Shown piece by piece: positions 1 through 64,000 of a stretch of DNA of 64,000 nucleotides. The notes under the pieces are model-generated. The model was not told where the DNA came from and did no database searches. It saw nothing but the letters and a program-made list of their open reading frames with translations. This DNA comes from Candidatus Uhrbacteria bacterium. Its GTDB lineage: Bacteria; Patescibacteriota; Patescibacteriia; UBA9934; GWF2-40-263. Numbering within the stretch: position 1 is the first letter of the stretch; every line of letters begins with the position of its first letter. The translations under genes were made by a program, and so were the position numbers. The stretch is taken from NCBI GenBank assembly GCA_014239775.1, contig JAAZYG010000005.1, positions 6,746 to 70,745 of the forward strand. The letters run 5' to 3'.

Positions 1-297
1 TTTTGGGGAGGTTTTATACAACCATGGGCAGCAAATCTACTTCCAGGACCACTTGAACAAGTAATGATTTCTACTGCAATAATGGAACTTATAATTGGTG
101 TAGCCATGTTGTTTAACATATATACATGGATTGCGGCACTAATTGCATCATTACATCTTTTAGTGATATTGATTACAGTTGGAATCGACAGTATTACAGT
201 TCGTGATATTGGACTACTTGGCGCATCTGTTGCACTATTTTTATCGACTGTGCCAAAACATATAACAGACAAACTTTGTAGAAAAAATAAAAGTTAG
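1..297 (+). CDS. small multi-pass membrane protein, 5' end outside window (DoxX-like is only a guess)
   Basis: Frame 1 is open from base 1 to TAG at 295-297. Hydrophobic helices IIGVAMLF, AALIASLHLLVILITVG and LLGASVALFL. Confidence 0.5.
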   Translation, partial: FWGGFIQPWAANLLPGPLEQVMISTAIMELIIGVAMLFNIYTWIAALIASLHLLVILITVGIDSITVRDIGLLGASVALFLSTVPKHITDKLCRKNKS

Positions 298-300
298 AAA

Positions 301-324
301 AAAATCGACCAATTGGTCGATTTT
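301..324. terminator. bidirectional intrinsic terminator hairpin between convergent genes
   Basis: Perfect 10-bp stem AAAATCGACC / GGTCGATTTT with loop AATT. A-run on one side and T-run on the other. Confidence 0.7.
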
Positions 325-1492
325 ATAATTCTGTCAGACTTCTTCCTTGAAACAAATGTATGGTCCAAGAAAACGAAACTCTTAACTTATTAATAATACC
401 CGGTGTCTTAAATAAATATACCGTTCGCCAAACATACCAAGCAAACAATCCTTTGATATGAAAACCAAATATTTGCCCAATTCCATTTCCGTATCCTAGT
501 GAAAGCAAGAAACCAAACGTCCTTAGTTGATACGTGCCCATACTCTTCCCTTTTTCTAATAAAGATATGTTCTTAGCGACCACCTCAGCCTCTCTAACAG
601 CTGTTTGAGCTAATTTTGGTACAGGTTTACCATTTATGGAAATAATGTCTCCTAATGCAAATATATCGACATTCTCGACTGTTTGAAGATACTCATTAAC
701 CTGTACACAACCATGGTCATCTAGCTTAAGTACATTTTCATACAAACCAGTATTTGGCTTAACACCTGCACATAAGATAGTTATATCCGATCCATACTCA
801 CCTTTGTTTGTTATTACACTAGAACACGTAACTTCTTCAGCAATTGTTTCATTCAAAACCTCGATACCATATTTCTCTGTAAGGTTTTTTATATAACCCT
901 GAACCGTAGGATGATCCATGCCACCCATAATATTTCGTGCATTTATAACACGCAACTTATACTTTAACGTTGGATGTTTACTTTTTAACGAAGCAAGTAG
1001 TCTCTCTATGTCGAATATCAACTCTGAACCTGTTGCACCTGCTCCTATTACATTCACCTCTACCGTCTTATTGCATTGTGCAAATGAAACAATCTTATTT
1101 TTTATTGCAACAGCATCCTCTGCAGTTTTTAATTCAAATACATTCTCTGCACCCTTGATGTTATAAGTGTTTGTTGATGCACCAGTTGCAAGTACAAGAT
1201 AACTATAAGTAATTTCTTTATTATTTAAAATTACCTTTTTATTTTTTATATCCATATCAGTCACCTCACACCGATATAATTCAAAATCTTCATTTTTAAA
1301 AAACGTCTCATATTCAAATATTATGTCATGAGTTAAAAGTGAACCAGTTGCAACCTCATGCAATAATGGTGTGAATGTAAAATAATTTGTCTTACTAGCT
1401 AATATAACCGGATAACCAAGCTTAAGTAATGCTTTGGTTGTATAAACACCACCAAAACCACCACCTATCACAACAACTGGATCTTTTATCAT
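323..1492 (-). CDS. ndh: type II NADH dehydrogenase (NDH-2), FAD-dependent pyridine nucleotide-disulfide oxidoreductase
   Basis: Rossmann motif VVVIGGGFGGVY and second dinucleotide site NVIGAGATGSE, with NDH-2-like length. ATG at 1492 preferred over the TTG at 1513 used by the ORF track. Confidence 0.85.
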   Translation of the reverse strand: MIKDPVVVIGGGFGGVYTTKALLKLGYPVILASKTNYFTFTPLLHEVATGSLLTHDIIFEYETFFKNEDFELYRCEVTDMDIKNKKVILNNKEITYSYLVLATGASTNTYNIKGAENVFELKTAEDAVAIKNKIVSFAQCNKTVEVNVIGAGATGSELIFDIERLLASLKSKHPTLKYKLRVINARNIMGGMDHPTVQGYIKNLTEKYGIEVLNETIAEEVTCSSVITNKGEYGSDITILCAGVKPNTGLYENVLKLDDHGCVQVNEYLQTVENVDIFALGDIISINGKPVPKLAQTAVREAEVVAKNISLLEKGKSMGTYQLRTFGFLLSLGYGNGIGQIFGFHIKGLFAWYVWRTVYLFKTPGIINKLRVSFSWTIHLFQGRSLTEL

Positions 1493-1511
1493 ATAAATAG
1501 AAGTATAAAAC

Positions 1512-1539
1512 AAAAAAACCTCTGCAGCAAAGGCAGTGG
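1512..1539 (-). terminator. intrinsic terminator downstream of rpmG
   Basis: Stem CCTCTGC / GCAGTGG (one mismatch), 7-nt loop. The A7 run at 1512-1518 becomes a U-run on the minus-strand RNA. Confidence 0.5.
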
Positions 1540-1541
1540 TT

Positions 1542-1697
1542 TTATTTAGTTTCTTTGTGAAGCTTATGTGTCTTACAGCGTTTACAAAACTTTTTTAGCT
1601 CAAGTCTTTCTTTAAGCTTTTTCTTGTTTTTAAAACTTCTATAACCAAGCATTTTACACTCAGAACATTCAAATTTAATCAGATTATCTTGTGACAT
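1542..1697 (-). CDS. rpmG: 50S ribosomal protein L33
   Basis: 51-codon ORF below the ORF-track cutoff: MSQDNLIKFECSECKMLGYRSFKNKKKLKERLELKKFCKRCKTHKLHKETK. It has the L33 CxxC...CxxC zinc ribbon and KETK C-terminus. Confidence 0.9.
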   Translation of the reverse strand: MSQDNLIKFECSECKMLGYRSFKNKKKLKERLELKKFCKRCKTHKLHKETK

Positions 1698-1745
1698 ATA
1701 TATCTATTACTGCGAAACCTTAGTAGATTTTACTAAAATTGTCAA

Positions 1746-1822
1746 TGGAGCCACCTGTGAGATTCGAACTCACGACCTACGGTTTACAAAACCGTTGCTC
1801 TGACCAGCTGAGCTAAGGTGGC
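1746..1822 (-). tRNA. tRNA-Thr (anticodon UGU), CCA encoded
   Basis: Reverse complement GCCACCTTAGCTCAGCTGGTCAGAGCAACGGTTTTGTAAACCGTAGGTCGTGAGTTCGAATCTCACAGGTGGCTCCA folds as a cloverleaf. Anticodon loop is TTTGTAA. Confidence 0.9.
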
Positions 1823-1847
1823 TTAATAACTTACTAAGGAGACAAAC

Positions 1848-1932
1848 TGGTGGGCCGGGAGGGATTTGAACCCCCGAAGGCGATGCCAGCAGATTTACAG
1901 TCTGCTCTCGTTGACCACTTGAGTACCGACCC
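1848..1932 (-). tRNA. tRNA-Tyr (anticodon GUA), long variable arm, CCA encoded
   Basis: Reverse complement GGGTCGGTACTCAAGTGGTCAACGAGAGCAGACTGTAAATCTGCTGGCATCGCCTTCGGGGGTTCAAATCCCTCCCGGCCCACCA. Anticodon loop is CTGTAAA. Class II variable arm. Confidence 0.9.
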
Positions 1933-2012
1933 AGAAGCGAAATAATTCTACACAATATTAAAATTCAAGTCAATTACTAAATCAGTCAAGTTAATGCCAT
2001 CATTAATTTCAA

Positions 2013-3470
2013 TTAATGCACAATTTCCCAGTGTTTTTTCTTTGCGATACTAAGTAAATTACGGGAATGAGGCTTGACCACAATCGGATGACCAACAACC
2101 TTAAATATTGGTAAATCAGAATATGCATCTGCATAAGCATAACTGTCTTTTAAATTAAGACCGTGTTTTTTTGCATATGACTTAGCCTGTTTACTTTTTT
2201 CACTTCCATAAACAAGTTTCTTTATTTTTCCTGTATATACTCCATTTTTTATCTCCAACTTTGTAGCTATCAAACCTTTAGCACCAATCAAATCCTTAAA
2301 ATGCTTTGCAAGTGGTTCTATAACTTGACTCAAAGAAACAACATGATGCCCTGCCTTATGATGATCTTTAATATATGCAAGTAAGTCATGATCAAATTTA
2401 TCTGTCTCAACAATCTTAAAAAACTCATGAGCTAATATATCCAACTTTTCCTTATTCCACCCAGCTATACATTTAGCAGACTGTGCAGATAAATCTTGCA
2501 TTGAAATAATTTTTAAATTATACAAAAATAACGCAAAATAAACCCTCCAAATACTTAATCGTGATAAAAATCCTTCTTTTTGTAACCAATGAAAAAAATC
2601 ATGCATGCAATACCCTTTGTATATAGTATGATCTATATCAAAAAATACACCTACATCCTTACGTTTTTTCTCAGATAAAAAATCTCTATGATACCTATGG
2701 GGCAACTGCTTCATCATTTGATCACGAACGTCCTTTGTAAAGTCAACAACTGCTTTTCTAAATGGATACGCACGTGTAACTTTTGGTGGCATCATTGGCT
2801 TTCCAAAGATGACTTTAATTTTTCCAGGACACATCCTTGTACGATCAACAACCTTCTCCTCTCCAATAAATGTCATTGGGACTATTGAACGCTTTGAACG
2901 TAAAGAAACACGTGCAGCGCCTGTATGTAAATAGTGGAACTTGTGCGAATGCTCAACATGACCTTCACCAAAAATTAAAACATTCCTACCCTCTTTTAAT
3001 GAATTCATCATCTTCTTAATAGCAGCTTTTTTTGTGTGTGCTTTTTTAAAATGTTTCTCATCATAACCATCACGCAATACATCAATAGCACCGGCTTTAA
3101 AACAAAAAATATTAAAAGGATATTTAAACATTCCACGAGGACCAACCAAACAATCTACATTTGGACCCAAAAGGCCAAAACAAAAAAAACCATCTAACAC
3201 AGACCCGTGATTAGATACATATATAAACGGACCTTCTATATTCCCTGTATTATCTTCTACATCAAATTCAATGCCAGATAACTTTTTTAACAAGGCCGAA
3301 TTTATCATTGACGCTTTACGCCACAACCCATCTCTTTTATTCTTTGGAATAAGCTTTTCTACCACTAAAAACACAGGTGCTTCTACACAACCTATTATAT
3401 AAAATAATAATTGTACTGATATTCCGTAAACAGTTTTTAATTTTAATTTATCCCCCAATAATGTTGCCAT
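2013..3470 (-). CDS. fusion protein: PlsC-like lysophospholipid acyltransferase (N-half) + HAD-IB-type phosphatase (C-half)
   Basis: Acyltransferase HX4D block NHGSVLD and FGEGHVE block in the N-half. HAD motif I FFDIDHTIY and a SerB-like C-half. Confidence 0.7.
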   Translation of the reverse strand: MATLLGDKLKLKTVYGISVQLLFYIIGCVEAPVFLVVEKLIPKNKRDGLWRKASMINSALLKKLSGIEFDVEDNTGNIEGPFIYVSNHGSVLDGFFCFGLLGPNVDCLVGPRGMFKYPFNIFCFKAGAIDVLRDGYDEKHFKKAHTKKAAIKKMMNSLKEGRNVLIFGEGHVEHSHKFHYLHTGAARVSLRSKRSIVPMTFIGEEKVVDRTRMCPGKIKVIFGKPMMPPKVTRAYPFRKAVVDFTKDVRDQMMKQLPHRYHRDFLSEKKRKDVGVFFDIDHTIYKGYCMHDFFHWLQKEGFLSRLSIWRVYFALFLYNLKIISMQDLSAQSAKCIAGWNKEKLDILAHEFFKIVETDKFDHDLLAYIKDHHKAGHHVVSLSQVIEPLAKHFKDLIGAKGLIATKLEIKNGVYTGKIKKLVYGSEKSKQAKSYAKKHGLNLKDSYAYADAYSDLPIFKVVGHPIVVKPHSRNLLSIAKKKHWEIVH

Positions 3471-3471
3471 A

Positions 3472-3500
3472 TTGACAATAACGATTTATAAGGCTATTTT
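3472..3500 (+). promoter_or_regulatory. sigma70-like promoter candidate for the cyclase gene
   Basis: TTGACA (3472-3477), 17-nt spacer, TATTTT (3495-3500). Confidence 0.4.
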
Positions 3501-3572
3501 ATCATGAATATAGGAGGATAACTAAGTTCTTTAACAATTAAATATACTTAAACCACTTTTTTGGGGAAAACC

Positions 3573-5405
3573 ATGACTCTTGAACCGAGGTCATTGTCGC
3601 CAGTTAGAACCTGGGCAAGCATTAACGCGCCTCGCAACATATTACTTCTACTTGTTGGGTGCGAGCATTTAGGTGTACCTAAAAAGGTCATCTTCAATAG
3701 TTTACCTGATAGACTAAAAGGTAAATCGATATCATTAATGAGAAAAGATGAAGATCAAATTACTCTTGCAGAGTATGATGATGTTCTAAGACCTTTAATA
3801 GATCACTTAGGTCACGTGAGTCTACTGAGCGAAATTGGTCATGCATCACCAAAGATTGACTTTGGTTTTGAAACCGTCAAACGTATCGCAGGCACACTTC
3901 CTGGACTCGGTCATTTTGTTAGTCCATGGGTTGCATACAAACAACTCAATGAAGCTGCAAGAGCTTGGAATAATAACAAAATCTGGAAGGCTGATTTAAT
4001 AGATCACAACATGGTTAGGCTTATGTGTACATATAATCCTGCTAGTCCAACCGGACAAACCATCGATCGAATTAAAGACGCAGTTTCACTTTTGTATTTA
4101 ATCAGAGGGATGAATGAAGCTCTTCCAGGAATTTTTCCAGGAAGATACTTGTTGTCTGAAGTTAATTACAGACTAGTCAATCTACCACTAGAACAACTAC
4201 TGCGGACATTGTGTCCAAAAAGTAATATTGAATTTAGTGGAAATGTCTTATACTTCAACAATGAACTCGTTGCAACAAAGGTTTGGCTAAAACCAGACCA
4301 CAGAGGATGGTTCATGGGTGACTACTCACGAACTGAGATTGATGGTGTAATGACAACACCAGCAATCTTAATCTTAAAAGATGTGTGTACACAAGCGACA
4401 GGAAATGTATGTCCTGGTCAAATATTGCCACTAGTTCGTCTAGGTGAAATTTATCAAATCAACGAAGATGTGAGTCAATTTTCACACACAATACTGGACA
4501 TTCGGTGGAACACAACTTGGGCAGATAAAGTAAAAAGTTATCTACCGTTCGTTGGTGGTCATAAAAACTTCCAAAATGAGTTCATTACTGAAAACAGGGC
4601 GGTTGCAGCAACTCAACAAGTTTCGCTTGAAAAACGTAAGACTCAAATTTATACAGCACTTATTTCAGCGATTTATCCTGATAAATCAATGTTTCAATCT
4701 GTTCTTGAAGGTAAAAATCTTACAGTAATAGATGACACTACAGTGTCTTTGTTTGTTGACATTGCAAACTTCTCAAAATGGGCAAACTCCTGTGGAGCCA
4801 ATGAAGTATACAATTTTATGCAGCCCTTTATGACTGGTGTGAATAAAATTGCCTTACGTTGTCATGGTAAGCTGTGTAATTTTACCGGTGATGGATGTGC
4901 AATTAATTGGTTTGGTAAAATAGGACCCAGCAAACAATATTCAGTAAAACGAAGATTGCAATTTGCCATAGATGCATCTCTCTACATTTTGAAACTTGCA
5001 GATAATGCTGGATGTTCTGTACGTGTAGGAATTTCTGTTGGTCAAACAATCACATACACTATTCCTGTAGACAAAAGTGGTATTCAAGCAATGCCTGTCA
5101 CAAATGGAGTAGCAATGAATATGGCCGCAAGAGTGCAGGCTGCAATGAAACCAACACAACAAAAAATGAAATGTTCTGTTGCAGCAATGGATGATAGTGC
5201 AGAAAAAGTTCTTACAGCTGATGGAATCTTAAATATTGCACCATTAAACATAAGGATCATTGGTGTAGTCGAAGAAAAGTCTGATACATTTAGTTTATTC
5301 CAAATCATGCCAACAACAATGACTGAAAAGGACCAAAACTGGATCACACGGACTGGCGCAGACACGTCTATGAATATGCCCACAATCAACTCAAATGAGG
5401 ATTAA
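3573..5405 (+). CDS. class III nucleotidyl cyclase (adenylate/guanylate-cyclase-type catalytic domain) fused to an unassigned ~390-aa N-terminal domain
   Basis: C-terminal ~190 aa carries cyclase-homology-domain blocks: FVDIANFS (metal Asp), FTGDGCAINWF (second Asp), VRVGISVG and GVAMNMAARV (Asn/Arg). ATG at 3573 preferred over TTG at 3561. G+C is above the backbone (43% in the one row counted). Confidence 0.75.
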   Translation: MTLEPRSLSPVRTWASINAPRNILLLLVGCEHLGVPKKVIFNSLPDRLKGKSISLMRKDEDQITLAEYDDVLRPLIDHLGHVSLLSEIGHASPKIDFGFETVKRIAGTLPGLGHFVSPWVAYKQLNEAARAWNNNKIWKADLIDHNMVRLMCTYNPASPTGQTIDRIKDAVSLLYLIRGMNEALPGIFPGRYLLSEVNYRLVNLPLEQLLRTLCPKSNIEFSGNVLYFNNELVATKVWLKPDHRGWFMGDYSRTEIDGVMTTPAILILKDVCTQATGNVCPGQILPLVRLGEIYQINEDVSQFSHTILDIRWNTTWADKVKSYLPFVGGHKNFQNEFITENRAVAATQQVSLEKRKTQIYTALISAIYPDKSMFQSVLEGKNLTVIDDTTVSLFVDIANFSKWANSCGANEVYNFMQPFMTGVNKIALRCHGKLCNFTGDGCAINWFGKIGPSKQYSVKRRLQFAIDASLYILKLADNAGCSVRVGISVGQTITYTIPVDKSGIQAMPVTNGVAMNMAARVQAAMKPTQQKMKCSVAAMDDSAEKVLTADGILNIAPLNIRIIGVVEEKSDTFSLFQIMPTTMTEKDQNWITRTGADTSMNMPTINSNED

Positions 5406-5418
5406 TAAAGCATTACTA

Positions 5419-5447
5419 ACACCTGTTTATACAGGTGTTTTTTTATT
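5419..5447 (+). terminator. intrinsic terminator of the cyclase gene
   Basis: Perfect 9-bp stem AACACCTGT / ACAGGTGTT, loop TTAT, followed by a T-run. Confidence 0.8.
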
Positions 5448-5477
5448 AAGAAAACATAAACACACAACTTATATCTG

Positions 5478-5506
5478 TTGACAACCAGCATGTTTATATA
5501 TAAACT
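5478..5506 (+). promoter_or_regulatory. sigma70-like promoter candidate
   Basis: TTGACA (5478-5483), 17-nt spacer, TAAACT (5501-5506). Confidence 0.4.
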
Positions 5507-5560
5507 CTCAAGTCAACTTTGACAATCTGTTTTAAATAAAGTTTTTACAAGGAACAGTAA

Positions 5561-5887
5561 GTGATTTTTTCTGAAGTTTTTTATGTTGATTATGACCGAT
5601 CTGTTAAATTCAACCCAACCTTGCACAGTCAATTTGTAAAAAAATTTCTTGCATGGTCAAACCTTATAATTGTCGGTCCGCAGTATGAGCACAAACATCT
5701 GTACAATCACTTCTGTACAGATCATACAGCCCCACCAACATCACAGCTTATAGCTGCTGGTGATTGTACGGGCGATGGACATGTGTGGAGTTGGACAAGT
5801 GTTGGCTTTGGTTTTAAAACACCAAAAGACATCAAACCTCACATACTCAAGGCAATTCAAATGAAGGATGAAGCTTTAGGCTTCTAA
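5561..5887 (+). CDS. hypothetical 108-aa protein, GTG start
   Basis: ORF with AAGGAA 6 nt upstream of GTG 5561. No in-frame ATG near the 5' end and no recognisable motif. It sits between the cyclase terminator and a tRNA. Confidence 0.45.
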   Translation: MIFSEVFYVDYDRSVKFNPTLHSQFVKKFLAWSNLIIVGPQYEHKHLYNHFCTDHTAPPTSQLIAAGDCTGDGHVWSWTSVGFGFKTPKDIKPHILKAIQMKDEALGF

Positions 5888-5948
5888 CACTAAAGCTATG
5901 CTTTACTAAACATACAAACTTTTTGTGTGTTTTTTTATTTACACAATC

Positions 5949-5975
5949 AAAAAAACTACTAATACGTAGTTTTTA
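5949..5975. terminator. bidirectional hairpin terminator
   Basis: AAAAACTAC / GTAGTTTTT stem with a 6-nt loop, between the plus-strand ORF and the minus-strand tRNA-Thr. Confidence 0.6.
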
Positions 5976-5981
5976 AGTAAA

Positions 5982-6057
5982 TGGAGCCGTCACGCGGATT
6001 CGAACCGCGGACCTCATCCTTACCATGGATGCGCTCTACCTACTGAGCTATGACGGC
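5982..6057 (-). tRNA. tRNA-Thr (anticodon GGU), CCA encoded
   Basis: Reverse complement GCCGTCATAGCTCAGTAGGTAGAGCGCATCCATGGTAAGGATGAGGTCCGCGGTTCGAATCCGCGTGACGGCTCCA. Anticodon loop is ATGGTAA. Confidence 0.9.
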
Positions 6058-6067
6058 AATAATAATA

Positions 6068-6877
6068 TTATTCCTCACTTGTTTTTTGAATATATTCATC
6101 CTTTAATTTATAAAACCTACCCTCAAACTCATCAAGTTTTTTATTTTCTGGATTGACCTCCTGCAACAAGGTGATTCCTTTTCTAGCATCTTTTAATGAA
6201 CCAGCTCTAAGAGAAGTTTCAATATAAAAATCTAAATATTTTGGATTTTTAGACCTATTATCGATTGCCTTTTTTAGATAATCTAATGCAGATTTGTAAT
6301 TTAAAGAATCCATCTCCATCTCTGCAAGAGACACCAAAACACTAGCATCATTTGGTGAAATTTTTAATGTAAATTTATAAGTCTCTTTTGCCTGGTCATA
6401 TTTAGAACTCTTTTTATAAAGATCACCCAATCCTTCATATGCATCAACACTTTTTGGATTATGACTAATAATATCTATATAGATTTTTTCTGCATGTACA
6501 ACCTCATCTTTTTTGACTAAATCCTTAGCTTGATCAATTAATCGTCTTATTTCATCTTTATTGTAAGAGTGAACACCTTCTTCAGCTGTACGTTTTAATT
6601 TCTGATAATATTGCTCTAAAGAATATAATTTTTGTACAGCACGTCTACCGTATTTAGACGCAACACGAACAGCTCCAGAAGATGCTTTTACTACATTTCT
6701 AGCAACACCGCTCTTACGTTGTAATTTTTGTAATATAATCTTCTCTTTTACTTTTCGCGCCTTTTCTTTTGGTACTGATTCAATGTTAATAACACGTAAT
6801 TTTGGGATATTACGAACCAAAATAATAGAAATTGTAAACAAACAGAAAATAATTATAGAAACTAATATCCAAACCAT
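6068..6877 (-). CDS. membrane-anchored TPR-repeat protein
   Basis: N-terminal TM helix VWILVSIIIFCLFTISIILV. C-half has TPR-like repeats (AYEGLGDLYKKSSKYDQAKETYKFTLKISPND...). Confidence 0.65.
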   Translation of the reverse strand: MVWILVSIIIFCLFTISIILVRNIPKLRVINIESVPKEKARKVKEKIILQKLQRKSGVARNVVKASSGAVRVASKYGRRAVQKLYSLEQYYQKLKRTAEEGVHSYNKDEIRRLIDQAKDLVKKDEVVHAEKIYIDIISHNPKSVDAYEGLGDLYKKSSKYDQAKETYKFTLKISPNDASVLVSLAEMEMDSLNYKSALDYLKKAIDNRSKNPKYLDFYIETSLRAGSLKDARKGITLLQEVNPENKKLDEFEGRFYKLKDEYIQKTSEE

Positions 6878-6880
6878 ACT

Positions 6881-7654
6881 TTACTCTTGTGCTTCAAGGA
6901 CTTCACTTGCAGCCTCAATCACATCCTTGAATTGATTAATTTTAACACTTGCACCACCAACCAAAACTCCATCAATACTTTTCTCTCTTAATAAAGCATA
7001 TGCATTATCACCATTTACACTACCTCCATACAAAACATTTAATTGATCTTCCTTTATACCAGGAAAGATATCTGACAAAACAGTTTTAATAAACTCATGC
7101 ACCTCTATAACCTGTGCAACATCTGCATTTTTACCAGTACCGATTGCCCAAATGGGTTCATATGCTATAAACAATTTAGCTGAAGATCGTAATCTAATCC
7201 CACCTAATGCACTGGCTATTTGATTTTTTATAATCTCCAAATAACCACCCTCCTCTCTATGTTCAACACTCTCACCAATACACACTATTGGGGTTAAATT
7301 ATTCTCTAAAGCCTTTTTTAATTTCCTATTAACAATTTCATCCGTTTCAGAAAACAAACCCCTTCTTTCTGAATGCCCAATTAATACATGTGTTACACCG
7401 ACCTCATCTAACATTCTTGAAGAAATCTCACCAGTAAATGCACCCTTATCTTCCCATGACATGTTTTGTGCACATAAAGAAACAGATGACCTTGCGATCA
7501 CTTTTCTAACTTCCGACAAAGCAATAAATGAAGGACAAATGATTAAATTAGGAACAACTTTCCTACCCCTCAATGTCAAAAGCGTACCACGAGCCAACGC
7601 AATACTTTCTCTAACTCCCACATTCATCTTCCAATTTCCTATAACTGTTTTCAT
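6881..7654 (-). CDS. tpiA: triosephosphate isomerase
   Basis: Motifs GNWKMN, IGHSERR and YEPIWAIGTGK. Confidence 0.95.
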   Translation of the reverse strand: MKTVIGNWKMNVGVRESIALARGTLLTLRGRKVVPNLIICPSFIALSEVRKVIARSSVSLCAQNMSWEDKGAFTGEISSRMLDEVGVTHVLIGHSERRGLFSETDEIVNRKLKKALENNLTPIVCIGESVEHREEGGYLEIIKNQIASALGGIRLRSSAKLFIAYEPIWAIGTGKNADVAQVIEVHEFIKTVLSDIFPGIKEDQLNVLYGGSVNGDNAYALLREKSIDGVLVGGASVKINQFKDVIEAASEVLEAQE

Positions 7655-8919
7655 ATTTTTGCCTTCCTTATGAACTCCTCCTTAGACTTATAAGGACCTA
7701 TAACAGCAACTGTCATTTGATCTAAATCAAGAATTTCTTTTGCCACATCTTGAATTTCTTCCAAAGTTACTCCATCTATTTTTTTCAAATATGCAGCTGG
7801 TGTTTTAACATCATCTTTAAACAGTGCTTGTGTTGCATACCACGAAGCACGTTGATACGTATCTTCAAGCTGTATTGAAAACTGTCCTTGTATATATGTT
7901 TTCGCATCTACCAATTCTTGCTTTGTAACACCCTTTTTTATAATAGATTTTACCTCTTTTAAAATAGTCTTAACAGCAAGTGGTAACCGCTTTTTGTCCA
8001 AACCAGCCCTAATCATAAAAGTACCAATATCATCATATTGATGACTGTATGCACGTACAAAATATGCTAAGCCCAGTCTTTCTCGTACCTCAATAAAAAG
8101 CCGTGAACTCATGTTGCCACCTAATATCACAGAAAGCAAGGATACAATATGATTCTTTTTTGAATCAATACCATATGTATAAAATCCTAATGCTAATTGA
8201 ATTTGTTCTGTTTTTTTGTATTCAACACAAATTCTTGGTGATTTTTTTGGTTTTGTGATCTTAAACTCTTCAAAATCTTTATCTGACTTTCCTTTTCGAA
8301 CAACTGAAAATTTATTTTCAACCCAAACCTTAGCTTTTTTATTAATATTTCCAGAAACAACAACAACCATATTTGAAGCGCTATAATGCTTCTTATAATA
8401 TTCTAAAATTTCATCTCTTGGCATTTCTTTCATTGTCTTTGGTGTACCTGCTATATTTCGTCCCAACGTATTACCTTTATACATCTCGTCTTCAACAATA
8501 TCCTCAACATGACGCATAGGATTATCCCTATACATGTTAATTTCCTCAATCACCACACCACGCTCACGATCCAATTCTGTTTTATCAAAAACAGAATTAA
8601 ACAACATATCACTTAGAATATCTAAAGCTAATTTTAGGTGAGTCTTGCTAACTTTTACGTAATAACCTGTAACATGCTTATCTGTAAATGCATTAAAATC
8701 AGCACCAATTGAATCTAATTCTCTAGTAATGTCCTGAGTTGTTGGGCGACGTTTTGTGCCTTTAAACAATAAGTGCTCAATAAAATGTGACGCACCGTTT
8801 AGTTTTTTATATTCATACCTTGAACCAACTCCAACCAAAATCATGACCGTTACCGTGTCTGTGCCTTTTGAAGGAGCAAATAAAACTGGTAATGAATTTT
8901 TTAATGTAAATTTTTGCAT
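7651..8919 (-). CDS. M16 family zinc peptidase (pitrilysin-like)
   Basis: Inverted zinc motif HFIEHLLFKGT (HxxEH). Two-domain length. The TGA stop overlaps the tpiA ATG (ATGA). Confidence 0.85.
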   Translation of the reverse strand: MQKFTLKNSLPVLFAPSKGTDTVTVMILVGVGSRYEYKKLNGASHFIEHLLFKGTKRRPTTQDITRELDSIGADFNAFTDKHVTGYYVKVSKTHLKLALDILSDMLFNSVFDKTELDRERGVVIEEINMYRDNPMRHVEDIVEDEMYKGNTLGRNIAGTPKTMKEMPRDEILEYYKKHYSASNMVVVVSGNINKKAKVWVENKFSVVRKGKSDKDFEEFKITKPKKSPRICVEYKKTEQIQLALGFYTYGIDSKKNHIVSLLSVILGGNMSSRLFIEVRERLGLAYFVRAYSHQYDDIGTFMIRAGLDKKRLPLAVKTILKEVKSIIKKGVTKQELVDAKTYIQGQFSIQLEDTYQRASWYATQALFKDDVKTPAAYLKKIDGVTLEEIQDVAKEILDLDQMTVAVIGPYKSKEEFIRKAKI

Positions 8920-8929
8920 CTTGATAAAA

Positions 8930-10306
8930 TTAAATATTTAATATCGAACCAAACCAATCTTGTAAATCAGTTATCTTAACTCTATTTTGTTTCATGGTAT
9001 CTCTGTCTCTAATGGTTACAGATTTATCATCCAACGTATCAAAATCAACAGTTATACAATAAGGTGTGCCGATCTCATCCTGTCGTCTATACCTCTTTCC
9101 TATAGACTGAGTTTCATCATAATCAACAACCCACTTTTCAGAAACCAAATCTAAGACCTCTTTACTAACACTCTGTAATTCTGGTTTTTTTGACAATGGC
9201 AAAACCGCAATATGAAATGGTGCTATGTGGTTTGGAAACCTCATTAAAACACGCACTTCTCCATTAACTTCCTCCTCATCATAACAACTCAACATCACTG
9301 CAAGCAAGGTTCTATCAACCCCCATTGATGGCTCTATAACATGAGGTACTATCTTTCGTGTGTTGTCATTTGGGTCAGTATAAACCAACTGCTGTCCTGA
9401 ATGTTTTGTGTGATTTTTTAAATCAAAATCGGTCCTATAAGCCAACCCCCAAAGTTCCTTACATCCAAATGGAAAATCAAATTCAAAATCAATTGTTTTA
9501 TTAGAATAATGAGCCAACTTATCTTTTGGAATATCCTTAGCATGAAATCGATCCATATCAATCCCTATACTTTTTGCCCACTCACTCATCCAATCACTCC
9601 AATCCTTAAAATGTTTTTCCCATTCATCTGATTCTACAAAATATTCAATCTCCATCTGTTCAAACTCCAAGGTCCTGAAAATAAAATTTCCAGGTGTAAT
9701 CTCATTACGAAATGCTTTACCGATTTGTGCAATTCCAAACGGAATACGTTTACGAGATGAATCTAGAACCTGCTTAAAATTCACAAATATTGCTTGAGCT
9801 GTTTCAGGTCGTAAATATACACTTGATTTTTCACCTTCTGTAATACCAATACCTGTCTCAAACATTAAATTAAAAGTCTTGACCTTTGTTAGATCATTTC
9901 CATCTGGACTCTTTATTTTATTATCTGTAATTAGCTTATTCAATTCCTTAATACTCATTCCATCCGCATTAACACCTTCAACATTCTCCTCAATTAAATG
10001 ATCGGCACGATACCTTTTATGTGTAACCTTATCTTCAACCAAAGGATCATTAAAAGAATCTACATGCCCTGATGCAACCCATATTTTTGGATTCATTAAA
10101 ATAGAGCCATCTAATCCAACCATGTCCTGACGAGACTCTACTACCCTATGCCACCAATCAGATTTTATATTTTTCCTTAATTGTGCACCAAGAGGACCAT
10201 AATCCCAAGAATTCGCGAGTCCACCATAAATTTCTGAACCAGCAAAGACAAACCCTCGCTTCTTAGCGAGGTTTGATATTTTTTCAATTGTAACAATATT
10301 TTTCAT
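8930..10306 (-). CDS. glyQS: glycine--tRNA ligase (alpha2 type)
   Basis: RGFVFAGSEIYGGLANSWDYGPLG and class II synthetase blocks. ATG at 10306 preferred over TTG at 10318. Confidence 0.9.
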   Translation of the reverse strand: MKNIVTIEKISNLAKKRGFVFAGSEIYGGLANSWDYGPLGAQLRKNIKSDWWHRVVESRQDMVGLDGSILMNPKIWVASGHVDSFNDPLVEDKVTHKRYRADHLIEENVEGVNADGMSIKELNKLITDNKIKSPDGNDLTKVKTFNLMFETGIGITEGEKSSVYLRPETAQAIFVNFKQVLDSSRKRIPFGIAQIGKAFRNEITPGNFIFRTLEFEQMEIEYFVESDEWEKHFKDWSDWMSEWAKSIGIDMDRFHAKDIPKDKLAHYSNKTIDFEFDFPFGCKELWGLAYRTDFDLKNHTKHSGQQLVYTDPNDNTRKIVPHVIEPSMGVDRTLLAVMLSCYDEEEVNGEVRVLMRFPNHIAPFHIAVLPLSKKPELQSVSKEVLDLVSEKWVVDYDETQSIGKRYRRQDEIGTPYCITVDFDTLDDKSVTIRDRDTMKQNRVKITDLQDWFGSILNI

Positions 10307-10331
10307 AGCACTACACAAAGCCTTTTTATGG

Positions 10332-10886
10332 TTACACTGTCATTATTTCTTTTTCTTTATTTACGGCAATATTAGAAATCTGTTCTGTATACTCATTTGT
10401 AAATTTATCTAATTCGTCAAGCATTTTAAATTTCTCATCTTCACTTATGTCCTTGTCTTTTTCTTGTTTCATTATTTGATCTCGTAATTCCTCTCGTACG
10501 TGACGAACCTTAATTCTTGCGTCCTCTATTCTGTCTTTCATGAGCTTGACCATGTTTTTTCTATTATCCTCTGTCATCATTGGCATTACTATCCTAATAA
10601 CATCCCCATCAACCACTGGACTTAATCCTATTCCAGAATCTCTAATAGCCTTTTCCATACTTTGTAACAAGGCTTTATCCCAAGGATCAATAGTAATTGT
10701 CTTTGCATCAGGTATTGTAATAGAAGAAAGGCCTTTCATTTCCATTATAGAGTCATATGCATTCACTGGAATATCCTCTACTAATGCAGGTGTTGCTCTG
10801 CCTGTACGCAAGGATGCCAAATCACCTTGCAAATACTCAATTACTGATTCAAATTTTGGTTTTTGTTGAACTAAAAATGTATGCAT
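10332..10886 (-). CDS. frr: ribosome recycling factor
   Basis: LRTGRATPALVEDI, ITIDPWD and a charged helical C-half. 184 aa. Confidence 0.9.
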   Translation of the reverse strand: MHTFLVQQKPKFESVIEYLQGDLASLRTGRATPALVEDIPVNAYDSIMEMKGLSSITIPDAKTITIDPWDKALLQSMEKAIRDSGIGLSPVVDGDVIRIVMPMMTEDNRKNMVKLMKDRIEDARIKVRHVREELRDQIMKQEKDKDISEDEKFKMLDELDKFTNEYTEQISNIAVNKEKEIMTV

Positions 10887-10898
10887 AGTTTTTTATTG

Positions 10899-11951
10899 TT
10901 ATTCTACAGGTGCAGCTACTCCGACATATAACACCGAACTGTCTTTTGGGTCAACTACTAATACCCTAGGTATTCTATTTGAAGGAAATCTTTCTGTCTT
11001 CCATGTCACACCAGCATCAGCACTTCTATAAAAAATTGAATTAGCTGCAAAGTAAATACGTTTTGGATCTATAGGATCAATTGCAAGTGCTTTTATCTTC
11101 AATTGGCCTGGTGAAGTAAGAAGTTCCAGCGGTTCCCAATTAAGACCAAAATCTTTTGATCGAAGCAATCCGTAAGTTGTTGCAGCTAGTACAACACTAG
11201 AATTTTTATTTTGTGTCATTGTAAAAACCTCTTTAGCACGCTGCAATTTTTCTATATTACTCTCTACAACCTCCCAATTCTGGCCACCATCTGTAGTTCG
11301 TCTTATACCGCTGTTAAAAGTTGATACTATGACATTACGAGTGTCTACATTGCTTATTAAAATTTCTGAAACCTCGCCACCAGATTTAAGCACAGTTTGC
11401 CACGTATCTCCCTTATCATCACTCCTTAAAACATCTCCGTTAGATAATCCTATCCAAATAGTATTACTGTTATACCAATCAATTGAAATACGATTCACTT
11501 TTACACCATCTCGTGTTTCAAGATATGTCTCTGAACTAAAAGTTCTCATACAATCTTTTGTACTGTATACCCTTGATCCTTTTGCAACATAAACATTACA
11601 AACATTTTTTGGATCAACCTTAATATCTAAAACCAAACCTTCTCTGAATGCCTTGTGACGAACCTGGCGCCATGAATTTCCTGCATCCTCACTATAAAGC
11701 ATCCCATTTTTTCGTGTAGCAATGTATGTAAAATTATTATCTTGTGGATCCATTTCCATATTTATAACATTGGTTGTAGCCAAAGTACCTATACCTTGTG
11801 CTGTTGGAACTAAAACAATCTGCCCCCATTCCTCACCAACATTAACTGTTTTAAATACACCACCATCATTAGTTTTTGGACCACTTGAGCCACCAAAACA
11901 ACCTGCTCCAGCAAGAATGATTGGCAATAAAAGTATTAAAAATCTTTTCAT
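10899..11951 (-). CDS. secreted lipoprotein with BNR/Asp-box beta-propeller repeats
   Basis: Lipobox LAGAGC. Repeated D-x-G-x-x-W boxes (DAGNSW, DKGDTW, DGGQNW, DFGLNW, DAGVTW). Confidence 0.7.
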   Translation of the reverse strand: MKRFLILLLPIILAGAGCFGGSSGPKTNDGGVFKTVNVGEEWGQIVLVPTAQGIGTLATTNVINMEMDPQDNNFTYIATRKNGMLYSEDAGNSWRQVRHKAFREGLVLDIKVDPKNVCNVYVAKGSRVYSTKDCMRTFSSETYLETRDGVKVNRISIDWYNSNTIWIGLSNGDVLRSDDKGDTWQTVLKSGGEVSEILISNVDTRNVIVSTFNSGIRRTTDGGQNWEVVESNIEKLQRAKEVFTMTQNKNSSVVLAATTYGLLRSKDFGLNWEPLELLTSPGQLKIKALAIDPIDPKRIYFAANSIFYRSADAGVTWKTERFPSNRIPRVLVVDPKDSSVLYVGVAAPVE

Positions 11952-11956
11952 ATATA

Positions 11957-12922
11957 TTAAGTTAATAAAATATTTTCAAGAATCAAATGTGTGTTTACAT
12001 TGCTTTTTGCAACAATGCGAGCACGTCTAATTTCTTGAAGTAGGTTATATAAATCAATTATTTTAAATTTATTTGTTAATTTGTTAATATCGTCTTTATT
12101 ATTTTTATAAACACACAAATCATTGCAACCAATCTTATTCAACAACACATCTCTTAACACAGACTCCCACCTATCAAGAACTTCATGTAATTTTTTATTT
12201 TTATCAGTCTCTTGCTTTGTAATAATTTCTGTAACAGATTTAAACTTACGCGCTACCGAAGATTGAAACAAATGAGATACAGAAGAAACAACTATATCTA
12301 AATTTGCACGAAAAGATCCGTCCTTAATATATGATATTGCTAAACCTGGTCTGCCAAATGCTAAATCTGAAAATAAATCTGCTTGTTTTTTTCCAATACC
12401 ACTTTTTATAAGAGAGCTACTAATAAGATCACTTGATACTGTATACAAATTAATAACCTGACAACGAGAAACTATTGTTGCAGGCAAATCACTTATTGAA
12501 GTTGCACGTAAAATTAATAATGCTTTTCCATTAGGTTCTTCTAAGGTTTTCAACAAAGCATTCGAAGCACTCACAGATAATTTATCAGCCTCCTTTATAA
12601 AACCTACTTTATAACTACTTGCAAGAGGACTCATTGCCATCTTTTTATTAAACTCACGTATCTGCTCTACTGATATGTTTTGCTTTAACTTATCTTTGTC
12701 AGAAACTGTAGGTAATCTTTTAACAATAGAAACATCTGGTAATGATTCTAGACGATTTTGTGTATTTAATACATTGCGAATCAATTGCGTAATAACAGTT
12801 GTTTTTCCAGTATTTTTAGGACCAACAAAAAGCATACTATGTGGTAACTGATCGTTTTGAACCAATCTTGTAATGATCTCTTGAGCTGTTTTGTGTCCAA
12901 TTATTCCTGAAAATACGCTCAT
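11957..12922 (-). CDS. holB: DNA polymerase III delta-prime subunit
   Basis: LPHSMLFVGPKNTGKTT P-loop-like block and IVSRCQ sensor motif. ATG at 12922 preferred over GTG at 12940. Confidence 0.8.
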   Translation of the reverse strand: MSVFSGIIGHKTAQEIITRLVQNDQLPHSMLFVGPKNTGKTTVITQLIRNVLNTQNRLESLPDVSIVKRLPTVSDKDKLKQNISVEQIREFNKKMAMSPLASSYKVGFIKEADKLSVSASNALLKTLEEPNGKALLILRATSISDLPATIVSRCQVINLYTVSSDLISSSLIKSGIGKKQADLFSDLAFGRPGLAISYIKDGSFRANLDIVVSSVSHLFQSSVARKFKSVTEIITKQETDKNKKLHEVLDRWESVLRDVLLNKIGCNDLCVYKNNKDDINKLTNKFKIIDLYNLLQEIRRARIVAKSNVNTHLILENILLT

Positions 12923-13038
12923 ACTAGCATAGTATATCACACTTTATAATCTAAAACATTCATTACTTCTTGGTTATAATACATATGTATATATTACGAT
13001 TCGATCTTATTTGTCATAAATAACCAACAATTCTAATC

Positions 13039-13072
13039 ATCTTTATTTAGCTGAACTTAGCTAAATAAAGAT
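13039..13072. promoter_or_regulatory. perfect 13-bp inverted repeat just upstream of the island promoter (operator candidate)
   Basis: ATCTTTATTTAGC (13039-13051), 8-nt spacer, GCTAAATAAAGAT (13060-13072). It ends 18 nt before the -35 hexamer. No flanking T-run, so it is not a terminator. Confidence 0.4.
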
Positions 13073-13090
13073 ATTTCTAAATTGTAGGTC

Positions 13091-13119
13091 TTGACAAAAC
13101 TGACAAAAACTGTTATTAT
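13091..13119 (+). promoter_or_regulatory. sigma70-like promoter candidate of the 13-15 kb island
   Basis: TTGACA (13091-13096), 17-nt spacer, TATTAT (13114-13119). Confidence 0.5.
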
Positions 13120-13599
13120 TGTCATGTTGATAATCGGCATGTAAATCATTTATTTGAAAATGCCATACAATTGAATACTGGGGAGAGACCAGTGCTATCT
13201 GTGATTGTACAGATGCTCAATCATATAAAATCGATTTTTGTATGTGTCTTTACCTTGATACATTCAACAATCGGTTTTTTATTAATTAAGATTACGGAGG
13301 AGAGAGTGTACCCGTCCCTTCAAATCCGAAAGGAAGAGATGGGCGGTGGATACCAAATGGAATAACTGGGTTTACTCACTTAATCCATACGCAAGGAATC
13401 CGTTATTCATACCAACTCTTGAGTAGGTCACTGAATTTTTTCCCTCCGTGTTCTGAGTTAATAAAACCAAAAAAACTCTATTTATCTACTGTAGATAAAT
13501 ACTTTAACAAGGCAAGCGAACCAATTGAGATGCTTTGAGCTCTTGGTGACCGCATTGATGTGCATATTGACACATCTAGTCTTTTTCTCAGAGCGCTCC

Positions 13600-13637
13600 C
13601 CCTGATGGATGGGTATTTATATACCCATCCATCAGGG
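13600..13637 (+). other. 17-bp perfect hairpin
   Basis: CCCTGATGGATGGGTAT, loop TTAT, ATACCCATCCATCAGGG. Preceded by the 8-nt palindrome GAGCGCTC (13591-13598). Confidence 0.8.
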
Positions 13638-13664
13638 CCATTATTAATTTAACACAACCCCTTG

Positions 13665-13707
13665 CCCGATCGTAATCTTATTTACAAATAAGACATCTAC
13701 GATCGGG
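13665..13707 (+). other. long composite hairpin
   Basis: Outer 10 bp CCCGATCGTA / TACGATCGGG enclosing inner TCTTATT / AATAAGA. Followed by TTTC. Confidence 0.75.
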
Positions 13708-13763
13708 TTTCTGTCATAATACGCAATTTATTTGTGTGTTATGAAGGAAATCACATAAAAATA

Positions 13764-13826
13764 ATCTGATCTGGAATGAAGTAAATTATCAACTACTTCC
13801 TTCCAGATCAGATCCCCATGGTGGGG
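13764..13826 (+). other. long hairpin plus adjacent short GC hairpin
   Basis: 13-bp perfect ATCTGATCTGGAA / TTCCAGATCAGAT with inner GAAGTA / TACTTC, then CCCCA-TGG-TGGGG (13814-13826). Confidence 0.75.
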
Positions 13827-13887
13827 CTTTGAAAAGGACAGCACTGTGCAAATAAGCACAACACCATCTCAGAAAAGGAGAATTTTA

Positions 13888-15123
13888 ATGCTGCAAAACA
13901 TTTTTGAACCCCCCACCCTCATGGGAATGCAATTTTGTATTCCTGAAAACGACTCGCGTCCGGGCCTGCCGGGCAAGATCGAGGTTCTAGGTCGCAAGGC
14001 CCAGAAGTACTTCACAGGAAAGATAAACTTCCAAGAAAGCCATTTCAACAAAGGTGTTGCCGTCAGTCTGTGCATTCAGGCTGGTCAGGACTGGACCAAG
14101 TTGGGAAGCATTTCTGCGCTGAAAAAGCGTGGTAATGAGCTCCGGCTGATCTCTGAAGCCAGCGTGATTGCTGCTTCTACTGGTCTTCCGGTTGAATGGC
14201 TCGTTAAAGGAACTGAGTCTGTCGAAGGACTGCGAATGATCAAAAAGGCGGTTGAACTCGCTCGAAAGGTCAATCGTAATCACATGTTCTGGAGCAGTGT
14301 AATGACTCCCAGTCAAGTGATTGACCAGGAAATGAACGTCCTTTTGGCTCTGGAAGATGCCCTTATCACCGCACTCAAGACTAACCCCAAGAGTGATGAT
14401 GAGAAGGAAGATCTCAAGCAGAGTACAACGACTGTTGATCTGCGTGACATGGATATGGAGGCTTTCATCGAAGGTCTAGTTCCTGTACCTTCAGAACTTC
14501 CGAAGTTGCCTAGTACCAGGTCTGAATCCGACACCAAAGTCAAGGCAAAAACCTGTACTGACAACAATTGTGTGATCGTGAAGCGGATTGAACTGCATGA
14601 ACCTGGAACCTTGGTGGTTATTAATAACGAACTTCGTTATGTTTGCTGCGGCAAGCATGGCAAATGCCGTTCTTTGATGACACCTGAGGTCGCAAGAGTG
14701 ACTGCAGATGAAAGTAGGCTTCGACGTCAGTACCGGATCCCTGCTTGGAAGCAGATTGTGACTGAAGACTTTCAGTCTGATCGCCACACGGTCTACTGTC
14801 CGAGTTGTTCAAAATTCATCCTCAAGGATGGGTCAAAGACACTCGCACAATGGATCACTTCTGCTGAAGAGACTGAGAGAGATCTTTCTCGAAATGGTAG
14901 GCAAATCGCACGTAGCTTGGGATACAACAATCCCTTGAACAACGACGCCTACCTTGAGCTGGCATTGGCAGAGCCAGGACTGCGTGCTAACGGAATCGTT
15001 GGCCCCAATAAGACCCGAAAAGGTCCAATGGGAATTCGCGCAGCCTTGGCAATCTCCAAGACCAACCCGAATCGTCGTAACGGCAAAAACCGTAGCAACA
15101 ATCGGAATGCTCAACGCTCCTAA
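13888..15123 (+). CDS. orphan 411-aa protein: unassigned N-domain, acidic linker, Cys-rich zinc-ribbon-like region, Arg/Asn/Lys-rich C-terminal tail
   Basis: RBS AAGGAG (13875-13880) sits 7 nt before ATG 13888 (the track starts at GTG 13846). Cysteine clusters CTDNNC ... CCGKHGKC ... CPSC. Tail KTRKGPMG...NPNRRNGKNRSNNRNAQRS. Counted rows are 47-55% G+C versus 32-37% in flanking genes. The many antisense ORFs are typical of GC-rich coding DNA. Confidence 0.7.
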   Translation: MLQNIFEPPTLMGMQFCIPENDSRPGLPGKIEVLGRKAQKYFTGKINFQESHFNKGVAVSLCIQAGQDWTKLGSISALKKRGNELRLISEASVIAASTGLPVEWLVKGTESVEGLRMIKKAVELARKVNRNHMFWSSVMTPSQVIDQEMNVLLALEDALITALKTNPKSDDEKEDLKQSTTTVDLRDMDMEAFIEGLVPVPSELPKLPSTRSESDTKVKAKTCTDNNCVIVKRIELHEPGTLVVINNELRYVCCGKHGKCRSLMTPEVARVTADESRLRRQYRIPAWKQIVTEDFQSDRHTVYCPSCSKFILKDGSKTLAQWITSAEETERDLSRNGRQIARSLGYNNPLNNDAYLELALAEPGLRANGIVGPNKTRKGPMGIRAALAISKTNPNRRNGKNRSNNRNAQRS

Positions 15124-15228
15124 AAAGAGCACTTGTTAATCAATAAAACGATTAACACTTGGGGAACGTAGAAACACTCTTTCTGCGTTCCCCACTCATT
15201 AAAGGTCATAAGACAACTTGTGCTCTTT
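15124..15228 (+). other. structured 3' element (three-way-junction-like) directly after the stop codon
   Basis: Closing helix AAAGAGCAC (15124-15132) / GTGCTCTTT (15220-15228) encloses hairpin GTTAATC / GATTAAC (15135-15157) and the 14-bp hairpin GGGGAACGTAGAAA / TTTCTGCGTTCCCC (15161-15193). Confidence 0.5.
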
Positions 15229-15259
15229 AATGGGTATAGAATTCTCTCCCCAAGAGACC

Positions 15260-15289
15260 AAAATAACATCCTAATAAGGATGTTATTTT
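15260..15289 (+). terminator. intrinsic terminator of the orphan-gene transcript
   Basis: Perfect 12-bp stem AAAATAACATCC / GGATGTTATTTT, loop TAATAA. Confidence 0.65.
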
Positions 15290-15297
15290 GATATAAA

Positions 15298-15323
15298 AAG
15301 AACCCGGAAAAAACCGAGTTCTT
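15298..15323 (+). other. second hairpin after the terminator
   Basis: AAGAACCCGG, A6 loop, CCGAGTTCTT (one mismatch). Confidence 0.5.
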
Positions 15324-15476
15324 CTACTGGCACGACAAACGCACCCTCTCTCTTCATATCTACTTATGTAGACAAAAAACATTAACACATACACAAACTT
15401 TGTCAAGTATCTTAAACAAAGACAATAAAGATAACTAATAATCTCTATAAAAAAAGGCTTTTTATGTTTAAATTAC

Positions 15477-15505
15477 TTGACAAATATCATATTTTTTGTT
15501 AATCT
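15477..15505 (+). promoter_or_regulatory. sigma70-like promoter candidate for the small ORF
   Basis: TTGACA (15477-15482), 17-nt spacer, TAATCT (15500-15505). Confidence 0.4.
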
Positions 15506-15609
15506 AATCTTACAATTCAATCATGTCTATAAAAATAGATATACTACAACTGACTAGAGTGTGTGTTATGTAAATACAAAACCTCACTCTTTAGTATAGA
15601 GGAGGCAAA

Positions 15610-15762
15610 ATGCCTGGAAAGATAGAGGGAAATAAAGCAAACACGCTTAAACAGACGTGTATTACTAGAACTGCACTAAACTTCTGTAATTTTCGTCAAA
15701 CTGACATAAGTCGTAATCCACGACGTTTTCAACCTTGTTACATTTGTCCAGGCGGTGGTTAG
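15610..15762 (+). CDS. 50-aa four-cysteine small protein (hypothetical)
   Basis: Strong RBS AGAGGAGG 6 nt before the ATG. Sequence MPGKIEGNKANTLKQTCITRTALNFCNFRQTDISRNPRRFQPCYICPGGG. It has its own promoter candidate and a terminator. Below the ORF-track cutoff. Confidence 0.5.
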   Translation: MPGKIEGNKANTLKQTCITRTALNFCNFRQTDISRNPRRFQPCYICPGGG

Positions 15763-15802
15763 CTACTTTAACCAAACCTGTCGACTAAAAGTCATCTTAT
15801 CT

Positions 15803-15828
15803 ACGGCCACTAACTCACGGCCGTTTTA
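15803..15828. terminator. hairpin terminator between convergent small ORF and trmB-like gene
   Basis: ACGGCC / GGCCGT stem, 10-nt loop, followed by TTTT. Confidence 0.55.
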
Positions 15829-15830
15829 TG

Positions 15831-16607
15831 TTACTCAAATTTTTGTTTCTTATAATTTTCAGCACCTCTCCATGCTAATTCAAACAAAGCTTTTACAGTA
15901 TCTGCAATTTCCTTACTGGTAATGACCACTGACAAAATAGCTGATTTATATGAAAATAAAAATATATGATTATCTCTCACAACAATACTTCCATGAATCG
16001 GAAACTCACTTGCAGGTATAATTCGTATCTCCCCTTTTCCCATGTGAGGTAATGATACATCTGATTCATCTTCAACAATTGCAAGAACCCTGTGTTCAGT
16101 ATCGCTAGTTCTTAAAGTTGCATGGTGAGCATCTCTGTCGTGCATTACTTCAATTGTATTTTGAACATCCTCAAAAGGAAATATTTCAAAAAATTCACCA
16201 TCTAATTTTTCAAACATTGAACGAACTGTCTTAATCCCTTCAATTCCTTCAAGATATCTGATTTGCGGCTTTGTACCTTCTGCATTAAAAAGAGCCATTA
16301 ACATTGGTAATGTTTTATCTAACTCTGCTCTTTTTTCTGCTATCGCCCTATTTTGAGTATCTAAAATTGCACCAAGTCTTTCTGGAGACTCAGCTGCATA
16401 AAAACGCTTCTTACCTTTTACAAAAGTTGACATAAGACCACGTCCTGACAAAGATTCTATCATGACGTAAGTAGTTGCTCTGTTTACTTTTGATTTATGT
16501 GATATGTCTTGAACAGGTGAAGGACCCAACTCTAAAGCCGCCAGGTACACTGACGCCTCTTTATCAGAGAGTCCTAAATGTTTTAATTCATTGATTAGCT
16601 CATCCAT
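15831..16607 (-). CDS. TrmB-family transcriptional regulator
   Basis: N-terminal winged HTH LGLSDKEASVYLAALELGPSPVQDISHKSKVNRATTYVMIESL. TrmB-like C-domain length. Confidence 0.75.
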   Translation of the reverse strand: MDELINELKHLGLSDKEASVYLAALELGPSPVQDISHKSKVNRATTYVMIESLSGRGLMSTFVKGKKRFYAAESPERLGAILDTQNRAIAEKRAELDKTLPMLMALFNAEGTKPQIRYLEGIEGIKTVRSMFEKLDGEFFEIFPFEDVQNTIEVMHDRDAHHATLRTSDTEHRVLAIVEDESDVSLPHMGKGEIRIIPASEFPIHGSIVVRDNHIFLFSYKSAILSVVITSKEIADTVKALFELAWRGAENYKKQKFE

Positions 16608-16639
16608 AAATATATTTCTATCTTTTTATTTCAAAAACA

Positions 16640-17773
16640 TTATACCAAACTACGCAAAACCTCCCAGGTCTTAAGTGCTGTTTTATCCCATGTGTAATTT
16701 TTTACATGCTCCAATCCTTTTTCAATTAACATTTTTCTTAAACCAGAATCCTCAACTACACTACTCATTGCATTTGACCATGCTTCGGGTTTTTCAGGTG
16801 CAACATACAAAGCAGCATCTCCACAAACCTCCTTATGTACTTGAATTTTCGAAGTTATTAATGCTGTGCCACTTGCCATGGCCTCAAGATTAGGTATTCC
16901 AAATCCTTCATACCATGAAGGAAACAAATAAGCAGTTGCCACACTCATTATGTGCGATAAATCATCGCCATCCACAAATCCGAGTAGCCTAATTTGATTT
17001 TTAAACATCGATCTTTTTATATACACATTAATCTCATCAAAACCAAAACCTTTATCACCTATCAACACAAGCTCAACAGGATCACCTTTACCGCGCTTTT
17101 GTTTAAATAATTCAAAAGCTCGAATAATTGTTTTAAGATTCTTTTTATTTTCAATACGGCCAACAGATAAAAAAAAGTTCTGACCAAGTCTGTACTTATT
17201 TAACACAGATGCACTTTCATTTATTGGCATGCTTTTGTATACACCAGCTTCAGCTGCTAAATGTGTTGTGGTTATATGTTCAGGATTTATTTTTAATAAA
17301 TCCACCAACTCTTGTTTTGTAAAATTAGAAACAGAAATTAACTCATCAGACTTTTTTATTGCACGCTTTGTTGCAGATTTTAATCTTTTAATATCAGATG
17401 ATCTATAAAACGATTTATAAGTAATAAATCCAATATCATGAATTGTAGATACAATTTTTGTGTTCCCTTTATAACGCACAGGACCTTGTGATGGTAAGAA
17501 CAAAACACTTGGTTGAGTCTTGTAAACCTCCCAACTAACACGACCTTGCATCCACATACTACTAATTGGCCAGTTTAGGACCTTAGATTCCCATCCTGTA
17601 GGCATATCTGCTAGATCATCGTTTAATTTACTTGGTGAATATAAAAATACTCTCTCCCCTTCATTAAGAGAATGTTTCTTCATGGCTTGAATCAAATGAA
17701 AAGAATAATTCTCTACACCTGTCCTTTTTGTTTTATTTGCGGATGAAACATCTATACCGTAAGTGACAGACAT
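16640..17773 (-). CDS. GT4-family (GT-B) glycosyltransferase
   Basis: C-terminal EGFGIPNLEAMASGTALITS block typical of GT4 enzymes. Confidence 0.8.
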   Translation of the reverse strand: MSVTYGIDVSSANKTKRTGVENYSFHLIQAMKKHSLNEGERVFLYSPSKLNDDLADMPTGWESKVLNWPISSMWMQGRVSWEVYKTQPSVLFLPSQGPVRYKGNTKIVSTIHDIGFITYKSFYRSSDIKRLKSATKRAIKKSDELISVSNFTKQELVDLLKINPEHITTTHLAAEAGVYKSMPINESASVLNKYRLGQNFFLSVGRIENKKNLKTIIRAFELFKQKRGKGDPVELVLIGDKGFGFDEINVYIKRSMFKNQIRLLGFVDGDDLSHIMSVATAYLFPSWYEGFGIPNLEAMASGTALITSKIQVHKEVCGDAALYVAPEKPEAWSNAMSSVVEDSGLRKMLIEKGLEHVKNYTWDKTALKTWEVLRSLV

Positions 17774-17779
17774 ATTATT

Positions 17780-18784
17780 TTAACTTGTAAATACACTTCT
17801 TTTATAAGCATCTAAATTTTCCAAGGCTATACCTGTACCCTTTGCAACACACTGCTGTGGATCTTCAGCCATAAATGTTGGAACTCCTGTAGCTTCAGCA
17901 ATTAATGTATCTAAATTTCTTAACTGAGAAGAACCACCCGATAAAACTATACCTTTATCCATAACATCAGCGGAAAGCTCTGGTGGTGTCTTATGCAAAA
18001 CCTCTTTTACTGTATGTATAATCCCCTCCAACTCATTTTGTATAGCTGCAGTTACATCATCAGATGTAACATCAATAGTCTTTGGCAAACCATTTATCAT
18101 ATCTCTTCCCTTAACCTCCATAGATAATTTATCTGGCAAATACATTGCAGCGCCTATCTGAATCTTTATATCTTCTGCTGTTCTCTCGCCAATTGCTAAA
18201 CCATACTTACGCCTAATATATTCTGAAATTGCCAAATCAAACTTTACACCTCCTATTCTAACAGATTCTGAAGCAACTATTCCACCAAGAGATATAACAG
18301 CCATTTCTGATGTTCCGCCACCGATATCAATAATCATATGACCAGATGGTGAACCAATAGGAATATTTGCACCAATTGCAGCAACAATAGGTTCCTTTAT
18401 TATATATGCAGCCTTGGCACCAGCAGCCAATGTAGCATCTATAACAGCACGTCTTTCTGTTGATGTTATTCCTCCAGGAACTGCAACCATTACCTCTGGC
18501 CTAAACAAACGAACACCACCCAAAGCTTTATTTATAAAATATCTAAGCATGGCCTCTGTTGTTCTATAATCTGCTATAACACCATCTTTTAATGGTCGTC
18601 TTGCAACAATCGTGTCAGGTGTGCGACCAAGCATGTCTTTAGCCTCTTTACCAACTGCTAATACTTTTTTATCAACATAAGACACAGCAACCACTGAAGG
18701 CTCTTGTATGATTATCCCTCTCTTTGGTAGATACACCAACACCGTAGCAGTACCAAGATCAATTCCGATTTTTTTTTGAAACAT
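17780..18784 (-). CDS. mreB: rod-shape-determining protein MreB
   Basis: Actin-fold phosphate motifs IGIDLGTA and IDIGGGTSE. ATG at 18784 preferred over TTG at 18802. Confidence 0.9.
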   Translation of the reverse strand: MFQKKIGIDLGTATVLVYLPKRGIIIQEPSVVAVSYVDKKVLAVGKEAKDMLGRTPDTIVARRPLKDGVIADYRTTEAMLRYFINKALGGVRLFRPEVMVAVPGGITSTERRAVIDATLAAGAKAAYIIKEPIVAAIGANIPIGSPSGHMIIDIGGGTSEMAVISLGGIVASESVRIGGVKFDLAISEYIRRKYGLAIGERTAEDIKIQIGAAMYLPDKLSMEVKGRDMINGLPKTIDVTSDDVTAAIQNELEGIIHTVKEVLHKTPPELSADVMDKGIVLSGGSSQLRNLDTLIAEATGVPTFMAEDPQQCVAKGTGIALENLDAYKRSVFTS

Positions 18785-18815
18785 ACTTAATTTTTTATCC
18801 AATAAACCACCTACT

Positions 18816-19523
18816 CTATAAACTTACTCTGAATGTTAAATCTTGATCTAAAATTGTATTCAAATCATACACATCATCACCCCATTGATACTTAGCTTCA
18901 TGAGGTATGGCATTTGAAACATTTTTATCAAAATCAATACTCATAGTCAATGGATAGTCTCTTGCACCATTTTGTTTATAATAATCCAATGTATAATCTC
19001 CATTATTAATTGATTCCACAACCATTGGAGATAATTCATATTCAAATATCAACTCCTTACTTTCACCAGGCTCAATAGATATAAAGGTACCAAATGAAGA
19101 CAATCCTAACTCATCAACCACATCAACAGCACCTTCTAATAATGTTGGATTTTTTAGCTTATCATCAAGCAATGACCCATGTACCTTTATAAACTTACTT
19201 CCCATAGGTACGTAAACTCTTGTATATGTTCTATACCTTGTTGTACGCCAATCAAATGATCCTGTATGCTCATATCTTATTTTTGTTCGTCCTATCATTC
19301 TACCATCAGGGCTTTTAAAAATTTCATAAAACAGAAATCTGTTTACTTTTGGATCAGTTTTTAAACTAGCAAGATTGGCATCTACAACTAATTGAAAATC
19401 ATCTGCTCCTGAAATAACCCTTCCTCCAAAACCAGATTTAGTAATTACCTCCTCTAAATTAGTATCCGAGCTATATACAAACAACTGTTTATCTACAAAC
19501 CCACGCCGTAAAGCATCAAGCAC
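18816..19523 (-). CDS. C-terminal part of a DUF4012-type protein, separated from the N-part by one in-frame TAA
   Basis: Same reading frame as 19527-20840. Only codons TAA (19527-19529) and GAG separate them, and the apparent start is GTG. Confidence 0.55.
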   Translation of the reverse strand: MLDALRRGFVDKQLFVYSSDTNLEEVITKSGFGGRVISGADDFQLVVDANLASLKTDPKVNRFLFYEIFKSPDGRMIGRTKIRYEHTGSFDWRTTRYRTYTRVYVPMGSKFIKVHGSLLDDKLKNPTLLEGAVDVVDELGLSSFGTFISIEPGESKELIFEYELSPMVVESINNGDYTLDYYKQNGARDYPLTMSIDFDKNVSNAIPHEAKYQWGDDVYDLNTILDQDLTFRVSL

Positions 19524-19526
19524 CTC

Positions 19527-20840
19527 TTACCATCTATATACCGGTAAGTCATATAAACTATTCTGAACTTCCAGAACCAAATCTGCTAATATTTCTTTTC
19601 TCTGACTGTATGGTATTCCATTTTTTTGAAATCCCTTTTCTACTTCATATTCAATTTTTGTTGCTATATTATCAGATTGAAAAATTTGTCCTGAAATATT
19701 TTGTGACCCAACAATTTCCAAAATGCTTGCTGCAAAAATTGGTGTAAATCCAATCACACTATCAACATATCTAGCATGCGGAACATTTTTTTTCTGCTCA
19801 GCAGACAAAACATTTGATTGTGCAATAAACTGATCAATTACATTTAGTGAACTTACAGCAAAATCCGGTGACCAATTCCCATCACGCATATACCACTTTG
19901 ATTCACCAATATACCTTTTAATTGGCTCTGGGGAATCTCTAAGATTATATTTTTCTGATGGTTTATCTATTGCATACACATCCTCAACTTGAAACGATAA
20001 AATCTCAGTATCCTTTATTTTCAACAATCCATATGTTCCAATAAAACCACCACCGGGACGTAATTCATCATTATTTAAAAACAAAACCAAATGATTTTGC
20101 TCCTCATCTAGACCAACCATACCAGGCAAAACACGAGATGCAATTGAAAGTAAATACAACTGCTCCTCCGCTTTTTTAATATGATCAATAAATGGCTCTA
20201 CTGCATCGAATAAAAAACCGGAATTCTGTTGTTTTTGAATCGTGTCTAATTCTGAAAGAACAAGACCAATCCTTGTAGACATAAGCTCTAATTCACTAGA
20301 AGAAGAATTTAAACGAGCAATAATTGTCTTCTTTGTATCTGTTGGTAAATCACCAAAAGCAACATCTGGTTGCAATCCCAAATTAATCTGTTCAAAATAA
20401 TAATCAGACATTCCTGATAACTTAATTATTTCATCAGATAAATCTAAAAGGCCCTTTACAGAATCAATGACACGACCTCCGGCAATTACAATCTTATTTA
20501 TATGCTCAATTTGGGAATCTATGTATGGTATGAAACTTACAGACTTTATAAATATCAAACTATTTTGAGCAGCACTAAGTGAATCCTTAGATTGATTAAT
20601 AGCTTCGATTGCTTTTTCAAAATGCATTTCAGACGCATTTAATTTTGCTTCCTTAAAATAATCACGAACATCAAAAATATTTACAGTAAACTGACCAACA
20701 GCAATTAATAATATAATGAGCCACAGAATAAACACCCCTGATGCTGTATACAAAAAAGATCGCAACTTAATAATACGTCTGTGTTTTTTATGAACACTCT
20801 CATCTTCTGTTTTATGAATATAAAATGGATCGTGAGACAC
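19527..20840 (-). CDS. N-terminal part of a DUF4012-type membrane-anchored protein
   Basis: N-terminal TM helix. The block LFLNNDELRPGGGFIGTYGLL matches my recollection of the DUF4012 signature (NN-E-R-x-GG-x-G). Confidence 0.6.
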   Translation of the reverse strand: MSHDPFYIHKTEDESVHKKHRRIIKLRSFLYTASGVFILWLIILLIAVGQFTVNIFDVRDYFKEAKLNASEMHFEKAIEAINQSKDSLSAAQNSLIFIKSVSFIPYIDSQIEHINKIVIAGGRVIDSVKGLLDLSDEIIKLSGMSDYYFEQINLGLQPDVAFGDLPTDTKKTIIARLNSSSSELELMSTRIGLVLSELDTIQKQQNSGFLFDAVEPFIDHIKKAEEQLYLLSIASRVLPGMVGLDEEQNHLVLFLNNDELRPGGGFIGTYGLLKIKDTEILSFQVEDVYAIDKPSEKYNLRDSPEPIKRYIGESKWYMRDGNWSPDFAVSSLNVIDQFIAQSNVLSAEQKKNVPHARYVDSVIGFTPIFAASILEIVGSQNISGQIFQSDNIATKIEYEVEKGFQKNGIPYSQRKEILADLVLEVQNSLYDLPVYRW

Positions 20841-20868
20841 AATACATGACTTAATTTAATTATATTAA

Positions 20869-21675
20869 CTATCTTGGTTTTTTTTTACCCTTATACTTTC
20901 TATAATAGTACATTGCGCTCTTTATCTGAACCCTAGTAAGTGGATTAAATAATTGCTTTATAAAACCACCCTCAGCAGTCTCTCTTCTGTGATAATGAAT
21001 TAACTCCACTTTTGGATAATAAGTAACACGCCATTTCTTATCCCAAAATCTTCTACACAAATCTTGATCCTCAAAATACACAAAAAAATTTGGATCAAAT
21101 CCACCAACTTCATCTAAAGCCTTCCTTCTAACAAATAAAGCGGCACCTAATAAATAATCAACATCCTTTGTTTCTATATGATTATAATCCTTCATTAAAT
21201 AATTATCTACAGATTTTTTTGCAAATGATAAATTTTTTAAAATAGGAATCCTTCTATAAAAAATCATTGATGGTTGCATGAATCTATAACAGCTATATTG
21301 AGTCGTACGATCTGGATTAAGAAGCTTTGGACCCACAATTCCTATGTCTGTATTATTATCCATAAATTCCACCAACTTCTCAAGCACGCCAGATAACATT
21401 ACAATATCAGGATTAAAAATAAAACAATATTTAGAATTTGATTTTTTAATTGCCAAATTCATTCCACAACCAAAACCAACATTTTCCTCATTAAATACAT
21501 ACAAAACATCTGGAAATTCTTTTTTAATTTTATGTAAAAGTGAATTATCTAAATTATTATCAACCACAATTATTTCATAAGAAATAGTCGGTGCACTTTT
21601 ATATATACCTTTTAATGTTTGCCTTAATAAACCAGGTGTATTGTAGTGAACAATCAATATTGAAACTTCCTTCAT
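20869..21675 (-). CDS. GT2-family glycosyltransferase
   Basis: ILIVHYNT ... IVVDNNLDNS ... FNEENVGFG (GT-A fold blocks). ATGA overlap with the upstream gene. Confidence 0.8.
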   Translation of the reverse strand: MKEVSILIVHYNTPGLLRQTLKGIYKSAPTISYEIIVVDNNLDNSLLHKIKKEFPDVLYVFNEENVGFGCGMNLAIKKSNSKYCFIFNPDIVMLSGVLEKLVEFMDNNTDIGIVGPKLLNPDRTTQYSCYRFMQPSMIFYRRIPILKNLSFAKKSVDNYLMKDYNHIETKDVDYLLGAALFVRRKALDEVGGFDPNFFVYFEDQDLCRRFWDKKWRVTYYPKVELIHYHRRETAEGGFIKQLFNPLTRVQIKSAMYYYRKYKGKKKPR

Positions 21676-22721
21676 ATAAACCACTTGTGCAGATCTTTTA
21701 TTGTGATCCTTTTTTTCTTCATTAAATCCATTCGCTTTAAAATAATTTTTGGTGTAAGTAAAATACTTTCAATATATGCACCTATATTTTTTGTTTCAAA
21801 AATCAGAACATAAACAAACCTCAATAATTCATTTAATATGATTCTTGGTGCAAAAAGTAAAAATGTAGTAAATCTTAAATTTTTAATAAGTAACAATAAA
21901 TGATTTCTTGTTGAATATTTACTTCTTACTTTTGATTTTTTTAATCTATTTAAAAATTTTTCAAATAAACTCATCTTTTCTTTTCCAAACATCCCTCTAA
22001 AATGATACGCAACTGCATTTGAATTATACATAGCATTCCATCCCAAGGTTTTTAACCTCCATGCCAAATCAACATCCTCCTTGTAAGAAAAAAAATCATT
22101 GTCAAAAAACTCATCCTTATATCTTGCATCATGAAGTGCACTTGCCCTATACAAAACCAGAGCACCAGAAATACCAAAAACTTGTTCGTTTCTATTAAAC
22201 TGCCCTTCATCTAATTCACCTGCGCCTCGATCTATAAAAGTCATATTTTTATATGCATTTATGCCAGTAGAATCAATCATGTCTGATCTAACTGTATTAT
22301 CAAAAACCCCATCCGATTGATTAGAACCGAATGCTCTTAATATTTTTCCACCAAATGATCCAATCTTTTTTTCAACACCAATACCAGAAACTAATTCTTC
22401 TAAAAAAGTAGGTGTGAGAATCACGTCAGGATTTGTAATTAAAATAAAATTATCATTATAGGATTCCTCTCTACAATGATCTAATACAAATCTTATACCT
22501 TGATTATGAGCATAAGAAAATCCTCTATTACGTGCATTTCTTAAAAATTTACAATTAGGATATTCTGTTTTTACAAATGTCTCAACACCATCTGTTGAAC
22601 CGTTGTCTATAACCAATACACTAAAATTTTCAAATGTTTGTTCTGATATGGAATTGAGTAATTTTGGTAAAAATCTCATCGAATTCCATGTAACAATATT
22701 AATAGATACAGATGGCTTCAT
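21672..22721 (-). CDS. GT2-family glycosyltransferase
   Basis: NIVTWNS ... VLVIDNGSTDG ... NRGFSYAHNQG. Confidence 0.8.
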   Translation of the reverse strand: MKPSVSINIVTWNSMRFLPKLLNSISEQTFENFSVLVIDNGSTDGVETFVKTEYPNCKFLRNARNRGFSYAHNQGIRFVLDHCREESYNDNFILITNPDVILTPTFLEELVSGIGVEKKIGSFGGKILRAFGSNQSDGVFDNTVRSDMIDSTGINAYKNMTFIDRGAGELDEGQFNRNEQVFGISGALVLYRASALHDARYKDEFFDNDFFSYKEDVDLAWRLKTLGWNAMYNSNAVAYHFRGMFGKEKMSLFEKFLNRLKKSKVRSKYSTRNHLLLLIKNLRFTTFLLFAPRIILNELLRFVYVLIFETKNIGAYIESILLTPKIILKRMDLMKKKRITIKDLHKWFI

Positions 22722-22726
22722 ATATC

Positions 22727-24217
22727 TTATTTACTTCTGTGTTTCTTTGTGACATTAAAACCTAAATACCTACCAAGCATTAAACGCGACTGTGCATCAA
22801 TTGCAGGAAATGACCCAAATACTATAAACGTTATTGGCAAAAGAAGCCACTGAAATACCATTACTATCCATGTATGTCTACGTACCTTACTTGGACGTTT
22901 TGGAAGCAATGTAAGTGCCATAACAGAGGAAACCAAAATACCTACCATTGCAAATTGCATTAACTGCTCTAGAGTAAAAGGAGCTGCTTGAACTATTGCA
23001 TTAGTTTGTCCTTTTGCAACCCATAAAGGCAACCAACCTAATACAAACATTAATATTGGGGCTGTAGCCCATGTAAACATTCCCTCTATATGATTAAACA
23101 AATATTTTAATTTTATACCTAAACCAATTGTTTTATTTCTCTGAAAACCATCCACTAAAAAAGGAAGGTGCTCTACACCCCATGCCCAACGTCTCATTTG
23201 TACATATAAAGCCTGTAATGATTCTCTGTAAGTTTTACCTGTAACAGTATCCATTGATACAGGCAAAAACATTGGCTCCACCCTATAGTCACCTTCATAA
23301 TGAAAAAATGCTTGCATGAAAATACGCGAATCTTCACTAACAATATCTTTTTGCCAAAAACCAACATCCTTTAACATTTTCCATGGCATAGAATGAGATG
23401 AAAATGTCCACAATCTATCTGGTCTTGCAAGCTCTCCAAACAACCAGAAAGTTGTACCAAATGCACCAACTCTCACTGGTGCTGATGCGGTCCATATATT
23501 GTTCGAAAATAAAGCAATTGGTTGATATGAAACATGGGTTGGATTTTCTATAGTGCAGTACAAATATGTTAAATATGAAAAATACTGCTCATGCGCAATG
23601 GTATCAACATCAAACGCAGAAACTATAATATTTTCATCTTTAATTTCATAAAAATGCTTACTAAGCACATCTACCATTGCATTACCCATCCAATTTAGGT
23701 TTGAGCCTTTACCAGATATCTCACCATCCAATCCACTTGGATGCTCTGTTATAAACAACCCCCTAAACACGCCATCAAACTGCTTCTGTATATTTTTTGA
23801 AACCTGTGTAAAATTATCATGATCCGACTCTTCTCCACCCAAAATAATAATCATTCTATTGTTTGGAAACGAATTTTTTTTTAAAGAATTAATTGTTGCT
23901 TTAATAATTTCAAAATCTTCTTTATACGTAGGCAAGAAAATTAAATGATATTTATTTTTTGTTTCAGGAAGATCATCAATGATTAACTGCCAGTTTATTT
24001 TTTTTACTTTATTATATTTCCACCATGATAAAAACATAAAAACATTAAAATAAACCACCCTAAACAACCAAAGCAAATCAAAAACAATTATAAAAATTAT
24101 TACCCATAAAGGTTTTACAAAAGACAAGCCAATAGACAAAGCAAAAGTTCCCCAAACCAATAGGCCGGGGAACATTTCCCAAAATCTTTTTTTTCCGTAA
24201 CTGTACTTTTCTGACAT
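22727..24217 (-). CDS. integral-membrane processive-type GT2 glycosyltransferase
   Basis: Multiple TM helices flank a GT-A core. QxxRW-like block VQMRRWAWG. Confidence 0.7.
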   Translation of the reverse strand: MSEKYSYGKKRFWEMFPGLLVWGTFALSIGLSFVKPLWVIIFIIVFDLLWLFRVVYFNVFMFLSWWKYNKVKKINWQLIIDDLPETKNKYHLIFLPTYKEDFEIIKATINSLKKNSFPNNRMIIILGGEESDHDNFTQVSKNIQKQFDGVFRGLFITEHPSGLDGEISGKGSNLNWMGNAMVDVLSKHFYEIKDENIIVSAFDVDTIAHEQYFSYLTYLYCTIENPTHVSYQPIALFSNNIWTASAPVRVGAFGTTFWLFGELARPDRLWTFSSHSMPWKMLKDVGFWQKDIVSEDSRIFMQAFFHYEGDYRVEPMFLPVSMDTVTGKTYRESLQALYVQMRRWAWGVEHLPFLVDGFQRNKTIGLGIKLKYLFNHIEGMFTWATAPILMFVLGWLPLWVAKGQTNAIVQAAPFTLEQLMQFAMVGILVSSVMALTLLPKRPSKVRRHTWIVMVFQWLLLPITFIVFGSFPAIDAQSRLMLGRYLGFNVTKKHRSK

Positions 24218-24894
24218 TAGTGATCAGACGAAATGTCTTTTTTTAAACGAGTTAACAACTGCGACGCATGATCCTTGCCTCCTAGACCAAAAGCCAATCC
24301 ACCAGCAAGCGACAACATAAATACCAAACCGGTAAACAAAACCCTTATTAAGTCTGGTGCAATTTGCAACTGAACCAAAGCCGCCATAAAGCTGAATACT
24401 AAAATTGCCCATTTAGCCATTCCAGACAAAAAATTTGCTGAAGCAAGTTGAGCTGCCTCAACAGCAGACTTAACTACATTTTGAACAAAATTTCCCAATA
24501 AAATTCCTGCTAATAAAACAATTACTGCAACAATAACATTCGGGATAAATAGTACTACTTGTTTTAAGTAATCTGTGACTTCCAACCAACCAAGTATCTC
24601 TGTAGCCGCAATAAGTGCAACAATAATAAAAAACCATTTTACAATCCACCCCATTAAATTACCTATGTGTAATCTAATTCCCATTCTATCAAACTGAGAT
24701 CTGATCTCTAATTTTTGTGCCAGATCATCAATTCTCATTAATTTTATCAACTGCTCAACAACTGTACGAAGAACATGAGCAATTATCATACCCAAAATAA
24801 AAACAACAATTGCACCTATTACATTTGGCAAGTATGCAATTATTGTATCCCACAACTGTAACAGCGGCCCCTGTAACACATCTGATAAATTCAT
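24217..24894 (-). CDS. multi-pass membrane protein (conserved TM-helix-repeat / small mechanosensitive-like)
   Basis: Four or more hydrophobic helices. The N-terminal block LPNVIGAIVVFILGMIIAHVL resembles TM_helix repeat proteins (recollection). Confidence 0.5.
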   Translation of the reverse strand: MNLSDVLQGPLLQLWDTIIAYLPNVIGAIVVFILGMIIAHVLRTVVEQLIKLMRIDDLAQKLEIRSQFDRMGIRLHIGNLMGWIVKWFFIIVALIAATEILGWLEVTDYLKQVVLFIPNVIVAVIVLLAGILLGNFVQNVVKSAVEAAQLASANFLSGMAKWAILVFSFMAALVQLQIAPDLIRVLFTGLVFMLSLAGGLAFGLGGKDHASQLLTRLKKDISSDH

Positions 24895-25001
24895 ATATAA
24901 ATTTAATTTATTAATTATTAAGACTCAAATACTTTTACCAAACGTTACCATCAATTACATCACAATCCAACCCTTAAACCAAAAATACACACTATTTACA
25001 A

Positions 25002-25397
25002 CTATTCACCAAAACCCTTCACAGCTGGTCTGTCATATACCGGATTTACATATTGTACTTCACTAGACAACTTGGAAAAATCAACTTCATTTAATAAATC
25101 TACCGGGTTAAGAAATTTATAATTATCAATAGAATATACTGGAATGTTTTGAGTAAATCCAAAAGTATTTGCGATTGCAGTACTGGTTCTTGTTGAAGTA
25201 AAAGAACCCGGTCCACTCACACACATAACAGCATCTATTTCTGATGCAGATAGATTCCATTTGTCTAATTGCTCAGAAATAACTTTTAAAAGCTGTTCTG
25301 GAGACAAATCATACCTATTTATATGCTCAAAAACCCCATCCTTTACAATACCTATCCATGCAAATTTAATATCTTGTGCTGATAGAAATAAAATCAT
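25002..25397 (-). CDS. tsaB: TsaB/YeaZ-like t6A biosynthesis protein (short, N-domain only)
   Basis: GPGSFTSTRTSTAIANTF resembles the TsaB GPGSFTGLR block. 131 aa. Confidence 0.6.
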   Translation of the reverse strand: MILFLSAQDIKFAWIGIVKDGVFEHINRYDLSPEQLLKVISEQLDKWNLSASEIDAVMCVSGPGSFTSTRTSTAIANTFGFTQNIPVYSIDNYKFLNPVDLLNEVDFSKLSSEVQYVNPVYDRPAVKGFGE

Positions 25398-26005
25398 ACC
25401 TTTGTCATTTTATCTATCATTACAATTTTGTCAGAATTTAATATCTCAAGCAAAAATTTATCAGCCATTTGCCTTCTATCCAAAAATTCATCTTTTGGCA
25501 TTAAAGTATAATTTATCTCATAAGGAACCTCGAACTCGAATTTGTTAATAATTTTTTCTAAAATAGACTGCTTAATATCGCCAACTATTAATATATCCGT
25601 AGGAACAGATGGACTATCAACAAAACGACCTGTGAACACCATATAATGTATACTGCCTTTTTCATTAATCTCCTGTACAAGATTTTGTTTTAATAATATT
25701 TGAATCTTTTGAAATAATGAACGTAGATCGCTATATAATATAAAATCCGTATTTACCTGATAATACTTCTTTTTATCAGCAAGTGCCGTTGTTTTTTTGA
25801 TGTTCTTTACATGTTTTTCCCTAATTAGGCCCATTTCTAATAAATTCTTCAATTCACGTCTTACAGAATTAAGCTGTGCATCTATTTTTCTGGTAAGTTG
25901 TCTAACATAAAAAGCCTCCTGCGAGCACTGCAAGAACAAACTCATCAAACGAGCACGTGTCTTTGAACCAAACATCTGCTCAAGTTTAAAATTATTTTTT
26001 GTCAT
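25394..26005 (-). CDS. winged-helix transcriptional regulator-like protein
   Basis: FGSKTRARLMSLFL ... FYVRQLTRKIDAQLNSVRRELKNLLEMGLI (ArsR/MarR-like wHTH). ATG at 26005 preferred. Confidence 0.55.
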   Translation of the reverse strand: MTKNNFKLEQMFGSKTRARLMSLFLQCSQEAFYVRQLTRKIDAQLNSVRRELKNLLEMGLIREKHVKNIKKTTALADKKKYYQVNTDFILYSDLRSLFQKIQILLKQNLVQEINEKGSIHYMVFTGRFVDSPSVPTDILIVGDIKQSILEKIINKFEFEVPYEINYTLMPKDEFLDRRQMADKFLLEILNSDKIVMIDKMTKV

Positions 26006-26039
26006 AAATCCTATTGCACACAATGATTATCCAGGTATA

Positions 26040-28274
26040 ATGTACACAAAGCTACAAAAGAGATCAAATTTTATGAATCCAACACTACAGGCAGCAAACT
26101 ATCAACCCTCCAGTCCTCAGGAAAAAATAGATGGAATATCTCTATTACTACCAGTAAAATCACGTAATGGTTTTGTGTTTTTAGTAGCAAATATCAAAAA
26201 AAGATCAACAGATTCAGAATTACTTCTACAGTTTTTAAATGATCAAATACACAGATTGGCAGATTCTTTTGGAAAAGAAGCAAATGCACAACATAGATTT
26301 GAACAATTTCTTGGTGCATTAAATGAAAACATCTCACAACAAGTCAGAGATGGTAAATGGAAAGTACAAATAGATGAATTTGATGCAATGATTGGAATAG
26401 CCTGTGAAACACAAATGTATTTATCTGGCACAGGTGAATTGACCGCACTTTTTCTTCATAAGAAACCCTCTCAAAGATATCAAATATTTAATTTATTTAG
26501 AGGGATACAAACAGAACAAAATCTACCAACCTGGGAAAAGACATTTGCTGTAATACTGGACGGTGACCTGCATGGTGGTGATGTGTTTTGTATATCAAAT
26601 AAAAATCTTCAACAAGAGATCCAAAACGAAGAACTTAATAGTATTTTAACAACACTTCCACCAAAAGGTGCGGCAGAAAAAATAAGACAGTACTTTTCAG
26701 AAAAAGAAAATGTTCTTATTCTTATTATAAAATCTGAAACAGATAAATCTGTAGAAAAAAATAAACAAGCAAAAATCTTATCTGACGTATCAATTGACAA
26801 ATTAACCAAATCTGAAGAAAAAACCACAGAGCTATTATCAGAAAAAAAACCAAAAATTGGCAAAATTATTATTTGGATACTAGAAAAAATATTTAGCAAA
26901 CAACCAGCATCAAGAATATTGAAGGATCTTAGAAAAGGTGAATCAAAATGGAAAATTGCGCTACACGCAACACAAATATTAGGACGAACTGGTATTAAAT
27001 ACACTAAAAATATATCCAAAAAAACTCTTAAAAAAGGAGGTCAACTAGCAAAAAAAGAAAACAGAAAAGTTGCTATAAATAAAGTCATGAAAGAAGGCTC
27101 TAATATATCTAATCGAATATTTAATCTAAAAAATAAATTATTTGGTTTACCAAAATCAACAAAATACTTAACAATTGGAGTAATTATAATTGTAATAACA
27201 TTAGCTTTTAGTGTATCCCTTCTATCAAAAGCTCAAGTAAAAAATAAAGAACAAAAAGCTTATGATGATGCACTTAATAAAGTTGAAGATGTTATAGAAA
27301 GAGCGGCTGGTGCAATTATTTATAAAGATGAAAATCAGGCAAGAACACTCTACATTAACGCTCTTAGCCTTATTGATAAGCTGCCAAGCGATTCAGTAGA
27401 GCGTAGTAAAAAAATAAGTGATCTAAAAATTGATATAAGAAATGCCACAGATGAAATTCGACACATGGTTACAATACCAAATCCAGCACTGATAACAGAT
27501 CTTGCATTACTAAACGACGGCTTGTTTGTAAATTCATTCACAAATCTAGAAAAAGAATTATACGTACACGCATCAGATGGTAAATTATATAAATTTAATA
27601 GAACACAAAAGTTATTCAAAGCAGTAAGTCTAAAATTAGAAAAAATAGATACACAAATTATATCATCATCATCTAACAATAATTTTGTATATGCAATAGA
27701 TGAAAATGGAGACATGTATTCACATGATATAGAATCCTTGGCTCAAGAAAAAATAAACCTTGAAACAATTATAAAAGGTACTGATATTGTAGCCTATGCA
27801 AATAGACTTTATTTACTTAGTCCAGCAGAAAATGAAGAAGGACAAATTTATCGATATTCTGCATCTGGCTCAATTTTTAGTAAACCACAACCATGGATTA
27901 AGGCCAAAACAACAAACCTAAATAATGCAACATCCTTAGCTATAGATGGAACAATATTTGTTCTAAAGAAAAGTGGTCAAATTATAAGATACATAAGCGG
28001 AAGCGAAGTTGGTTGGAGTGCCGGAATCGTTGATCCACCAATTACAAGTGCGACTAACATATGGACTGACACCGAGAGTAATTATGTGTATGTAATGGAA
28101 CCTTCAACAAAACGTATTATTATTTTTGAAAAGGAGACAGGAAATTTCGTTGTTCAATATAAATCAACTGCTTTTTCTGAAATGGTGAATTTTGTAGTGG
28201 ATGAATCAAATTATACAATTTATATCATGTCTGGATCTAAGTTATACTCAATAGCAGCGAGTCACCTTAAATAA
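26040..28274 (+). CDS. large hypothetical membrane protein (cytoplasmic N-domain, Lys-rich linker, one TM, repeat-rich C-domain)
   Basis: 744-aa ORF with backbone-like AT-rich codons. TM helix YLTIGVIIIVITLAFSVSLLS. The C-terminal ~340 aa has a beta-rich periodic pattern. No family recognised. Confidence 0.55.
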   Translation: MYTKLQKRSNFMNPTLQAANYQPSSPQEKIDGISLLLPVKSRNGFVFLVANIKKRSTDSELLLQFLNDQIHRLADSFGKEANAQHRFEQFLGALNENISQQVRDGKWKVQIDEFDAMIGIACETQMYLSGTGELTALFLHKKPSQRYQIFNLFRGIQTEQNLPTWEKTFAVILDGDLHGGDVFCISNKNLQQEIQNEELNSILTTLPPKGAAEKIRQYFSEKENVLILIIKSETDKSVEKNKQAKILSDVSIDKLTKSEEKTTELLSEKKPKIGKIIIWILEKIFSKQPASRILKDLRKGESKWKIALHATQILGRTGIKYTKNISKKTLKKGGQLAKKENRKVAINKVMKEGSNISNRIFNLKNKLFGLPKSTKYLTIGVIIIVITLAFSVSLLSKAQVKNKEQKAYDDALNKVEDVIERAAGAIIYKDENQARTLYINALSLIDKLPSDSVERSKKISDLKIDIRNATDEIRHMVTIPNPALITDLALLNDGLFVNSFTNLEKELYVHASDGKLYKFNRTQKLFKAVSLKLEKIDTQIISSSSNNNFVYAIDENGDMYSHDIESLAQEKINLETIIKGTDIVAYANRLYLLSPAENEEGQIYRYSASGSIFSKPQPWIKAKTTNLNNATSLAIDGTIFVLKKSGQIIRYISGSEVGWSAGIVDPPITSATNIWTDTESNYVYVMEPSTKRIIIFEKETGNFVVQYKSTAFSEMVNFVVDESNYTIYIMSGSKLYSIAASHLK

Positions 28275-28285
28275 AAATTTAAACT

Positions 28286-28314
28286 AAAAAGAACGGATCC
28301 AGTCCGTTCTTTTT
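28286..28314. terminator. bidirectional intrinsic terminator
   Basis: AAAAAGAACGGA, loop TCCAG, TCCGTTCTTTTT, between convergent genes. Confidence 0.8.
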
Positions 28315-28329
28315 ATAAATAATATAAAA

Positions 28330-28746
28330 TTATTTTACTGAAACTGTTCCACCAGCATCTTCTAGTTGTGTCTTTAATTCTGCAGCTTCTTCCTTTGTTA
28401 CACCTTCTTTTACAGCCTTAGGAGCGCTATCAACAATCTCCTTAGCTTCCTTTAATCCAAGACCTGTGATTGCACGTACTGCCTTGATTACACCGATCTT
28501 ATTTTCACCAATACCTGTAAGCTCTACAGTAAACTCGGTCTGCTCATCAGCTGCAGAATCACCTGCACCTGCTGCACCTCCAGCTACAGCCATTGCTGGA
28601 GCAGCTGCACTAACACCAAATTTCTCTTCAAGCACTTTTACTAAATCTGCCAAATCAAGTACTGACATTTCCTCAATCTTTGACACTAAATCCTGAAACT
28701 TTGCAGGAACCTCTACTGCTTCAGTCTTTGTTGCTTCTTCTGACAT
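28330..28746 (-). CDS. rplL: 50S ribosomal protein L7/L12
   Basis: Ala/Gly hinge [16 protein letters not shown] and C-terminal [24 protein letters not shown]. Confidence 0.95.
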
Positions 28747-28763
28747 AATTTTTATTTTTATTA

Positions 28764-29285
28764 TTAAGCTTTTGCTTCTTTTATAGAATTAAGTACGTAA
28801 ACCAAATTACGCAAGTTACCAGCAAGCACATTAACAAACCCTGAAACAGGCGCGTTAATTGAACCGACAACTTTAGCAAGTAATTCTTCTCTGCTTGGTA
28901 ATGTAGCAAGTTGCTTAATAGCATCTGCTCCTACCAACTGACCTTCCAAAACTCCGCCAACTACTTTAATTTCATCGCGACCTTTTGAAAACTCAGATAT
29001 TATTTTTGCTGCTGAAACCTCATCGTCATATCCAAATGTTGAAAGAATGCTTCCTTCAAACTCGTCTCTATTAACCTTGAAACCATTTTTTTCAAGAGCT
29101 AAAAGAAGAAGAGATTTTTTTGTTATAAGAATTTCAACACCATTCTCTGCACCCTTTTGTCTAAGACCGTTTGCATCTTCCATTGTATATCCAGAAACAG
29201 ATGTAAATACTGCTGCCTTCATATTAGAAAGTTTATCTGCGATCTCTGACACTAGTTCTTCTTTTTCTTTTCGTGTTTTTGCCAT
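28764..29285 (-). CDS. rplJ: 50S ribosomal protein L10
   Basis: Lies directly upstream of rplL. L10-like sequence and length (173 aa). Confidence 0.9.
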
Positions 29286-29471
29286 AGTATTTTGTATATT
29301 TATCGACCTTTAAATAAAAAACTGCCGATTACATACCGCAGTGTTCTAAGAAAACTTTTCAGAATCTCATTTACCTCGACAGGACTTATTTCATTAATGA
29401 AAACCTGTTGTCTACGGCGGATATGTTCATTACTAATAGCAATGTAGCATCTCCAATCTTTAGTTCAAAAA
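29286..29471 (-). promoter_or_regulatory. long 5' leader of the rplJ-rplL operon (possible L10-leader-type autoregulatory RNA)
   Basis: ~185 nt between the promoter candidate and the rplJ ATG. L10(L12)4-binding leaders are established in other bacteria, but the motif is not verified here. Confidence 0.3.
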
Positions 29472-29501
29472 GAGTATATATAAAACATATATGATTGTCA
29501 A
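29472..29501 (-). promoter_or_regulatory. sigma70-like promoter candidate for rplJL
   Basis: On the minus strand: TTGACA (29501-29496), 17 nt, TATACT (29477-29472). Confidence 0.45.
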
Positions 29502-29502
29502 T

Positions 29503-29528
29503 AAAAAAAGCGACTAGTTTAGTCGCTT
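29503..29528 (-). terminator. intrinsic terminator of the zinc-ribbon repeat gene
   Basis: AAGCGACTA / TAGTCGCTT stem spanning the stop codon. U-run on the minus RNA (A-run 29503-29509). Confidence 0.75.
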
Positions 29529-30028
29529 AGAGTCCAATTGTCTGGTCTACCGCATCTCCTCCACTGCCGGTAATGTTTAAGACAATAACCTTTTGAGTCG
29601 TGTATGTTTTTACATCCAGCAACCTTGCAACCAACATGCTTTATGCGTGGTGGTGGTGTCCAGTTGTCTGGTCTTCCGTGATCCCGCCAATTATCGAAAT
29701 GCTTCCTGCAACAACCTTTTGTTCTATGAGGATTTATACATCCATCTATCTTACAACCAACATGCTTTATGCATGGTGGTGGTGGCGTCCAGTTGTCTGG
29801 TCTTCCGTGATCCCGCCACTGCTGGTAATGCTTCCTGCAATAACCTTTTGATTGGTGAGGATTAATGCATCCAGCAACCTTGCAACCAACATGCTTTATG
29901 CGTGGTGGTGGTGGTGGCGTCCAGTTGTCTGGTCTACCACTTTTCAACCACTGCTGGTAATGCTTATTGCAATAACCTTTTGCACTACGCACTTGATCAC
30001 ACACACCAACCTTACAAAATCGAATCAT
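29519..30028 (-). CDS. protein of four tandem ~43-aa C-x4-C-x9-C-x2-H zinc-ribbon modules separated by W-T-P(3-5) linkers
   Basis: Repeats CKV(A/G)GC...KGYC(R/N/L)KHYQQW...GRPDNWTPPPP. The promoter at 30072-30100 implies ATG 30028 (MIRFCKVGVC) rather than the track start at 30100. One counted row is 50% G+C. Confidence 0.7.
   Translation of the reverse strand: MIRFCKVGVCDQVRSAKGYCNKHYQQWLKSGRPDNWTPPPPPRIKHVGCKVAGCINPHQSKGYCRKHYQQWRDHGRPDNWTPPPPCIKHVGCKIDGCINPHRTKGCCRKHFDNWRDHGRPDNWTPPPRIKHVGCKVAGCKNIHDSKGYCLKHYRQWRRCGRPDNWTLSD
29525..30010. repeat. four tandem coding repeats, periods 126/129/132 bp
   Basis: Marker TCCA(A/G)TTGTCTGG recurs at 29533, 29659, 29788 and 29920. The period differences come from (TGG)n runs encoding poly-Pro. 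Confidence 0.85.
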
Positions 30029-30071
30029 TAAATAAAACCTTGTTGCACAAAAGTAACATATACAACGAAAA

Positions 30072-30100
30072 ATATTAGAATAAAAAACCAACATTGTCAA
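30072..30100 (-). promoter_or_regulatory. sigma70-like promoter candidate for the zinc-ribbon repeat gene
   Basis: On the minus strand: TTGACA (30100-30095), 17 nt, TAATAT (30077-30072). Confidence 0.45.
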
Positions 30101-30124
30101 TCCAACAATGTTAGTCTTTGTATA

Positions 30125-30835
30125 CTACACACCTATAATAGTACCTATAAAACCCTTACCTCTTAATAAATTATCTAAATTTTCAATATTTTTACCATTC
30201 AATAAGGCCACCTTAATCTTTGATGTACTTGCCAGGCGTGATGCTACTGGATCAAATGGTACATTCATACCAGGATCCCACTTATTACCAACCATCTTTC
30301 TAAAATCCTTCCACGATATATCACAAATTATTTTTGCGTCCTTATGTTTGTTTGGATCCTTATCATAAACATAATCTATGTTAGACAAATTAACCAGAAC
30401 TTCTGCTTTTAATCTTTTTGCAAGTCTTGTTGCAACATAATCTGTTGACCATCCTGGTTTCCACCCAGCTGCAATAAGTACTGGCTTCTTCCATTTTGTT
30501 AATGGCCTTGTTGGATCTTTAAGCATTACAGGATGTGCAATGTCACGAAATACAGTTCGCAGCAAATGTCCATTTAACCTTGTAGAGTGAATTCCTAACC
30601 AATCAAGATCATCACGAGTAAGCTTACCAACTTTTCGTGCACTCTCTTGATAATGACGAGCAGTTCCACCACCACCCACAACAATAACAAATCTCCAATC
30701 TCGTTTTGTATGCTCACTTATAAGTACATGTAAATCTTTCAAAAACTTATGATCGATTCCGCCATTTGGCACAACCAATGATCCTCCAACTGAAATAACT
30801 AATGTAGACGGCTCAAGTGAATTTGAATGTGTCAT
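30125..30835 (-). CDS. pyrH: UMP kinase (archaeal-type amino-acid-kinase fold)
   Basis: VISVGGSLV, VVGGGGTARHY and GIHSTRLNGHLL blocks. 236 aa. Confidence 0.75.
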   Translation of the reverse strand: MTHSNSLEPSTLVISVGGSLVVPNGGIDHKFLKDLHVLISEHTKRDWRFVIVVGGGGTARHYQESARKVGKLTRDDLDWLGIHSTRLNGHLLRTVFRDIAHPVMLKDPTRPLTKWKKPVLIAAGWKPGWSTDYVATRLAKRLKAEVLVNLSNIDYVYDKDPNKHKDAKIICDISWKDFRKMVGNKWDPGMNVPFDPVASRLASTSKIKVALLNGKNIENLDNLLRGKGFIGTIIGV

Positions 30836-30868
30836 AAAAAAAATCGCCCTTATTGGACGATGAAATGA

Positions 30869-31222
30869 TTAAGATTCTTCGGCTTGATTAATTAACCAAT
30901 TAGTAAACATTGAAATTACCCACAATATTAATGCAGCAAAAAATGCTGGAACAAAGCCTGTAATAATAAAGCCTTCAACAATCGTTGAGGCCAACCATAT
31001 CATGAGCGCATTAATTACAAAAGTAAATAATCCTAATGTTAAAATTGTAACCGGTAAAGTTAATATAAATAACAACGGTCTCACTAGTGCATTTACTAAT
31101 CCCAAAATCAAAGCAGCAATAAGTGCATTATAAAAAGACTCAATCCCAAAACCAGGAACAATATTTGCAACTATTAACAATGCAACAGCATTTATTATCC
31201 AACGAAAAATTAAATAACTCAT
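30869..31222 (-). CDS. four-TM small membrane protein (DUF360 / phage-holin-4_2-like, by recollection)
   Basis: 117 aa, with four hydrophobic helices and a short polar tail. Confidence 0.5.
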   Translation of the reverse strand: MSYLIFRWIINAVALLIVANIVPGFGIESFYNALIAALILGLVNALVRPLLFILTLPVTILTLGLFTFVINALMIWLASTIVEGFIITGFVPAFFAALILWVISMFTNWLINQAEES

Positions 31223-31225
31223 AAT

Positions 31226-31432
31226 TTATTCATCAAATTTAGCTTTAATTTTTTCAACCTTATTCTCAATTTCTGATAATCTAGCTTTTAAATCATTTGC
31301 GAGTTCAAGTCCTTTTTCAAATTTCTTTAAACCTTGTTCTAAATCAAGATTTTCCTCTGAATCAAACCATTCTGTTATATCTTCTAAATCTTTAAACGAC
31401 TTAGCGAAATTTTCCTTTTTCTTTGGAGGCAT
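31226..31432 (-). CDS. xseB: exodeoxyribonuclease VII small subunit
   Basis: 68-aa helical protein, LEQGLKKFEKGLELANDLKARL, directly downstream of xseA. Confidence 0.85.
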   Translation of the reverse strand: MPPKKKENFAKSFKDLEDITEWFDSEENLDLEQGLKKFEKGLELANDLKARLSEIENKVEKIKAKFDE

Positions 31433-31433
31433 A

Positions 31434-32645
31434 TTAAATTAATTTTTGTTGTGACTTCTTCTTAACACTGACAACTTTTGCCACAAACGATCCTGACGCC
31501 AATTGTACACCTACTTGTGCATCAATTTCAAGATCAGACATATTTTTTACAATGTGAGCACCTTTAGTAATAATACCATAACCTCGTGCTAATACCCTTT
31601 TTGGATCAAGCTGTCTAAGAACTTTGGTAAAAAAATTAATATTTTCACCTATTGCAGACAACCAATTTCCATTTTTTTGAATTAAATTAGAACGTAATAT
31701 ACCCAACCTGTCTTTTTCTCTTTCTAAAATATACCCAACCAAACTGATTGCACGTTCAATAATATTATAAGATGCCGATATCTGATCAGTAACCCTATCT
31801 TCCATATGAGATTTCATATTCTCTATTTCATACAGAACATCTTGCCTATTTGGAACTATTAATTCTGCTGCATTAGAAGGTGTAGATGCACGTACATCAG
31901 CAATAAAATCACATAACGACTCATCGCGCTCATGACCCACACCACAAACAACAGGTATCTTTGATTGAAATAATGCACGAGCAACAGACTCATCATTAAA
32001 CGCATGCAGATCTTCCAAACCACCACCTCCTCTTGTTAAAACAATCACATCGGGTCGTTCTGATTCTGATAATAAATTTAAGTACTGAAATGCTTGAACA
32101 ATATCATTTACAGCCTCCCTGCCCTGAACATGAACATGAGTATGAATAACAGACACACCTCCCCATCTATTATTTAGAATTCGAACAAAGTCACCATATG
32201 CAGCTGCATCCCTTGATGTAATCAAACCTATTTTTTCTGGAAAACGTACAAGACCTCTTTTTCTAGAAACATCAAACAAACCTTCATCCTCAAGTTTTTT
32301 CTTTAATAATTCGTACGCTCTACGCAATGCACCCTCACCAACAGGAATTACAGATTGAACGTTCATTTTAAAACTGCCAAATCTCTCATACACTTTTGGT
32401 TGACCTTGCACATGAACACGCATCCCATCTTCAAGTGGAACTTTCAATTGCCACACTGTCATAAAACATTTTAAAACAGATTTATTTTCTTCATCCTTTA
32501 AATCAAAACTAATCCATTTTTGCTGAGCAATCCTAAAATCTGAGACCTCACCTTCAACAACAAAATCTTGAGAAGGAATCATTCTTAGTGTCTCATTAAC
32601 TAACTCTAGGTATTCTGAAACAGAAACTGAATTTACTTCTGTCAT
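31434..32645 (-). CDS. xseA: exodeoxyribonuclease VII large subunit
   Basis: N-terminal OB fold. Catalytic core blocks GLITSRDAAAYGDF, LTRGGGGLEDL and GVGHERD. Confidence 0.9.
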   Translation of the reverse strand: MTEVNSVSVSEYLELVNETLRMIPSQDFVVEGEVSDFRIAQQKWISFDLKDEENKSVLKCFMTVWQLKVPLEDGMRVHVQGQPKVYERFGSFKMNVQSVIPVGEGALRRAYELLKKKLEDEGLFDVSRKRGLVRFPEKIGLITSRDAAAYGDFVRILNNRWGGVSVIHTHVHVQGREAVNDIVQAFQYLNLLSESERPDVIVLTRGGGGLEDLHAFNDESVARALFQSKIPVVCGVGHERDESLCDFIADVRASTPSNAAELIVPNRQDVLYEIENMKSHMEDRVTDQISASYNIIERAISLVGYILEREKDRLGILRSNLIQKNGNWLSAIGENINFFTKVLRQLDPKRVLARGYGIITKGAHIVKNMSDLEIDAQVGVQLASGSFVAKVVSVKKKSQQKLI

Positions 32646-32646
32646 A

Positions 32647-33114
32647 TCAATTAAAGAAAAAAGGTTGATAGTGCTTAATTAATAACCACAGCGCAACACC
32701 TAATAATAAGTGAGTTACCAATGTCTCCATCCATACGTGGCTGCCTTCTTTTTTTGCAAACACACCCATTCCTATCAATGGATATAAAATAAGATTTACA
32801 ACAAACCAGCTAAAAAATGAATATGTTAAAAGTGAAACTATTCCATATGACAAACCAACAATATTACCAATTGTACTTTGTATAAATACTATATAAAAAA
32901 ATCCAAATAAAAAACCAACAACTATATGCAGAAGTAACCCAACCCAAAAAACTTCCATTTGCTTCAATTGTTTACCAAAAATAGTTTTTACTGAAATTAC
33001 CAAAGGAACCTCTTTTGCCTGTCCTCTTGTCTTAATCTCTAAAATTATTGCTGGAACAGAAAAAATAAAAGCCAAAATTCCACCTAAAAACCCACTAAGT
33101 ATGTAATCTGTCAT
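32647..33114 (-). CDS. hypothetical multi-pass membrane protein
   Basis: 155 aa with 4-5 hydrophobic helices. Confidence 0.5.
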   Translation of the reverse strand: MTDYILSGFLGGILAFIFSVPAIILEIKTRGQAKEVPLVISVKTIFGKQLKQMEVFWVGLLLHIVVGFLFGFFYIVFIQSTIGNIVGLSYGIVSLLTYSFFSWFVVNLILYPLIGMGVFAKKEGSHVWMETLVTHLLLGVALWLLIKHYQPFFFN

Positions 33115-33117
33115 AAG

Positions 33118-34068
33118 TTAATTTGGATAAATAATAAGCACAACCCTCTTACCCTCTTTTATATCATTATTTCCATTAAAATCATGCATGGATTGCATTA
33201 TGGTATCAAAACTATACAAAAACTCCTCTCCATTTCTTGTTCCTGGATCATTTGTAATAAACATTCCTGAATCTGTATACCCTCTTAAAACAATCATATG
33301 ATACAAAGGTCCTGGCTGTTGAAAATTTGGATTTCCAAGCAACCTTCCCGCGGATGGAACTATGACCGGCCTACCATGTGCAAGATGAGTTCTTAACTGA
33401 TCTATTGTTGGATTTTCAATTGTTTCAACTTTTGAATATCCATACATCAACTCTGCTAATACACCCGTTTGCTCTGCTGTAGTATCTTCATATGAACCAA
33501 ATAGTCCGTTCTCGAAATCAATGATTTTTAAAATTTCCTTATCAGCGACATCTGCATCAATCTTACCTGGCTTAATACCATTATAAAAACCATGAACCAT
33601 ATAGACAGACGCTTCCTCGCAAGCTTCTTTATAAGGATAATCCCAATTTGCATGTGGAGCTTGTGATGTAAAAGGTACAGCTAGATTAATTGATGCCGGT
33701 AAAATAAATTCTTCTTTTTTTAACACATACTCCTCTAACAAAACTTCTTCTGTTTCAAAACCAACACCCTCAACCTCTTCATCATGAAAGATTTGTTCTG
33801 TATTAGTAACCTCCTCAATAAATTTGTCTTCAACTATATCCTTATTTATTGTTTCTTGCTCTAATATGACTTCATTTACAACTTCATCTTGCTTATTGTT
33901 TTCTTTTTGTATTTTTTCAATAACATCAACGTACTCAACAGCTTCTGGCACACTTGGTTTTGTAATATTTTGATACCAATCTAAAATGGGAACACGCTGA
34001 AGATATATCGCAGCACCTAATGCGATTAATACTATAATAAATTCTACAAACCTACGAATTGCTCTCAT
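33118..34068 (-). CDS. membrane-anchored protein with C39-like (papain-fold) peptidase domain
   Basis: TM helix, acidic linker, then VPFTSQAPHANWDYPYKEACEEASVYM resembling Peptidase_C39_2 proteins (recollection). ATG at 34068 preferred. Confidence 0.5.
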   Translation of the reverse strand: MRAIRRFVEFIIVLIALGAAIYLQRVPILDWYQNITKPSVPEAVEYVDVIEKIQKENNKQDEVVNEVILEQETINKDIVEDKFIEEVTNTEQIFHDEEVEGVGFETEEVLLEEYVLKKEEFILPASINLAVPFTSQAPHANWDYPYKEACEEASVYMVHGFYNGIKPGKIDADVADKEILKIIDFENGLFGSYEDTTAEQTGVLAELMYGYSKVETIENPTIDQLRTHLAHGRPVIVPSAGRLLGNPNFQQPGPLYHMIVLRGYTDSGMFITNDPGTRNGEEFLYSFDTIMQSMHDFNGNNDIKEGKRVVLIIYPN

Positions 34069-34157
34069 GTGTACTTCGTTTAAGTTTAAAAACACCACTA
34101 CCATCAACCTCAGAAAAAACTTTTTCTGATTTCATATTTCTATATTAACAATTATTT

Positions 34158-35567
34158 TTACAAACTAGCATTCTCTCGCAACCACCTTTGAAGCTTATAA
34201 GTTGCTATAACATCATCCTCATTATATTCATAAATTTTTTGTAGAAGGTCTTTTTTGCTTTTATCCTCAAACCATTCCTCAAACCAGAGCACAGAATTTG
34301 CACCAGACGCATCATCTGATCTCCATTTAAAACCTATATAACTAGCTATATCTTTTAGTGAATAAAAAGATAATGGAAATATAACAGATGGACGAAGTAA
34401 TTCAAGTAAGTCAATCATGTTTCTATCAAGAGCTTCTCTGGCAATTTCAGAAATTCCATATTTTGCCGCAAATCTATTTATAACAACTTTCTCGAACCAT
34501 CCATAATGATAAATAGGAGAATCTATGTGACGCTCTATATACATTATAAATTCATTCCACATCTCAGCTTCTTGAGATGGGTCCTGAGCAAAGAATGCAT
34601 CATATTTCTCTTGACCATCCTCAACAGCCAAAATACCAAATAAATAATCAAAATCACGCAAAGGATCACTCTCAATATCAAAATATAAATCTACTTTTGC
34701 CTCTGGCATCTCAACATTTGCTCTTATCATGTGTCTACCATCTTTTATGGCAATTGCTTGGTCACGCATTGTCTCCAACCTATGCAAACTTAAATTTGGA
34801 GCTAAGCGCTCTAAGTCTGTAACAGATTTTAAAGACAGTTCTGTTATGGTCTTAACACCTGCATCATTTAGTACACTTACTTCATTGCGCCATACACGAT
34901 TTAATAACGATAAATCTTCACAAATCTCAGACTCTTCCCTACATTCCTTAAACCACGGAGACTGCTTACATCCTGAAGTAACAAAATGTGTAGGCTTGTC
35001 ACCAGTAACAATTTTCTCAATTTCTGACAAAGTTAAACCAAACTCTGCCTCAAACTCATCAATAACAAAGGGCATTACTTCTTTTGTAGAATTTACCACA
35101 TACCCCTGAACCGGCTTTACACCTTGCACTTTCTCTAGTAGCTCCGCATAAAAACAACCCTGAAACTTATAATCATCTTTTATGCTGCTTGAACGTTTTA
35201 TGTCAGCTGCAACATAATAATAATTACCAAGTTTTGATTTACCTTCTACTTTTTCAAGTAAATCAGGATTGCCAACCCAATGCTTATCAACCAACACCCC
35301 TCTAAAAATTGTTTGTCTCCCCTCAGCCATAAAAGCTAAAGTTTGAGAAAATGCTTCATCTGGATCTTCAGCTGTTACTTCACATAAATCCTGTCTGTCT
35401 GTAACAACCTCCATTTGCTTTTCACGCAATAAACCGTCTTCTATTAACTTCTCCATTAACGGCTCATGCAACTTATCTTCATCTTTGTGAACATCAAAAT
35501 AAACCCAATTTGGGCACTTAATATATTTATAAAATGTTTTCTCAGTAATTCTTGATAACATAAACAC
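34158..35567 (-). CDS. RecB-family nuclease, TM0106-like (PD-(D/E)xK N-domain + RNase-H-like C-domain)
   Basis: N-half has Cas4-like cysteines (CPNW ... C...C). C-half has YFDIESDP ... YNEDD, typical of this family. Confidence 0.65.
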   Translation of the reverse strand: MFMLSRITEKTFYKYIKCPNWVYFDVHKDEDKLHEPLMEKLIEDGLLREKQMEVVTDRQDLCEVTAEDPDEAFSQTLAFMAEGRQTIFRGVLVDKHWVGNPDLLEKVEGKSKLGNYYYVAADIKRSSSIKDDYKFQGCFYAELLEKVQGVKPVQGYVVNSTKEVMPFVIDEFEAEFGLTLSEIEKIVTGDKPTHFVTSGCKQSPWFKECREESEICEDLSLLNRVWRNEVSVLNDAGVKTITELSLKSVTDLERLAPNLSLHRLETMRDQAIAIKDGRHMIRANVEMPEAKVDLYFDIESDPLRDFDYLFGILAVEDGQEKYDAFFAQDPSQEAEMWNEFIMYIERHIDSPIYHYGWFEKVVINRFAAKYGISEIAREALDRNMIDLLELLRPSVIFPLSFYSLKDIASYIGFKWRSDDASGANSVLWFEEWFEDKSKKDLLQKIYEYNEDDVIATYKLQRWLRENASL

Positions 35568-35585
35568 ATTATAACATGTTGCTAC

Positions 35586-35867
35586 TTAATTATTTATACT
35601 ATTTAAAATAATATTTTCATATTCTGGAAAATAGTTATTTATAACAGAAAGTTCGAAAGAACTTAAAATAGAAGTATTAGACTCTCGTTTAAGTAGAAAT
35701 TCAAAAGATCTTTTTATAAGTTCTTCTGTAGTAATCTTTTCTGAAGTTAATTGTTTGTAATATACTTCACTTAATTCAACAATATGTTCGGTGGTTTCAT
35801 CTGATATCACACCAACATTAAATACACCCTTAGGAAACTGGCTAATCTGTTTAATATTTATTTCCAT
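35586..35867 (-). CDS. hypothetical 93-aa protein
   Basis: ORF lying 19 nt upstream of the RecB-family nuclease gene on the same strand. No motif recognised. Confidence 0.45.
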   Translation of the reverse strand: MEINIKQISQFPKGVFNVGVISDETTEHIVELSEVYYKQLTSEKITTEELIKRSFEFLLKRESNTSILSSFELSVINNYFPEYENIILNSINN

Positions 35868-35878
35868 AAAAATTACTT

Positions 35879-37117
35879 CTATTGTGTCACATCAGTTTCT
35901 TTCTCTCTGAGCAAATAATCAGATGGCTCATAAACATTACGTGCGTTCCACAGAATCCAACCAGATGCACCTGCGTCACGTGCAGCCCTAATCTGATCTT
36001 CTATAAGCACTGACGTATAAACTGCGCCTATATCAAAATCCTGTAGCCAGGGTCTAAATGACCTACGAACCTCTTTCTCTGTACCTGCATAAATACCTAA
36101 CACCCTTTTAACACCTTCATCAATTGACATCTTTACTATTGGATACGGAGTTTGTGCGGGATTTGAATATCCCTCAAAACCATTAGGGAAATGTGATGGA
36201 TAAACCATGGCAGAAGTCCAATCTGAATATGGAAATACATCAACCAAACGTTGACCTATATTAAAATCATCATATGACCAATACGTCATTCCAAACAGGT
36301 CAAAAGATACTGGTATACCCTCTTTTTTCATTGCACCACCAACTTTTTTAAAAAACTCTTGCATTATAGATACTTTTGTTTGTATACGATCATAAACAGG
36401 ATAAATAATTGCACTTATGGCTCCATCTGATGCAAAACGTACATAATCAAACTGCACCTCATCAAAACCTCTTGAATAAGCCTCTTTAGCTAGTGCAATC
36501 GCATAATCAGACACTTCACCAGCTGCTGGGTCTATCCAAACAGAACCAATATTGTCATACCAAAATCGTCCACTTGCAGATTTCAACGCAATCTCTGGAT
36601 GCACCTTTGCAAAAGCAGCATCACGCATAACTGGAATCCTGGCGATTCTATAAATATTTTTTTCATGCAATTCCTTAAGCAACCCATCCAAATCAGTGAT
36701 TGCTAATTTTTTTTGTGTATAAACCCTTAATTCCTCATCACTTGGTTCAAACGCAAGCTCTCCATTATCCATTTTTAAATCAATGACAGCAGTATTTAAA
36801 CCTGATTCAATCATGTAATCCAATAACTGTTTACCTTGTTGTGAACCAGCAGAATATGCAGTCCAATAAATACCCCGAACCTCATCTGGTAAATCAACTC
36901 TATTAATCTGAATATCAAGGCTTTCTTCTGATGTAGTATCTTTAGCCACATCAACCACTGCTTTTAGTCTTGGTTCTGATGATGTGTTCACATTATTTCT
37001 ATTACCAACTGAGAAAGCCCCTAATACAAATGGAATAAGAACCGTTACAACTAAAAACACGGGCACAAAATATATGTACCCATGTTTATCTTTTTTTTCT
37101 TTTGGGGACTCATCCAT
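35879..37117 (-). CDS. membrane-anchored putative glycoside-hydrolase-like TIM-barrel protein
   Basis: N-terminal TM helix. GIYWTAYSAGS ... LNTAVIDLKMDNGELAF ... DEVQFDYVRF resembles GHL/DUF4015-type proteins (recollection). Confidence 0.45.
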   Translation of the reverse strand: MDESPKEKKDKHGYIYFVPVFLVVTVLIPFVLGAFSVGNRNNVNTSSEPRLKAVVDVAKDTTSEESLDIQINRVDLPDEVRGIYWTAYSAGSQQGKQLLDYMIESGLNTAVIDLKMDNGELAFEPSDEELRVYTQKKLAITDLDGLLKELHEKNIYRIARIPVMRDAAFAKVHPEIALKSASGRFWYDNIGSVWIDPAAGEVSDYAIALAKEAYSRGFDEVQFDYVRFASDGAISAIIYPVYDRIQTKVSIMQEFFKKVGGAMKKEGIPVSFDLFGMTYWSYDDFNIGQRLVDVFPYSDWTSAMVYPSHFPNGFEGYSNPAQTPYPIVKMSIDEGVKRVLGIYAGTEKEVRRSFRPWLQDFDIGAVYTSVLIEDQIRAARDAGASGWILWNARNVYEPSDYLLREKETDVTQ

Positions 37118-37137
37118 ACCCCGTCATCCTATCACTA

Positions 37138-37779
37138 CTACTTATCTTCTACCAATACAGTGCTCATTATGTCACCAACCTGAATTTGATCAACAACATC
37201 CATACCTTCTAACACCTTACCAAAAATTGAATATGCCTTAGGTAACGGTGTGTCTCCTAACATTATAAAAAACTGTGAACCGTTTGTATTTGGACCACTA
37301 TTTGCCATTGCAACTATTCCACGATCATATCCATATTGATCATCTAGCTCATCTGCAAATGCATATCCTGGACCACCTGTTCCATTACCTGAAGGGTCAC
37401 CTCCTTGAATAACAAATCCCTCCTCTCTTCTGTGAAATGTTAAACTATTATAATAACCACCATTTGTTAAATATACGAAATTTGAAACAGTATTCGGTGC
37501 AGTTTCAGAAAACAACTCAAATACTATATCACCCTTGTTTGTTGTAATCTTTACTTTTTTATTAATAATTTCACTTTCATCTAACACTCCTTGAAATGTC
37601 CAATTTTCCATAACTTCTTCTTTTTCGGCATCGTTAAATTTATATGTTATCTCTTTTTCACCCTCCGAATCAGTAACAGCTGAATCCTTTGTTTCATCAA
37701 CTTCGTTATTCATTACAGAACATCCTGCACCTGTTAATACTAACCCTGTAACAAATAAACCTAAATAAAATCTTTTCAT
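37138..37779 (-). CDS. cyclophilin-type peptidyl-prolyl isomerase lipoprotein
   Basis: Lipobox LTGAGC. FHRREEGFVIQGGDP and ANSGPNTNGSQFFI. Confidence 0.9.
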   Translation of the reverse strand: MKRFYLGLFVTGLVLTGAGCSVMNNEVDETKDSAVTDSEGEKEITYKFNDAEKEEVMENWTFQGVLDESEIINKKVKITTNKGDIVFELFSETAPNTVSNFVYLTNGGYYNSLTFHRREEGFVIQGGDPSGNGTGGPGYAFADELDDQYGYDRGIVAMANSGPNTNGSQFFIMLGDTPLPKAYSIFGKVLEGMDVVDQIQVGDIMSTVLVEDK

Positions 37780-37805
37780 ACGCTGCCATTATTGTAATTA
37801 AATAA

Positions 37806-38174
37806 TTAAATGTACAATAATGAATTAACAAATAAATTAGATAAAAGCAAGCCTGATAATACAGCAGCTGATATACCGAGTACAGCAACAACTCTTTTTG
37901 CTTTAAATGGAAGGTGTTCGCAATTAGAACATCCAGCCATATAAACAACCCTACAAGATACCTCAGGATCTTTTGAGTTTGATTTGATGTCCTTTAATAT
38001 TACCTCTACGTTTGGTTCTACAATAACCTGAGACATAATTTTCTTCGCAGCAGGCTTCTTACGTGCGACTTTTTTTGTTGCTACTTTCTTAGCAGCTACT
38101 TTCTTCGCAGCAGGCTTCTTACGTGCGACTTTTTTTGTTGCTTTTTTGATTGATGTTTTCTTTTTTGTTGGCAT
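37806..38174 (-). CDS. Lys/Ala-rich (histone-H1-like) repeat protein with Cys cluster and C-terminal TM helix
   Basis: N-terminus KKVARKKPAAKKVAAKKVAT x2. Cys cluster CRVVYMAGCSNCEH. Tail VVAVLGISAAVLSGLLL. Confidence 0.55.
   Translation of the reverse strand: MPTKKKTSIKKATKKVARKKPAAKKVAAKKVATKKVARKKPAAKKIMSQVIVEPNVEVILKDIKSNSKDPEVSCRVVYMAGCSNCEHLPFKAKRVVAVLGISAAVLSGLLLSNLFVNSLLYI
38041..38142. repeat. 60-bp-period direct duplication (42-nt identical cores)
   Basis: 38041-38082 is identical to 38101-38142 (TTCTTCGCAGCAGGCTTCTTACGTGCGACTTTTTTTGTTGCT). Confidence 0.9.
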
Positions 38175-38248
38175 AACTCTCCTCTTAATTAATGAGCATT
38201 AAAACTTTTTTATATTATAACAAAATATTCTATTTCAGAAAAATATAA

Positions 38249-38698
38249 TTATTTAGACTTATACCCAATAGAAAATATTTTATTTTTTAACACACTTAGA
38301 TGTATAGAAATCACAGAACTATTAATTCCAAACACAGATGGTTGTACAATCCAACTCTTTAGATCTTCATCGAATGTATAAATAGCTAAATTTGAAATAC
38401 TAAATCCATCTAATATTAAATACTTCACATCAAACAACACATCTGCATTATAAGTTTCACCACCACCATCAACGTAAATATTATATATTGGTGAAATTAA
38501 TTTATCATCAACATATTTATCATCATAAATTTTTGATATTAAAACTTTACTTAAAATACTATTTACCTCAACATTATAATCTTCAGAAACTGATACATTA
38601 CGCTCCGGGACATGACTAGTTACGAAAATTATAGACCCAATAAAAATAAAAGCGACTATTGCCGCAATTATAATGTTATTAACCCCCCTACGCTTCAT
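38249..38698 (-). CDS. hypothetical membrane-anchored protein
   Basis: 149 aa with N-terminal TM helix IIIAAIVAFIFIGSIIFV. Confidence 0.45.
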   Translation of the reverse strand: MKRRGVNNIIIAAIVAFIFIGSIIFVTSHVPERNVSVSEDYNVEVNSILSKVLISKIYDDKYVDDKLISPIYNIYVDGGGETYNADVLFDVKYLILDGFSISNLAIYTFDEDLKSWIVQPSVFGINSSVISIHLSVLKNKIFSIGYKSK

Positions 38699-38712
38699 AT
38701 ACTAAAATTGTA

Positions 38713-39759
38713 TCACACCTGAGACACTTCCCACGGAAAACCCTCTCTGCCAAAATGACCGTAAACAGCAGTTTGTCTGTAAATAGATTGTCTTAATCCT
38801 AAACGTTCAACTATGGCCTCTGGTCGAAAATCAAACTTATCTTTTATTAAATTTGTTAAATCTGTTTTTGCACCTCGTGACTTTTCTGACATGCCTATAG
38901 CATGTATGTGAACTGGATCAGCTTGACCCATTGCGTACACAAGATTGATCATTGCACTCTTGCATAACTCTTGCTCAACTAGATATCTAGCGACATAACG
39001 AGCCATATATGCACCAGCCCTATCAACTCTCATAGGATCTTTACCGGATAAAGAAAAATCACCATGTGGAATTAAGCCGCCATACGTATCAACAGCAACT
39101 TTTGATCCACTAACACCGGAATCGGCTCTAAATCCAATAATTGTAAATGGCCCTAATGGATTAATTATAATTTTTAAACCATTATCACCTACAAGCGGCT
39201 CAATTAACCGCTCAAGAAGTGCTGTTTGTACATTTTTTTCAGTTACATTTAAATGATGTGAGGCCAATATTGTAATTGACTTTACTTCATTTTTTTCCAT
39301 TACAATCTGAACCTTTCCATCAGGTCTCAACCATGAAAAAGATGGGTCTATTTTTCTAAGATCATCAATTCTTCGTACAAAATTATGAGCAAATACAACC
39401 GGATGTGGCAACATTTCTCTTGTCTGTGATGTAGCATATCCATTTATAACTACATTATCTGTAACACCATTTTTAACACGCTTCATTTCTTCAGACTGAT
39501 CATCTACATTTACAAAAACCTCTATTTCATCTGTATAACCTATATCTCTATATACATTTTTTGCAAGCTCTCCAATATCAAAATCTGCGTCAGAATTAAC
39601 CTCACCGCCTATCATTAACATACCGTGACTGCCTAGTACATTAATATCTATACTTGCAGTTTTATCACGCTTTATGTATTCATCCACGATCGCATCAGCA
39701 ATTTGATCGCATACCTTGTCTGGATTACCAGACATGACTGATTCAAAAGATTTTCTCAT
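38713..39759 (-). CDS. metK: divergent S-adenosylmethionine synthetase homolog
   Basis: SFESVMSGNPDKVCDQIADAIVD, VDTYGG, SGKDPMRVDRAGAY and AVYGHFGRE align to MetK. Several canonical residues are changed (see finding). Confidence 0.75.
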   Translation of the reverse strand: MRKSFESVMSGNPDKVCDQIADAIVDEYIKRDKTASIDINVLGSHGMLMIGGEVNSDADFDIGELAKNVYRDIGYTDEIEVFVNVDDQSEEMKRVKNGVTDNVVINGYATSQTREMLPHPVVFAHNFVRRIDDLRKIDPSFSWLRPDGKVQIVMEKNEVKSITILASHHLNVTEKNVQTALLERLIEPLVGDNGLKIIINPLGPFTIIGFRADSGVSGSKVAVDTYGGLIPHGDFSLSGKDPMRVDRAGAYMARYVARYLVEQELCKSAMINLVYAMGQADPVHIHAIGMSEKSRGAKTDLTNLIKDKFDFRPEAIVERLGLRQSIYRQTAVYGHFGREGFPWEVSQV

Positions 39760-39846
39760 ATGTGTTAACGAATTTTATCACACTTACATATACACCAAAT
39801 TATTAAGTACACACTTAGTATATACAGTGTTATCCACACTGATATA

Positions 39847-39892
39847 TTGCGTTCGTTTTTTGTTCGGTCTATAATACGAACATAATACGAAC
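39847..39892 (+). promoter_or_regulatory. lexA promoter candidate overlapped by nested inverted repeats (candidate LexA operator)
   Basis: TTGCGT, 17 nt, TATAAT (39870-39875). GTTCG-6-GTTCG-10-CGAAC-6-CGAAC at 39851-39892, symmetric around the -10 hexamer. Confidence 0.5.
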
Positions 39893-39902
39893 ACATAAAC
39901 AT

Positions 39903-40517
39903 ATGCCTTATCTAACAAAGAAACAGACAGAGATACTTCGATACATAAAATCTCATCTGCAAGACAATGGATACGCTCCTTCCTACAGAGAAATCGGTGA
40001 GTATTTTGGTCTTTCTTCCCCAGCCACAATACACTCACACATTCAAACACTTGTTGAAAAAGGAGAAATTCAAATAGGTGAAGAAGGAGAGGCTAGATCA
40101 ATAGAATTGGTTCAATCAGAGCCATTTGCAATGGCTGTAATGCTTCCAATGGCAGGGCTTATTACCGCTGGAACACCAATAGAAGCTGTTGAACAAAATG
40201 AAGCGATGGCTGTACCTGCACAATTTGTAGTAGATGGAGCAAATTCCTATGTCCTACAAGTAAAAGGCAGGTCCATGATTGAAGATGGGATATTAGATGG
40301 AGATTTTGTTGTAATAGAAAGAAACCCATCTCCAAAAAATGGAGAAGTTGTTGTGGCATTATTAGATAATGCATACGCAACACTCAAACGATTCTACAGA
40401 GAAAAAAACCAAATTAGATTACAACCAGCAAATAGCTCAATGGATCCAATCTATGTACAAGATTGCATAATACAAGGAGTTGTACGTGCTGTAATAAGAA
40501 AATTTCAACCTGTGTAG
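39903..40517 (+). CDS. lexA: LexA repressor
   Basis: N-terminal wHTH (PSYREIGEYFGLSSPATIHSHIQTL), AG cleavage region, and S24 peptidase blocks VKGRSMIEDGI ... ATLKRF. Confidence 0.9.
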   Translation: MPYLTKKQTEILRYIKSHLQDNGYAPSYREIGEYFGLSSPATIHSHIQTLVEKGEIQIGEEGEARSIELVQSEPFAMAVMLPMAGLITAGTPIEAVEQNEAMAVPAQFVVDGANSYVLQVKGRSMIEDGILDGDFVVIERNPSPKNGEVVVALLDNAYATLKRFYREKNQIRLQPANSSMDPIYVQDCIIQGVVRAVIRKFQPV

Positions 40518-40789
40518 CATTAAATAAAAAATGAACTGTCGTCCGGCAAGACAATAACAGTTCATTTAACAAAACCACATACTATAAATAAAAATATGTA
40601 TACTAGCGGCTTTTAAATTATAAATAAAAAAAAATTAAATTTCAAATATGTCTACCCTATCAATAAAGTACTATCCAGCCACATTGTCATACCTAACACA
40701 CAGACGTGACAGACAGTTCTCAAAATCAATGAAACTTATAAAAATACGAGCTAGTAGAAGACAAATAAAAAAAATAATCCGAAGTATAT

Positions 40790-41038
40790 ATGCATGAAGT
40801 AATAAATGACCCAATTGATGTAATGGTTTCTTTTACTGAAAATAAAGTTATACCAAAACTATTTAAATGGAATAAACGAAATTATAAAATAGAAACTATT
40901 AATCTTGTGCACACAAAAATGGAAGGAAAGAAAAAAATATTCTACTTTTCCGTTTCTGACTTAACAAATTATTTTAAATTAAAACTAGATACAGATTGCC
41001 TAGAATGGCACTTAATCGAATTATACACAGATGGATAA
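40790..41038 (+). CDS. hypothetical 82-aa protein immediately upstream of dinB
   Basis: ORF MHEVINDPIDVMVSFTENKVIPKLFKWNKRNYKIETINL... lies 28 nt before dinB. Its position suggests an accessory factor of the Y-family polymerase. Confidence 0.5.
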   Translation: MHEVINDPIDVMVSFTENKVIPKLFKWNKRNYKIETINLVHTKMEGKKKIFYFSVSDLTNYFKLKLDTDCLEWHLIELYTDG

Positions 41039-41065
41039 ACAAATAAACCTAGACTAAAAGCATTT

Positions 41066-42271
41066 ATGAATAAAATTATCATGCACATTGATATGAATGC
41101 ATATTTTGCATCAGTAGAACAACAAGCTAATCCTTTTTTAAGAAATAAACCAATTGGTATTATTGGTAAAAATGAAAAAAGGTCCGTAATATCAGCAGCA
41201 TCATATCAAGCCAAACAACTTGGTGTTAAAACAGCAATGTCTACTTGGCAAGCAAAAAACATTTGCCCATCAATAATCTTATATCCGGGAGATCCTGATA
41301 AATATAAATACGTAATGAATAAATTTAATAATATCTTTAGTGAGTTTACAGATAAAATAGAGATATTTAGCATTGATGAAAGTTTTTTAGATATTACAGA
41401 TACTGCAGAAGATTATTTTGGGGCAATATTCCTAGCACAAACAATCAGAGAGCGCCTAAAAGAAGAATTAGGTGATTACATAACAGCATCTATAGGAATA
41501 AGCTCAAATAAACTAATGTCAAAATTATCATCAGAAAAAGTTAAACCAAATGGAATAACAGTTACAAGACCAAAAAATATAAAAAAAGTACTATTTAGCT
41601 CTGAACTTGAAGATTTGTGTGGATTAGGTAAAAACACAAAGCATAAATTAAATGAAATGGGTATATATAATTTTGAACAACTTAGCAAAACACCACTTTG
41701 GACCTTAAAAAAAGAATTTAAAAGCAAAGGATTATGGCTTTATAATTCCTCAAATGGAATAAAAAATGATGCTGATATAGAACCTGAAAATAATTCTGAA
41801 CAAAAATCAATAAGTAACACCAACACAATGCAGATAGATACACTTGATGAAAAAATATTAAAACAAAATTTATCTAAATTATCTGAAAAAACTGCATACA
41901 AATTAAGATCTATCAATGCAACATCTAAAACTCTAGTGCTAAAAATTAGGTTTGATGATTTTTCTAATTTTACACATCAAATAACCCTAAACAAAGGGAC
42001 TAATGATGGAATTATTATATTTAAAAATACATGGAACATGCTTTCTAAAAAAATAAATAATTCAAAAAAAATACGCCAAATAGGCATATCTGCAAAATCT
42101 CTACTTACGGGACAATGCCAACAATCAATATTTAAAAAGGATAGAAAAAATGAATCCGCACTTAATGCACTAGACAGTCTTCAAAAAAAATATGGAAAAA
42201 ACACATGGAAACGTGCATTAATTAATTCTACACAACTAAGTACAGTATCTAGTGGTTTCTATCATAAATAA
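41066..42271 (+). CDS. dinB: DNA polymerase IV (Y-family)
   Basis: IMHIDMNAYFASVEQ and FSIDESFLDIT (catalytic Asp/Glu). Little-finger-length C-terminus. Confidence 0.9.
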   Translation: MNKIIMHIDMNAYFASVEQQANPFLRNKPIGIIGKNEKRSVISAASYQAKQLGVKTAMSTWQAKNICPSIILYPGDPDKYKYVMNKFNNIFSEFTDKIEIFSIDESFLDITDTAEDYFGAIFLAQTIRERLKEELGDYITASIGISSNKLMSKLSSEKVKPNGITVTRPKNIKKVLFSSELEDLCGLGKNTKHKLNEMGIYNFEQLSKTPLWTLKKEFKSKGLWLYNSSNGIKNDADIEPENNSEQKSISNTNTMQIDTLDEKILKQNLSKLSEKTAYKLRSINATSKTLVLKIRFDDFSNFTHQITLNKGTNDGIIIFKNTWNMLSKKINNSKKIRQIGISAKSLLTGQCQQSIFKKDRKNESALNALDSLQKKYGKNTWKRALINSTQLSTVSSGFYHK

Positions 42272-42823
42272 TTATTTACCAAATTCACCCACTACAATAT
42301 GATTTTGTGGATCTGTGCTTCCATTGTATTTCTGTAACGTAATAACAACCTTTGCATAAGTAGAATAATTATCATCAACATCCTCTGCACCCCATTCAAT
42401 AACAAATTCCCCATCGTCATTGGTAACCATTTCACCAATTGAAATATACTTATATGGAAGCTGGCTTAATAACCAAACTTCATAAAAATATTCTTCTCTA
42501 TTAATTTCAGGTAATACAGACTTTATTTCCAAAAAATATTTTTTATCCTTTGTTCCACGCTTTGCCAATCCAATATCAGATCCATCCATATATAAAATTG
42601 CCTCAGATGATTCTGTGTCGATTGCACCACTAATTACGGCCTGAGAAATTGGATCAGGTTTTAGTATATTTATAATTGAATCAACATTAGATTCTTTTAT
42701 TGACTTAGACCCCCTAAACCACCTTACAGAAAAAATAAATATTATAAATAATACCAATACTATCAGCAATATAAATGTACTAGATTTAATTTTATTTTTA
42801 TTATTTCTATAATTTCTAGCCAT
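42272..42823 (-). CDS. hypothetical membrane-anchored protein
   Basis: N-terminal TM helix FILLIVLVLFIIFIF. The C-domain YFYEVWLLS... weakly recalls the anti-sigma-K RskA C-domain. Confidence 0.4.
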   Translation of the reverse strand: MARNYRNNKNKIKSSTFILLIVLVLFIIFIFSVRWFRGSKSIKESNVDSIINILKPDPISQAVISGAIDTESSEAILYMDGSDIGLAKRGTKDKKYFLEIKSVLPEINREEYFYEVWLLSQLPYKYISIGEMVTNDDGEFVIEWGAEDVDDNYSTYAKVVITLQKYNGSTDPQNHIVVGEFGK

Positions 42824-42829
42824 ATTTTA

Positions 42830-43969
42830 CTAATCAATAACCACAGCACGAGCCACAGTTTCTACAACAGCATTGTTTAACAATGAAGGAATTATCATGT
42901 TAGAATTTGGATTTTTTACCATAGCTGCCAAATTAAATGCTGCTGAAAGTCTTACGTCAGATGTTATTTTCTTGTGTTTTGAACCCATAACCCCCTTAAA
43001 TACACCAGGAAATACAAGTGCGTTGTTAATTTGATTAGGTAAATCCGAACGTCCAGTTGCAACAACAGCAGCCCCAGCTTCTTTTGCTGCTTGTGGATCA
43101 ATTTCAGGAACAGGGTTTGATAACGCAAATATAACAGGATCCACGTTCATACTTAAAACCATTTCCTTTGTAAGAATACTTGGCTTACTTACACCAATAA
43201 ATACATCTGAATTTTTAATTGCATCAATAAGTTTAACGGAAGGTTTTTTAGAATTTATTAAAATTGCAGTATCCTTCTTATATTTATTAAGGTCGCTTCT
43301 ATTAGTAGTTAATGTGCCGCGTGAATCAAGAATCTTTATTTTCTTGACACCGGCATTTAACAAAAGATTAGACACCCCAAGACCAGCAGCCCCAGCACCA
43401 GAAATTACCACAGAAATCTTATCTAGCTTTTTATCAACAACTTTTAAGGCATTAATCAAACCGGCCAATACAACTATGGCGGTTCCATGCTGATCATCGT
43501 GCATAACAGGTATATCAAGCTCTTCGATAAGCCTTTCTTCTATTTCAAAACATCTTGGAGCAGATATATCTTCAAGATTTATACCTCCAAATCCTGGAGA
43601 AATGTTCTTAATTGTAAGAATAATTTCTTCAACATCTTGCGTATCTAAGCAGATTGGATACGCATCTATGTTTGCAAAATGTTTAAATAAGATAGCTTTA
43701 CCTTCCATAACAGGCAAAGCAGCTTCTGGCCCAATATTTCCAAGACCCAAAACTGACGAACCATCAGTTATAACGGCCACTGATCTATTTTTAATCGTTA
43801 ACTCATTCACCTTACTGGGATCAGAGGCAATAACTCTACAAGGCTCTGCCACACCTGGTGTATAGGCAACAGAAAGATCATCAAGATTACTTAATGGAAA
43901 TATAGATTTTATTTCCAATTTTCCTTTATGTTTCTGGTGTAGATCTAAAGACATCTTATCAAAATTCAT
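42830..43969 (-). CDS. NAD(P)-dependent malic enzyme (short form)
   Basis: HQKHKGKLEIKS, LSVAYTPGVAEPC, VITDGSSVLGLGNIG and ISGAGAAG. Confidence 0.9.
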   Translation of the reverse strand: MNFDKMSLDLHQKHKGKLEIKSIFPLSNLDDLSVAYTPGVAEPCRVIASDPSKVNELTIKNRSVAVITDGSSVLGLGNIGPEAALPVMEGKAILFKHFANIDAYPICLDTQDVEEIILTIKNISPGFGGINLEDISAPRCFEIEERLIEELDIPVMHDDQHGTAIVVLAGLINALKVVDKKLDKISVVISGAGAAGLGVSNLLLNAGVKKIKILDSRGTLTTNRSDLNKYKKDTAILINSKKPSVKLIDAIKNSDVFIGVSKPSILTKEMVLSMNVDPVIFALSNPVPEIDPQAAKEAGAAVVATGRSDLPNQINNALVFPGVFKGVMGSKHKKITSDVRLSAAFNLAAMVKNPNSNMIIPSLLNNAVVETVARAVVID

Positions 43970-46065
43970 AATTCATCTATATCTCTTAAAAAACTAAGAT
44001 CGTTTATTTTTTTTTCTTCAATTGCATCACCCAATTTATTAAAAATAATTGTGGGCTCATCATGAAAATCACCACCAAATCCATTAACATGACTCTTTAC
44101 TTTCTTTAGTTTAACACTATTAAATAAACAATCTGGCAATTCTTGTAAAAACATAGATGGTTGTGACATAACCATCGAATCATACCCTGATGTAAGTGAA
44201 TATGTATAATATAGTCTATTACGCGCTCTTGTGGTTGCAACATAAAATAATCTTCTTTCTTCTTCGAGACCACCTTCCTCATCAAGTGCTCTTTGATTTG
44301 GAAACTTACCGTCCACAAGACTCATAACAAAAACAGCATCCCATTCCAGACCCTTTGATTGATGTATTGTAGATAAAACAATCTTATCCTTATAAAAAAG
44401 TGAATCCTTTGTATCAACACTGTCGTAATCAGAAACAAGTGATATTTCATCCAAAAACAACCTCAAATCTGAGTACCCCTCGGAAAAAATTGCAAATTGC
44501 TCTACGTCATCAATACGATCTAAATAATCTGCATATTCATTCTCTAAATAATCTCTATAATCACCAACAACAACAGCTCTAATTAAATCCGAAGGTAGTT
44601 GTTGAATGTTTATTTTATTTAACGTTCTACACAACGTATCCCAGCCAGACTGTGCCCTTTTTGAAAGTTTAATAGATGAATTTATAACCTCATCTATGTT
44701 TTTGCACGATCTAACTTCATTAATAATTTTCTGTGCCGTAACAAGACCTATACCAGTCTGCAATCCTAATACTCGCATCCATGCAGATTCATCTTTTATA
44801 TTTAATTTTATTCTTAAATGACAAATAATATCCTTGACATGTGCTCTTTCAAAAAACTTTAACCCACCCCTATACTCATAAGGTATGTCTCTTTTCATAA
44901 GCTCAAACTCGAGAGCTTGTGAATGAAAAGCTGCGCGAAACAATACTGCGATATTATTCAAACTCATTCCATCATTATTTAATTTTAAAATTTCTTTACA
45001 TATAAACTCTGCTTCTTGTTTTGCTGTAGATGCAGGGACAATGCTTGGCAGGTTATCTGACTCACACACTGCAGATAAATCCTTTTTAAACTGATCCGCA
45101 TTGTTTTCAATAGATGTATTTGCAATTTCTAATATTTCTGGAGTCGAACGATAGTTAGTTGTTAATTTATATGTATTTGATGGAGAATATGTGTTTGAAA
45201 AATCTAAAATATTTTTAATTTGTGCTGCACGAAATGAATAAATAGACTGAGCATCATCACCAACAACAATCAAATTACCATGCACAGACGACAACTCTTT
45301 GACAATCTGAGCTTGTATTATATTAGTATCTTGAAATTCATCAACAAGAACATGATGAAACTTATTAGCCAAACTAAATCTAATACTTTTGTTGTTTTGC
45401 AATAAATCTCTTAATCCAATCAATAAATCATCGAAATCAACAGAATCAGCCTGCTTCTTTCGTGCTGTATAAATCTCCTCAATACGCTCAAAAGAAGGAA
45501 TTAAATCAAAAAAACTTGAGTACTTCTTCTCAACCACTTCCTTTATTGATAATCCTGAATTACGAGAATAACTAATAATAGAGTTAATCTTTGAAGGTGA
45601 AGGAAACTTACGACCAGAAGTGTCAATATTCAAATCCTTGATACACACCCTAATTAAAGTTTTCACATCATCTTGATCTATTATAGTAAAGTTTGGAGAC
45701 AAACCAATTACAGATGAATGAGTCCTTAAAATCCTATTTGCAACAGAGTGAAAAGTACCTCCCCACAATCCAACTGGATGTGCACCTAGTAAAGTTTCTA
45801 CTCTATTCAACATCTCCTTTGCTGCCTTATTTGTAAAAGTTAAAAGTAAAATATTAGTAGGCAGCACCCCTTGATCAATTAAATATGCCACTCTGTAAGT
45901 TATGGTTCTTGTTTTTCCAGACCCAGCACCAGCCAACACCAAACCAGCACCATCACCGCTCAATACTACAGCTAACTGTTCTGAATTTAGCTCAGTCTTA
46001 TAGTTAATTGAGGAGTTTTTGATTGTTTTACTATTCATACCCATATTAATCATAACAAGTTGCAT
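43966..46065 (-). CDS. uvrD: UvrD/PcrA-type ATP-dependent DNA helicase
   Basis: AGAGSGKTRT Walker A, VDEFQDTN, VGDDAQSIYSFR and YVATTRAR. The exact start among M1/M8/M10 is uncertain. Confidence 0.9.
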   Translation of the reverse strand: MQLVMINMGMNSKTIKNSSINYKTELNSEQLAVVLSGDGAGLVLAGAGSGKTRTITYRVAYLIDQGVLPTNILLLTFTNKAAKEMLNRVETLLGAHPVGLWGGTFHSVANRILRTHSSVIGLSPNFTIIDQDDVKTLIRVCIKDLNIDTSGRKFPSPSKINSIISYSRNSGLSIKEVVEKKYSSFFDLIPSFERIEEIYTARKKQADSVDFDDLLIGLRDLLQNNKSIRFSLANKFHHVLVDEFQDTNIIQAQIVKELSSVHGNLIVVGDDAQSIYSFRAAQIKNILDFSNTYSPSNTYKLTTNYRSTPEILEIANTSIENNADQFKKDLSAVCESDNLPSIVPASTAKQEAEFICKEILKLNNDGMSLNNIAVLFRAAFHSQALEFELMKRDIPYEYRGGLKFFERAHVKDIICHLRIKLNIKDESAWMRVLGLQTGIGLVTAQKIINEVRSCKNIDEVINSSIKLSKRAQSGWDTLCRTLNKINIQQLPSDLIRAVVVGDYRDYLENEYADYLDRIDDVEQFAIFSEGYSDLRLFLDEISLVSDYDSVDTKDSLFYKDKIVLSTIHQSKGLEWDAVFVMSLVDGKFPNQRALDEEGGLEEERRLFYVATTRARNRLYYTYSLTSGYDSMVMSQPSMFLQELPDCLFNSVKLKKVKSHVNGFGGDFHDEPTIIFNKLGDAIEEKKINDLSFLRDIDEL

Positions 46066-46076
46066 TCTACCACAAA

Positions 46077-46098
46077 ATAAAAAAAGCCCGTTTGGGCT
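46077..46098 (-). terminator. intrinsic terminator of the 405-aa orphan gene
   Basis: AGCCC / GGGCT stem, loop GTTT, overlapping the TAG stop. U-run on the minus RNA (A-run 46077-46085). Confidence 0.65.
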
Positions 46099-47314
46099 AA
46101 AAGATTGAACAAGCGTATTTTAATTGCTTATATAACTCCTTAAGATTAAGTGAACTTTTACAAAACTCTGACTTAACAAGCACCAAACGCCCAATCACAG
46201 ACTCAAGGATTTGATGTCTGAAACCCTCATCAAGACGCTGTCCTGTAAACACATCTGCTCGAGTCAATACATCATACACACCAACAAGACGTTTATGTAT
46301 AAATTCAATTCTTTGACTTGAAATAACTTGTTTTTGATTTTGATACCATGCAACAATCAATAAAATTTCCTCAAGAACCCAATGTTGTTGAAGTAAAATC
46401 ATAGATCTATATACTCGCCTCAAAGCATCGCCAGCAGACGTCATCATTGATGCGTTCAATTGATCAGCAGCACTCGACATTAAATGCGATGCTTCCTGCA
46501 AATCCAACACAACATAACTCAAAGAACGTTTAAATGGTCGTATAGAAATCTGATGCACCTCATTAGAATAACAATCAATATTTTCTACAGCCTTGCGCAC
46601 CAAACTATTAGTTCTTGAGTGACCAAATAGTTCATTCGAGTTCAATAATTCCATGACATATGAGCGTATACTAATGCATTTTTCATGTAATTGAGCAAGA
46701 TAAACCTCCAAAACGACTGCCCTGTGCTCCATTATTCTTCCAACACCACGCAGACTATGAATGGCCTGTAAATATTCACGTGATCTTTTTAAAATTTTAG
46801 GACCAATCTCTCTACCAGATACTGAGCTGTTATGTACAACTAAATCTAAATCTAGTTGTACTGGATACCAAATAAAACCCACACCATCTTCGGAACACAC
46901 ATTAGATAAAATCCAGGACATATTTTCTAAATCAAAATTAGATCCTGATAAATGCTTTACTTCATGATGAGACAACAAATGATATTTCGGATTAATACGA
47001 CTATATGCTCGTCTTAAATCATTTATTGATCTAAACTGTTGAAAAACATGATCTTGCCTTAATGCTAAATTCTGTTTAACCCTTGCGGTTAGCCCCATGT
47101 TCCTACTTAAAATATGACCAACAAACACACCACCAACATTCTCTCTTGCAACATACAAAGTGTTATTAACGAGAATTTCAAGTTTAATATTTTCTATTAA
47201 AGCAGGTTCTTTTTTATTAGAACCTTTAGCTGATGCCATTATCGTTAAATCACGACGTATAATTACCGGATTGCTTAAATTAGGCCAAACAACCCTAGGT
47301 TCACTTTTTGTCAA
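46097..47314 (-). CDS. orphan 405-aa predicted helical protein, TTG start
   Basis: RBS GGAGGTG (47328-47322) upstream of TTG 47314. It has its own promoter candidate, a 5'-UTR hairpin (47335-47357) and a terminator. One counted row is 45% G+C. No motif recognised. Confidence 0.6.
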   Translation of the reverse strand: MTKSEPRVVWPNLSNPVIIRRDLTIMASAKGSNKKEPALIENIKLEILVNNTLYVARENVGGVFVGHILSRNMGLTARVKQNLALRQDHVFQQFRSINDLRRAYSRINPKYHLLSHHEVKHLSGSNFDLENMSWILSNVCSEDGVGFIWYPVQLDLDLVVHNSSVSGREIGPKILKRSREYLQAIHSLRGVGRIMEHRAVVLEVYLAQLHEKCISIRSYVMELLNSNELFGHSRTNSLVRKAVENIDCYSNEVHQISIRPFKRSLSYVVLDLQEASHLMSSAADQLNASMMTSAGDALRRVYRSMILLQQHWVLEEILLIVAWYQNQKQVISSQRIEFIHKRLVGVYDVLTRADVFTGQRLDEGFRHQILESVIGRLVLVKSEFCKSSLNLKELYKQLKYACSIF

Positions 47315-47364
47315 TGTACCACACCTCCTTCCACCTCATCACTAAACAACTGATGAGAGAAACG

Positions 47365-47393
47365 ATTTAATCACCTAAAATACATATTGTCAA
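47365..47393 (-). promoter_or_regulatory. sigma70-like promoter candidate for the 405-aa orphan gene
   Basis: On the minus strand: TTGACA (47393-47388), 17 nt, TTAAAT (47370-47365). Confidence 0.45.
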
Positions 47394-47407
47394 TAAATAA
47401 TTATTGT

Positions 47408-48436
47408 TTATTTTAGATATTTATATTTATTATCAATATGTTCACTAAATGTTTTTGAATATATAACTTCCCCTTCTTTTGTGGTTAAAAAGTATAAATA
47501 ATCTGAATCAATAGGATTTAATACTGCAATTACTGCATTCATGCCTGGATTGCTAATTGGCCCAATAGGTAACCCTAAATTTTTATAAGTATTATAAGGT
47601 GAATCAATCTTACTATCAGTTAATAATATTGATGCGTCTTTTTTTCCAGTAACGTAATTTACAGTTGAATCAGCCTGTAAAGCCATTCCTATTTTTAATC
47701 TAGTCAAAAATATACCAGCAACAATCTTCATATCTTCTGCGCCACGCACCTCTCTTTCAATAATCGATGCAAGTATTATCAAATCATGTAAAGACATTTT
47801 ATTTTCCATGATTAAATCTTCAGGTATGACTATATTATTTTCTAAAAATCTATTTTTTAAATTCTTTATCATTGTATCAACAATGACAGAAGAACTTGCA
47901 TCTTCTCTAAATCTATATGTATCTGGAAATAAATACCCTTCCAGAGTTTGCCCTACTGGAATTGACGACAATAAATTACCTTCTGCAGCAACAGTTCTTC
48001 CATTAACACCTGTTACAGTAGACCAATCTTTCTCTTTAATATGCCCAAATTTTTCGGTAATAAGTAATCCAATTTGTGCAATTGTATATCCTTCTGGAAT
48101 TGTAATTGAAACATCCTTAGATTGAGCATGAAGTAATTTTGAAACCAATGTTTGATAATTAGTATTTTTTTGAAGTGTAAAATTACCAGCCTGCAATGAC
48201 CCACCTGACTTTAAAAACCATATGTACGTTTTAAATAAAAACGAACTACTAATTACACCAACTTCTTTAAGGTCATTACTAATATCATCTACTGATGCAC
48301 CTGGTTCTACTATAAACTGTATATCTTCTGCATCCTTGTCTGGTTCAATAATAAAAGCATCCCAAAACATAGAACCTCCAAGAGCTAATACAACAAAGAA
48401 TAAAATACCAATTAAAATTCCTATAAAACGCAACAT
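47408..48436 (-). CDS. mltG: endolytic murein transglycosylase MltG (YceG-like)
   Basis: N-terminal TM helix. LASIIEREV and YNTYKNLGLPIGPISNPG blocks. Confidence 0.9.
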   Translation of the reverse strand: MLRFIGILIGILFFVVLALGGSMFWDAFIIEPDKDAEDIQFIVEPGASVDDISNDLKEVGVISSSFLFKTYIWFLKSGGSLQAGNFTLQKNTNYQTLVSKLLHAQSKDVSITIPEGYTIAQIGLLITEKFGHIKEKDWSTVTGVNGRTVAAEGNLLSSIPVGQTLEGYLFPDTYRFREDASSSVIVDTMIKNLKNRFLENNIVIPEDLIMENKMSLHDLIILASIIEREVRGAEDMKIVAGIFLTRLKIGMALQADSTVNYVTGKKDASILLTDSKIDSPYNTYKNLGLPIGPISNPGMNAVIAVLNPIDSDYLYFLTTKEGEVIYSKTFSEHIDNKYKYLK

Positions 48437-48439
48437 AAA

Positions 48440-49510
48440 TTACAACAAACTATCAAGATTATTTTTCTTTAAATGACTAATTAACCCCTTAAGATTTTGT
48501 GAAGAGTTTTTACTGCAAACAAGTAAAGCATCCTCTGAATCAACAATTACGACATCCTCCATTCCTACCACAGCAATAAGTTTATTTTTATTAAAACCAT
48601 AAATCAGCGAACTGTTCGTATCAACCAAAGCACACTCACCTTTTGTCACATTATTTGAATCAACTGATAATCTATCATGCAAAGTATCCCACGCTCCTAT
48701 ATCACTCCAACCAAAGCTTCCTTTAATAATCAAAACATCTTCTGGATTCATATTTTCTGTAACAGCATAATCAAATGAAATTTTGGTAAGTTGTGAATAC
48801 AGACCAGAAATATCACCACCTTTTTTATATTCCTTCTGAATTTCTCTTAAGACACTGCCCATTTCTGGAGAATACTTGTCATATGCTTCTAAAAACTTTT
48901 GCGGTGTCCACATGTAATAACTAGCATGCCATAAATATGACCCATCATCTAAATATTTTTTTGCGGTTTCATAATCAGGTTTTTCATGATGTGATTTAAA
49001 ACCATATATTTCAATATCATCAATTTCATTATGTTTATCTGAAATTTTTGTATAACCCAAAACCGTACTAGGAAATGTAGGTGTAATAGCAATATCTAAT
49101 AACTTACCTGTTGATAAAATCAAAGAATTACCAACACTAAGTGACCGTAAAAAAATTTCTTCATCTCCAATGTAATGATCTGATGGAATAAAAACTATTG
49201 GCTCTTCTGGATCATCAACACCAAGAACAGCAGCAACAAAACCCATTGCAGGACCAGTATCTCGTTTTTCTGGTTCAATCAAAATATTCTTATCATCTAC
49301 ATCAGGGAAAATATCTTTTATAAAACACTCATATGATGGTGAAATAGAAAAATAAATTTTTTCTGATGGAAACATTCTTAATAAGCGTCTATAGGTATCC
49401 TTAATAAGTGGCTCATCGCCCACAAGATCAACAAACTGCTTTGGTCTTGAAACTCTGGATATTGGCCACAACCTTGTACCTGCTCCACCTGCTAAAATTA
49501 CAGCTTTCAT
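48440..49510 (-). CDS. mannose-1-phosphate guanylyltransferase-like sugar nucleotidyltransferase
   Basis: MKAVILAGGAGTRLWPISRVSRPKQF. Confidence 0.8.
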   Translation of the reverse strand: MKAVILAGGAGTRLWPISRVSRPKQFVDLVGDEPLIKDTYRRLLRMFPSEKIYFSISPSYECFIKDIFPDVDDKNILIEPEKRDTGPAMGFVAAVLGVDDPEEPIVFIPSDHYIGDEEIFLRSLSVGNSLILSTGKLLDIAITPTFPSTVLGYTKISDKHNEIDDIEIYGFKSHHEKPDYETAKKYLDDGSYLWHASYYMWTPQKFLEAYDKYSPEMGSVLREIQKEYKKGGDISGLYSQLTKISFDYAVTENMNPEDVLIIKGSFGWSDIGAWDTLHDRLSVDSNNVTKGECALVDTNSSLIYGFNKNKLIAVVGMEDVVIVDSEDALLVCSKNSSQNLKGLISHLKKNNLDSLL

Positions 49511-49516
49511 AAACTA

Positions 49517-49999
49517 TTAAAATATTATGGTTCCAATTTGTAATGCTAAACCTAAGAAAAAACCAATAAGCGCTCCAGCAAAAATATCACTTAAATAATG
49601 AACTCCAACAGCAACTCTTCCCAGTGCAACAAGTGCTGCACATATCAAAAACGGAACAAATAAATTTACATCAGAAACAAAATATGACAAAAGAGTAAAC
49701 GCAATTGTTGAATGTGCAGACGGAAAACTAGGAGTATTAACAAAAGGCACGACCAACGGTTTAAACTCATGTAATTCGTAGGGTCTTTTACGTCTTACAG
49801 TCTCTGATATTAATACTGATATACCCCACGGTACAAATACAAGTAGGATCAATATTAATTGTTTATTGTAATAATATGCGATAGTAAAACCAAACATTAT
49901 CCACACTAAATGAGCAGCACAAAATACTGCCACATGTTTTAAAAACCATGATGATTTTGCAATATCATAAATTTTCTTTGATACTAAATATCCTGACAT
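49517..49999 (-). CDS. PAP2-family lipid phosphatase
   Basis: RRKRP ... PSAHS ... VGVHYLSD acid-phosphatase motifs within a multi-TM protein. Confidence 0.8.
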   Translation of the reverse strand: MSGYLVSKKIYDIAKSSWFLKHVAVFCAAHLVWIMFGFTIAYYYNKQLILILLVFVPWGISVLISETVRRKRPYELHEFKPLVVPFVNTPSFPSAHSTIAFTLLSYFVSDVNLFVPFLICAALVALGRVAVGVHYLSDIFAGALIGFFLGLALQIGTIIF

Positions 50000-50721
50000 A
50001 TATATAAAACTTCTTTTCTTAAAACCTCCAACTCCTCCTCTCGTCTTATAATATCACTTTCAATCAAATTCGCATCTTTTGGTCTTATTGTATTTTTATC
50101 ACCAAACCCACAATACTGCTTTACAGGACACATCCAACATCTGGGTTTTGATGGTATACATATATACCGACCAAATTTTACAAATACTCTATTAATTAAA
50201 TCATGTGACTTCTTTGGGACTAATTTCAACAAACTACTTTCTGTGTGCAAAGGTATTTTTGTATTCACCCAGCCCATACGATTTGTAACACGATGAACGT
50301 GTGTGTCAACAGCAATTGCTGGTTTGTTGAAACATGCAACCAGTACAACACTTGCAGTTTTTCTACCAACACCAGCAAGTAACACTAAATCATCTATATT
50401 ATCTGGGATTTTACCATTAAAATCCTTCACCACAGTATCAGCCATTTTTTTTAGATTTTTTGCTTTCTGTTTATACATCCCTATTGTGTTTATCATGGAC
50501 TGTATTTCTGAAACTGATGCATCTGCCATTACCTCAACATTAGGATACACCTTAAAAAGATTTGGAAGTAACTTTAACACTTGCTCATCACGAGTTCTGG
50601 CAGATAAAATCACGCCAACTAAAGTTTTATACGGACCCCCAACAACCATCCCGCCAGGATTTTTAAATTGTTCACTTAATTTTTTTAAAACCTTTTCTAT
50701 CTCTAGTTTTGTAACCGACAT
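49984..50721 (-). CDS. nth: endonuclease III (HhH-GPD, 4Fe-4S)
   Basis: ILSARTRDE, LAGVGRKTASVVL, VDTHV, and cluster C-x6-C-x2-C-x5-C (CIPSKPRCWMCPVKQYC). Confidence 0.85.
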   Translation of the reverse strand: MSVTKLEIEKVLKKLSEQFKNPGGMVVGGPYKTLVGVILSARTRDEQVLKLLPNLFKVYPNVEVMADASVSEIQSMINTIGMYKQKAKNLKKMADTVVKDFNGKIPDNIDDLVLLAGVGRKTASVVLVACFNKPAIAVDTHVHRVTNRMGWVNTKIPLHTESSLLKLVPKKSHDLINRVFVKFGRYICIPSKPRCWMCPVKQYCGFGDKNTIRPKDANLIESDIIRREEELEVLRKEVLYICQDI

Positions 50722-50726
50722 AAAAA

Positions 50727-52313
50727 TTAAAGTAATGGTTGCCCCGTCATGTCTGCTGGCTGATCTATTCCCATAATAACAAGAATGGTGGGTGCAACAT
50801 CTGCCAGCATTCCTATTGTTGGCATCAATGAAAGATCACCATCTGGAACCTCACCAGCAATTGATGGCTGTCCCTCGTACTTGTTAGAAATAATGATTAA
50901 CGGAACAGGATTTGTTGCATGCTCCTTCAAGGACTCACCTGTTCGTAAGTTTTTAAGTTCTTCTGAATTTCCATGATCTGCAGTAATAAGAACAGAACCG
51001 TCACGTCCAAGTACCTCTGTAACTATTTTTCCGATGCACTCATCTACAACCTCTATTCCCTTTTTTGCTGCATCAAAATTTCCAGTATGCCCAACCATGT
51101 CTGGATTGGCAAAGTTTAAAACTATAAAATCATACTTATTTTCTTGTAACTCTTTTATTGTTTTTTCTGCCAAAACTCTGGCACTCATTTCTGGTTTTAA
51201 ATCATAAGTTGCAACTTTTGGAGAAGGTACAAGAACTCTATCTTCACCCTCAAAAGGATCTTCGTGTGTGCCATTTAAAAAGAAAGTTACATGAGCATAT
51301 TTTTCTGTTTCTGCAATATGCAACTGAGAAAGTCCATTTTTTGATATAACTTCCGCTAAACAATTATTTATTACCACTGGTTCAAACGCAACCTCAACTG
51401 GCAAATCTTTTTCATATTCTGCCATAGTAACAAAAAATAAATTTTCTTTCTTAACACGCTCAAACCCATCAAAATCATCTGACACAAAAGCACTTGTTAT
51501 TTGACGCGCTCGATCTGGTCTAAAATTAAAAAATATAACCGCATCATTATCATCAATTGTAGCAACAGGTTTTGATCCTTTTTTTAATACAGTAGGCAAA
51601 AACCCCTCATCATACACCTCATTTGTGTATGATTCTTTTAATGCTTCCATTGAATCTGTTGCTTCTTTACCAACACCAGACACCATTGCATCATATGCTT
51701 TTTTAACTCTATCCCACCTATTGTCTCTGTCCATTGTAAAATACCTACCAACCAATGTTGCAATACTACCAAGCTTTAGCTCTTCAATTTTTTCTTGTAG
51801 ACCACCAATAAAATCGGGTGCGGAATTATAAACTGTATCTCTGCCATCTAATATTGCATGTATAAATACTTTTTTTAATTTATGCTTCTTTGCAAGCTCT
51901 AATAATGCAAATGCATGTGCATCCACTCCATGAACACCACCAGAACTAATTAGTCCCAATATGTGTAATTTACTTTTGTTTTTCTTTACATGCTCTATCG
52001 CTCCTAAAAAGGATTCATTCTCAAAAAATTCACCGCTTGATATTGAACGATTTATTCTTGGAAATGTTTGATAATAAACACGACCAGCACCAATTGATAA
52101 ATGACCGACCTCTGAATTCCCCATCTCACCCCATGACAAACCAACCTCCTCACCAGACGCCTTCAGTGTCATTGCAGGGTACTTCTGAATATAACTATCA
52201 AAATTTGGTGTATTAGCTTGCTGAATTGCATTACCATCTCCACCAGGTGCAACACCAAAACCGTCTATTACAATTAAAACGGTTGGTTTTTTTATAGAAT
52301 CTGGTTGCTCCAT
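50727..52313 (-). CDS. gpmI: 2,3-bisphosphoglycerate-independent phosphoglycerate mutase
   Basis: LIVIDGFG, GNSEVGHLSIGAGR and ADHGN blocks. 528 aa. Confidence 0.95.
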   Translation of the reverse strand: MEQPDSIKKPTVLIVIDGFGVAPGGDGNAIQQANTPNFDSYIQKYPAMTLKASGEEVGLSWGEMGNSEVGHLSIGAGRVYYQTFPRINRSISSGEFFENESFLGAIEHVKKNKSKLHILGLISSGGVHGVDAHAFALLELAKKHKLKKVFIHAILDGRDTVYNSAPDFIGGLQEKIEELKLGSIATLVGRYFTMDRDNRWDRVKKAYDAMVSGVGKEATDSMEALKESYTNEVYDEGFLPTVLKKGSKPVATIDDNDAVIFFNFRPDRARQITSAFVSDDFDGFERVKKENLFFVTMAEYEKDLPVEVAFEPVVINNCLAEVISKNGLSQLHIAETEKYAHVTFFLNGTHEDPFEGEDRVLVPSPKVATYDLKPEMSARVLAEKTIKELQENKYDFIVLNFANPDMVGHTGNFDAAKKGIEVVDECIGKIVTEVLGRDGSVLITADHGNSEELKNLRTGESLKEHATNPVPLIIISNKYEGQPSIAGEVPDGDLSLMPTIGMLADVAPTILVIMGIDQPADMTGQPLL

Positions 52314-52315
52314 AC

Positions 52316-53575
52316 CTACCTTACTTCTTCTTCAATTTCTAATAATCGATTATATTTTGCCAACCTTTCTGATCTGGATAAAGATCCTGTTTTTATAAAT
52401 TCTGCATTAACCGCAACTGCTAAATCCGCAATTGTTGTATCGCTTGTCTCTCCGGATCTATGTGATACAGAAATTTTATATTTAAATTGTTGAGCTAAAA
52501 CTATTGCATCAATTGCTTCTGACAAACTTCCGATCTGATTCACTTTAATTAATACTGCATTTGCTGCACCCATATCAATTCCTTTCCTGATCCTGGCTGA
52601 ATTTGTAACAAATAAATCATCGCCAACAATTGCTATATCTTTACCTAATTTTTTTGTCATATCAACCCAACCTTCAAAGTCATCTTGATCAAGCCCATCC
52701 TCAATTGAAATAATAGGATACTTCTTAATCCAAGACTCCCACAACTTTATCATTTGTTGAGCAGACATATATTTTCCATCTACCTTTAATCTATACTTAT
52801 TATCCTTCTTAACATACACCTCGGAAACAGCTGGATCCAATGCCAAAAAAACATCTTTACCTGCTGTATAACCAGCTTTTTTAATAGCTAGCATTATCAA
52901 CTTAATTGCATCTTCATTTTTTTTCAAAGCAGCAGAATAACCACCTTCATCTCCTTTAAGTGTTGAATGTCCTTTTTTCCTTAATATATCACCTAATGCA
53001 TGAAATACTTCTGCACCACACCTAACACGCTCTTTAAATAATCGTTGCTGTGGAACTATCATAAATTCTTGAAAATCCAAACTCCACCCAGCATGTGCGC
53101 CACCATTTAATACATTCATTGTTGCAATTGGAAGTTTGTATTTTTTATATTGTAAATCAAATGCCAATCGTAAATAAGAATAAAGTGGCATCTTTTTTGC
53201 CTTTGCTGCTGTATGTGCACACGCCAACGAAACTCCCAAAATAGCATTAGCACCTAATTTTCTTTTATTAATAGTCCCATCCAATAATAACATTTTCTCA
53301 TCAATACCTCGTTGGTCCGTCACATCCATTCCACGCAATGCTTTTGCTATTTTTGTATTTACATTTTTAACAGCCTTCAAAACACCTTTTCCACGATATC
53401 TACTTTTATCTCCATCACGTAATTCTAATGCCTCATGAATTCCAGTCGAAGCACCACTGGGAACAGACGCACTACTAACAGTTCCGTCTTTAAGCATTAT
53501 GGATACATTTAGGGTTGGATTACCTCTTGAGTCTAAAATTTCATGAGCATGAATTGTTTCTATTTTATATGACAT
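52316..53575 (-). CDS. eno: enolase
   Basis: ILDSRGNPT, SHRSGETSDTTIADLAV and IKTGSLSRSERLAKYN. Confidence 0.95.
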   Translation of the reverse strand: MSYKIETIHAHEILDSRGNPTLNVSIMLKDGTVSSASVPSGASTGIHEALELRDGDKSRYRGKGVLKAVKNVNTKIAKALRGMDVTDQRGIDEKMLLLDGTINKRKLGANAILGVSLACAHTAAKAKKMPLYSYLRLAFDLQYKKYKLPIATMNVLNGGAHAGWSLDFQEFMIVPQQRLFKERVRCGAEVFHALGDILRKKGHSTLKGDEGGYSAALKKNEDAIKLIMLAIKKAGYTAGKDVFLALDPAVSEVYVKKDNKYRLKVDGKYMSAQQMIKLWESWIKKYPIISIEDGLDQDDFEGWVDMTKKLGKDIAIVGDDLFVTNSARIRKGIDMGAANAVLIKVNQIGSLSEAIDAIVLAQQFKYKISVSHRSGETSDTTIADLAVAVNAEFIKTGSLSRSERLAKYNRLLEIEEEVR

Positions 53576-53578
53576 AGA

Positions 53579-54769
53579 CTAGTTTTTTATTTTTAATACC
53601 TCTAAACCTGGAAGTTTCTTTCCAGCTAAAAATTTTAACATCGCGGAACCACCTGTGGATAATAACGTAAACTTATCGGCAATTTTTAATCTTTCAAGCA
53701 CGGGAACGGTATCACCACCACCAACTATCGTAACTGCTGAAGACGTCTTATTTGCAATGGCTTTTGCAATAAATTTAGTTCCAGCACAAAACGTATTTAT
53801 TTCACAATACCCCATAGGTCCGTTATAAACAATTACTTTTGCATGTTCAATAATAGACTTATACAGAACTCTTGTTTTTGGGCCAATGTCAACAATTCTA
53901 TCTGTCTTATTTAGACTATCAGGTGCCTTAACCTCTAATTTTGCATCTTTTCTCAATGATCTAACAACCACAACATCTATTGGAAGAATTAACTTTTTAC
54001 CTAAATGACTTATTGCATTTTTAGCCTCATCAATACCCAACTCATCAAACACAGATCTGCCAATCTCTAATCCCTCTGCTGCAAAGAAAGTATTAGCAAG
54101 TGCACCACCAATCAACACATTACTCGCTTGCTTTTCAAAATTTTTAATAACAGGCATTTTTGTTTGAACTTTTAAACCACCCATTATGACAACAAAAGGT
54201 TCCTTGGTATTTTTATTCAACTTACTTAATACAGAGACTTCATTAGAAAGAAGAGGTCCTGCATATGCTGGAATCTCTTTTGTAATGCCAGACACAGAAG
54301 CATGTTCTCTGTGAGATACAGAAAAAGCATCATTTACATACATATCAGCAAGTACTGACAATTCCTTTGTAAAATCAGACGAATTTTGTTTTTCTCTTAA
54401 ATCAAATCTTATGTTTTCTAATAAAATAATTTCACCTTCGTTCATTTTTTCAACAATATTTTCAACATCAGATCCTGTAATTGATTTAGATAATTTGATC
54501 TTTACACCTATTAAATTAGATAACCTTTTAGCAACAGGCTTTAAAGAATAAGATGCTGTACGACGCCCATTTGGTCTTCCTAAATGAGACATTATTATTA
54601 CTTTTGCACCTCTTTGTGACAACCAGTTTATACCAACAGCTGCTTTTGCAATTCTGCCGTTTGGACCATCTACAGCCTTACCTTTTTTAATGGGTACATT
54701 AGCATCAATTCTAACCAAAACACGCTTGCCTTTTAAATTCATGTCTGACCTAATTTTTTTAAGCTGCAT
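53579..54769 (-). CDS. pgk: phosphoglycerate kinase
   Basis: GKRVLVRIDANVP, SHLGRP and VGGGDT. ATG at 54769 (MQLKKIRSDMNLKGKR) preferred over the track start. Confidence 0.95.
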   Translation of the reverse strand: MQLKKIRSDMNLKGKRVLVRIDANVPIKKGKAVDGPNGRIAKAAVGINWLSQRGAKVIIMSHLGRPNGRRTASYSLKPVAKRLSNLIGVKIKLSKSITGSDVENIVEKMNEGEIILLENIRFDLREKQNSSDFTKELSVLADMYVNDAFSVSHREHASVSGITKEIPAYAGPLLSNEVSVLSKLNKNTKEPFVVIMGGLKVQTKMPVIKNFEKQASNVLIGGALANTFFAAEGLEIGRSVFDELGIDEAKNAISHLGKKLILPIDVVVVRSLRKDAKLEVKAPDSLNKTDRIVDIGPKTRVLYKSIIEHAKVIVYNGPMGYCEINTFCAGTKFIAKAIANKTSSAVTIVGGGDTVPVLERLKIADKFTLLSTGGSAMLKFLAGKKLPGLEVLKIKN

Positions 54770-54815
54770 AGATTGACATAATATCACGTAACACAAACTA
54801 CGTACTATTTAAAAC

Positions 54816-55739
54816 TTAATAATGAATGTTTAAATTAACAATCTCTGGAGGAACAAACAACCTAGCCCTGGGACCAGTTTCACTTATCCCTGAAGTTATA
54901 AATAACTGCTGATCATTGTACCTAAACAATCCCCTGTCGTATTTTTTGCCTAAGTCAGTTGGAATTTTTGGTACTGCCCCTAAAAATGGTAAACGTATCT
55001 GACCACCGTGTGTATGTCCTGCGATTACCAAATCTGCCATTTTAGAATCAGAAAATAAAATAATATCTGGATTGTGAGTTAACAAAATAACATTCTGATC
55101 CTCCGACACACCCTCCATTGCAACACCTGGTGATGCTCCATACCAAACATCAGAGACGCCAGCAACTACAATCTCTTTATTATTTATATCTATTATCTCA
55201 GATCTGTTATTTAAAATTTTGAAGCCTATTTCATGAAGTTTATCCTCAACAATTCCAATACTACCATCGAGATTATCATGATTGCCTGTAACAACATAAA
55301 CACCCATTGGAGCAACTATACCAGCCAATGGATTTAACATATCTACCTCTGATGAAGAATTAGAAATAAAATCGCCAACAATAAAAACAATATCCGGTTT
55401 TTGTTTGTTTATATTTTTTACAACGTAATCAACCCATCTTTCATCTTTATATGGACCAACATGAATATCAGATAAAACAACTGCCTGTATGATTTCCGTT
55501 ACTTCATTAGACAAATATACTTCCTTTTCATTAACAACCAAGAGTCTTGGCTCAATGTAGCTGCCGTAAAAAATCACTAACCAACTAAAAATAAGTACCC
55601 ATAATGATATAGACACTAACCATTGCTGTTTATAACTTTGTTTATGTAGTAATAAATGAAGAAATAATACAGCAACAAAAAAAAGAAAAGAAACAATTAT
55701 AAACTCAAAACCGAACCACATACTATAGTTTGCCAACAT
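54816..55739 (-). CDS. membrane-anchored calcineurin-like metallophosphoesterase
   Basis: SDIHVG, VGDF, GNHD and GHTHGGQ. The 5' end overlaps the 3' end of gap by 17 nt. Confidence 0.8.
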   Translation of the reverse strand: MLANYSMWFGFEFIIVSFLFFVAVLFLHLLLHKQSYKQQWLVSISLWVLIFSWLVIFYGSYIEPRLLVVNEKEVYLSNEVTEIIQAVVLSDIHVGPYKDERWVDYVVKNINKQKPDIVFIVGDFISNSSSEVDMLNPLAGIVAPMGVYVVTGNHDNLDGSIGIVEDKLHEIGFKILNNRSEIIDINNKEIVVAGVSDVWYGASPGVAMEGVSEDQNVILLTHNPDIILFSDSKMADLVIAGHTHGGQIRLPFLGAVPKIPTDLGKKYDRGLFRYNDQQLFITSGISETGPRARLFVPPEIVNLNIHY

Positions 55740-56730
55740 GCTCTGTCATATCAAGCAGCATTGTAGAGTACCCCCATTCATTGTCATACCATGCAAGTAC
55801 TTTAACCAAGTCTCCATCAACAACACGTATCATGTCTAAATCTACAACAGAAGCAAAAGGTGATTGAATAAAATCTGTAGAAACAAGAGGTAAGTTAGTA
55901 ACACCAACAACCTTTTTCCATCGTGCACTTTTAGACGCTTTTTTAAACGCACTCTGAACATCCACAAGAGTGGTCTTCTTTTTTGTAACAAAAGTAAAAT
56001 CAGTCAATGAAACATCAAGTGATGGAACACGGACAGATATACCATCAAACTTATTTTTCAATGACTTTACAACCTTAGTAGTTGCATTTGCTGCTCCAGT
56101 AGACGTTGGTACAATATTAGAAAAACCAGCACGTGCACGTCTCAAATCCGGTTTATGCCTTGGTGGTATGCCATCAACCATATTTTGTTGCGCAGTTACT
56201 GAATGAATAGTTGTAAGCATAGCCTTCTTAACACCAAAAGACTCATGCATAATCTGTGCAATTGGTGCAACTGAGTTTGTAGTACAAGAAGCATTGTTTA
56301 CAATTGTATTTCCTTTTTTACATTTTTTATGATTAACACCCATTAAAAATGCAGGAGTTGTTTTTGAAGGTGCACTAATTACAACTTTTTTTGCACCAGC
56401 TTTTTGATGCTTGGCCGCATCCTTTTTGTCAGTAAAAATACCAGTTGATTCTATTACAACATCTATCTTATGTTCCCCCCAAGGTAATTGTGCTGGATCT
56501 TTTTCTGAATAAACAGGGATCTTTTTCCCATCAATTATAATGTTATTTTTATCCGCCTGAACATCATGATTCCATGTACGAAAAACTGTATCGTACTTTA
56601 ATAAATGAGCTAAAATATGCGGATCAGTAAGATCGTTTACTGCAACGAATTTTATATTCTTTCTATCCCAGCCTGCACGTAAAGTCGTACGACCAATACG
56701 CCCAAAACCATTTATGGCAACTCTTAACAT
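55723..56730 (-). CDS. gap: glyceraldehyde-3-phosphate dehydrogenase
   Basis: INGFGRIGR, SCTTNS and WYDNEWGYS. Confidence 0.95.
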   Translation of the reverse strand: MLRVAINGFGRIGRTTLRAGWDRKNIKFVAVNDLTDPHILAHLLKYDTVFRTWNHDVQADKNNIIIDGKKIPVYSEKDPAQLPWGEHKIDVVIESTGIFTDKKDAAKHQKAGAKKVVISAPSKTTPAFLMGVNHKKCKKGNTIVNNASCTTNSVAPIAQIMHESFGVKKAMLTTIHSVTAQQNMVDGIPPRHKPDLRRARAGFSNIVPTSTGAANATTKVVKSLKNKFDGISVRVPSLDVSLTDFTFVTKKKTTLVDVQSAFKKASKSARWKKVVGVTNLPLVSTDFIQSPFASVVDLDMIRVVDGDLVKVLAWYDNEWGYSTMLLDMTEHVGKL

Positions 56731-56773
56731 AATTGTTTATAAATATAGATAAATAATATTTACATTTTAACAT

Positions 56774-56798
56774 AAAAACGCCCCATTAGGGACGCTTT
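56774..56798 (-). terminator. intrinsic terminator downstream of tsf
   Basis: Minus-strand RNA AAAGCGTCCC, loop TAAT, GGGGCGTTTTT. Confidence 0.6.
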
Positions 56799-56808
56799 GT
56801 GTATCTAT

Positions 56809-57396
56809 TTAAATATTGAATCTGGTAAATCCTCTTATGTGCATATTTTCACCTAGGGCCACAATTTGCTCCTTTAAATATACGTCTATTGTTTTACTGT
56901 CATCTTTTATATATTTTTGCTCCATCAGAACGATTTCGCCATACCATTTATTCATCTTACCCTCTATTATCTTTCCGATAACTTCTTCTGGTTTGTTCTC
57001 ATGCTTCATCTCATCTCTGAATAATTGCATTTCCTTTTCAACCATATCTTTAGGCACATCCTCGCGCTTTAAATAAGATGGATCTTCTGCACTCACATGC
57101 ATTGCTATGTCATTACAAAATGATATAAACGTTTCATTTCTTGCTACAAAATCTGTCTCACATAACATTTCTATTAAAGCACCCAACTTACCGTTTGAAT
57201 GAATGTATGCATGTACACGACCCTCACTTGTTTCACGACCGGCTTTTTTTGCTGCTTTAGCAATACCTTTTGTACGGAGCTCTTCAGAAGCTTTTTCAAG
57301 ATCACCACCTGTAGACTCAAGTGCTTTTTTTGCATCCATCATTCCAGCACCTGTCTGAGCACGTAATTGAGCAACTAATTTTGCATCAATAGACAT
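56809..57396 (-). CDS. tsf: elongation factor Ts (short form)
   Basis: LRAQTGAGMMDAKKAL (UBA-like) and CETDFVARN. Confidence 0.9.
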   Translation of the reverse strand: MSIDAKLVAQLRAQTGAGMMDAKKALESTGGDLEKASEELRTKGIAKAAKKAGRETSEGRVHAYIHSNGKLGALIEMLCETDFVARNETFISFCNDIAMHVSAEDPSYLKREDVPKDMVEKEMQLFRDEMKHENKPEEVIGKIIEGKMNKWYGEIVLMEQKYIKDDSKTIDVYLKEQIVALGENMHIRGFTRFNI

Positions 57397-57425
57397 AATA
57401 AAAAACTTTTATTTATAATTTAAAT

Positions 57426-58172
57426 TTATTTTGTTTTTACTGTATTGACCACAATCTTTTCCTTCTTTTCTGTAACTATTTTTGCAGCATTTGCTTTTCC
57501 TACCTTAATTGCATCACAAACTAATTTAGATAAAATCTCAATTGACTTTACAGCATCATCATTTGCAGGAATAACTTTATCAATTTTAATTGGATTGATA
57601 TTGGTATCACACACAGCAACAACCTGTGTTCCGGTTACCTTAGCTTCTAAAATTGCTGTTTTTTCATTTTTTACATCTATAACAAACATAGCTTCAGGAA
57701 CACGTGTCATATCTTGTATTCCACCCACTTTAATCTCCAATTCATCGATTTCACGACTCATCAATAACTGCTCTTTTTTTGTATACTTTTTCAATTCTCC
57801 TTTATCTCTTTTGTCTTTTAAAGACTTAAGTCTTTTAATAGAATCCTTGATTTGCTTAAAGTTTGTAAGAGTACCACCCAACCAACGCTCAGTTACGTAT
57901 GGCATTCCACTTTCCTCAGCATACTTTTTTACAATATCTTTAGCTTGTATTTTTGTACCTACAAACAAAACAACACCACCACGTGATGTAATCTCAGTTA
58001 TTGTATTTAATGCATCCTGCAAAAGACCTGTTGTCTTTTCAAGATTAATAATGTGTACACCTGAACGAACACCAAAAATAAAAGGATCCATTTTAGGATG
58101 CCATCTAGACGTTTTGTGTCCGAAATGCATTCCTGCCTCAAGCATTTCAGTCAATGACGGAAGTTTTAACAT
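57426..58172 (-). CDS. rpsB: 30S ribosomal protein S2
   Basis: MLEAGMHFGH, LFVGTK and RWLGGTLTN. Confidence 0.95.
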   Translation of the reverse strand: MLKLPSLTEMLEAGMHFGHKTSRWHPKMDPFIFGVRSGVHIINLEKTTGLLQDALNTITEITSRGGVVLFVGTKIQAKDIVKKYAEESGMPYVTERWLGGTLTNFKQIKDSIKRLKSLKDKRDKGELKKYTKKEQLLMSREIDELEIKVGGIQDMTRVPEAMFVIDVKNEKTAILEAKVTGTQVVAVCDTNINPIKIDKVIPANDDAVKSIEILSKLVCDAIKVGKANAAKIVTEKKEKIVVNTVKTK

Positions 58173-58269
58173 ATTTTTTCCTTTTTAGACTTCAGTGGCA
58201 ACTTTTGGCCCATAAATCATGGGAGGATCAAAAGAGGTTGTATCCACTTGTGAAATTAATTACGCGAAA

Positions 58270-58298
58270 AGTATAAGAAAAAACCTAAAATAAGTCAA
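58270..58298 (-). promoter_or_regulatory. sigma70-like promoter candidate for rpsB-tsf, leaving a ~90-nt leader
   Basis: On the minus strand: TTGACT (58298-58293), 17 nt, TATACT (58275-58270). Confidence 0.4.
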
Positions 58299-58308
58299 TA
58301 TTACCAAC

Positions 58309-58334
58309 AAAAAAACAGCGATTTCTCGCTGTTT
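58309..58334 (-). terminator. intrinsic terminator of the M20 peptidase gene
   Basis: ACAGCGA / TCGCTGT stem, loop TTTC. U-run on the minus RNA (A-run 58309-58314). Confidence 0.7.
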
Positions 58335-58339
58335 GACGA

Positions 58340-59794
58340 TTAAACATCGTCAGCAATGTGAATATAATGATCTCTCAATACCTTTGCAATGCAAGCTGTA
58401 AGCTTTTTTGCATAAGGAATATGAAGAAATTCATTAGGCCCGTGTGCATTTGCACCTGGCCCTAACACACCAGTAATCACAAACTGTGATTGAGGGAACT
58501 TATCATGAAGCATTTTCATAAATGGAATTGTTCCACCTTCACCCATATACAAAGCTTTTTCTTCAAAAAAAGCCATTGAAGCACCCTGAATAGATGATTC
58601 GAGCCAAGAAGCAAGCGTTGGAGCATGCCACCCAGGCCTTGCAGTACCAGTAAAGGTCACTTTTGCATGAATGAGTTCATGGTTTTCAAGCATGAACTTC
58701 ACTTCCCTATATGCAACTTCTGGATCCAAAGTTGGTGGGATTCGAATAGACAACTTTAACTCTGTAAATGGTCTTAATACATTTCCAGCATCCTTAATTG
58801 CTGGAATACCACCAACACCAGTTACCGACATGGCCGGACCCCATGTTCTTGCAAGAACAAGATCCGTAAGTTCATCTGACTCGATGTCAGGTGAATTATG
58901 TGCCCATTGAAACCGCTCATACAAAGCATGTCCAATTGTCTGTGCTGCATCTTGTGCTTGCTCGCGACGCTCTTCAGGAATATCAACACACAAAAAATCA
59001 CTCATGTGTTTTTCAAATACACAACCATTTGTGCTTTCAATCCTATCCAATGCACTCCTAATGATTCGGAAGCTGGATTCAACAATGCCACTTGCATCAC
59101 CCGAATGAACACCTTCCTCGAGCACATCAACACGCAATGTACCTATAACCAAACCTCGCAATGAGCTTGTAAGCCACAACTGATCATAATTACCTGCCCC
59201 AGAATCAAGACAAATAACCAAATCTGGTTCGCCAATGCGATCAGACAAGTGATCAAGATAAAAAGGAAGGTCTGGACTACCAGACTCTTCACCTGTTTCA
59301 ATGAGTATAACGCAACGAGCATGCGATATGTTTTGTTTTTGAAGTGCCAAAACAGCTGTCAAACTTGCAAAAACAGAATAACCATCATCTGCCCCACCGC
59401 GTCCATATAACCGCTCATCACCTTTATCATCAACGATGATCTTTGGTGTCCACGGGCCAAGACCGCGCTCTGCGTCCCAACCAACCATTTCTGGTTGCTT
59501 GTCTAGATGTCCGTACATCAGCACGGTTGCATCAGAATCACCTGGAATCTCCAACAACAAAATAGGTGTACGACCATCAATGTCAATAACCTCAACACTA
59601 ACATGCTTGGGCGCATGCGCACGACACCAATTTTCTGCTAATTCTACAACCTTATGCACATGACCATTTGACCTCCATTGAGCATCAAAAGCCTTGCTTT
59701 TTGCTGGAATTGCAATATATTCCTTAAGTGTTTTTAAAATTTTCTCATCCCAGAATTTATTCACCCAATCTAATAACAATACAGTGTTCATCAC
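58340..59794 (-). CDS. M20-family metallopeptidase (dipeptidase / ArgE-DapE-CPG2 superfamily)
   Basis: MYGHLDKQP, GRGGADDGYS and ETGEESGS blocks. One counted row is 52% G+C, well above the backbone. Confidence 0.8.
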   Translation of the reverse strand: MMNTVLLLDWVNKFWDEKILKTLKEYIAIPAKSKAFDAQWRSNGHVHKVVELAENWCRAHAPKHVSVEVIDIDGRTPILLLEIPGDSDATVLMYGHLDKQPEMVGWDAERGLGPWTPKIIVDDKGDERLYGRGGADDGYSVFASLTAVLALQKQNISHARCVILIETGEESGSPDLPFYLDHLSDRIGEPDLVICLDSGAGNYDQLWLTSSLRGLVIGTLRVDVLEEGVHSGDASGIVESSFRIIRSALDRIESTNGCVFEKHMSDFLCVDIPEERREQAQDAAQTIGHALYERFQWAHNSPDIESDELTDLVLARTWGPAMSVTGVGGIPAIKDAGNVLRPFTELKLSIRIPPTLDPEVAYREVKFMLENHELIHAKVTFTGTARPGWHAPTLASWLESSIQGASMAFFEEKALYMGEGGTIPFMKMLHDKFPQSQFVITGVLGPGANAHGPNEFLHIPYAKKLTACIAKVLRDHYIHIADDV

Positions 59795-59895
59795 AACTCT
59801 CCTTTAATACTGACAAAAAATAGGTTAATCCCTCCTTTTTTTTAATGTACTGTTCAAACAACTTGGCAAAAAAAAGTCAAAAAGTCAATACTAAA

Positions 59896-60927
59896 CTATT
59901 TTATAAACATGGCATCTCCAAATGAAAAAAAACGATATTTTTTATCTATTGCATGATTGTATGCATTTAAAATGCTTTCTCTTCCAGCAAAAGCAGATAC
60001 CAATACAAGTAGTGTTGATTTTGGTAAATGAAAATTTGTAATTAAAGCATCAACAATATTAAATTTAAATCCTGGCTTTATAAACACATCTACATCACCA
60101 GAGTATCCACGCAATCCAATCTTTTGATCTACACCCTCTAAAGCACGCACAACCGTAGTACCAACAGCAATGACTCTCCTACCTTCTTTCTTTGCTAATA
60201 AAATCCTTTCTACGACTTCTTGCTTTATTGTGACATATTCTGCGTGCATTTTATGCTCACTAACAGTTTTAAATTTCATTGGCATAAACGTACCCATCCC
60301 AACATGCAAAGTAATATATTCCAATTGAACACCTTTCTCCTTTAATGTATCCAATAATGATTCTGTGAAATGGAAACCTGCTGTTGGTGCAGCAACAGAA
60401 CCGGTATTAACTGCATATATTGTTTGATACTCATCTAAATTTATAATGTCATTTTCTATGTATGGTGGTACTGGTATGTGCCCATTTTCATTAACAAAAT
60501 CAATCACATCACCTTGTGTCATATCAAATACAACAGTAGCAACCCCATCTTCCTGCACAGCTTTTAAAACACCACTCATCCCAGCAAAAGACATAACTGA
60601 ACCAACAGAAAGTTTTCTTAGAGGCTGAATTAATACATCCCATTCAGATTCATGCTCACCAGAACGTCTGGGTCGTAATAAAAATACCTCAAATTCTCTA
60701 TTTTTTGCAGCAGCATACATTCTTGCTCTAAATACCTTTGTATTATTCAAAACTAAAACATCACCCCTATTTAATTCATCTGATAAATTAAAAAACTGTT
60801 TTTCATCTATCGACCCGGTTTTCTTATCTAAAACCATCAACCTAGACGAGTCTCTTGGTCTAACAGAACATTGTGCAATTAGCTCCTCTGGAAATGTGAA
60901 ATCAAATAAATCTGTTAAATCATTCAT
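59896..60927 (-). CDS. queA: S-adenosylmethionine:tRNA ribosyltransferase-isomerase
   Basis: MNDLTDLFDFTFPEELIAQ...RPRDSSRLMVL, AAPTAGFHFT and FFSFGDAMFI. ATG at 60927 preferred over the track start at 61053. Confidence 0.9.
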   Translation of the reverse strand: MNDLTDLFDFTFPEELIAQCSVRPRDSSRLMVLDKKTGSIDEKQFFNLSDELNRGDVLVLNNTKVFRARMYAAAKNREFEVFLLRPRRSGEHESEWDVLIQPLRKLSVGSVMSFAGMSGVLKAVQEDGVATVVFDMTQGDVIDFVNENGHIPVPPYIENDIINLDEYQTIYAVNTGSVAAPTAGFHFTESLLDTLKEKGVQLEYITLHVGMGTFMPMKFKTVSEHKMHAEYVTIKQEVVERILLAKKEGRRVIAVGTTVVRALEGVDQKIGLRGYSGDVDVFIKPGFKFNIVDALITNFHLPKSTLLVLVSAFAGRESILNAYNHAIDKKYRFFSFGDAMFIK

Positions 60928-60958
60928 AATAGCGACATGATGCTCTATAATTAGACTA

Positions 60959-60987
60959 TTGACAAGTTGATGTTTCATTGCTAAAAT
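60959..60987 (+). promoter_or_regulatory. sigma70-like promoter candidate for rpmE
   Basis: TTGACA (60959-60964), 17 nt, TAAAAT (60982-60987). Confidence 0.45.
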
Positions 60988-61031
60988 TCGCACAAAATTT
61001 ATGAACGTACGTATACTAGCGTGCAAAGAAT

Positions 61032-61319
61032 ATGAAAAAAGAAATACACCCACAATACTTCAATAAATCAACAATATCCTGTGCTTGTGGAGCAAACTAT
61101 CAAACAGGTTCAACTATTGAGAATATTCAAGTAGAACTTTGTTCTAAATGTCACCCTTTCTACACTGGTAAACAAAAAATCATTGATACTGCACGTAGAG
61201 TTGAGAAATTCCAGACTCGTCTTGCTCAAAAATCAACTGATGTTGTTAAGAAAAAAACCAAGCATGCAAAGCGTGATGAGCAAAAGAAAGAAAAACAAGC
61301 GAAAAAACAAGAGGCTTAA
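61032..61319 (+). CDS. rpmE: 50S ribosomal protein L31 with Lys-rich C-terminal extension
   Basis: MKKEIHPQY ... CSKCHPFYTGKQK. ~30 extra basic residues at the C-terminus. Confidence 0.9.
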   Translation: MKKEIHPQYFNKSTISCACGANYQTGSTIENIQVELCSKCHPFYTGKQKIIDTARRVEKFQTRLAQKSTDVVKKKTKHAKRDEQKKEKQAKKQEA

Positions 61320-61388
61320 ATATAAACTAAAAATACCTTTGACTATTGTACCAAAGGTATTTTTTATTTAAGATTCTTATACAAACAT

Positions 61389-62453
61389 ATGGATCTACAA
61401 AAACAAATCGAAAATTATCAAAATAAAGTAAAGGAGCTTGAATCTAAACTTACAGATGCAAGCGTTCTTTCTGATACAAAAAAATTAAGGGAAATTACCG
61501 CAGAATACAATAATGGAAAAATAATTTTAGAAATCGGTAACAGATACACAAAGACAGTGTCGGATCTTAAAAGTGCAGAATCTGCCCTTGCTGAAACAAT
61601 GGATGAGGAAATGAAGGAACTGGCACATGAAGAAATAAATGAATTAAGTACAAACTTACCCATAATAGAGAAAGAGCTACTTCTTGCACTTATACCAGCA
61701 GATCCAATGGATAAGAAAAATATTATTATAGAAATTCGTGCAGGTGCCGGTGGAGATGAGGCTTCGTTGTTCGCAGGAGAACTAATGAGAATGTACACAC
61801 GTTATGCTGAAGTTAATAATTGGAAGACAGAGCTTATTTCAGCAAACAGAAACGAAATAGGAGGTTTTAAAGAAACAAGCTTTTCAATTAAAGGAAGTAA
61901 CGTGTTTAGTAAACTAAAGTATGAAAGTGGTGTACACAGAGTGCAGCGTGTACCTGAAACCGAAAAACAAGGACGAGTACATACATCAACAGCAACTGTG
62001 GCAGTATTACCAGAAGCAGAAGAGGTAGATGTAAAAATAAGCCCTGGTGATCTAAAAATTGAGGCAACAACATCCACTGGAGCAGGTGGTCAAAGTGTAA
62101 ACACAACATACTCAGCCGTAAGAATAACCCATTTACCAACAGGTCTTATGGTGTACTGCCAAGAAGAACGATCTCAAAAACAAAACAAAGAAAGAGCGTT
62201 ATCAATAATACGTGCACGTGTATATGCGATGGAACAAGAAAAAGCTCAAAAAGAAAGAGCAGATGCAAGACGTGGTCAGATAGGAACAGGTGATAGATCA
62301 GAAAAAATAAGAACTTATAATTTTCCACAAGACAGAATCACAGACCACAGAATCAAACAAAACTTTCATGACATTCCATCTGTCATGGATGGTGGTATGG
62401 ATACGATAATTAAATCCATGAAAGAAGCTGAATTAGTTAAACAATTATCTTAA
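61389..62453 (+). CDS. prfA: peptide chain release factor 1
   Basis: GGQ motif (GAGGQSVNTT). RF1-type tripeptide region RVPETEKQGRVHTS (PxT, x=E). Confidence 0.9.
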   Translation: MDLQKQIENYQNKVKELESKLTDASVLSDTKKLREITAEYNNGKIILEIGNRYTKTVSDLKSAESALAETMDEEMKELAHEEINELSTNLPIIEKELLLALIPADPMDKKNIIIEIRAGAGGDEASLFAGELMRMYTRYAEVNNWKTELISANRNEIGGFKETSFSIKGSNVFSKLKYESGVHRVQRVPETEKQGRVHTSTATVAVLPEAEEVDVKISPGDLKIEATTSTGAGGQSVNTTYSAVRITHLPTGLMVYCQEERSQKQNKERALSIIRARVYAMEQEKAQKERADARRGQIGTGDRSEKIRTYNFPQDRITDHRIKQNFHDIPSVMDGGMDTIIKSMKEAELVKQLS

Positions 62454-62475
62454 ATACTCAATATATAATCATTGA

Positions 62476-62507
62476 CAAAAAACCATACAAACTGTATGGT
62501 TTTTTTA
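62476..62507 (+). terminator. intrinsic terminator of prfA
   Basis: AAAAAACCATACA, loop AAC, TGTATGGTTTTTTT. Confidence 0.8.
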
Positions 62508-62538
62508 CTCCTAGTAATACTTAATACTAGAAGCTTTT

Positions 62539-62687
62539 GCCTGAGTGAGGGTTGTATTATTAGCCTGGAACAATTAACACACCTCCCTCCTTCTATGCAT
62601 GCTCGTATGAACATGTGTAGTGTTAAATGTTTTAATGATACAACCCTCGCTAGGCCTTTAAAGAATCTGACAAGGTTCTTTTTTTTT
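62539..62687 (+). ncRNA. candidate ~150-180-nt structured small RNA ending in an intrinsic terminator
   Basis: 11-bp helix GAGGGTTGTAT (62547-62557) / ATACAACCCTC (62638-62648), extended by GCC/GGC. Inner helix TTAACAC (62574-62580) / GTGTTAA (62620-62626). Unpaired CCTCCCTCCTT (62582-62592). Terminator AAGAATC / GGTTCTT plus a T-run (62661-62687). The overlapping ORFs on both strands look spurious. Confidence 0.35.
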
Positions 62688-62764
62688 AAAGTTATGCACA
62701 AATTTAGTGTACACATCTGTGGACAACCTAAAGAAAATAACAAAAATCCAAGTAATATGTACTG

Positions 62765-62793
62765 TTGACATGTATGTATGATACTGATATTCT
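62765..62793 (+). promoter_or_regulatory. sigma70-like promoter candidate with extended -10
   Basis: TTGACA (62765-62770), 17 nt, TATTCT (62788-62793), preceded by TGa. Confidence 0.45.
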
Positions 62794-62799
62794 AGTTTT

Positions 62800-64000
62800 T
62801 ACCCAGTCGTGAAATAAACAACCAACCTACAATGCCTTGGCAAAGTAATTAGGGAGTAAATTAATCGACAGTTAGAAGATAATCAAAATATTTAATGTGC
62901 TCGCTTGCGGGTCATAAAATAAAAATTTTCTTCTAATGGTAGATACGGTTATTTAAAATGATCAACTAAAACCACAATTTAAGGATTGGTTTAACAACTT
63001 TCATCCATAAATTGAAAAGTATTTTCGTCATTAAATGTTTGTGTGCGATCTCAGGATTACATCCAACGATCTGTGGCATAATGAAAATACGGTAAGTCAT
63101 TGAGATTTTTAAATAATTGAATCAAAATCAACTGAAGGTTTAGGTATGAAGCTTGTTGCTTTCTAGGATTGATAAACAACTCACGAAGTTTTTCTCCCCT
63201 ACAGCACAGCCATTGCCACTAGATTGTAAAGTACTCTGAATGGTTCCATGGAATCACAAAGACCGCTTCAACAGCTAGTTAGTTATTAGTAATCAAAACT
63301 CTTAGGCAACTAGGAGACTACTGAAACTGAATCCACGGACGTTTAAAGGTCACCATACCCTCAAACAACCAATGATTTAGCGGAACTATTAATTTGAATA
63401 CTAATGACTTTGAGTGGACCATGGTGGAACACTTTAAACTGAAAGTTGATTTGTGAAATTGGTGGCAACACTTATTTCACACGTTCCTCCTATGTAAACT
63501 TTAGCAATTAAGAATCAATCTGAATTGAGTATTATCCATTTTCAACATCTGGAAACATACAAAAGACAGATAGGTAAATTGATTTGCTTTGCACACATCA
63601 GTGGCAACACTTGATAATACAACGCTTTTTAAGCAGTATGTGCATATAAAAGTTTGCGGGTTTTCAAACAACTGAAGAGTTTGTGTGGAAATGACATGAA
63701 ATACTGTCACTTCCCTAGATTACGCATTCGCGTTTTGTCATCATTGCAACTTGAGTGTCACAACAAAAGTAGCAAGACTGCACAAAGTAAAAAATGAGCA
63801 ATCAAGAAAACACAAGCTTAACAGTGAGAGGATGGATTTCACTCCTGAATCTCGTGTGATGAAAAAATGAAGGCAGTTGGATGAAGATCTGATAGTAAAG
63901 AATTTATTCTAGGATAAATCCTAACTAACAGATCTGATTCCTCTGCTGACATTGGAACAACTCTTAGAGCTCTCAGCTTGCTGTGAGCTCTTTTTCTTTT
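62800..64000 (+). ncRNA. ~1.2-kb ORF-free transcription unit (candidate long noncoding RNA, or decayed/unknown region)
   Basis: No plus-strand ORF of 60 aa or more, and only one junk-like minus ORF. Bounded by a promoter candidate and a terminator. Two hairpins display the same GTGGCAACAC loop (63463-63472, 63601-63610), with a complementary TTGCCACT at 63213-63220. Confidence 0.3.
63966..64000 (+). terminator. intrinsic terminator at the window edge
   Basis: AGAGCTC-T-CAG, loop CTTG, CTG-T-GAGCTCT, followed by TTTTCTTTT. Confidence 0.65.

Follow-up and report, generated by a model that had tools for sequence, protein, structure and literature searches.

A probable pair of direct-repeat LexA boxes brackets the -10 hexamer of the lexA promoter in an Uhrbacteria-like member of the Patescibacteria

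Results

Gene content of the lexA locus

The window analyzed here, by which we mean the whole 64-kb stretch of DNA, has a GC content of 34% and contains a lexA gene at 39903-40517 on the forward strand. Its 204-aa product combines a winged-helix DNA-binding domain with an S24 self-cleaving peptidase domain, as indicated by Pfam matches to LexA_DNA_bind (5e-19) and Peptidase_S24 (3e-30), and is assigned to the NCBIfam equivalog TIGR00498 with 183.9 bits against a cut-off of 110.95. In an alignment to the solved LexA structures 3k2z and 8s7g, both the Ala89-Gly90 cleavage site and the Ser124/Lys162 dyad are intact. The nearest LexA relatives, which share 74-80% identity with this protein, are encoded by Candidatus Uhrbacteria and other Patescibacteria genomes. 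The relatives, the TIGR00498 assignment and the preserved cleavage residues identify the host as a member of the Patescibacteria that encodes a canonical self-cleaving LexA.

Upstream of lexA and divergent from it lies metK (38713-39759), which leaves an intergenic region of 143 bp. A separate reading frame at 37806-38174 on the reverse strand encodes a small Lys/Ala-rich protein made of repeated KKVARKKPAAKK units followed by a hydrophobic C-terminal segment; its match to the histone H1-like nucleoprotein HC2 (PF07382) is weak and below threshold (34.5 bits versus a cut-off of 40). Directly 3′ of the lexA stop codon, a stem-loop at 40529-40567 on the forward strand (-13.1 kcal/mol, z = -5.0) is followed by a short T-run. 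The terminator scanner made no call on this stem-loop, which may serve as a weak or leaky terminator setting the ratio of lexA to dinB expression.

Two further forward-strand genes follow. The first, orf82 (40790-41038, 82 aa), has no Pfam or NCBIfam match and precedes dinB across Patescibacteria. The second is dinB itself (41066-42271), which encodes the Y-family DNA polymerase IV (Pfam IMS and IMS_C; NF002677 at 291 bits versus a cut-off of 256) and is probably the SOS effector of the lexA cluster. No recA gene is present in the 64-kb window; an open reading frame at 46097-47314 that had been suspected to be recA gave no Pfam match and was set aside.

We found 34 homologues of orf82 in 32 loci, 28 of which are genome loci where orf82 follows lexA immediately and in the same direction. 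Examples are located at 4823-5071 in L062, 930-1151 on the reverse strand in L177, 4079-4327 in L008 and 1631-1879 in L046; in the last of these loci an IS200-like transposase gene (PF01797) separates lexA from orf82. An alignment of five orf82 sequences contains 14 invariant columns, including F15, P22, N38-L39, G46 and W73. In many Patescibacteria, orf82 is found immediately 5′ of the Pol IV gene, and its product may assist the translesion polymerase, itself SOS-regulated, as an accessory factor.

An array of four pentamers overlaps the lexA promoter

The intergenic region upstream of lexA carries GTTCG at 39851-39855 and 39862-39866, and CGAAC at 39877-39881 and 39888-39892. A preliminary description of this DNA had presented the four pentamers as a nested inverted repeat with spacers of 6, 10 and 6 nt, and all three spacings are confirmed by the sequence. 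The span given there, 39847-39892, has the correct end, while the array proper occupies 39851-39892 and the earlier start takes in a -35-like hexamer. Likewise, the 11-bp periodicity ascribed to the array holds inside each half (starts at 39851/39862 and 39877/39888) and breaks down across the center, where the step is 15 bp. A perfect TATAAT lies inside the array, with its last base 28 nt from the A of the lexA ATG (39903), as described, and the ATG lies 11 nt beyond the end of the array. The complete 42-nt pattern matches the window only once even when three mismatches are allowed, and none of 100 dinucleotide-preserving shuffles contained a match.

The array can be read as two copies of one direct repeat, GTTCG-N6-GTTCG, a spacing that is one and the same as GTTC-N7-GTTC. 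Two same-orientation GTTC tetramers exactly 7 nt apart occupy 39851-39865 on the forward strand and 39878-39892 on the reverse strand, and these are two of only three GTTC-N7-GTTC sites in the entire 64 kb. When the window was scored with a weight matrix built from orthologous lexA-upstream sites, the distal box, GTTCGTTTTTTGTTCG at 39851-39866 on the forward strand, scored 30.6 bits and the proximal box, GTTCGTATTATGTTCG at 39877-39892 on the reverse strand, scored 23.3 bits; the next best position in the window scored 8.1 bits.

Both boxes are intimately associated with promoter elements. The -35-like hexamer TTGCGT (39847-39852, forward strand) matches TTGACA at three of six positions and overlaps the first pentamer; in orthologues, TTGC or TTGAC occupies the -35 position and directly abuts the first GTTCG. 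The -10 hexamer TATAAT (39870-39875, forward strand) corresponds to TATAAT, TAGAAT or TATCAT in orthologues. The distal box fills the 17-bp spacer between the -35 and -10 hexamers, and the proximal box, an opposite-strand copy of the direct repeat, is placed between the -10 hexamer and the ATG, over the expected transcription start; the same placement relative to the promoter is seen in orthologues. The lexA promoter escaped a scanner for consensus promoters, because the -35 hexamer matches at only three of six positions, and our promoter assignment is based on the orthologue alignment and not on that scanner.

The direct repeat is conserved upstream of lexA across Patescibacteria

We read the upstream regions of 80 lexA loci drawn from one-genome-per-species collections. 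Close relatives keep the whole layout, which consists of TTATCCACA, about 12 nt, and then TTGC-GTTCGgtttttGTTCG, 10 nt containing the -10 hexamer, and CGAACataaNNCGAAC. More distant Patescibacteria carry TTGAC-GTTCGGTTTTTGTTCGG-TATAAT alone, with one direct repeat filling the promoter spacer, and lack the proximal inverted box. The consensus is thereby extended to GTTCG-GTTTTT-GTTCG-G, with a T-rich spacer. In histograms of tetramer spacing compiled from 81 lexA upstream regions, N7 was the sole peak, with 38 occurrences of GTTC..GTTC and 19 of GAAC..GAAC.

Of the 77 loci that could be tested, 61 had a box scoring 12 bits or more in the 600 bp that precede lexA. This result backs the earlier proposal of an autoregulatory operator overlapping the lexA promoter and answers the check on conservation upstream of lexA orthologues that accompanied it. 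A single box, in the forward orientation in every case, was found at 42 of the 77 loci, and an inverted pair like that of the window at 19, all of them close Uhrbacteria-like relatives. The remaining 16 loci, which had no box by this threshold, belong to the most divergent LexAs (at most 57% identity), and the motif there has drifted, for example to TTCGGGTTTTCTTTGG.

In some lineages, the LexA-boxed promoter is separated from lexA by an inserted gene of the 23S rRNA intervening-sequence protein family. In L014, this gene occupies 2568-2939 (PF05635), and in L146 a gene of the same family comes after a site at 8704 (reverse-complement coordinates).

Boxes at promoters other than that of lexA

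The weight-matrix scan of the window detected no box upstream of dinB, uvrD/pcrA, nth or xseA and none elsewhere above 8.1 bits; within 40518-40800, the region upstream of orf82-dinB, no position scored above 0 bits. At loci where orf82, with or without dinB, is detached from lexA, strong boxes were present within promoter-like surroundings, scoring 23.5 bits in L062 (4705-4724), 24.0 in L065 (5653-5672), 25.3 in L099 and 31.8 in L177. The 28 orf82 copies adjoining lexA have no strong box, and only that of L008 has a weak site, of 17.8 bits. The occurrence upstream of DNA-damage genes that the preliminary description had called for is thus found at dinB/Pol IV in other Patescibacteria, with none in the window. 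The lack of a strong box at adjacent orf82-dinB units implies co-transcription or read-through from lexA, also in the window, where dinB is probably either transcribed by read-through from the lexA promoter or not under LexA control. Boxes at lexA and at detached orf82-dinB units would fit a small SOS regulon.

We also scanned a metagenome collection for the 16-mer GTTCG-N-TTTTTGTTCG, for which matches in promoter context are the informative ones. Among the matches listed, most were on unrelated higher-GC contigs. Six of the listed matches were flanked by TTGAC and TATA and followed by lexA (L082, L134, L160, L166, L187 and L191), and two with the same flanks were followed by orf82 (L177) or by a small open reading frame and DinB (L099).

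Among the matches listed, the 16-mer GTTCGCTTTTTGTTCG also occurred in non-Patescibacteria contigs of higher GC content (0.52-0.55). In L096, L100 and L147, its surroundings resemble a promoter, TTGAC-site-CCTATGAT, and open reading frames of about 206-227 aa follow; the one tested, from L147, had no Pfam match. In L091, the 16-mer at 4906-4921 lies upstream of a cassette with an ImuB-like Y-family polymerase (IMS domains; open reading frame 5657-7171). The higher-GC sites probably represent LexA boxes of the GTTC-N7-GTTC type that belong to other phyla. In L121 (944-968), TTATCCACA comes straight after a perfect direct-repeat box and precedes an IS481-like transposase gene with an rve integrase core (1028-2074); this would represent either an insertion sequence that landed behind a lexA-type promoter or a transposase under SOS control.

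The direct-repeat boxes were assigned to LexA by genomic association and analogy, and an alternative reading is that another regulator binds the direct repeat, whose presence at lexA and dinB promoters would then be a coincidence. We regard this as unlikely. A motif kept at lexA and at a translesion polymerase operon throughout a superphylum is what classically marks a LexA box, the tetramer and its spacing are identical to those of a proven LexA box, and GTTCG is a LexA half-site in Gram-positive bacteria as well.

The inverted symmetry of the array

LexA dimers classically bind palindromes. The inverted layout could itself be the binding unit, formed by the outward-facing inner pair GTTCG-N10-CGAAC and/or the outer pair, in which case the array would be a new palindromic operator that arose from the Gram-positive box by a swap of half-sites. 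The perfect symmetry of the four pentamers about TATAAT and the constant inner spacing in 15 close relatives and the window speak for such a unit, as does the classical preference of LexA dimers. The constant spacing in close relatives is, however, explained by the -10 hexamer, which must fit between the boxes, and it does not extend to other loci. The inner GTTC-to-GAAC gap, 12 nt in the 15 relatives and the window, is 17 nt in L011 and 20 nt in L044; the metagenome locus L190 has 18 nt between its two 16-nt boxes compared with 10 in the window, and the metagenome locus L146 carries two boxes in the same orientation, in tandem. The N7 spacing is constant in all of these. Moreover, the 42 single-box loci and the detached dinB-operon promoters make do with a single direct repeat, and a scan of the window for GTTCG-N10-CGAAC, as had been suggested, returned the array as its sole match.

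In the comparison of lexA loci, GTTCG-N10-CGAAC thus failed as a conserved and necessary unit, contrary to the proposal in the preliminary description, and we consider it very unlikely that the inverted repeat is what LexA recognizes. The fixed N7, the existence of single-repeat loci and the variable distance from box to box show that it is the direct repeat that functions as a unit, and the array looks like a nested palindrome because its second box is inverted relative to the first. We read the nested inverted repeat as the outcome of a second box having been added in reverse orientation in the Uhrbacteria-like clade.

The symmetry might also have been selected for a structure, either a DNA cruciform or an RNA hairpin acting as an attenuator or processing signal, and the 54-nt region does fold as single-stranded DNA at -10.3 kcal/mol (z = -4.2). 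Selection on pairing predicts covariation between the arms, which is absent: no compensatory change was found among 14 distinct arm pairs, and variable positions match in 38 of 70 cells compared with 36.1 for shuffled partners, a level reached by 787 of 5000 shuffles. Position 10 of the spacer is consistently non-complementary (T versus A), and most lineages lack the second arm altogether. An RNA hairpin is further contradicted by the location of the distal arm upstream of the -10 hexamer, where it would not be transcribed. On these grounds we rejected selection for a hairpin or cruciform as highly improbable. Finally, the pentamers might have come together by chance in AT-rich intergenic DNA, as the small size of the element might suggest. 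This is a negligible prospect given the empty shuffles at three allowed mismatches and the conservation of the element in dozens of species between which the rest of the intergenic sequence cannot be aligned.

A DnaA-box 9-mer accompanies lexA promoters

The 9-mer TTATCCACA, which is the DnaA-box consensus (PMC8203912), occurs as an exact copy at 39830-39838 on the forward strand, 8 bp upstream of the -35-like hexamer. Between -200 and +20 of lexA, we counted 37 exact copies in 36 of the 80 loci, where 0.65 would be expected (Poisson P ~5e-51). When one mismatch was allowed, 52 of 74 upstream regions carried the 9-mer, compared with 5 of 71 control regions. In an alignment of 42 copies, the 9-mer is invariant and the flanks are almost unconserved, which marks it as a discrete core. 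The copies take one of two stereotyped positions. Those in forward orientation precede the first base of the direct repeat by 20-23 bp and lie about 8 bp ahead of the -35 hexamer; those in reverse orientation follow that base by 36-46 bp and lie just past the -10 hexamer.

Loci with TTATCCACA near the lexA promoter fall among L001-L051, L074 and the metagenome loci, and the 9-mer recurs at the independent metagenome lexA promoters of L082, L134, L146, L187, L190 and L191. In L062 and L065, where orf82-dinB is detached, its promoter likewise has a one-mismatch copy, which precedes the LexA box by 17 bp. The two other exact copies in the window were dismissed, as they lie inside coding sequence, one in phosphoglycerate kinase (L-S-T-G-G) and the other in PAP2.

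It is nearly certain that the 9-mer beside lexA is a selected element, and DnaA may bind it at 39830-39838. Dual control by DnaA and LexA has been described for uvrB and recN of E. coli (PMC6015884, reviewed in PMC8203912). The E. coli promoters and those studied here have in common a DnaA-box consensus beside LexA boxes in one promoter region; they differ in that the E. coli targets are uvrB and recN, whereas the target here is lexA itself, across a superphylum, with DnaA as the presumed ligand. In the literature searched, we found no such link between a DnaA box and a lexA promoter. The joint claim that DnaA binds TTATCCACA at lexA promoters, that this binding has regulatory meaning and that it has not been described before is put forward tentatively, as possible rather than probable. 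Under this proposal, lexA promoters across Patescibacteria would take two inputs, a direct-repeat LexA box and a DnaA box. If DnaA does bind there, SOS repressor levels in these reduced, regulator-poor genomes would be tuned directly by the replication initiator, and replication status would be coupled to the SOS threshold.

Discussion

A probable two-box operator for lexA

The array upstream of lexA is very probably an operator composed of two separate direct-repeat LexA boxes, through which lexA is autoregulated in this Uhrbacteria-like member of the Patescibacteria. In the mechanism that we propose, each GTTCG-N6-GTTCG box would be bound by one LexA dimer, so that two dimers would be the natural stoichiometry of the two-box operator. 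The distal box fills the spacer between the -35-like TTGCGT and TATAAT, and the proximal box would cover the expected transcription start, about 7 nt past the -10 hexamer, near 39882. With both boxes occupied, RNA polymerase would be excluded from the lexA promoter. Upon DNA damage, RecA-stimulated self-cleavage of LexA at Ala89-Gly90, involving Ser124/Lys162, would relieve repression and render the gene inducible.

The centers of the two boxes are 26 bp apart, or about 2.5 helical turns. At this offset, one dimer would face away from the other across the helix, so that the -10 hexamer is more likely to be bracketed sterically than bound over by two dimers cooperating simply side by side. That the gaps differ among loci (12, 17, 18 and 20 nt) and that the boxes of L146 stand in tandem indicate that the boxes are independent of each other.

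The value of these findings lies mostly in annotation, since for an uncultured Uhrbacteria-like bacterium they would define both the promoter and the operator of lexA. They also indicate that the right pattern for searching the SOS regulon of this bacterium is GTTCG-N6-GTTCG rather than GTTCG-N10-CGAAC, and that this regulon is very small and centered on lexA and the orf82-Pol IV unit. The two-box layout flanking the -10 hexamer is confined to the Uhrbacteria-like clade and is a minor variation. The conserved DnaA box at lexA promoters and the small orf82 family paired with Pol IV are possibly the more useful leads.

Comparison with known LexA boxes

The SOS box of Gram-positive bacteria, or Cheo box, is CGAAC-N4-GTTCG in Bacillus subtilis and Staphylococcus aureus (PMC9578287). 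The pentameric half-site GTTCG/CGAAC is common to this box and to the array described here, but in the Cheo box it forms a palindrome around 4 nt, whereas in the Patescibacteria element it is repeated directly, with 6 nt in between. A search for the Cheo box gave no match near lexA with at most one mismatch, and likewise none at the lexA promoter with at most two; the matches found were at chance level (12 versus 7.9 expected). The shared half-site suggests that each winged-helix domain would read the same bases as in the Cheo box.

The GTTC-N7-GTTC arrangement is the experimentally established direct-repeat LexA box of Alphaproteobacteria (PMC8565304; PMC9578287), with hosts that include Rhodobacter, Rhizobium and Caulobacter (da Rocha et al., 2008, as listed in PMC9578287). 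The geometry of GTTC-N7-GTTC is thus not a new one, and two direct-repeat boxes of a known type take the place of the non-canonical geometry inferred in the preliminary description. The boxes of the two groups agree in the tetramer, the 7-nt spacing, the direct-repeat organization and the placement at lexA and translesion-polymerase promoters. They differ in that the host here is Uhrbacteria-like, with 34% GC, and in that the consensus is extended to GTTCG-GTTTTT-GTTCG-G, with a T-rich spacer. The GTTCG half-site thus builds palindromes in Firmicutes but direct repeats both here and in Alphaproteobacteria, which bears on how operator geometry changes during the evolution of a dimeric repressor with flexible linkers.

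Within the Patescibacteria, a study by Sanchez-Osuna, Barbe and Erill (Environ Microbiol 2017, 19:3465) reportedly analyzed the SOS network and included EMSA on a Patescibacteria LexA. A later paper, PMC7739468, cites that study (PMID 28618189) among cases in which LexA has evolved toward a direct repeat. As far as the mention in PMC7739468 goes, the motif of 2017 and the element described here agree in superphylum, regulator and direct-repeat type, and the window element is almost certainly an instance of that motif. The direct-repeat operator upstream of lexA is hence of a known type, and its inverted two-box layout is a clade-level variation of the Uhrbacteria-like Patescibacteria.

Follow-up and report, generated by a model that had tools for sequence, protein, structure and literature searches.

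A predicted structured small RNA with an invariant C/U-rich loop downstream of prfA in Candidatus Uhrbacteria

The prfA-prmC locus

The DNA under study is a stretch of 64,000 nucleotides from a Candidatus Uhrbacteria bacterium (hereafter the window), which is densely coding and has a G+C content of ~34%. Candidatus Uhrbacteria and Patescibacteria are the nearest named relatives of its release factor RF1 in a protein search. The gene order is queA (- strand), rpmE (+) and prfA (+), the last of which encodes RF1 and occupies positions 61389-62453 of the + strand. In relatives, rpmE, prfA and prmC form a + strand island amid - strand genes. By homology with the related contig L161, prmC starts ~28 nt past the end of the window, so that the element described here (62507-62687, + strand) stands at the beginning of a gene-free gap of 1.57 kb between prfA and prmC. 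An earlier note, made from the letters of the sequence, had pointed to a candidate small RNA at this place, and all sequence features named in it are found at their positions.

Two contigs, L161 and L162, were retrieved in the protein search through RF1 proteins with 95% and 90% identity to that of the window. L161 is 98% identical to the window at the nucleotide level over 62300-64000, L162 ~77% over 62300-62822 and 63649-64000, and the element is present in both. RF1-guided scans of genome contigs and metagenome contigs reached best RF1 identities of 62% and 58%, respectively, and are therefore of no use for intergenic comparison.

Above the gathering threshold, the matches of Rfam 15 in the whole window are confined to an L10 leader and three tRNAs (29306-29435, 1749-1932 and 5985-6057, - strand). 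The Rfam search suggested in the earlier note matched no family on the element, either at the gathering threshold (whole window) or at E<=10 (62300-64000), where only chance-level matches to miRNA, snoRNA and SECIS models occur. RsaE/RoxS-type and csRNA families are absent among the matches at E<=10, and the corresponding regions of the relatives are likewise without an Rfam match.

Elsewhere in the window, an island at 12940-15831 is poorly coding and possesses several TTGACA promoters, two strong hairpins (13600-13637 and 13764-13813) and a 425-aa ORF (13846-15123) without Pfam match, the G+C content of which is ~48% in a genome of 34% G+C. A 54-codon Cys-rich ORF of the same island, near 15611-15775, bears one of the few strong Shine-Dalgarno (SD) sequences (GGAGG). 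The island is possibly acquired DNA.

Promoter and terminators

The candidate promoter (62472-62500, + strand) consists of a -35 element TTGACA (62472-62477), a spacer of 17 nt and a -10 element TATGGT (62495-62500), and was found by the promoter scan with 10 of 12 matches. It is embedded in the prfA terminator, with a predicted start near A62507, and the arrangement TTGACA-17-TATGGT is identical in L161 and L162; a promoter overlapping the prfA terminator, as the earlier note had it, is plausible and conserved. TTGACA is present 33 times in the window, 12 times in intergenic regions, though these make up 11% of the bases, and nine of the 12 intergenic copies are followed by TAnnnT at 17 nt. 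One of these nine is the promoter of the L10 leader (TTGACA-17-TATACT at 29496). The predicted promoter at 62472 fits this intergenic TTGACA-17-TAnnnT pattern of the genome.

The prfA terminator (T1, 62477-62506, + strand) is a 13-nt perfect inverted repeat with arms 62477-62489 and 62493-62505, arranged as A6-stem-U7, and folds with -13.0 kcal/mol (62477-62505 plus U7; z -4.6). The terminator predicted for the small RNA (T2, 62660-62687, + strand) has a 9-bp stem (62660-62668/62673-62681) and a U-tract (62679-62687), and folds with -8.1 kcal/mol (62660-62681 plus U9; z -2.0). T1 and T2 are both kept in L162, in which T2 consists of a perfect stem with U-tract, and both are bidirectional in form (A-run, stem, U-run). 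Neither was called by the terminator scan, which requires at least three G-C pairs, because each stem possesses fewer than three. The earlier note had described two strong intrinsic terminators; both are present and conserved, but "strong" is too generous for T2. With these predicted signals at either end, the RNA probably starts near A62507, ends at U62687 and is transcribed on its own, which we state with moderate confidence.

L164 and L169 encode RF1 proteins 75% and 73% identical to that of the window, and their DNA is unalignable with it. In both contigs TTGACA is located just before the prfA terminator, and TAGTGT follows at 18 and 17 nt, respectively, from the descending arm of a different stem. 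In L164 the unit behind this promoter is ORF-free, ~180 nt long and built like the element of the window, with a small hairpin at the 5' end, then a long one of very high stability, and finally a terminator (z -7.0).

Coding potential of the overlapping ORFs

Two ORFs span the element, one of 98 aa on the + strand (62472-62765) and one of 97 aa on the - strand (62453-62743), and both run through both terminators. Compared with L162, the + strand ORF shows 44 non-synonymous and 6 synonymous differences, with 2 stops in L162, and the - strand ORF 42 non-synonymous and 7 synonymous differences, with 3 stops, versus 35 non-synonymous and 83 synonymous differences in prfA as the control. Besides these stops, a 1-nt deletion in L162 causes a frameshift, so that both spanning ORFs are interrupted, and neither has a Pfam match. 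The earlier note had regarded the overlapping ORFs as spurious, a view that the frameshift, the stops and the substitution ratios bear out.

A small protein gene at this place, either one of the ~97-aa ORFs or a 43-codon ORF starting at ATG 62596, could be argued from the extent of the spanning frames and from a 90-aa gene that a gene caller reports in L161. The ratios of 44:6 and 42:7, set against 35:83 in prfA, the in-frame stops and the deletion in L162, the missing Pfam matches and the course of the ORFs across two terminators all speak against it; as far as sequence can tell, the small protein gene is already refuted, and we grant it next to no probability.

Predicted fold of the RNA

The segment 62508-62690 folds with a minimum free energy of -63.8 kcal/mol, compared to -33.2 +/- 4.1 kcal/mol for dinucleotide shuffles (z -7.5), and none of 200 shuffles folds as well. 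The predicted structure begins with a small 5' hairpin (62511-62530, + strand) of the form CUAGUA-8 nt-UACUAG, the stem of which is invariant and extended in L162, while its loop differs. It is followed by the main hairpin (62539-62655, + strand), an irregular structure of 117 nt and 45 pairs that reaches -49.6 kcal/mol alone (z -7.9). The main hairpin comprises helix 1 (62539-62562/62633-62655), an inner helix 2 (62568-62580/62620-62632) containing the 7-bp motif UUAACAC/GUGUUAA, and an apical hairpin of 26 nt (62594-62619). An 11-bp perfect helix, GAGGGUUGUAU/AUACAACCCUC, lies within 19-nt arms (62544-62562/62633-62651). The long irregular hairpin with an 11-bp perfect helix and an inner 7-bp helix, as first described from the letters, folds in just this way. 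It presents a one-sided internal loop, with 13 unpaired nt in the 5' strand of the stem and none in the 3' strand.

Selection on structure

The element of L162 folds like that of the window (z -7.9). Three homologues are known, two of which are 98% identical, and the covariation evidence amounts to one effective comparison, that of the window with L162; in the three-way alignment, five of the 45 pairs of the main hairpin have changed on both sides and are still paired, 13 have changed on one side through G·U, and two are broken in L162. Across the alignment, 96% of the cells are paired in the count over the named structures. The five double-sided changes compare with 0-1 in controls in which the 3' partners were slid by 1-3 columns. 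The 22 substitutions that L162 shows in paired columns relative to the window break only 2 pairs. When 22 substitutions were placed randomly in the paired columns of this same comparison, with the observed transition fraction kept, 11.8 +/- 2.3 pairs broke, and not one of 50,000 trials had two or fewer broken pairs. The earlier note had asked for conservation of structure in relatives downstream of prfA, and in L161 and L162 the structure is kept.

The pairing is specific to one strand. The number of G·U pairs is 5-8 on the + strand but 0-1 on the - strand, the - strand version of the structure loses 5-9 pairs, and the minimum free energy of 62508-62690 is -53.7 kcal/mol on the - strand versus -63.8 kcal/mol on the + strand, i.e. 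~10 kcal/mol worse. Selection of this strand-specific kind therefore points to an RNA of the + strand and not to a DNA palindrome. Judged from these comparisons of sequence, the element is, with high confidence, a structured and non-coding + strand RNA under selection.

A covariance model built from the three homologues was run on 22 further loci and gave no match in any of them. As the model detects no copy in the more distant relatives, the family is very narrow, and the small RNA appears lineage-restricted, so far confined to one narrow clade.

The C/U-rich loop and the use of Shine-Dalgarno sequences

The exposed C/U-rich site (62581-62597, + strand) comprises the internal loop ACCUCCCUCCUUC (62581-62593) and overlaps an invariant block, UCCCUCCUUCUAUG (62584-62597). 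The mean unpaired probability of ACCUCCCUCCUUC is 0.95 in the window and likewise 0.95 in L162. The three homologues show no difference in the 14-nt block UCCCUCCUUCUAUG. Of the hairpin's 27 unpaired columns, 11 differ when L162 is set against the window, none of them within this block. The unpaired pyrimidine run complementary to GGAGG that had been noticed earlier corresponds to this one-sided internal loop. According to the predicted fold and the alignment, the C/U loop is accessible and selectively conserved. The seed is situated in an internal loop and not in an apical loop or at the 5' end, a position less usual for pairing sRNAs.

In sequence, UCCCUCCUUCUAUG is complementary to a strong ribosome-binding site (RBS). 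A scan of viral contigs with the seed pattern gave a single chance match, the antisense of an ordinary RBS. An SD-like core is present upstream of 9 of the 59 ORFs of the window (~15%), compared to a background of 7.6%, and rpmE, prfA and prmC are all without SD. The gene prmC looks almost leaderless, with TATACT 4 nt before its ATG (L161 2800-2840). A general anti-SD repressor is unlikely, since the genome hardly uses Shine-Dalgarno sequences, and with SD-like cores before only ~15% of the ORFs, SD-directed regulation would therefore touch few mRNAs. The translational repressor by anti-SD pairing that the earlier note had suggested is possible but weakened on this evidence; a regulator of a few SD-led mRNAs is possible. 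Within the 64-kb window, the best candidate duplexes involve the RBS region of an unannotated ORF at 46097-47314 (GGAAGGAGGUGUGG, -23.5 kcal/mol) and, as a second site, a stretch inside tpiA (-25.3 kcal/mol). The CCUCC motif found in L164 is missing from the closely related L169, so the motif is not constant throughout the locus.

The ORF-free unit downstream of the element

The element is followed by an ORF-free unit of ~1.2 kb (62765-63995, + strand). Corresponding units are present in L162 (about 1750-2990), L163 (13100-14105, 0.95 kb), L164 (1470-2359, cut) and L175 (10633-12395, 1.7 kb), and furthermore in L165/L168, and are absent in L171-L173. The sigma-70-type promoter of the unit, TTGACA-17-T(A/G)nTCTAG (window 62765-62793), is conserved in five lineages, and the unit ends in a terminator just before prmC. 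Islands of conservation inside it include 25 nt in which L163 and L175 do not differ, and 63859-64000 with 89% identity between the window and L162. The units of GC-rich relatives are T-poor and contain many hairpins of UUCG, GNRA and CUUG type. Folding z-scores are modest (-1 to -4), and no Rfam match is found in the window (62300-64000 at E<=10) or in the corresponding regions of the relatives. The unit is possibly an undescribed large non-coding RNA. Near its 3' end, the hairpin 63872-63947 (+ strand) scores 25.4 bits with SECIS_1 at E 0.035, below the gathering score of 35, and this match is probably due to chance.

Between the element and the unit promoter, ~45-70 nt upstream of the latter, lies a pair of DnaA-box-like 9-mers, TTATGCACA (62692-62700, + strand) and TTGTCCACA (62718-62726, - strand). 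A perfect TGTGGATAA is found at the equivalent place in L162, L163, L164, L165 and L175, the five lineages in which the unit promoter, ~45-55 nt beyond, is conserved as TTGACA-17-TAnTCTAG. Together with the GC-skew and the strand switch near 61 kb, the 9-mers had brought up the origin of replication (oriC) as an identity for the gene-free 1.57 kb. This was rejected: with up to one mismatch allowed, TTATNCACA shows no enrichment (three copies in 1.5 kb, and 110 copies versus 120 expected in the window), L175 possesses only one perfect box, rpmE, prfA and prmC are, in relatives, no more than a + strand island with - strand genes around it, and the region is absent in L171-L173. No cluster of boxes exists, and the pair therefore has the look of an operator rather than of oriC.

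The prfA-prmC interval in relatives

The interval between prfA and prmC is hypervariable in Uhrbacteria. In L171-L173 it is 38-199 nt long or contains an NTP-transferase gene, elsewhere it extends over 1.1-3.4 kb. Several metagenome contigs break right after prfA, and L165 and L168, which encode identical RF1, differ by an insertion. In L175, L176, L168 and L170, the promoter behind prfA drives an FG-GAP-like lipoprotein gene. In L175 and L176 the GGAGG SD of this gene is preceded by a conserved leader hairpin, CCUCCA..UGGAG.

Long hairpins occur at the equivalent position in L173 (7075-7255, z -5.6, directly before prmC), L163 (12868-12978, z -6.8), L164 (1224-1328, z -7.0) and L175 (10393-10458). 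Homology of these hairpins with that of the window was considered and rejected, as they are unalignable and have only position and architecture in common.

L163 possesses a direct repeat of 22/23 nt, TTTTCTTATTGG(G)CTGGCTTTGA, at 13016-13037 and 14109-14131, flanking the large ORF-free unit, which suggests an insertion or duplication there. Insertion with target duplication as an origin of the region was dismissed, the flanking repeat being present in L163 only, with none in L161, L162 and L175.

Interpretation

The element is a candidate for a new, narrowly distributed member of an ordinary bacterial small-RNA class. We tentatively propose that 62507-62687 (+ strand) is the gene of a trans-acting sRNA of ~180 nt with its own promoter and terminator, which would pair through its C/U loop with SD-like stretches of mRNAs; we consider this quite possible, if somewhat short of probable, and hold the mode of action with low to moderate confidence. 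Transcription would proceed from the sigma-70-type promoter TTGACA-17-TATGGT overlapping the prfA terminator, and the separate transcript would end at the second intrinsic terminator, T2. The resulting RNA would consist of the short 5' hairpin, the 117-nt irregular hairpin and the terminator hairpin, and would act in trans through the invariant C/U loop. This loop may base-pair with G-rich SD-like stretches (complement CAUAGAAGGAGGGA) in a few mRNAs and thereby block the access of ribosomes, and the long helices may confer stability or serve as a handle for a protein or RNase III.

Other readings of the same structure concern the partner of the loop and the direction in which the element acts. 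A protein-binding or decoy RNA, the C/U block and duplex of which would be recognised by a protein for sequestration or as a scaffold, is rather unlikely but deserves consideration. Candidates for its partner are proteins with a KH or S1 domain, RNase III, and a factor whose normal role is to read the 16S 3' tail. The structure, with three stacked helices and 45 pairs, is held more strictly than a plain pairing sRNA needs, an SD-poor genome offers few pairing targets, and the invariant block has a likeness to the 3' tail of the 16S RNA, which we take to read CACCUCC...UUCUA. The CACC part of this likeness is lost in L162, however, where it reads CAUUCCCUCC; no protein partner is identifiable from sequence, and no known protein-binding RNA family of Rfam matches. 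On the other hand, the element may act in cis or be orphaned, i.e. a hairpin between transcription units that serves insulation, processing or stabilisation, or the leftover leader or 3' UTR of a lost FG-GAP-like lipoprotein gene, without any regulator in trans. The hypervariability of the prfA-prmC spot agrees with this, as do the protein genes that follow the post-prfA promoter in L175, L176 and L168, the long hairpins of L163, L173 and L175, which are very stable though unalignable and occupy the equivalent place, and the bidirectional form of both flanking terminators. A relic would decay, yet here compensatory change maintains the pairing, and the loop has not varied; the unit possesses a candidate promoter and a terminator of its own, with no downstream gene to act on, and the next unit has a conserved promoter of its own. 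Maintained pairing and an invariant loop in the clade of the window argue for a present function, and we regard a cis-acting or orphaned element, too, as an improbable explanation with some weight left to it.

Much less weight falls to the remaining two readings. A selfish palindromic repeat of MITE, REP or ERIC-like type, sitting in an intergenic hot spot, is very unlikely. It would account for an imperfect intergenic palindrome of ~120 bp in a region that varies between strains and at which many metagenome contigs end, and in these respects (length, intergenic position, variable surroundings) the element is like transcribed repeats of the ERIC, REP and MITE kind. It differs from them in being single-copy in all the sequence available, occurring once in the 64-kb window and nowhere else in related loci, and in its G·U pairs on one strand and its compensatory changes, which indicate selection at the RNA level. 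Flanking direct repeats are absent, as is similarity to phage or plasmid records. A repeat of this kind would show a target-site duplication flanking terminal inverted repeats, and arms in neutral decay, whereas the arms here evolve by compensatory or wobble-compatible changes. The 6S-like RNA, raised in the earlier note and implying that RNA polymerase is sequestered, has little left to recommend it beyond its dimensions, i.e. ~180 nt, largely double-stranded, with an unpaired internal region. RF00013 does not match at E<=10, and the loop, one-sided with 13 versus 0 nt beside the 26-nt apical hairpin, does not form a central two-sided bubble. Moreover, the 5' and 3' ends are not paired with each other, the 5' end forming its own hairpin and the 3' end the terminator, and the paired body covers only 117 nt. 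We consider a 6S-like RNA highly improbable.

To return to the trans-acting sRNA, CPR/Patescibacteria possess tiny genomes and few recognisable regulators, and to our knowledge almost nothing is known of their regulatory RNAs; a search of the literature for sRNA and 6S in CPR or Uhrbacteria returned nothing relevant. A small RNA with selection at the RNA level, a defined (predicted) transcription unit and an invariant anti-SD-like loop offers a concrete and testable entry point. It raises the question of whether an SD-poor organism controls its few SD-led genes by such an RNA, or titrates with it a factor that binds the 16S tail. A bolder version, which we mention as a doubtful speculation, would have the RNA mimic the 16S 3' tail (CCUCCUUCU) in a genome that has mostly given up SD initiation, and so pick out either a few SD-led mRNAs or a 16S-tail-reading factor. 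Such an RNA would then be the first structurally supported trans-acting sRNA of CPR/Patescibacteria, placed in a non-coding island together with an ORF-free RNA of 1-1.7 kb driven by a conserved promoter. Since the family is so far limited to a single narrow clade and we only infer what it does, the finding is at present of moderate value.

Comparison with known systems

With 6S RNA (RF00013) the element shares a similar total length and a largely helical rod. 6S RNA possesses a central bubble on both strands and a stem that closes its ends, in contrast to the one-sided loop and the much shorter body found here.

Small RNAs with C-rich or UCCC seeds are known from Gram-positive bacteria and Firmicutes, in which the Rsa RNAs of S. 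aureus, the hairpins of RNAIII, and RsaE/RoxS pair with SD regions. Like these, the element would be a stand-alone gene with its own promoter (here a candidate) and intrinsic terminator, and it presents an accessible and conserved stretch of UCCC/CCUCC type complementary to GGAGG. Their motif is apical, whereas that of the element is located in the one-sided internal loop of a 117-nt hairpin, and the host of the element, unlike theirs, rarely uses SD sequences.

The cia-dependent csRNAs of streptococci are ~100-150 nt long and carry an unpaired anti-SD-like stretch between stem-loops, with a terminator at the end. They also possess an anti-AUG element at the SD-to-AUG spacing and a CiaR-type promoter. 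The unpaired anti-SD-like stretch between stem-loops and the terminator end recur in the element. It has no anti-AUG element 5' of CCUCC, and its candidate promoter is TTGACA-17-TATGGT. By analogy, the sRNAs with UCCC or C-rich seeds and the csRNAs may be taken as the nearest functional analogues of the element, a likeness in principle and not in sequence or architecture.

Follow-up and report, generated by a model that had tools for sequence, protein, structure and literature searches.

A predicted kilobase-sized structured RNA gene between prfA and prmC in Uhrbacteria-like Patescibacteria

To our knowledge, only a handful of bacterial non-coding RNAs exceed 500 nt besides rRNA, RNase P, tmRNA and introns, and OLE, GOLLD, ROOL and raiA each opened structural and functional work. 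OLE (ornate, large, extremophilic), an RNA of ~600 nt, occurs in Firmicutes. Like OLE, the RNA that we predict here would be a chromosomal, stand-alone, large structured non-coding RNA with many conserved helices and a patchy, lineage-restricted distribution, and no catalysis is shown for it, OLE being thought to act as a ribonucleoprotein (RNP) scaffold. Unlike OLE, it shows no match to the OLE covariance model and no linked partner genes of the oapA type, belongs to another phylum, is twice as long and diverges far faster in sequence; a DnaA-box promoter is, as far as we know, no feature of OLE. GOLLD and ROOL, likewise large and ornate, assemble into multimeric cages made of RNA only (PMC12286853). 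The RNA considered here resembles them in its size above 500 nt, its dense helices with GNRA-type loops and its variable peripheral elements, but it matches neither model and, whereas GOLLD and ROOL typically reside in phages or prophages beside tRNA genes, it has no tRNAs next to it, shows no phage similarity and keeps a fixed position at house-keeping genes. As for its transcription, the DnaA-regulated promoters of Escherichia coli include those of dnaA, nrdAB and mioC. The putative promoter described below is like these in having a consensus box, CTGTGGATAAC, identical to the flanked R1 box of E. coli oriC, at a fixed helical phase 5' of a sigma-70 promoter; the known examples differ in driving protein genes, and we know of no described DnaA-box promoter dedicated to a kilobase-sized non-coding RNA. 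Telomerase RNA offers a functional analogy only: in it, too, short motifs at the ends or in the core are conserved while a hairpin-rich body of variable length changes rapidly, and homologues are recognised by synteny and architecture and not by sequence, but it is eukaryotic, its protein partner is known and it serves as a template.

The locus lies at the right end of the window, as we call the whole stretch of 64,000 nucleotides analysed. An ORF-free region of ~1.2 kb separates prfA, coding for a release factor, from prmC, the gene for the methylase of that factor, in a neighbourhood of queA, rpmE, prfA, prmC, a DUF3048 gene and rplY. No other part of the window goes so long without a reading frame as positions 62792-64000, whichever of genetic codes 11, 4 and 25 is used. 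The largest ORF within them has 69 aa, open frames reach at most 113 codons even with TGA read through (tables 4 and 25), and the stretch in which no frame stays free of stops for 110 codons or more measures 1209 nt, against 836 nt for the runner-up in the whole window, all of which bears out the remark of an initial annotation, made on the letters of the window, that 1.2 kb here contains no credible ORF. An alternative genetic code, with UGA read as an amino acid, was rejected, as it still leaves no open frame. No further copies of the unit were found elsewhere in the window. An exact look-up of the window's prfA returned no record, and a scan of GTDB genomes with prfA gave a closest match of 62% identity, on a contig that stops 125 nt past this gene.

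The region is bounded by a putative promoter and an intrinsic terminator, as follows.

62692-62700, plus strand: auxiliary DnaA-box-like site TTATGCACA, which fits TTATNCACA
62718-62726, minus strand: candidate DnaA box, reading TGTGGACAA on the plus strand, 38 nt 5' of the -35 hexamer
62765-62793, plus strand: sigma-70-type promoter, TTGACA, 17 nt, TATTCT, with an extended -10 TG
62800-63998, plus strand: predicted large structured non-coding RNA of ~1.2 kb
63966-64000, plus strand: intrinsic terminator with a 7+3-bp stem, a CUUG loop and a U-tract

The promoter hexamers (TTGACA at 62765-62770 and TATTCT at 62788-62793, with TG upstream of the latter) match the consensus at 10/12 positions. 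As a class, promoter-like sites are not enriched in the region (9 versus 11.2 expected), but hexamers and spacing (TTGACA-17-TAnTCT) are kept in 7 species, and this conservation places the promoter beyond chance, in line with its description as a good candidate with TGn in the initial annotation. Upstream of the -35 hexamer, TGTGGA(T/C)AA was found in 7/7 species, and the box reads TGTGGATAA in 6/6 of the other species (consensus (A)TCTGTGGATAAC). The window and the relatives L082, L083 and L097 have 38 nt between the box and the -35 hexamer, L090 and L089 have 48 nt and L094 has 16 nt; these spacings vary by about whole helical turns. The auxiliary site is TTATACACA in L081 and L082, and several relatives (L094, L090 and L097) carry a second, inverted DnaA box at this position. 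The promoter possesses a DnaA box, recognised by its match to the consensus and phased with the promoter, and control by DnaA is putative. We place the RNA start at ~62800 (+/-3), as inferred from the -10 hexamer, and its end within the terminator U-tract. The terminator (AGAGCTC-T-CAG CTTG CTG-T-GAGCTCT at 63966-63991, then TTTTCTTTT) has a U-tract extending 1-2 nt past the window; in L081 and L082 the stem is identical, the loop changes from CUUG to UUUA and the T-run goes on beyond the point where the window ends. A simple scanner overlooked it because of the stem mismatch and the window edge, but the strong terminator noticed by eye at this position is conserved. In L081, prmC starts ~30 nt after it, and equivalent terminators close the RNA 30-50 nt ahead of prmC in L083, L089 and L094. 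An element continuing beyond the window, one of the options initially considered, is therefore rejected, since the unit ends at the terminator and is followed so closely by prmC. A cluster of small RNAs is also unlikely, because at none of the seven loci is there more than one conserved promoter or more than one terminator, and the 5' and 3' parts are joined by predicted long-range helices.

The same unit, in which a DnaA box and TTGACA-17-TAnTCT precede an RNA of 0.9-1.7 kb that ends in a terminator, lies directly 5' of prmC in seven Uhrbacteria-like relatives (L081, L082, L097, L083, L088/L090, L089 and L094), so that the initial worry about a lack of conservation in relatives can be set aside. 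In three others (L092, L095/L096 and L099) it is missing at the locus, with prmC directly after prfA or an NTP-transferase gene; it must therefore be dispensable or have moved elsewhere in those genomes. As far as seen, the RNA family is confined to a clade of Uhrbacteria-like Patescibacteria. Its sequence diverges fast, with 38-59% identity as compared with 81-94% for the flanking genes. Such fast divergence is unusual in catalytic or tightly packed RNA. Between clades, the RNA bodies have no recognisable sequence similarity, and the case for homology across clades is consequently one of synteny, promoter architecture and short end motifs. A pattern scan of metagenomes for the DnaA box, promoter and 5' end retrieved only 3 contigs and missed L081, which indicates that the collection is incomplete for this clade.

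Judged by its substitutions, the region evolves as non-coding sequence. Mismatches between the window and L082 are spread evenly over the three codon positions (161/159/159), in contrast to those of the adjacent prfA (93/30/12), and their indels (1, 2, 5, 10 nt etc.) are not multiples of 3; in the second clade, the corresponding counts (58/49/44) show no periodicity either. A Pfam search on six-frame translations of the region gave nothing at E<=1, so that the check for pseudogene remnants proposed at the outset, run in this form, revealed no remnant of a protein family.

Several properties point to selection on RNA structure. The minimum free energy of the plus strand is far below that of shuffled sequences, with z = -7.6 for the window and -8.3, -8.3, -6.8 and -6.0 for homologues. 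Sequences typical of stable tetraloops are in strong excess, on the plus strand only: CUUCGG (19 observed, 1.3 expected) and GGCAAC (17 versus 3.0). TGGAAC, too, is more frequent than expected (10 versus 2.5). In GC-rich homologues, GCAA outnumbers its complement TTGC by 14:1, 25:3, 11:2 and 16:1, and hairpins with GNRA- or UNCG-type tetraloops number 29 on the plus strand versus 6 on the minus strand. RNAalifold predicted 346 pairs, of which 58 show double changes, as against 20.7 +/- 3.7 in shuffled alignments (0/500 reach 58) and 5-13 in slid controls, although these counts are biased upward, since each clade provides effectively two independent sequences and the structures were predicted from the same alignments. 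The independent pair L089/L090 has compensatory changes in 17/68 pairs and swaps of UUCG and GCAA loops. In the structure for the window and L082, ~9% of cells are unpaired and several helices break in L082 (e.g. 9, 23, 31). These comparisons show selection for pairing on the predicted helices, with the plus strand as the functional one. The locus thus appears to combine what characterises a large structured non-coding RNA, being non-coding, conserved and provided with compensatory changes in two clades.

The individual elements of the predicted fold are listed below, all on the plus strand.

62806-62869, plus strand: 5' domain, with helix GUCG (62806-62809) / CGAC (62866-62869), preceded by conserved UUACC
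63241-63256, plus strand: hairpin UGGUUC-CAUG-GAAUCA (helix 22), containing the TTCCATGGAA palindrome
63299-63316, plus strand: hairpin CUCUUAG-GCAA-CUAGGAG with a GNRA tetraloop (helix 24)
63454-63481, plus strand: hairpin GUGAAAU-UG-GUG-GCAA-CAC-UU-AUUUCAC, the first of the two 'loop' hairpins of the initial annotation
63483-63487, plus strand: GUUCC, predicted long-range partner of GGAAC at 63954-63958
63597-63615, plus strand: second GUG-GCAA-CAC hairpin, AUCAGUGGCAACACUUGAU, weakly supported
63866-63958, plus strand: 3' domain, consisting of a long irregular hairpin and, after it, the 3' motif CCUCU...CAUUGGAAC

The helix of the 5' domain encloses the hairpin GC-CUUG-GC (62834-62841), followed by AAAGUAA. 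The multi-species MAFFT alignment of this domain was structurally wrong, for which reason structural statements across clades are based on manual inspection. By eye, the same layout appears, with covarying helices, in manual alignments of L088/L090 (GCGAGA/UCUCGC and GGC-CUUG-GCC), L097 (CGAGUG/CACUCG and GGG-CUUG-CCC) and L094 (CAGAUG/CGUCUG). Within the body, the 6 pairs of helix 22 comprise 3 double and 3 single compensatory changes; the palindrome TTCCATGGAA that had been pointed out is indeed present and sits inside this hairpin, which L082 rebuilds with a UUCG loop (AAAUCU-UUCG-GGGUUU). Helix 24 becomes CUCUCGG-GCAA-CCGAGAG in L082, with two double changes plus one from G.U to A-U; it contains a U.G pair valid on the plus strand only, and its loop changes from GCAA to GAAA in L081. 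In the first GUG-GCAA-CAC hairpin, GTGGCAACACTTATT is identical in L082 (15/15), and its outer stem, compared by eye, changes from GAAAU/AUUUC to GGAAU/AUUCC, which is compensatory. The second is not conserved in L082, and L081 has GUAA there, still a GNRA loop. These two GTGGCAACACTT hairpins had been described as presenting the same GUGGCAACAC loop; they do have an exact 12-nt repeat in common, but the supposed loop is a 3-bp GUG/CAC stem with a GCAA tetraloop, and the repeat alone is not significant, because repeats of at least 12 nt occur in 114/1000 dinucleotide shuffles. Likewise, the complementary TTGCCACT at 63213-63220 exists as initially reported, but relatives do not conserve it and its pairing finds no comparative support. 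Helix 29, the predicted long-range pairing of GUUCC, has 5 pairs with one double change, from G-C to A-U in L082.

In the comparison with L082 the 3' domain hardly changes, its helices 42-43 being almost invariant, with 97-98% of cells paired. Its hairpin is built of the pairs AAUG/CAUU, GGCAG/CUGCU and GGA/UCC, a symmetric UGA/GAU tandem G.A loop, the AGAUCUG/CAGAUCU helix and a distal AUUUAUU-CUAG-GAUAAAU hairpin; the helix noticed at 63885-63935 (AGATCTG/CAGATCT) is accordingly real and belongs to this nearly unchanging part. The motif CCUC(C/U)-N5-8-UUGGA occurs in 5/5 full-length homologues, and by eye the basal helices covary with those of L083 and L089 (GGAGG/CCUCC and GGUG/CACC).

None of this corresponds to a described family. 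Searched against Rfam 15 with gathering thresholds, the whole window yielded only tRNAs and an L10 leader, all elsewhere than at the 1.2-kb RNA. Between 62400 and 64000, matches at E<=10 were sub-threshold chance ones, including SECIS_1, miRNA and snoRNA models, the best being SECIS_1 (25.4 bits versus a threshold of 35), which reflects the tandem G.A motif only. Nine homologous or neighbouring loci had no relevant match at E<=1, and hence the Rfam check initially suggested retrieved no family at the gathering threshold either in the window or at these loci. Among curated Rfam 15 families, OLE, GOLLD, ROOL, raiA, HEARO, 6S and RNase P were not encountered, nor were SRP, tmRNA, rRNAs, group I/II introns or riboswitches. 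A tRNA with an intron and a tmRNA were rejected with ARAGORN, which found 0 genes in the window at 62400-64000 and in L082, L083, L089, L090, L094 and L097. By blastn, no similarity was detected to 50,697 phage records or to plasmids, and a viral pattern scan gave one match only, by chance and in coding DNA. We found no description of the 1.2-kb RNA in the papers searched, and the loci contain no linked gene for a partner protein.

We consider it very probable that the locus is a gene for a structured non-coding RNA of a new family. The large structured RNA was among the options first entertained, and it is supported by the promoter-terminator units, the non-coding substitutions, the folding z-scores, the tetraloops and the compensatory changes. 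The explanation that fits best overall, which we hold with good confidence, is that one gene, transcribed independently, encodes a large structured RNA of a previously undescribed family.

The alternative that fares best, although we judge it unlikely, is that the RNA forms a very long structured 5' leader, or an attenuator, of prmC, whose promoter would be the one with the DnaA box; together with the terminator it would then determine the share of transcription that gets through to prmC, and it would have no function in trans. In favour of this reading, the RNA always lies immediately 5' of prmC and shares its strand, the gap between terminator and start codon is only ~30-50 nt, no convincing separate prmC promoter or Shine-Dalgarno sequence was seen in this spacer, and prmC directly follows prfA or the NTP-transferase gene where the RNA is absent. 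However, we know of no leader anywhere near 0.9-1.7 kb, the terminator is strong and looks constitutive, with no evident anti-terminator pairing, and selection keeps dozens of helices and stable tetraloops far from it; moreover, prmC encodes a house-keeping methyltransferase that does without such control in the relatives lacking the RNA.

A sponge RNA that titrates a protein, as CsrB, RsmZ and CrcZ do, with GCAA-looped hairpins and their GGUGGAAC flanks as sites for multiple copies of one RNA-binding protein, is improbable in our view. It would account for the recurring hairpin motifs (GTGGCAACACTT twice plus GGTGGAACACTT in the window, CCACCTCGGTGGAAC twice and exact in L089), for the excess of TGGAAC and GGCAAC, and for the fast turnover and variable hairpin number, as in sponge RNAs. 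Yet the enriched motifs are the generic hyper-stable tetraloops of any large folded RNA, the hairpins have neither regular spacing nor tandem units, the 12-nt repeat is not significant, no candidate gene for a binding protein is linked and known sponge RNAs measure 100-450 nt. In such RNAs a GGA or A-rich motif recurs in many loops to bind one cognate protein; here UGGAAC recurs besides the generic tetraloops, and GGA in loops shows no specific enrichment in the k-mer ranking.

It is very improbable that the locus is a mobile or defence-related non-coding array, whether an intron lacking an ORF, a guide array of TIGR stem-loops or the terminal non-coding part of an integrated element. Presence or absence at one locus among relatives and a 12+11-nt direct repeat flanking the unit in L083 might suggest it, and TIGR stem-loop arrays, made of variable tandem hairpins, do occur in CPR bacteria (PMC12045711). 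Nevertheless, the flanking repeats are absent at the other loci, so that a target-site duplication is no general feature, the chromosomal position is always identical, phage and plasmid similarity is nil and group I and group II intron models do not match. Genes for Nop/Tas proteins, transposases, integrases and reverse transcriptases are absent within +/-10 kb at any locus. A TIGR-Tas array was rejected specifically: there is no Nop-domain Tas gene within +/-10 kb in L083, L092, L094, L099 or among the window neighbours, the window's proteins of unknown function have no Nop-domain match at E<=0.1, and the hairpins are plain 4-8-bp stems with tetraloops, without tandem periodicity, as opposed to tandem units with two 8-12-nt spacers and box C/D flanks (PMC12045711).

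Highly improbable, too, is a part of the chromosomal origin or a DnaA-titration locus, with the 'RNA' as origin-associated spacer DNA. The DnaA box is conserved at all seven loci, and near 61 kb gene orientation flips from minus to plus while the cumulative GC skew flattens. However, each locus has only one or two boxes, all 5' of the promoter and none inside the 1.2 kb, boxes with <=1 mismatch are not enriched in the window (30 versus 26.4 expected), and dnaA and dnaN are not nearby. The GC skew at the locus simply tracks the gene strand, and there is no global strand switch, because genes to the right of the locus return to the minus strand in relatives. An oriC was rejected, as no cluster of DnaA boxes with an AT-rich, repeat-bearing unwinding element at a skew switch was seen.

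Finally, a decayed protein gene or random spacer left by gene loss, to which the AT-rich, ORF-free, fast-diverging interior and its absence in some relatives might point, is scarcely credible given the null Pfam search, the lack of codon periodicity and frame-preserving indels, the ORF-free state at the same position across species, the promoter, 5' and 3' domains and terminator kept where prfA is only 68-75% identical to that of the window, the tetraloop enrichment and compensatory changes indicative of selection on RNA structure, and the compactness of the genome, which would not let useless DNA of 1-1.7 kb persist in 7 or more species.

We return, then, to the independently transcribed structured RNA. 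In the proposed architecture, the DnaA boxes, one or two in number and always on the same face of the helix, would precede a near-consensus sigma-70 promoter with an extended -10 element. The RNA would open with a conserved 5' domain (UUACC, helix P1 and a CUUG-capped hairpin), continue through a modular middle that evolves fast and consists of numerous short helices with GNRA, UUCG or CUUG tetraloops, and close with a conserved 3' domain (the long hairpin with its tandem G.A loop and CCUCY...UUGGA) and a terminator ~30 nt before prmC. It would act as a folded and stable molecule, not by coding or simple antisense pairing, most likely as a scaffold for an RNP or an assembly made of RNA alone, comparable to OLE, ROOL or GOLLD; a scaffold or RNP function is a possibility that we put forward tentatively. 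DnaA binding may couple its synthesis to the replication or growth state, and read-through of the terminator probably also supplies prmC. More speculatively, and with considerable doubt, the RNA might represent a kilobase-sized class of ultra-small Patescibacteria that forms the core of an RNP machine or is self-assembling or catalytic, is wired to DnaA and serves translation termination or ribosome biology, a role suggested by its constant location between prfA and prmC, with ribosomal-protein genes around.

On purely computational support, this putative RNA class is new. Patescibacteria have genomes of ~1 Mb with hardly any spare DNA, which makes an RNA gene of 0.9-1.7 kb a large investment, and this cost points to a function in these episymbionts that is not covered by proteins. 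The conserved and helically phased DnaA box suggests, as a concrete hypothesis, that RNA output is linked to the replication state, and the dense, tetraloop-capped architecture would make an attractive target for cryo-electron microscopy. In present annotation, the locus is either blank or occupied by spurious ORFs, such as one of 90 aa called in L081 and those called on the minus strand in L083 and L094.

Between prfA (RF1) and prmC, the window almost certainly carries the gene of a large structured non-coding RNA that belongs to a new family. The window is very gene-dense (34% G+C), with only nine gaps of at least 250 nt when stop-free frames of 110 codons or longer are considered, and the closest relatives of its proteins are found in Candidatus Uhrbacteria and other Patescibacteria. 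The initial annotation correctly described a gene-free unit with its own promoter and terminator: positions 62792-64000 are the longest stretch of the window without a frame, their largest ORF measures 69 aa, and reading TGA as a sense codon opens no frame. The promoter is TG-extended (score 10/12), the terminator continues in L081, a near-identical contig, and in L082, and in L081 prmC starts ~30 nt past the right end of the window. The region is organized as follows:

Left of the large RNA: S2, EF-Ts, M20 peptidase, QueA (- strand), L31, RF1/prfA (+ strand)
62692-62700: second DnaA box, TTATGCACA
62718-62726: DnaA box TGTGGACAA, one mismatch to the consensus
62765-62770 and 62788-62793: promoter hexamers TTGACA and TATTCT, separated by 17 nt
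~62800-63998, + strand: predicted large RNA
63966-64000: terminator with a 7+3-bp stem, CUUG loop and U-tract

No exact record of the RF1 of the window was found, and relatives were gathered by homology search with this protein (identities of 95%, 90%, 75%, 74% and onwards) and their contigs were compared. L081 is 98% identical to the window across 62400-64000, and L082 (RF1 90%) aligns with this region from end to end, its genes being 81-94% identical, the region interior 38-59% and the final 150 nt 71-88%. More distant and G+C-richer relatives (L097, L083, L089, L094 and the single species represented by L088, L085 and L090) have a gene-free unit of 0.9-1.7 kb directly upstream of prmC, and a 1137-nt gap in a further contig without DNA may represent one more. 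Each such unit starts with TGTGGATAA and TTGACA-17-TAnTCT, usually followed by GUUACC, and ends with an intrinsic terminator 30-50 nt upstream of prmC. A pattern scan of a metagenome collection retrieved three contigs: L089 and L090, both new, and L091, which is the same contig as L085. Each locus holds one non-coding unit, bounded by promoter and terminator, whose position and architecture are conserved; synteny and short motifs suggest that the RNA is homologous across clades. It is absent at this locus from three relatives: L092, with a prfA-prmC distance of 199 nt, and L095/L096 and L099, where an NTP-transferase gene is followed after ~40 nt by prmC. Spurious gene calls overlap the large RNA in L081 (90 aa) and L094 (134 aa).

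Each of the five homologues tested has a minimum free energy 6-8 standard deviations under that of dinucleotide shuffles. The most over-represented hexamers in the seven RNAs, CUUCGG (19 versus 1.3 expected) and GGCAAC (17 versus 3.0 expected), correspond to the classic tetraloops C(UUCG)G and G(GCAA)C. In the G+C-rich members, GCAA is more frequent than its complement TTGC (14:1, 25:3, 11:2 and 16:1), and hairpins capped by GNRA or UNCG number 29 on the + strand versus 6 on the - strand; CUUG caps are also seen, in the 5' hairpin and the terminator. For the window, L081 and L082, RNAalifold predicts 346 pairs, with 91% of cells paired, and 58 of these pairs show double-sided changes, compared with 20.7 +/- 3.7 in column shuffles (0/500 reach 58) and 5-13 for slid partners, counts that are inflated because the structure derives from the same three sequences. 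Despite the inflated totals, several predicted helices are convincing individually. One hairpin reads CUCUUAG-GCAA-CUAGGAG in the window, including a U.G pair valid only on the + strand, and CUCUCGG-GCAA-CCGAGAG in L082; another is UGGUUC-CAUG-GAAUCA in the window and AAAUCU-UUCG-GGGUUU in L082, and a predicted long-range pairing is GUUCC/GGAAC and AUUCC/GGAAU, respectively. In the second clade, the independent pair L089/L090, compensatory changes affect 17 of 68 predicted pairs and homologous hairpins exchange UUCG and GCAA loops; the window and L081 show only 22 differences, yet some of these are loop changes that stay within a tetraloop class (GCAA to GAAA, GCAA to GUAA). Base-pairing of the large RNA, as modelled from few independent sequences, is under selection on the + strand.

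Every hairpin and palindrome named in the initial annotation is found in the sequence. The two hairpins said to share a GUGGCAACAC loop exist, but the loop was misread: GUGGCAACAC is a 3-bp stem top capped by a GNRA tetraloop, GCAA. Although exact, the 12-nt repeat is insignificant when taken alone (an equal or longer repeat appears in 114/1000 shuffles), and the proposed complementary partner TTGCCACT lacks comparative support.

The RNA, ~890 to ~1670 nt in total length, has conserved ends:

5' domain, conserved (manual alignments): UUACC, then a short helix (window: GUCG/CGAC) around a small hairpin with AAAGUAA after it
5' helix elsewhere (manual alignments): GCGAGA/UCUCGC, CGAGUG/CACUCG, CAGAUG/CGUCUG
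Small 5' hairpin (manual alignments): GC-CUUG-GC, GGC-CUUG-GCC or GGG-CUUG-CCC
Middle: modular, many short helices, fast-changing
3' domain, conserved: long irregular hairpin, then CCUC(C/U)-N5-8-UUGGA

The 3' motif occurs in 5/5 complete members, and, by manual inspection, the basal helices of the 3' hairpin covary across clades (GGCAG/CUGCU versus GGAGG/CCUCC; GGA/UCC versus GGUG/CACC). A symmetric UGA/GAU tandem G.A loop within the window's copy of this hairpin accounts for a sub-threshold SECIS match. Similarity between RNA bodies of different clades is undetectable with nhmmer. Rfam 15 (4227 families) matches neither the window region nor nine related loci, ARAGORN finds no genes in the region, and full-text literature searches yielded no account of a large non-coding RNA in Patescibacteria, Parcubacteria or Uhrbacteria. 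Its nearest counterparts are OLE, GOLLD and ROOL, large bacterial RNAs termed 'ornate' (PMC12286853). The likeness is a descriptive one, in size, density of helices and unknown function, whereas the RNA studied here has no homology to them, no phage or tRNA context and no linked protein genes, turns over far more quickly in sequence and has a DnaA-box promoter. We infer that the RNA folds compactly into a stable molecule that would act in trans as a scaffold, in an RNP or an RNA-only assembly. Read-through of its terminator probably supplies prmC, for which no obvious promoter of its own was seen.

That the unit is instead a giant leader of prmC seems unlikely. The prmC start lies ~30 nt past the terminator U-tract (L081 2806-2836) with no visible Shine-Dalgarno sequence, and a TATAAT/TATACT-like hexamer stands 4-5 nt upstream of the ATG (L082: TATAATATACATG), so the prmC mRNA might be leaderless, or its synthesis might rely on read-through. 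A role as protein sponge, a little less probable still, would fit the repetition of UGGAAC/GGUGGAAC (10 observed, 2.5 expected); UGGAAC is four-fold over-represented family-wide and is also part of the conserved 3' UUGGAAC. The hairpin-flank motif GGUGG(C)AACACUU has three copies in the window (63423-63434, 63460-63473 and 63599-63612), and CCACCUCGGUGGAAC has two exact copies in L089 (6134-6148 and 6523-6537); judging from sequence, this recurrent motif could bind a protein or make a tertiary contact.

A mobile or defence array is very improbable, no phage or plasmid similarity having been found for the large RNA. TIGR stem-loop guide arrays are known in CPR bacteria (PMC12045711); such an array was rejected because no Nop/Tas gene lies nearby and the dual-spacer unit structure is absent. 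In L083, a direct repeat TTTTCTTATTGG(G)CTGGCTTTGA (13017-13040 and 14108-14131), not found at other loci, flanks DnaA box, promoter, RNA and terminator and could be a local duplication or insertion scar.

Origin DNA is an even fainter prospect. The conserved upstream element (A)TCTGTGGATAAC is the consensus DnaA box. Four species have it 38 nt from the -35 hexamer, two have it 48 nt away and one 16 nt away. These spacings are about one and two helical turns apart, as expected where a factor must face RNA polymerase and not at an origin. There are no further DnaA boxes within the large RNA, the window as a whole is not enriched in them (30 found versus 26.4 expected), and unwinding repeats were not found at the large-RNA region. 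For these reasons, we read the box as a putative DnaA operator, through which DnaA would modulate the large-RNA promoter. Elsewhere in the window, a perfect TTATCCACA inside the palindrome CAGTGTTATCCACACTG (39826-39842) lies immediately upstream of lexA (39843-40514), after which comes a gene for a DinB/IMS-type polymerase (41039-42268). The site could serve as this lineage's LexA operator or could be a DnaA box.

A pseudogene, which the initial annotation had contemplated, can be practically dismissed: six-frame translations match no Pfam family at E<=1, mismatches between window and L082 are even over codon phases (161/159/159, versus 93/30/12 in adjacent prfA) with indels of 1, 2, 5, 10, 12 nt and other lengths, L089/L090 are similarly even (58/49/44), and the sole ORF common to window and L081 (63654-63797, 47 aa) is disrupted in L082 by indels of 1 nt.

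Several neighbouring features deserve mention. Three large + strand ORFs of 617, 447 and 787 aa (3552-5402, 13780-15120 and 25911-28271), without Pfam family at E<=1e-5, lie in otherwise - strand surroundings where GC skew is locally near zero. In L083, an FG-GAP-repeat lipoprotein gene (Pfam FG-GAP_3; 11800-12855, +), at a place where the existing gene calls show two spurious - strand ORFs, separates the NTP-transferase gene from the large RNA; L088/L090 have a short version (L090 ~148-326). Directly 3' of prfA, a perfect 13-bp palindromic hairpin, AAAAAACCATACA AAC TGTATGGTTTTTT (62477-62505), with A-run and T-run flanks, kept in L082 and L097, looks like a bidirectional terminator. Many metagenome contigs of relatives (L001, L084, L086, L087 and L093) end 0-170 nt past prfA, where the small and large RNA genes start, which may reflect strain-level hypervariability, coverage anomalies or simply short contigs. 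The small RNA is a ~150-nt candidate without Rfam match (62538-62690; L081 1334-1498, L082 ~1500-1662, L097 1186-1362), between the prfA terminator and the large-RNA promoter, with a long closing stem GCCTGAGTGAGGGTTGTAT / ATACAACCCTCGCTAGGC, its own terminator (62662-62690), compensatory changes in 7/42 pairs and a conserved unpaired C/U-rich, anti-Shine-Dalgarno-like stretch, ACACCUCCCUCCUUCUAUG. The equivalent place in L083 (12855-13010) and L092 (5075-5260) may hold another small RNA, rod-like and distinct from this one.
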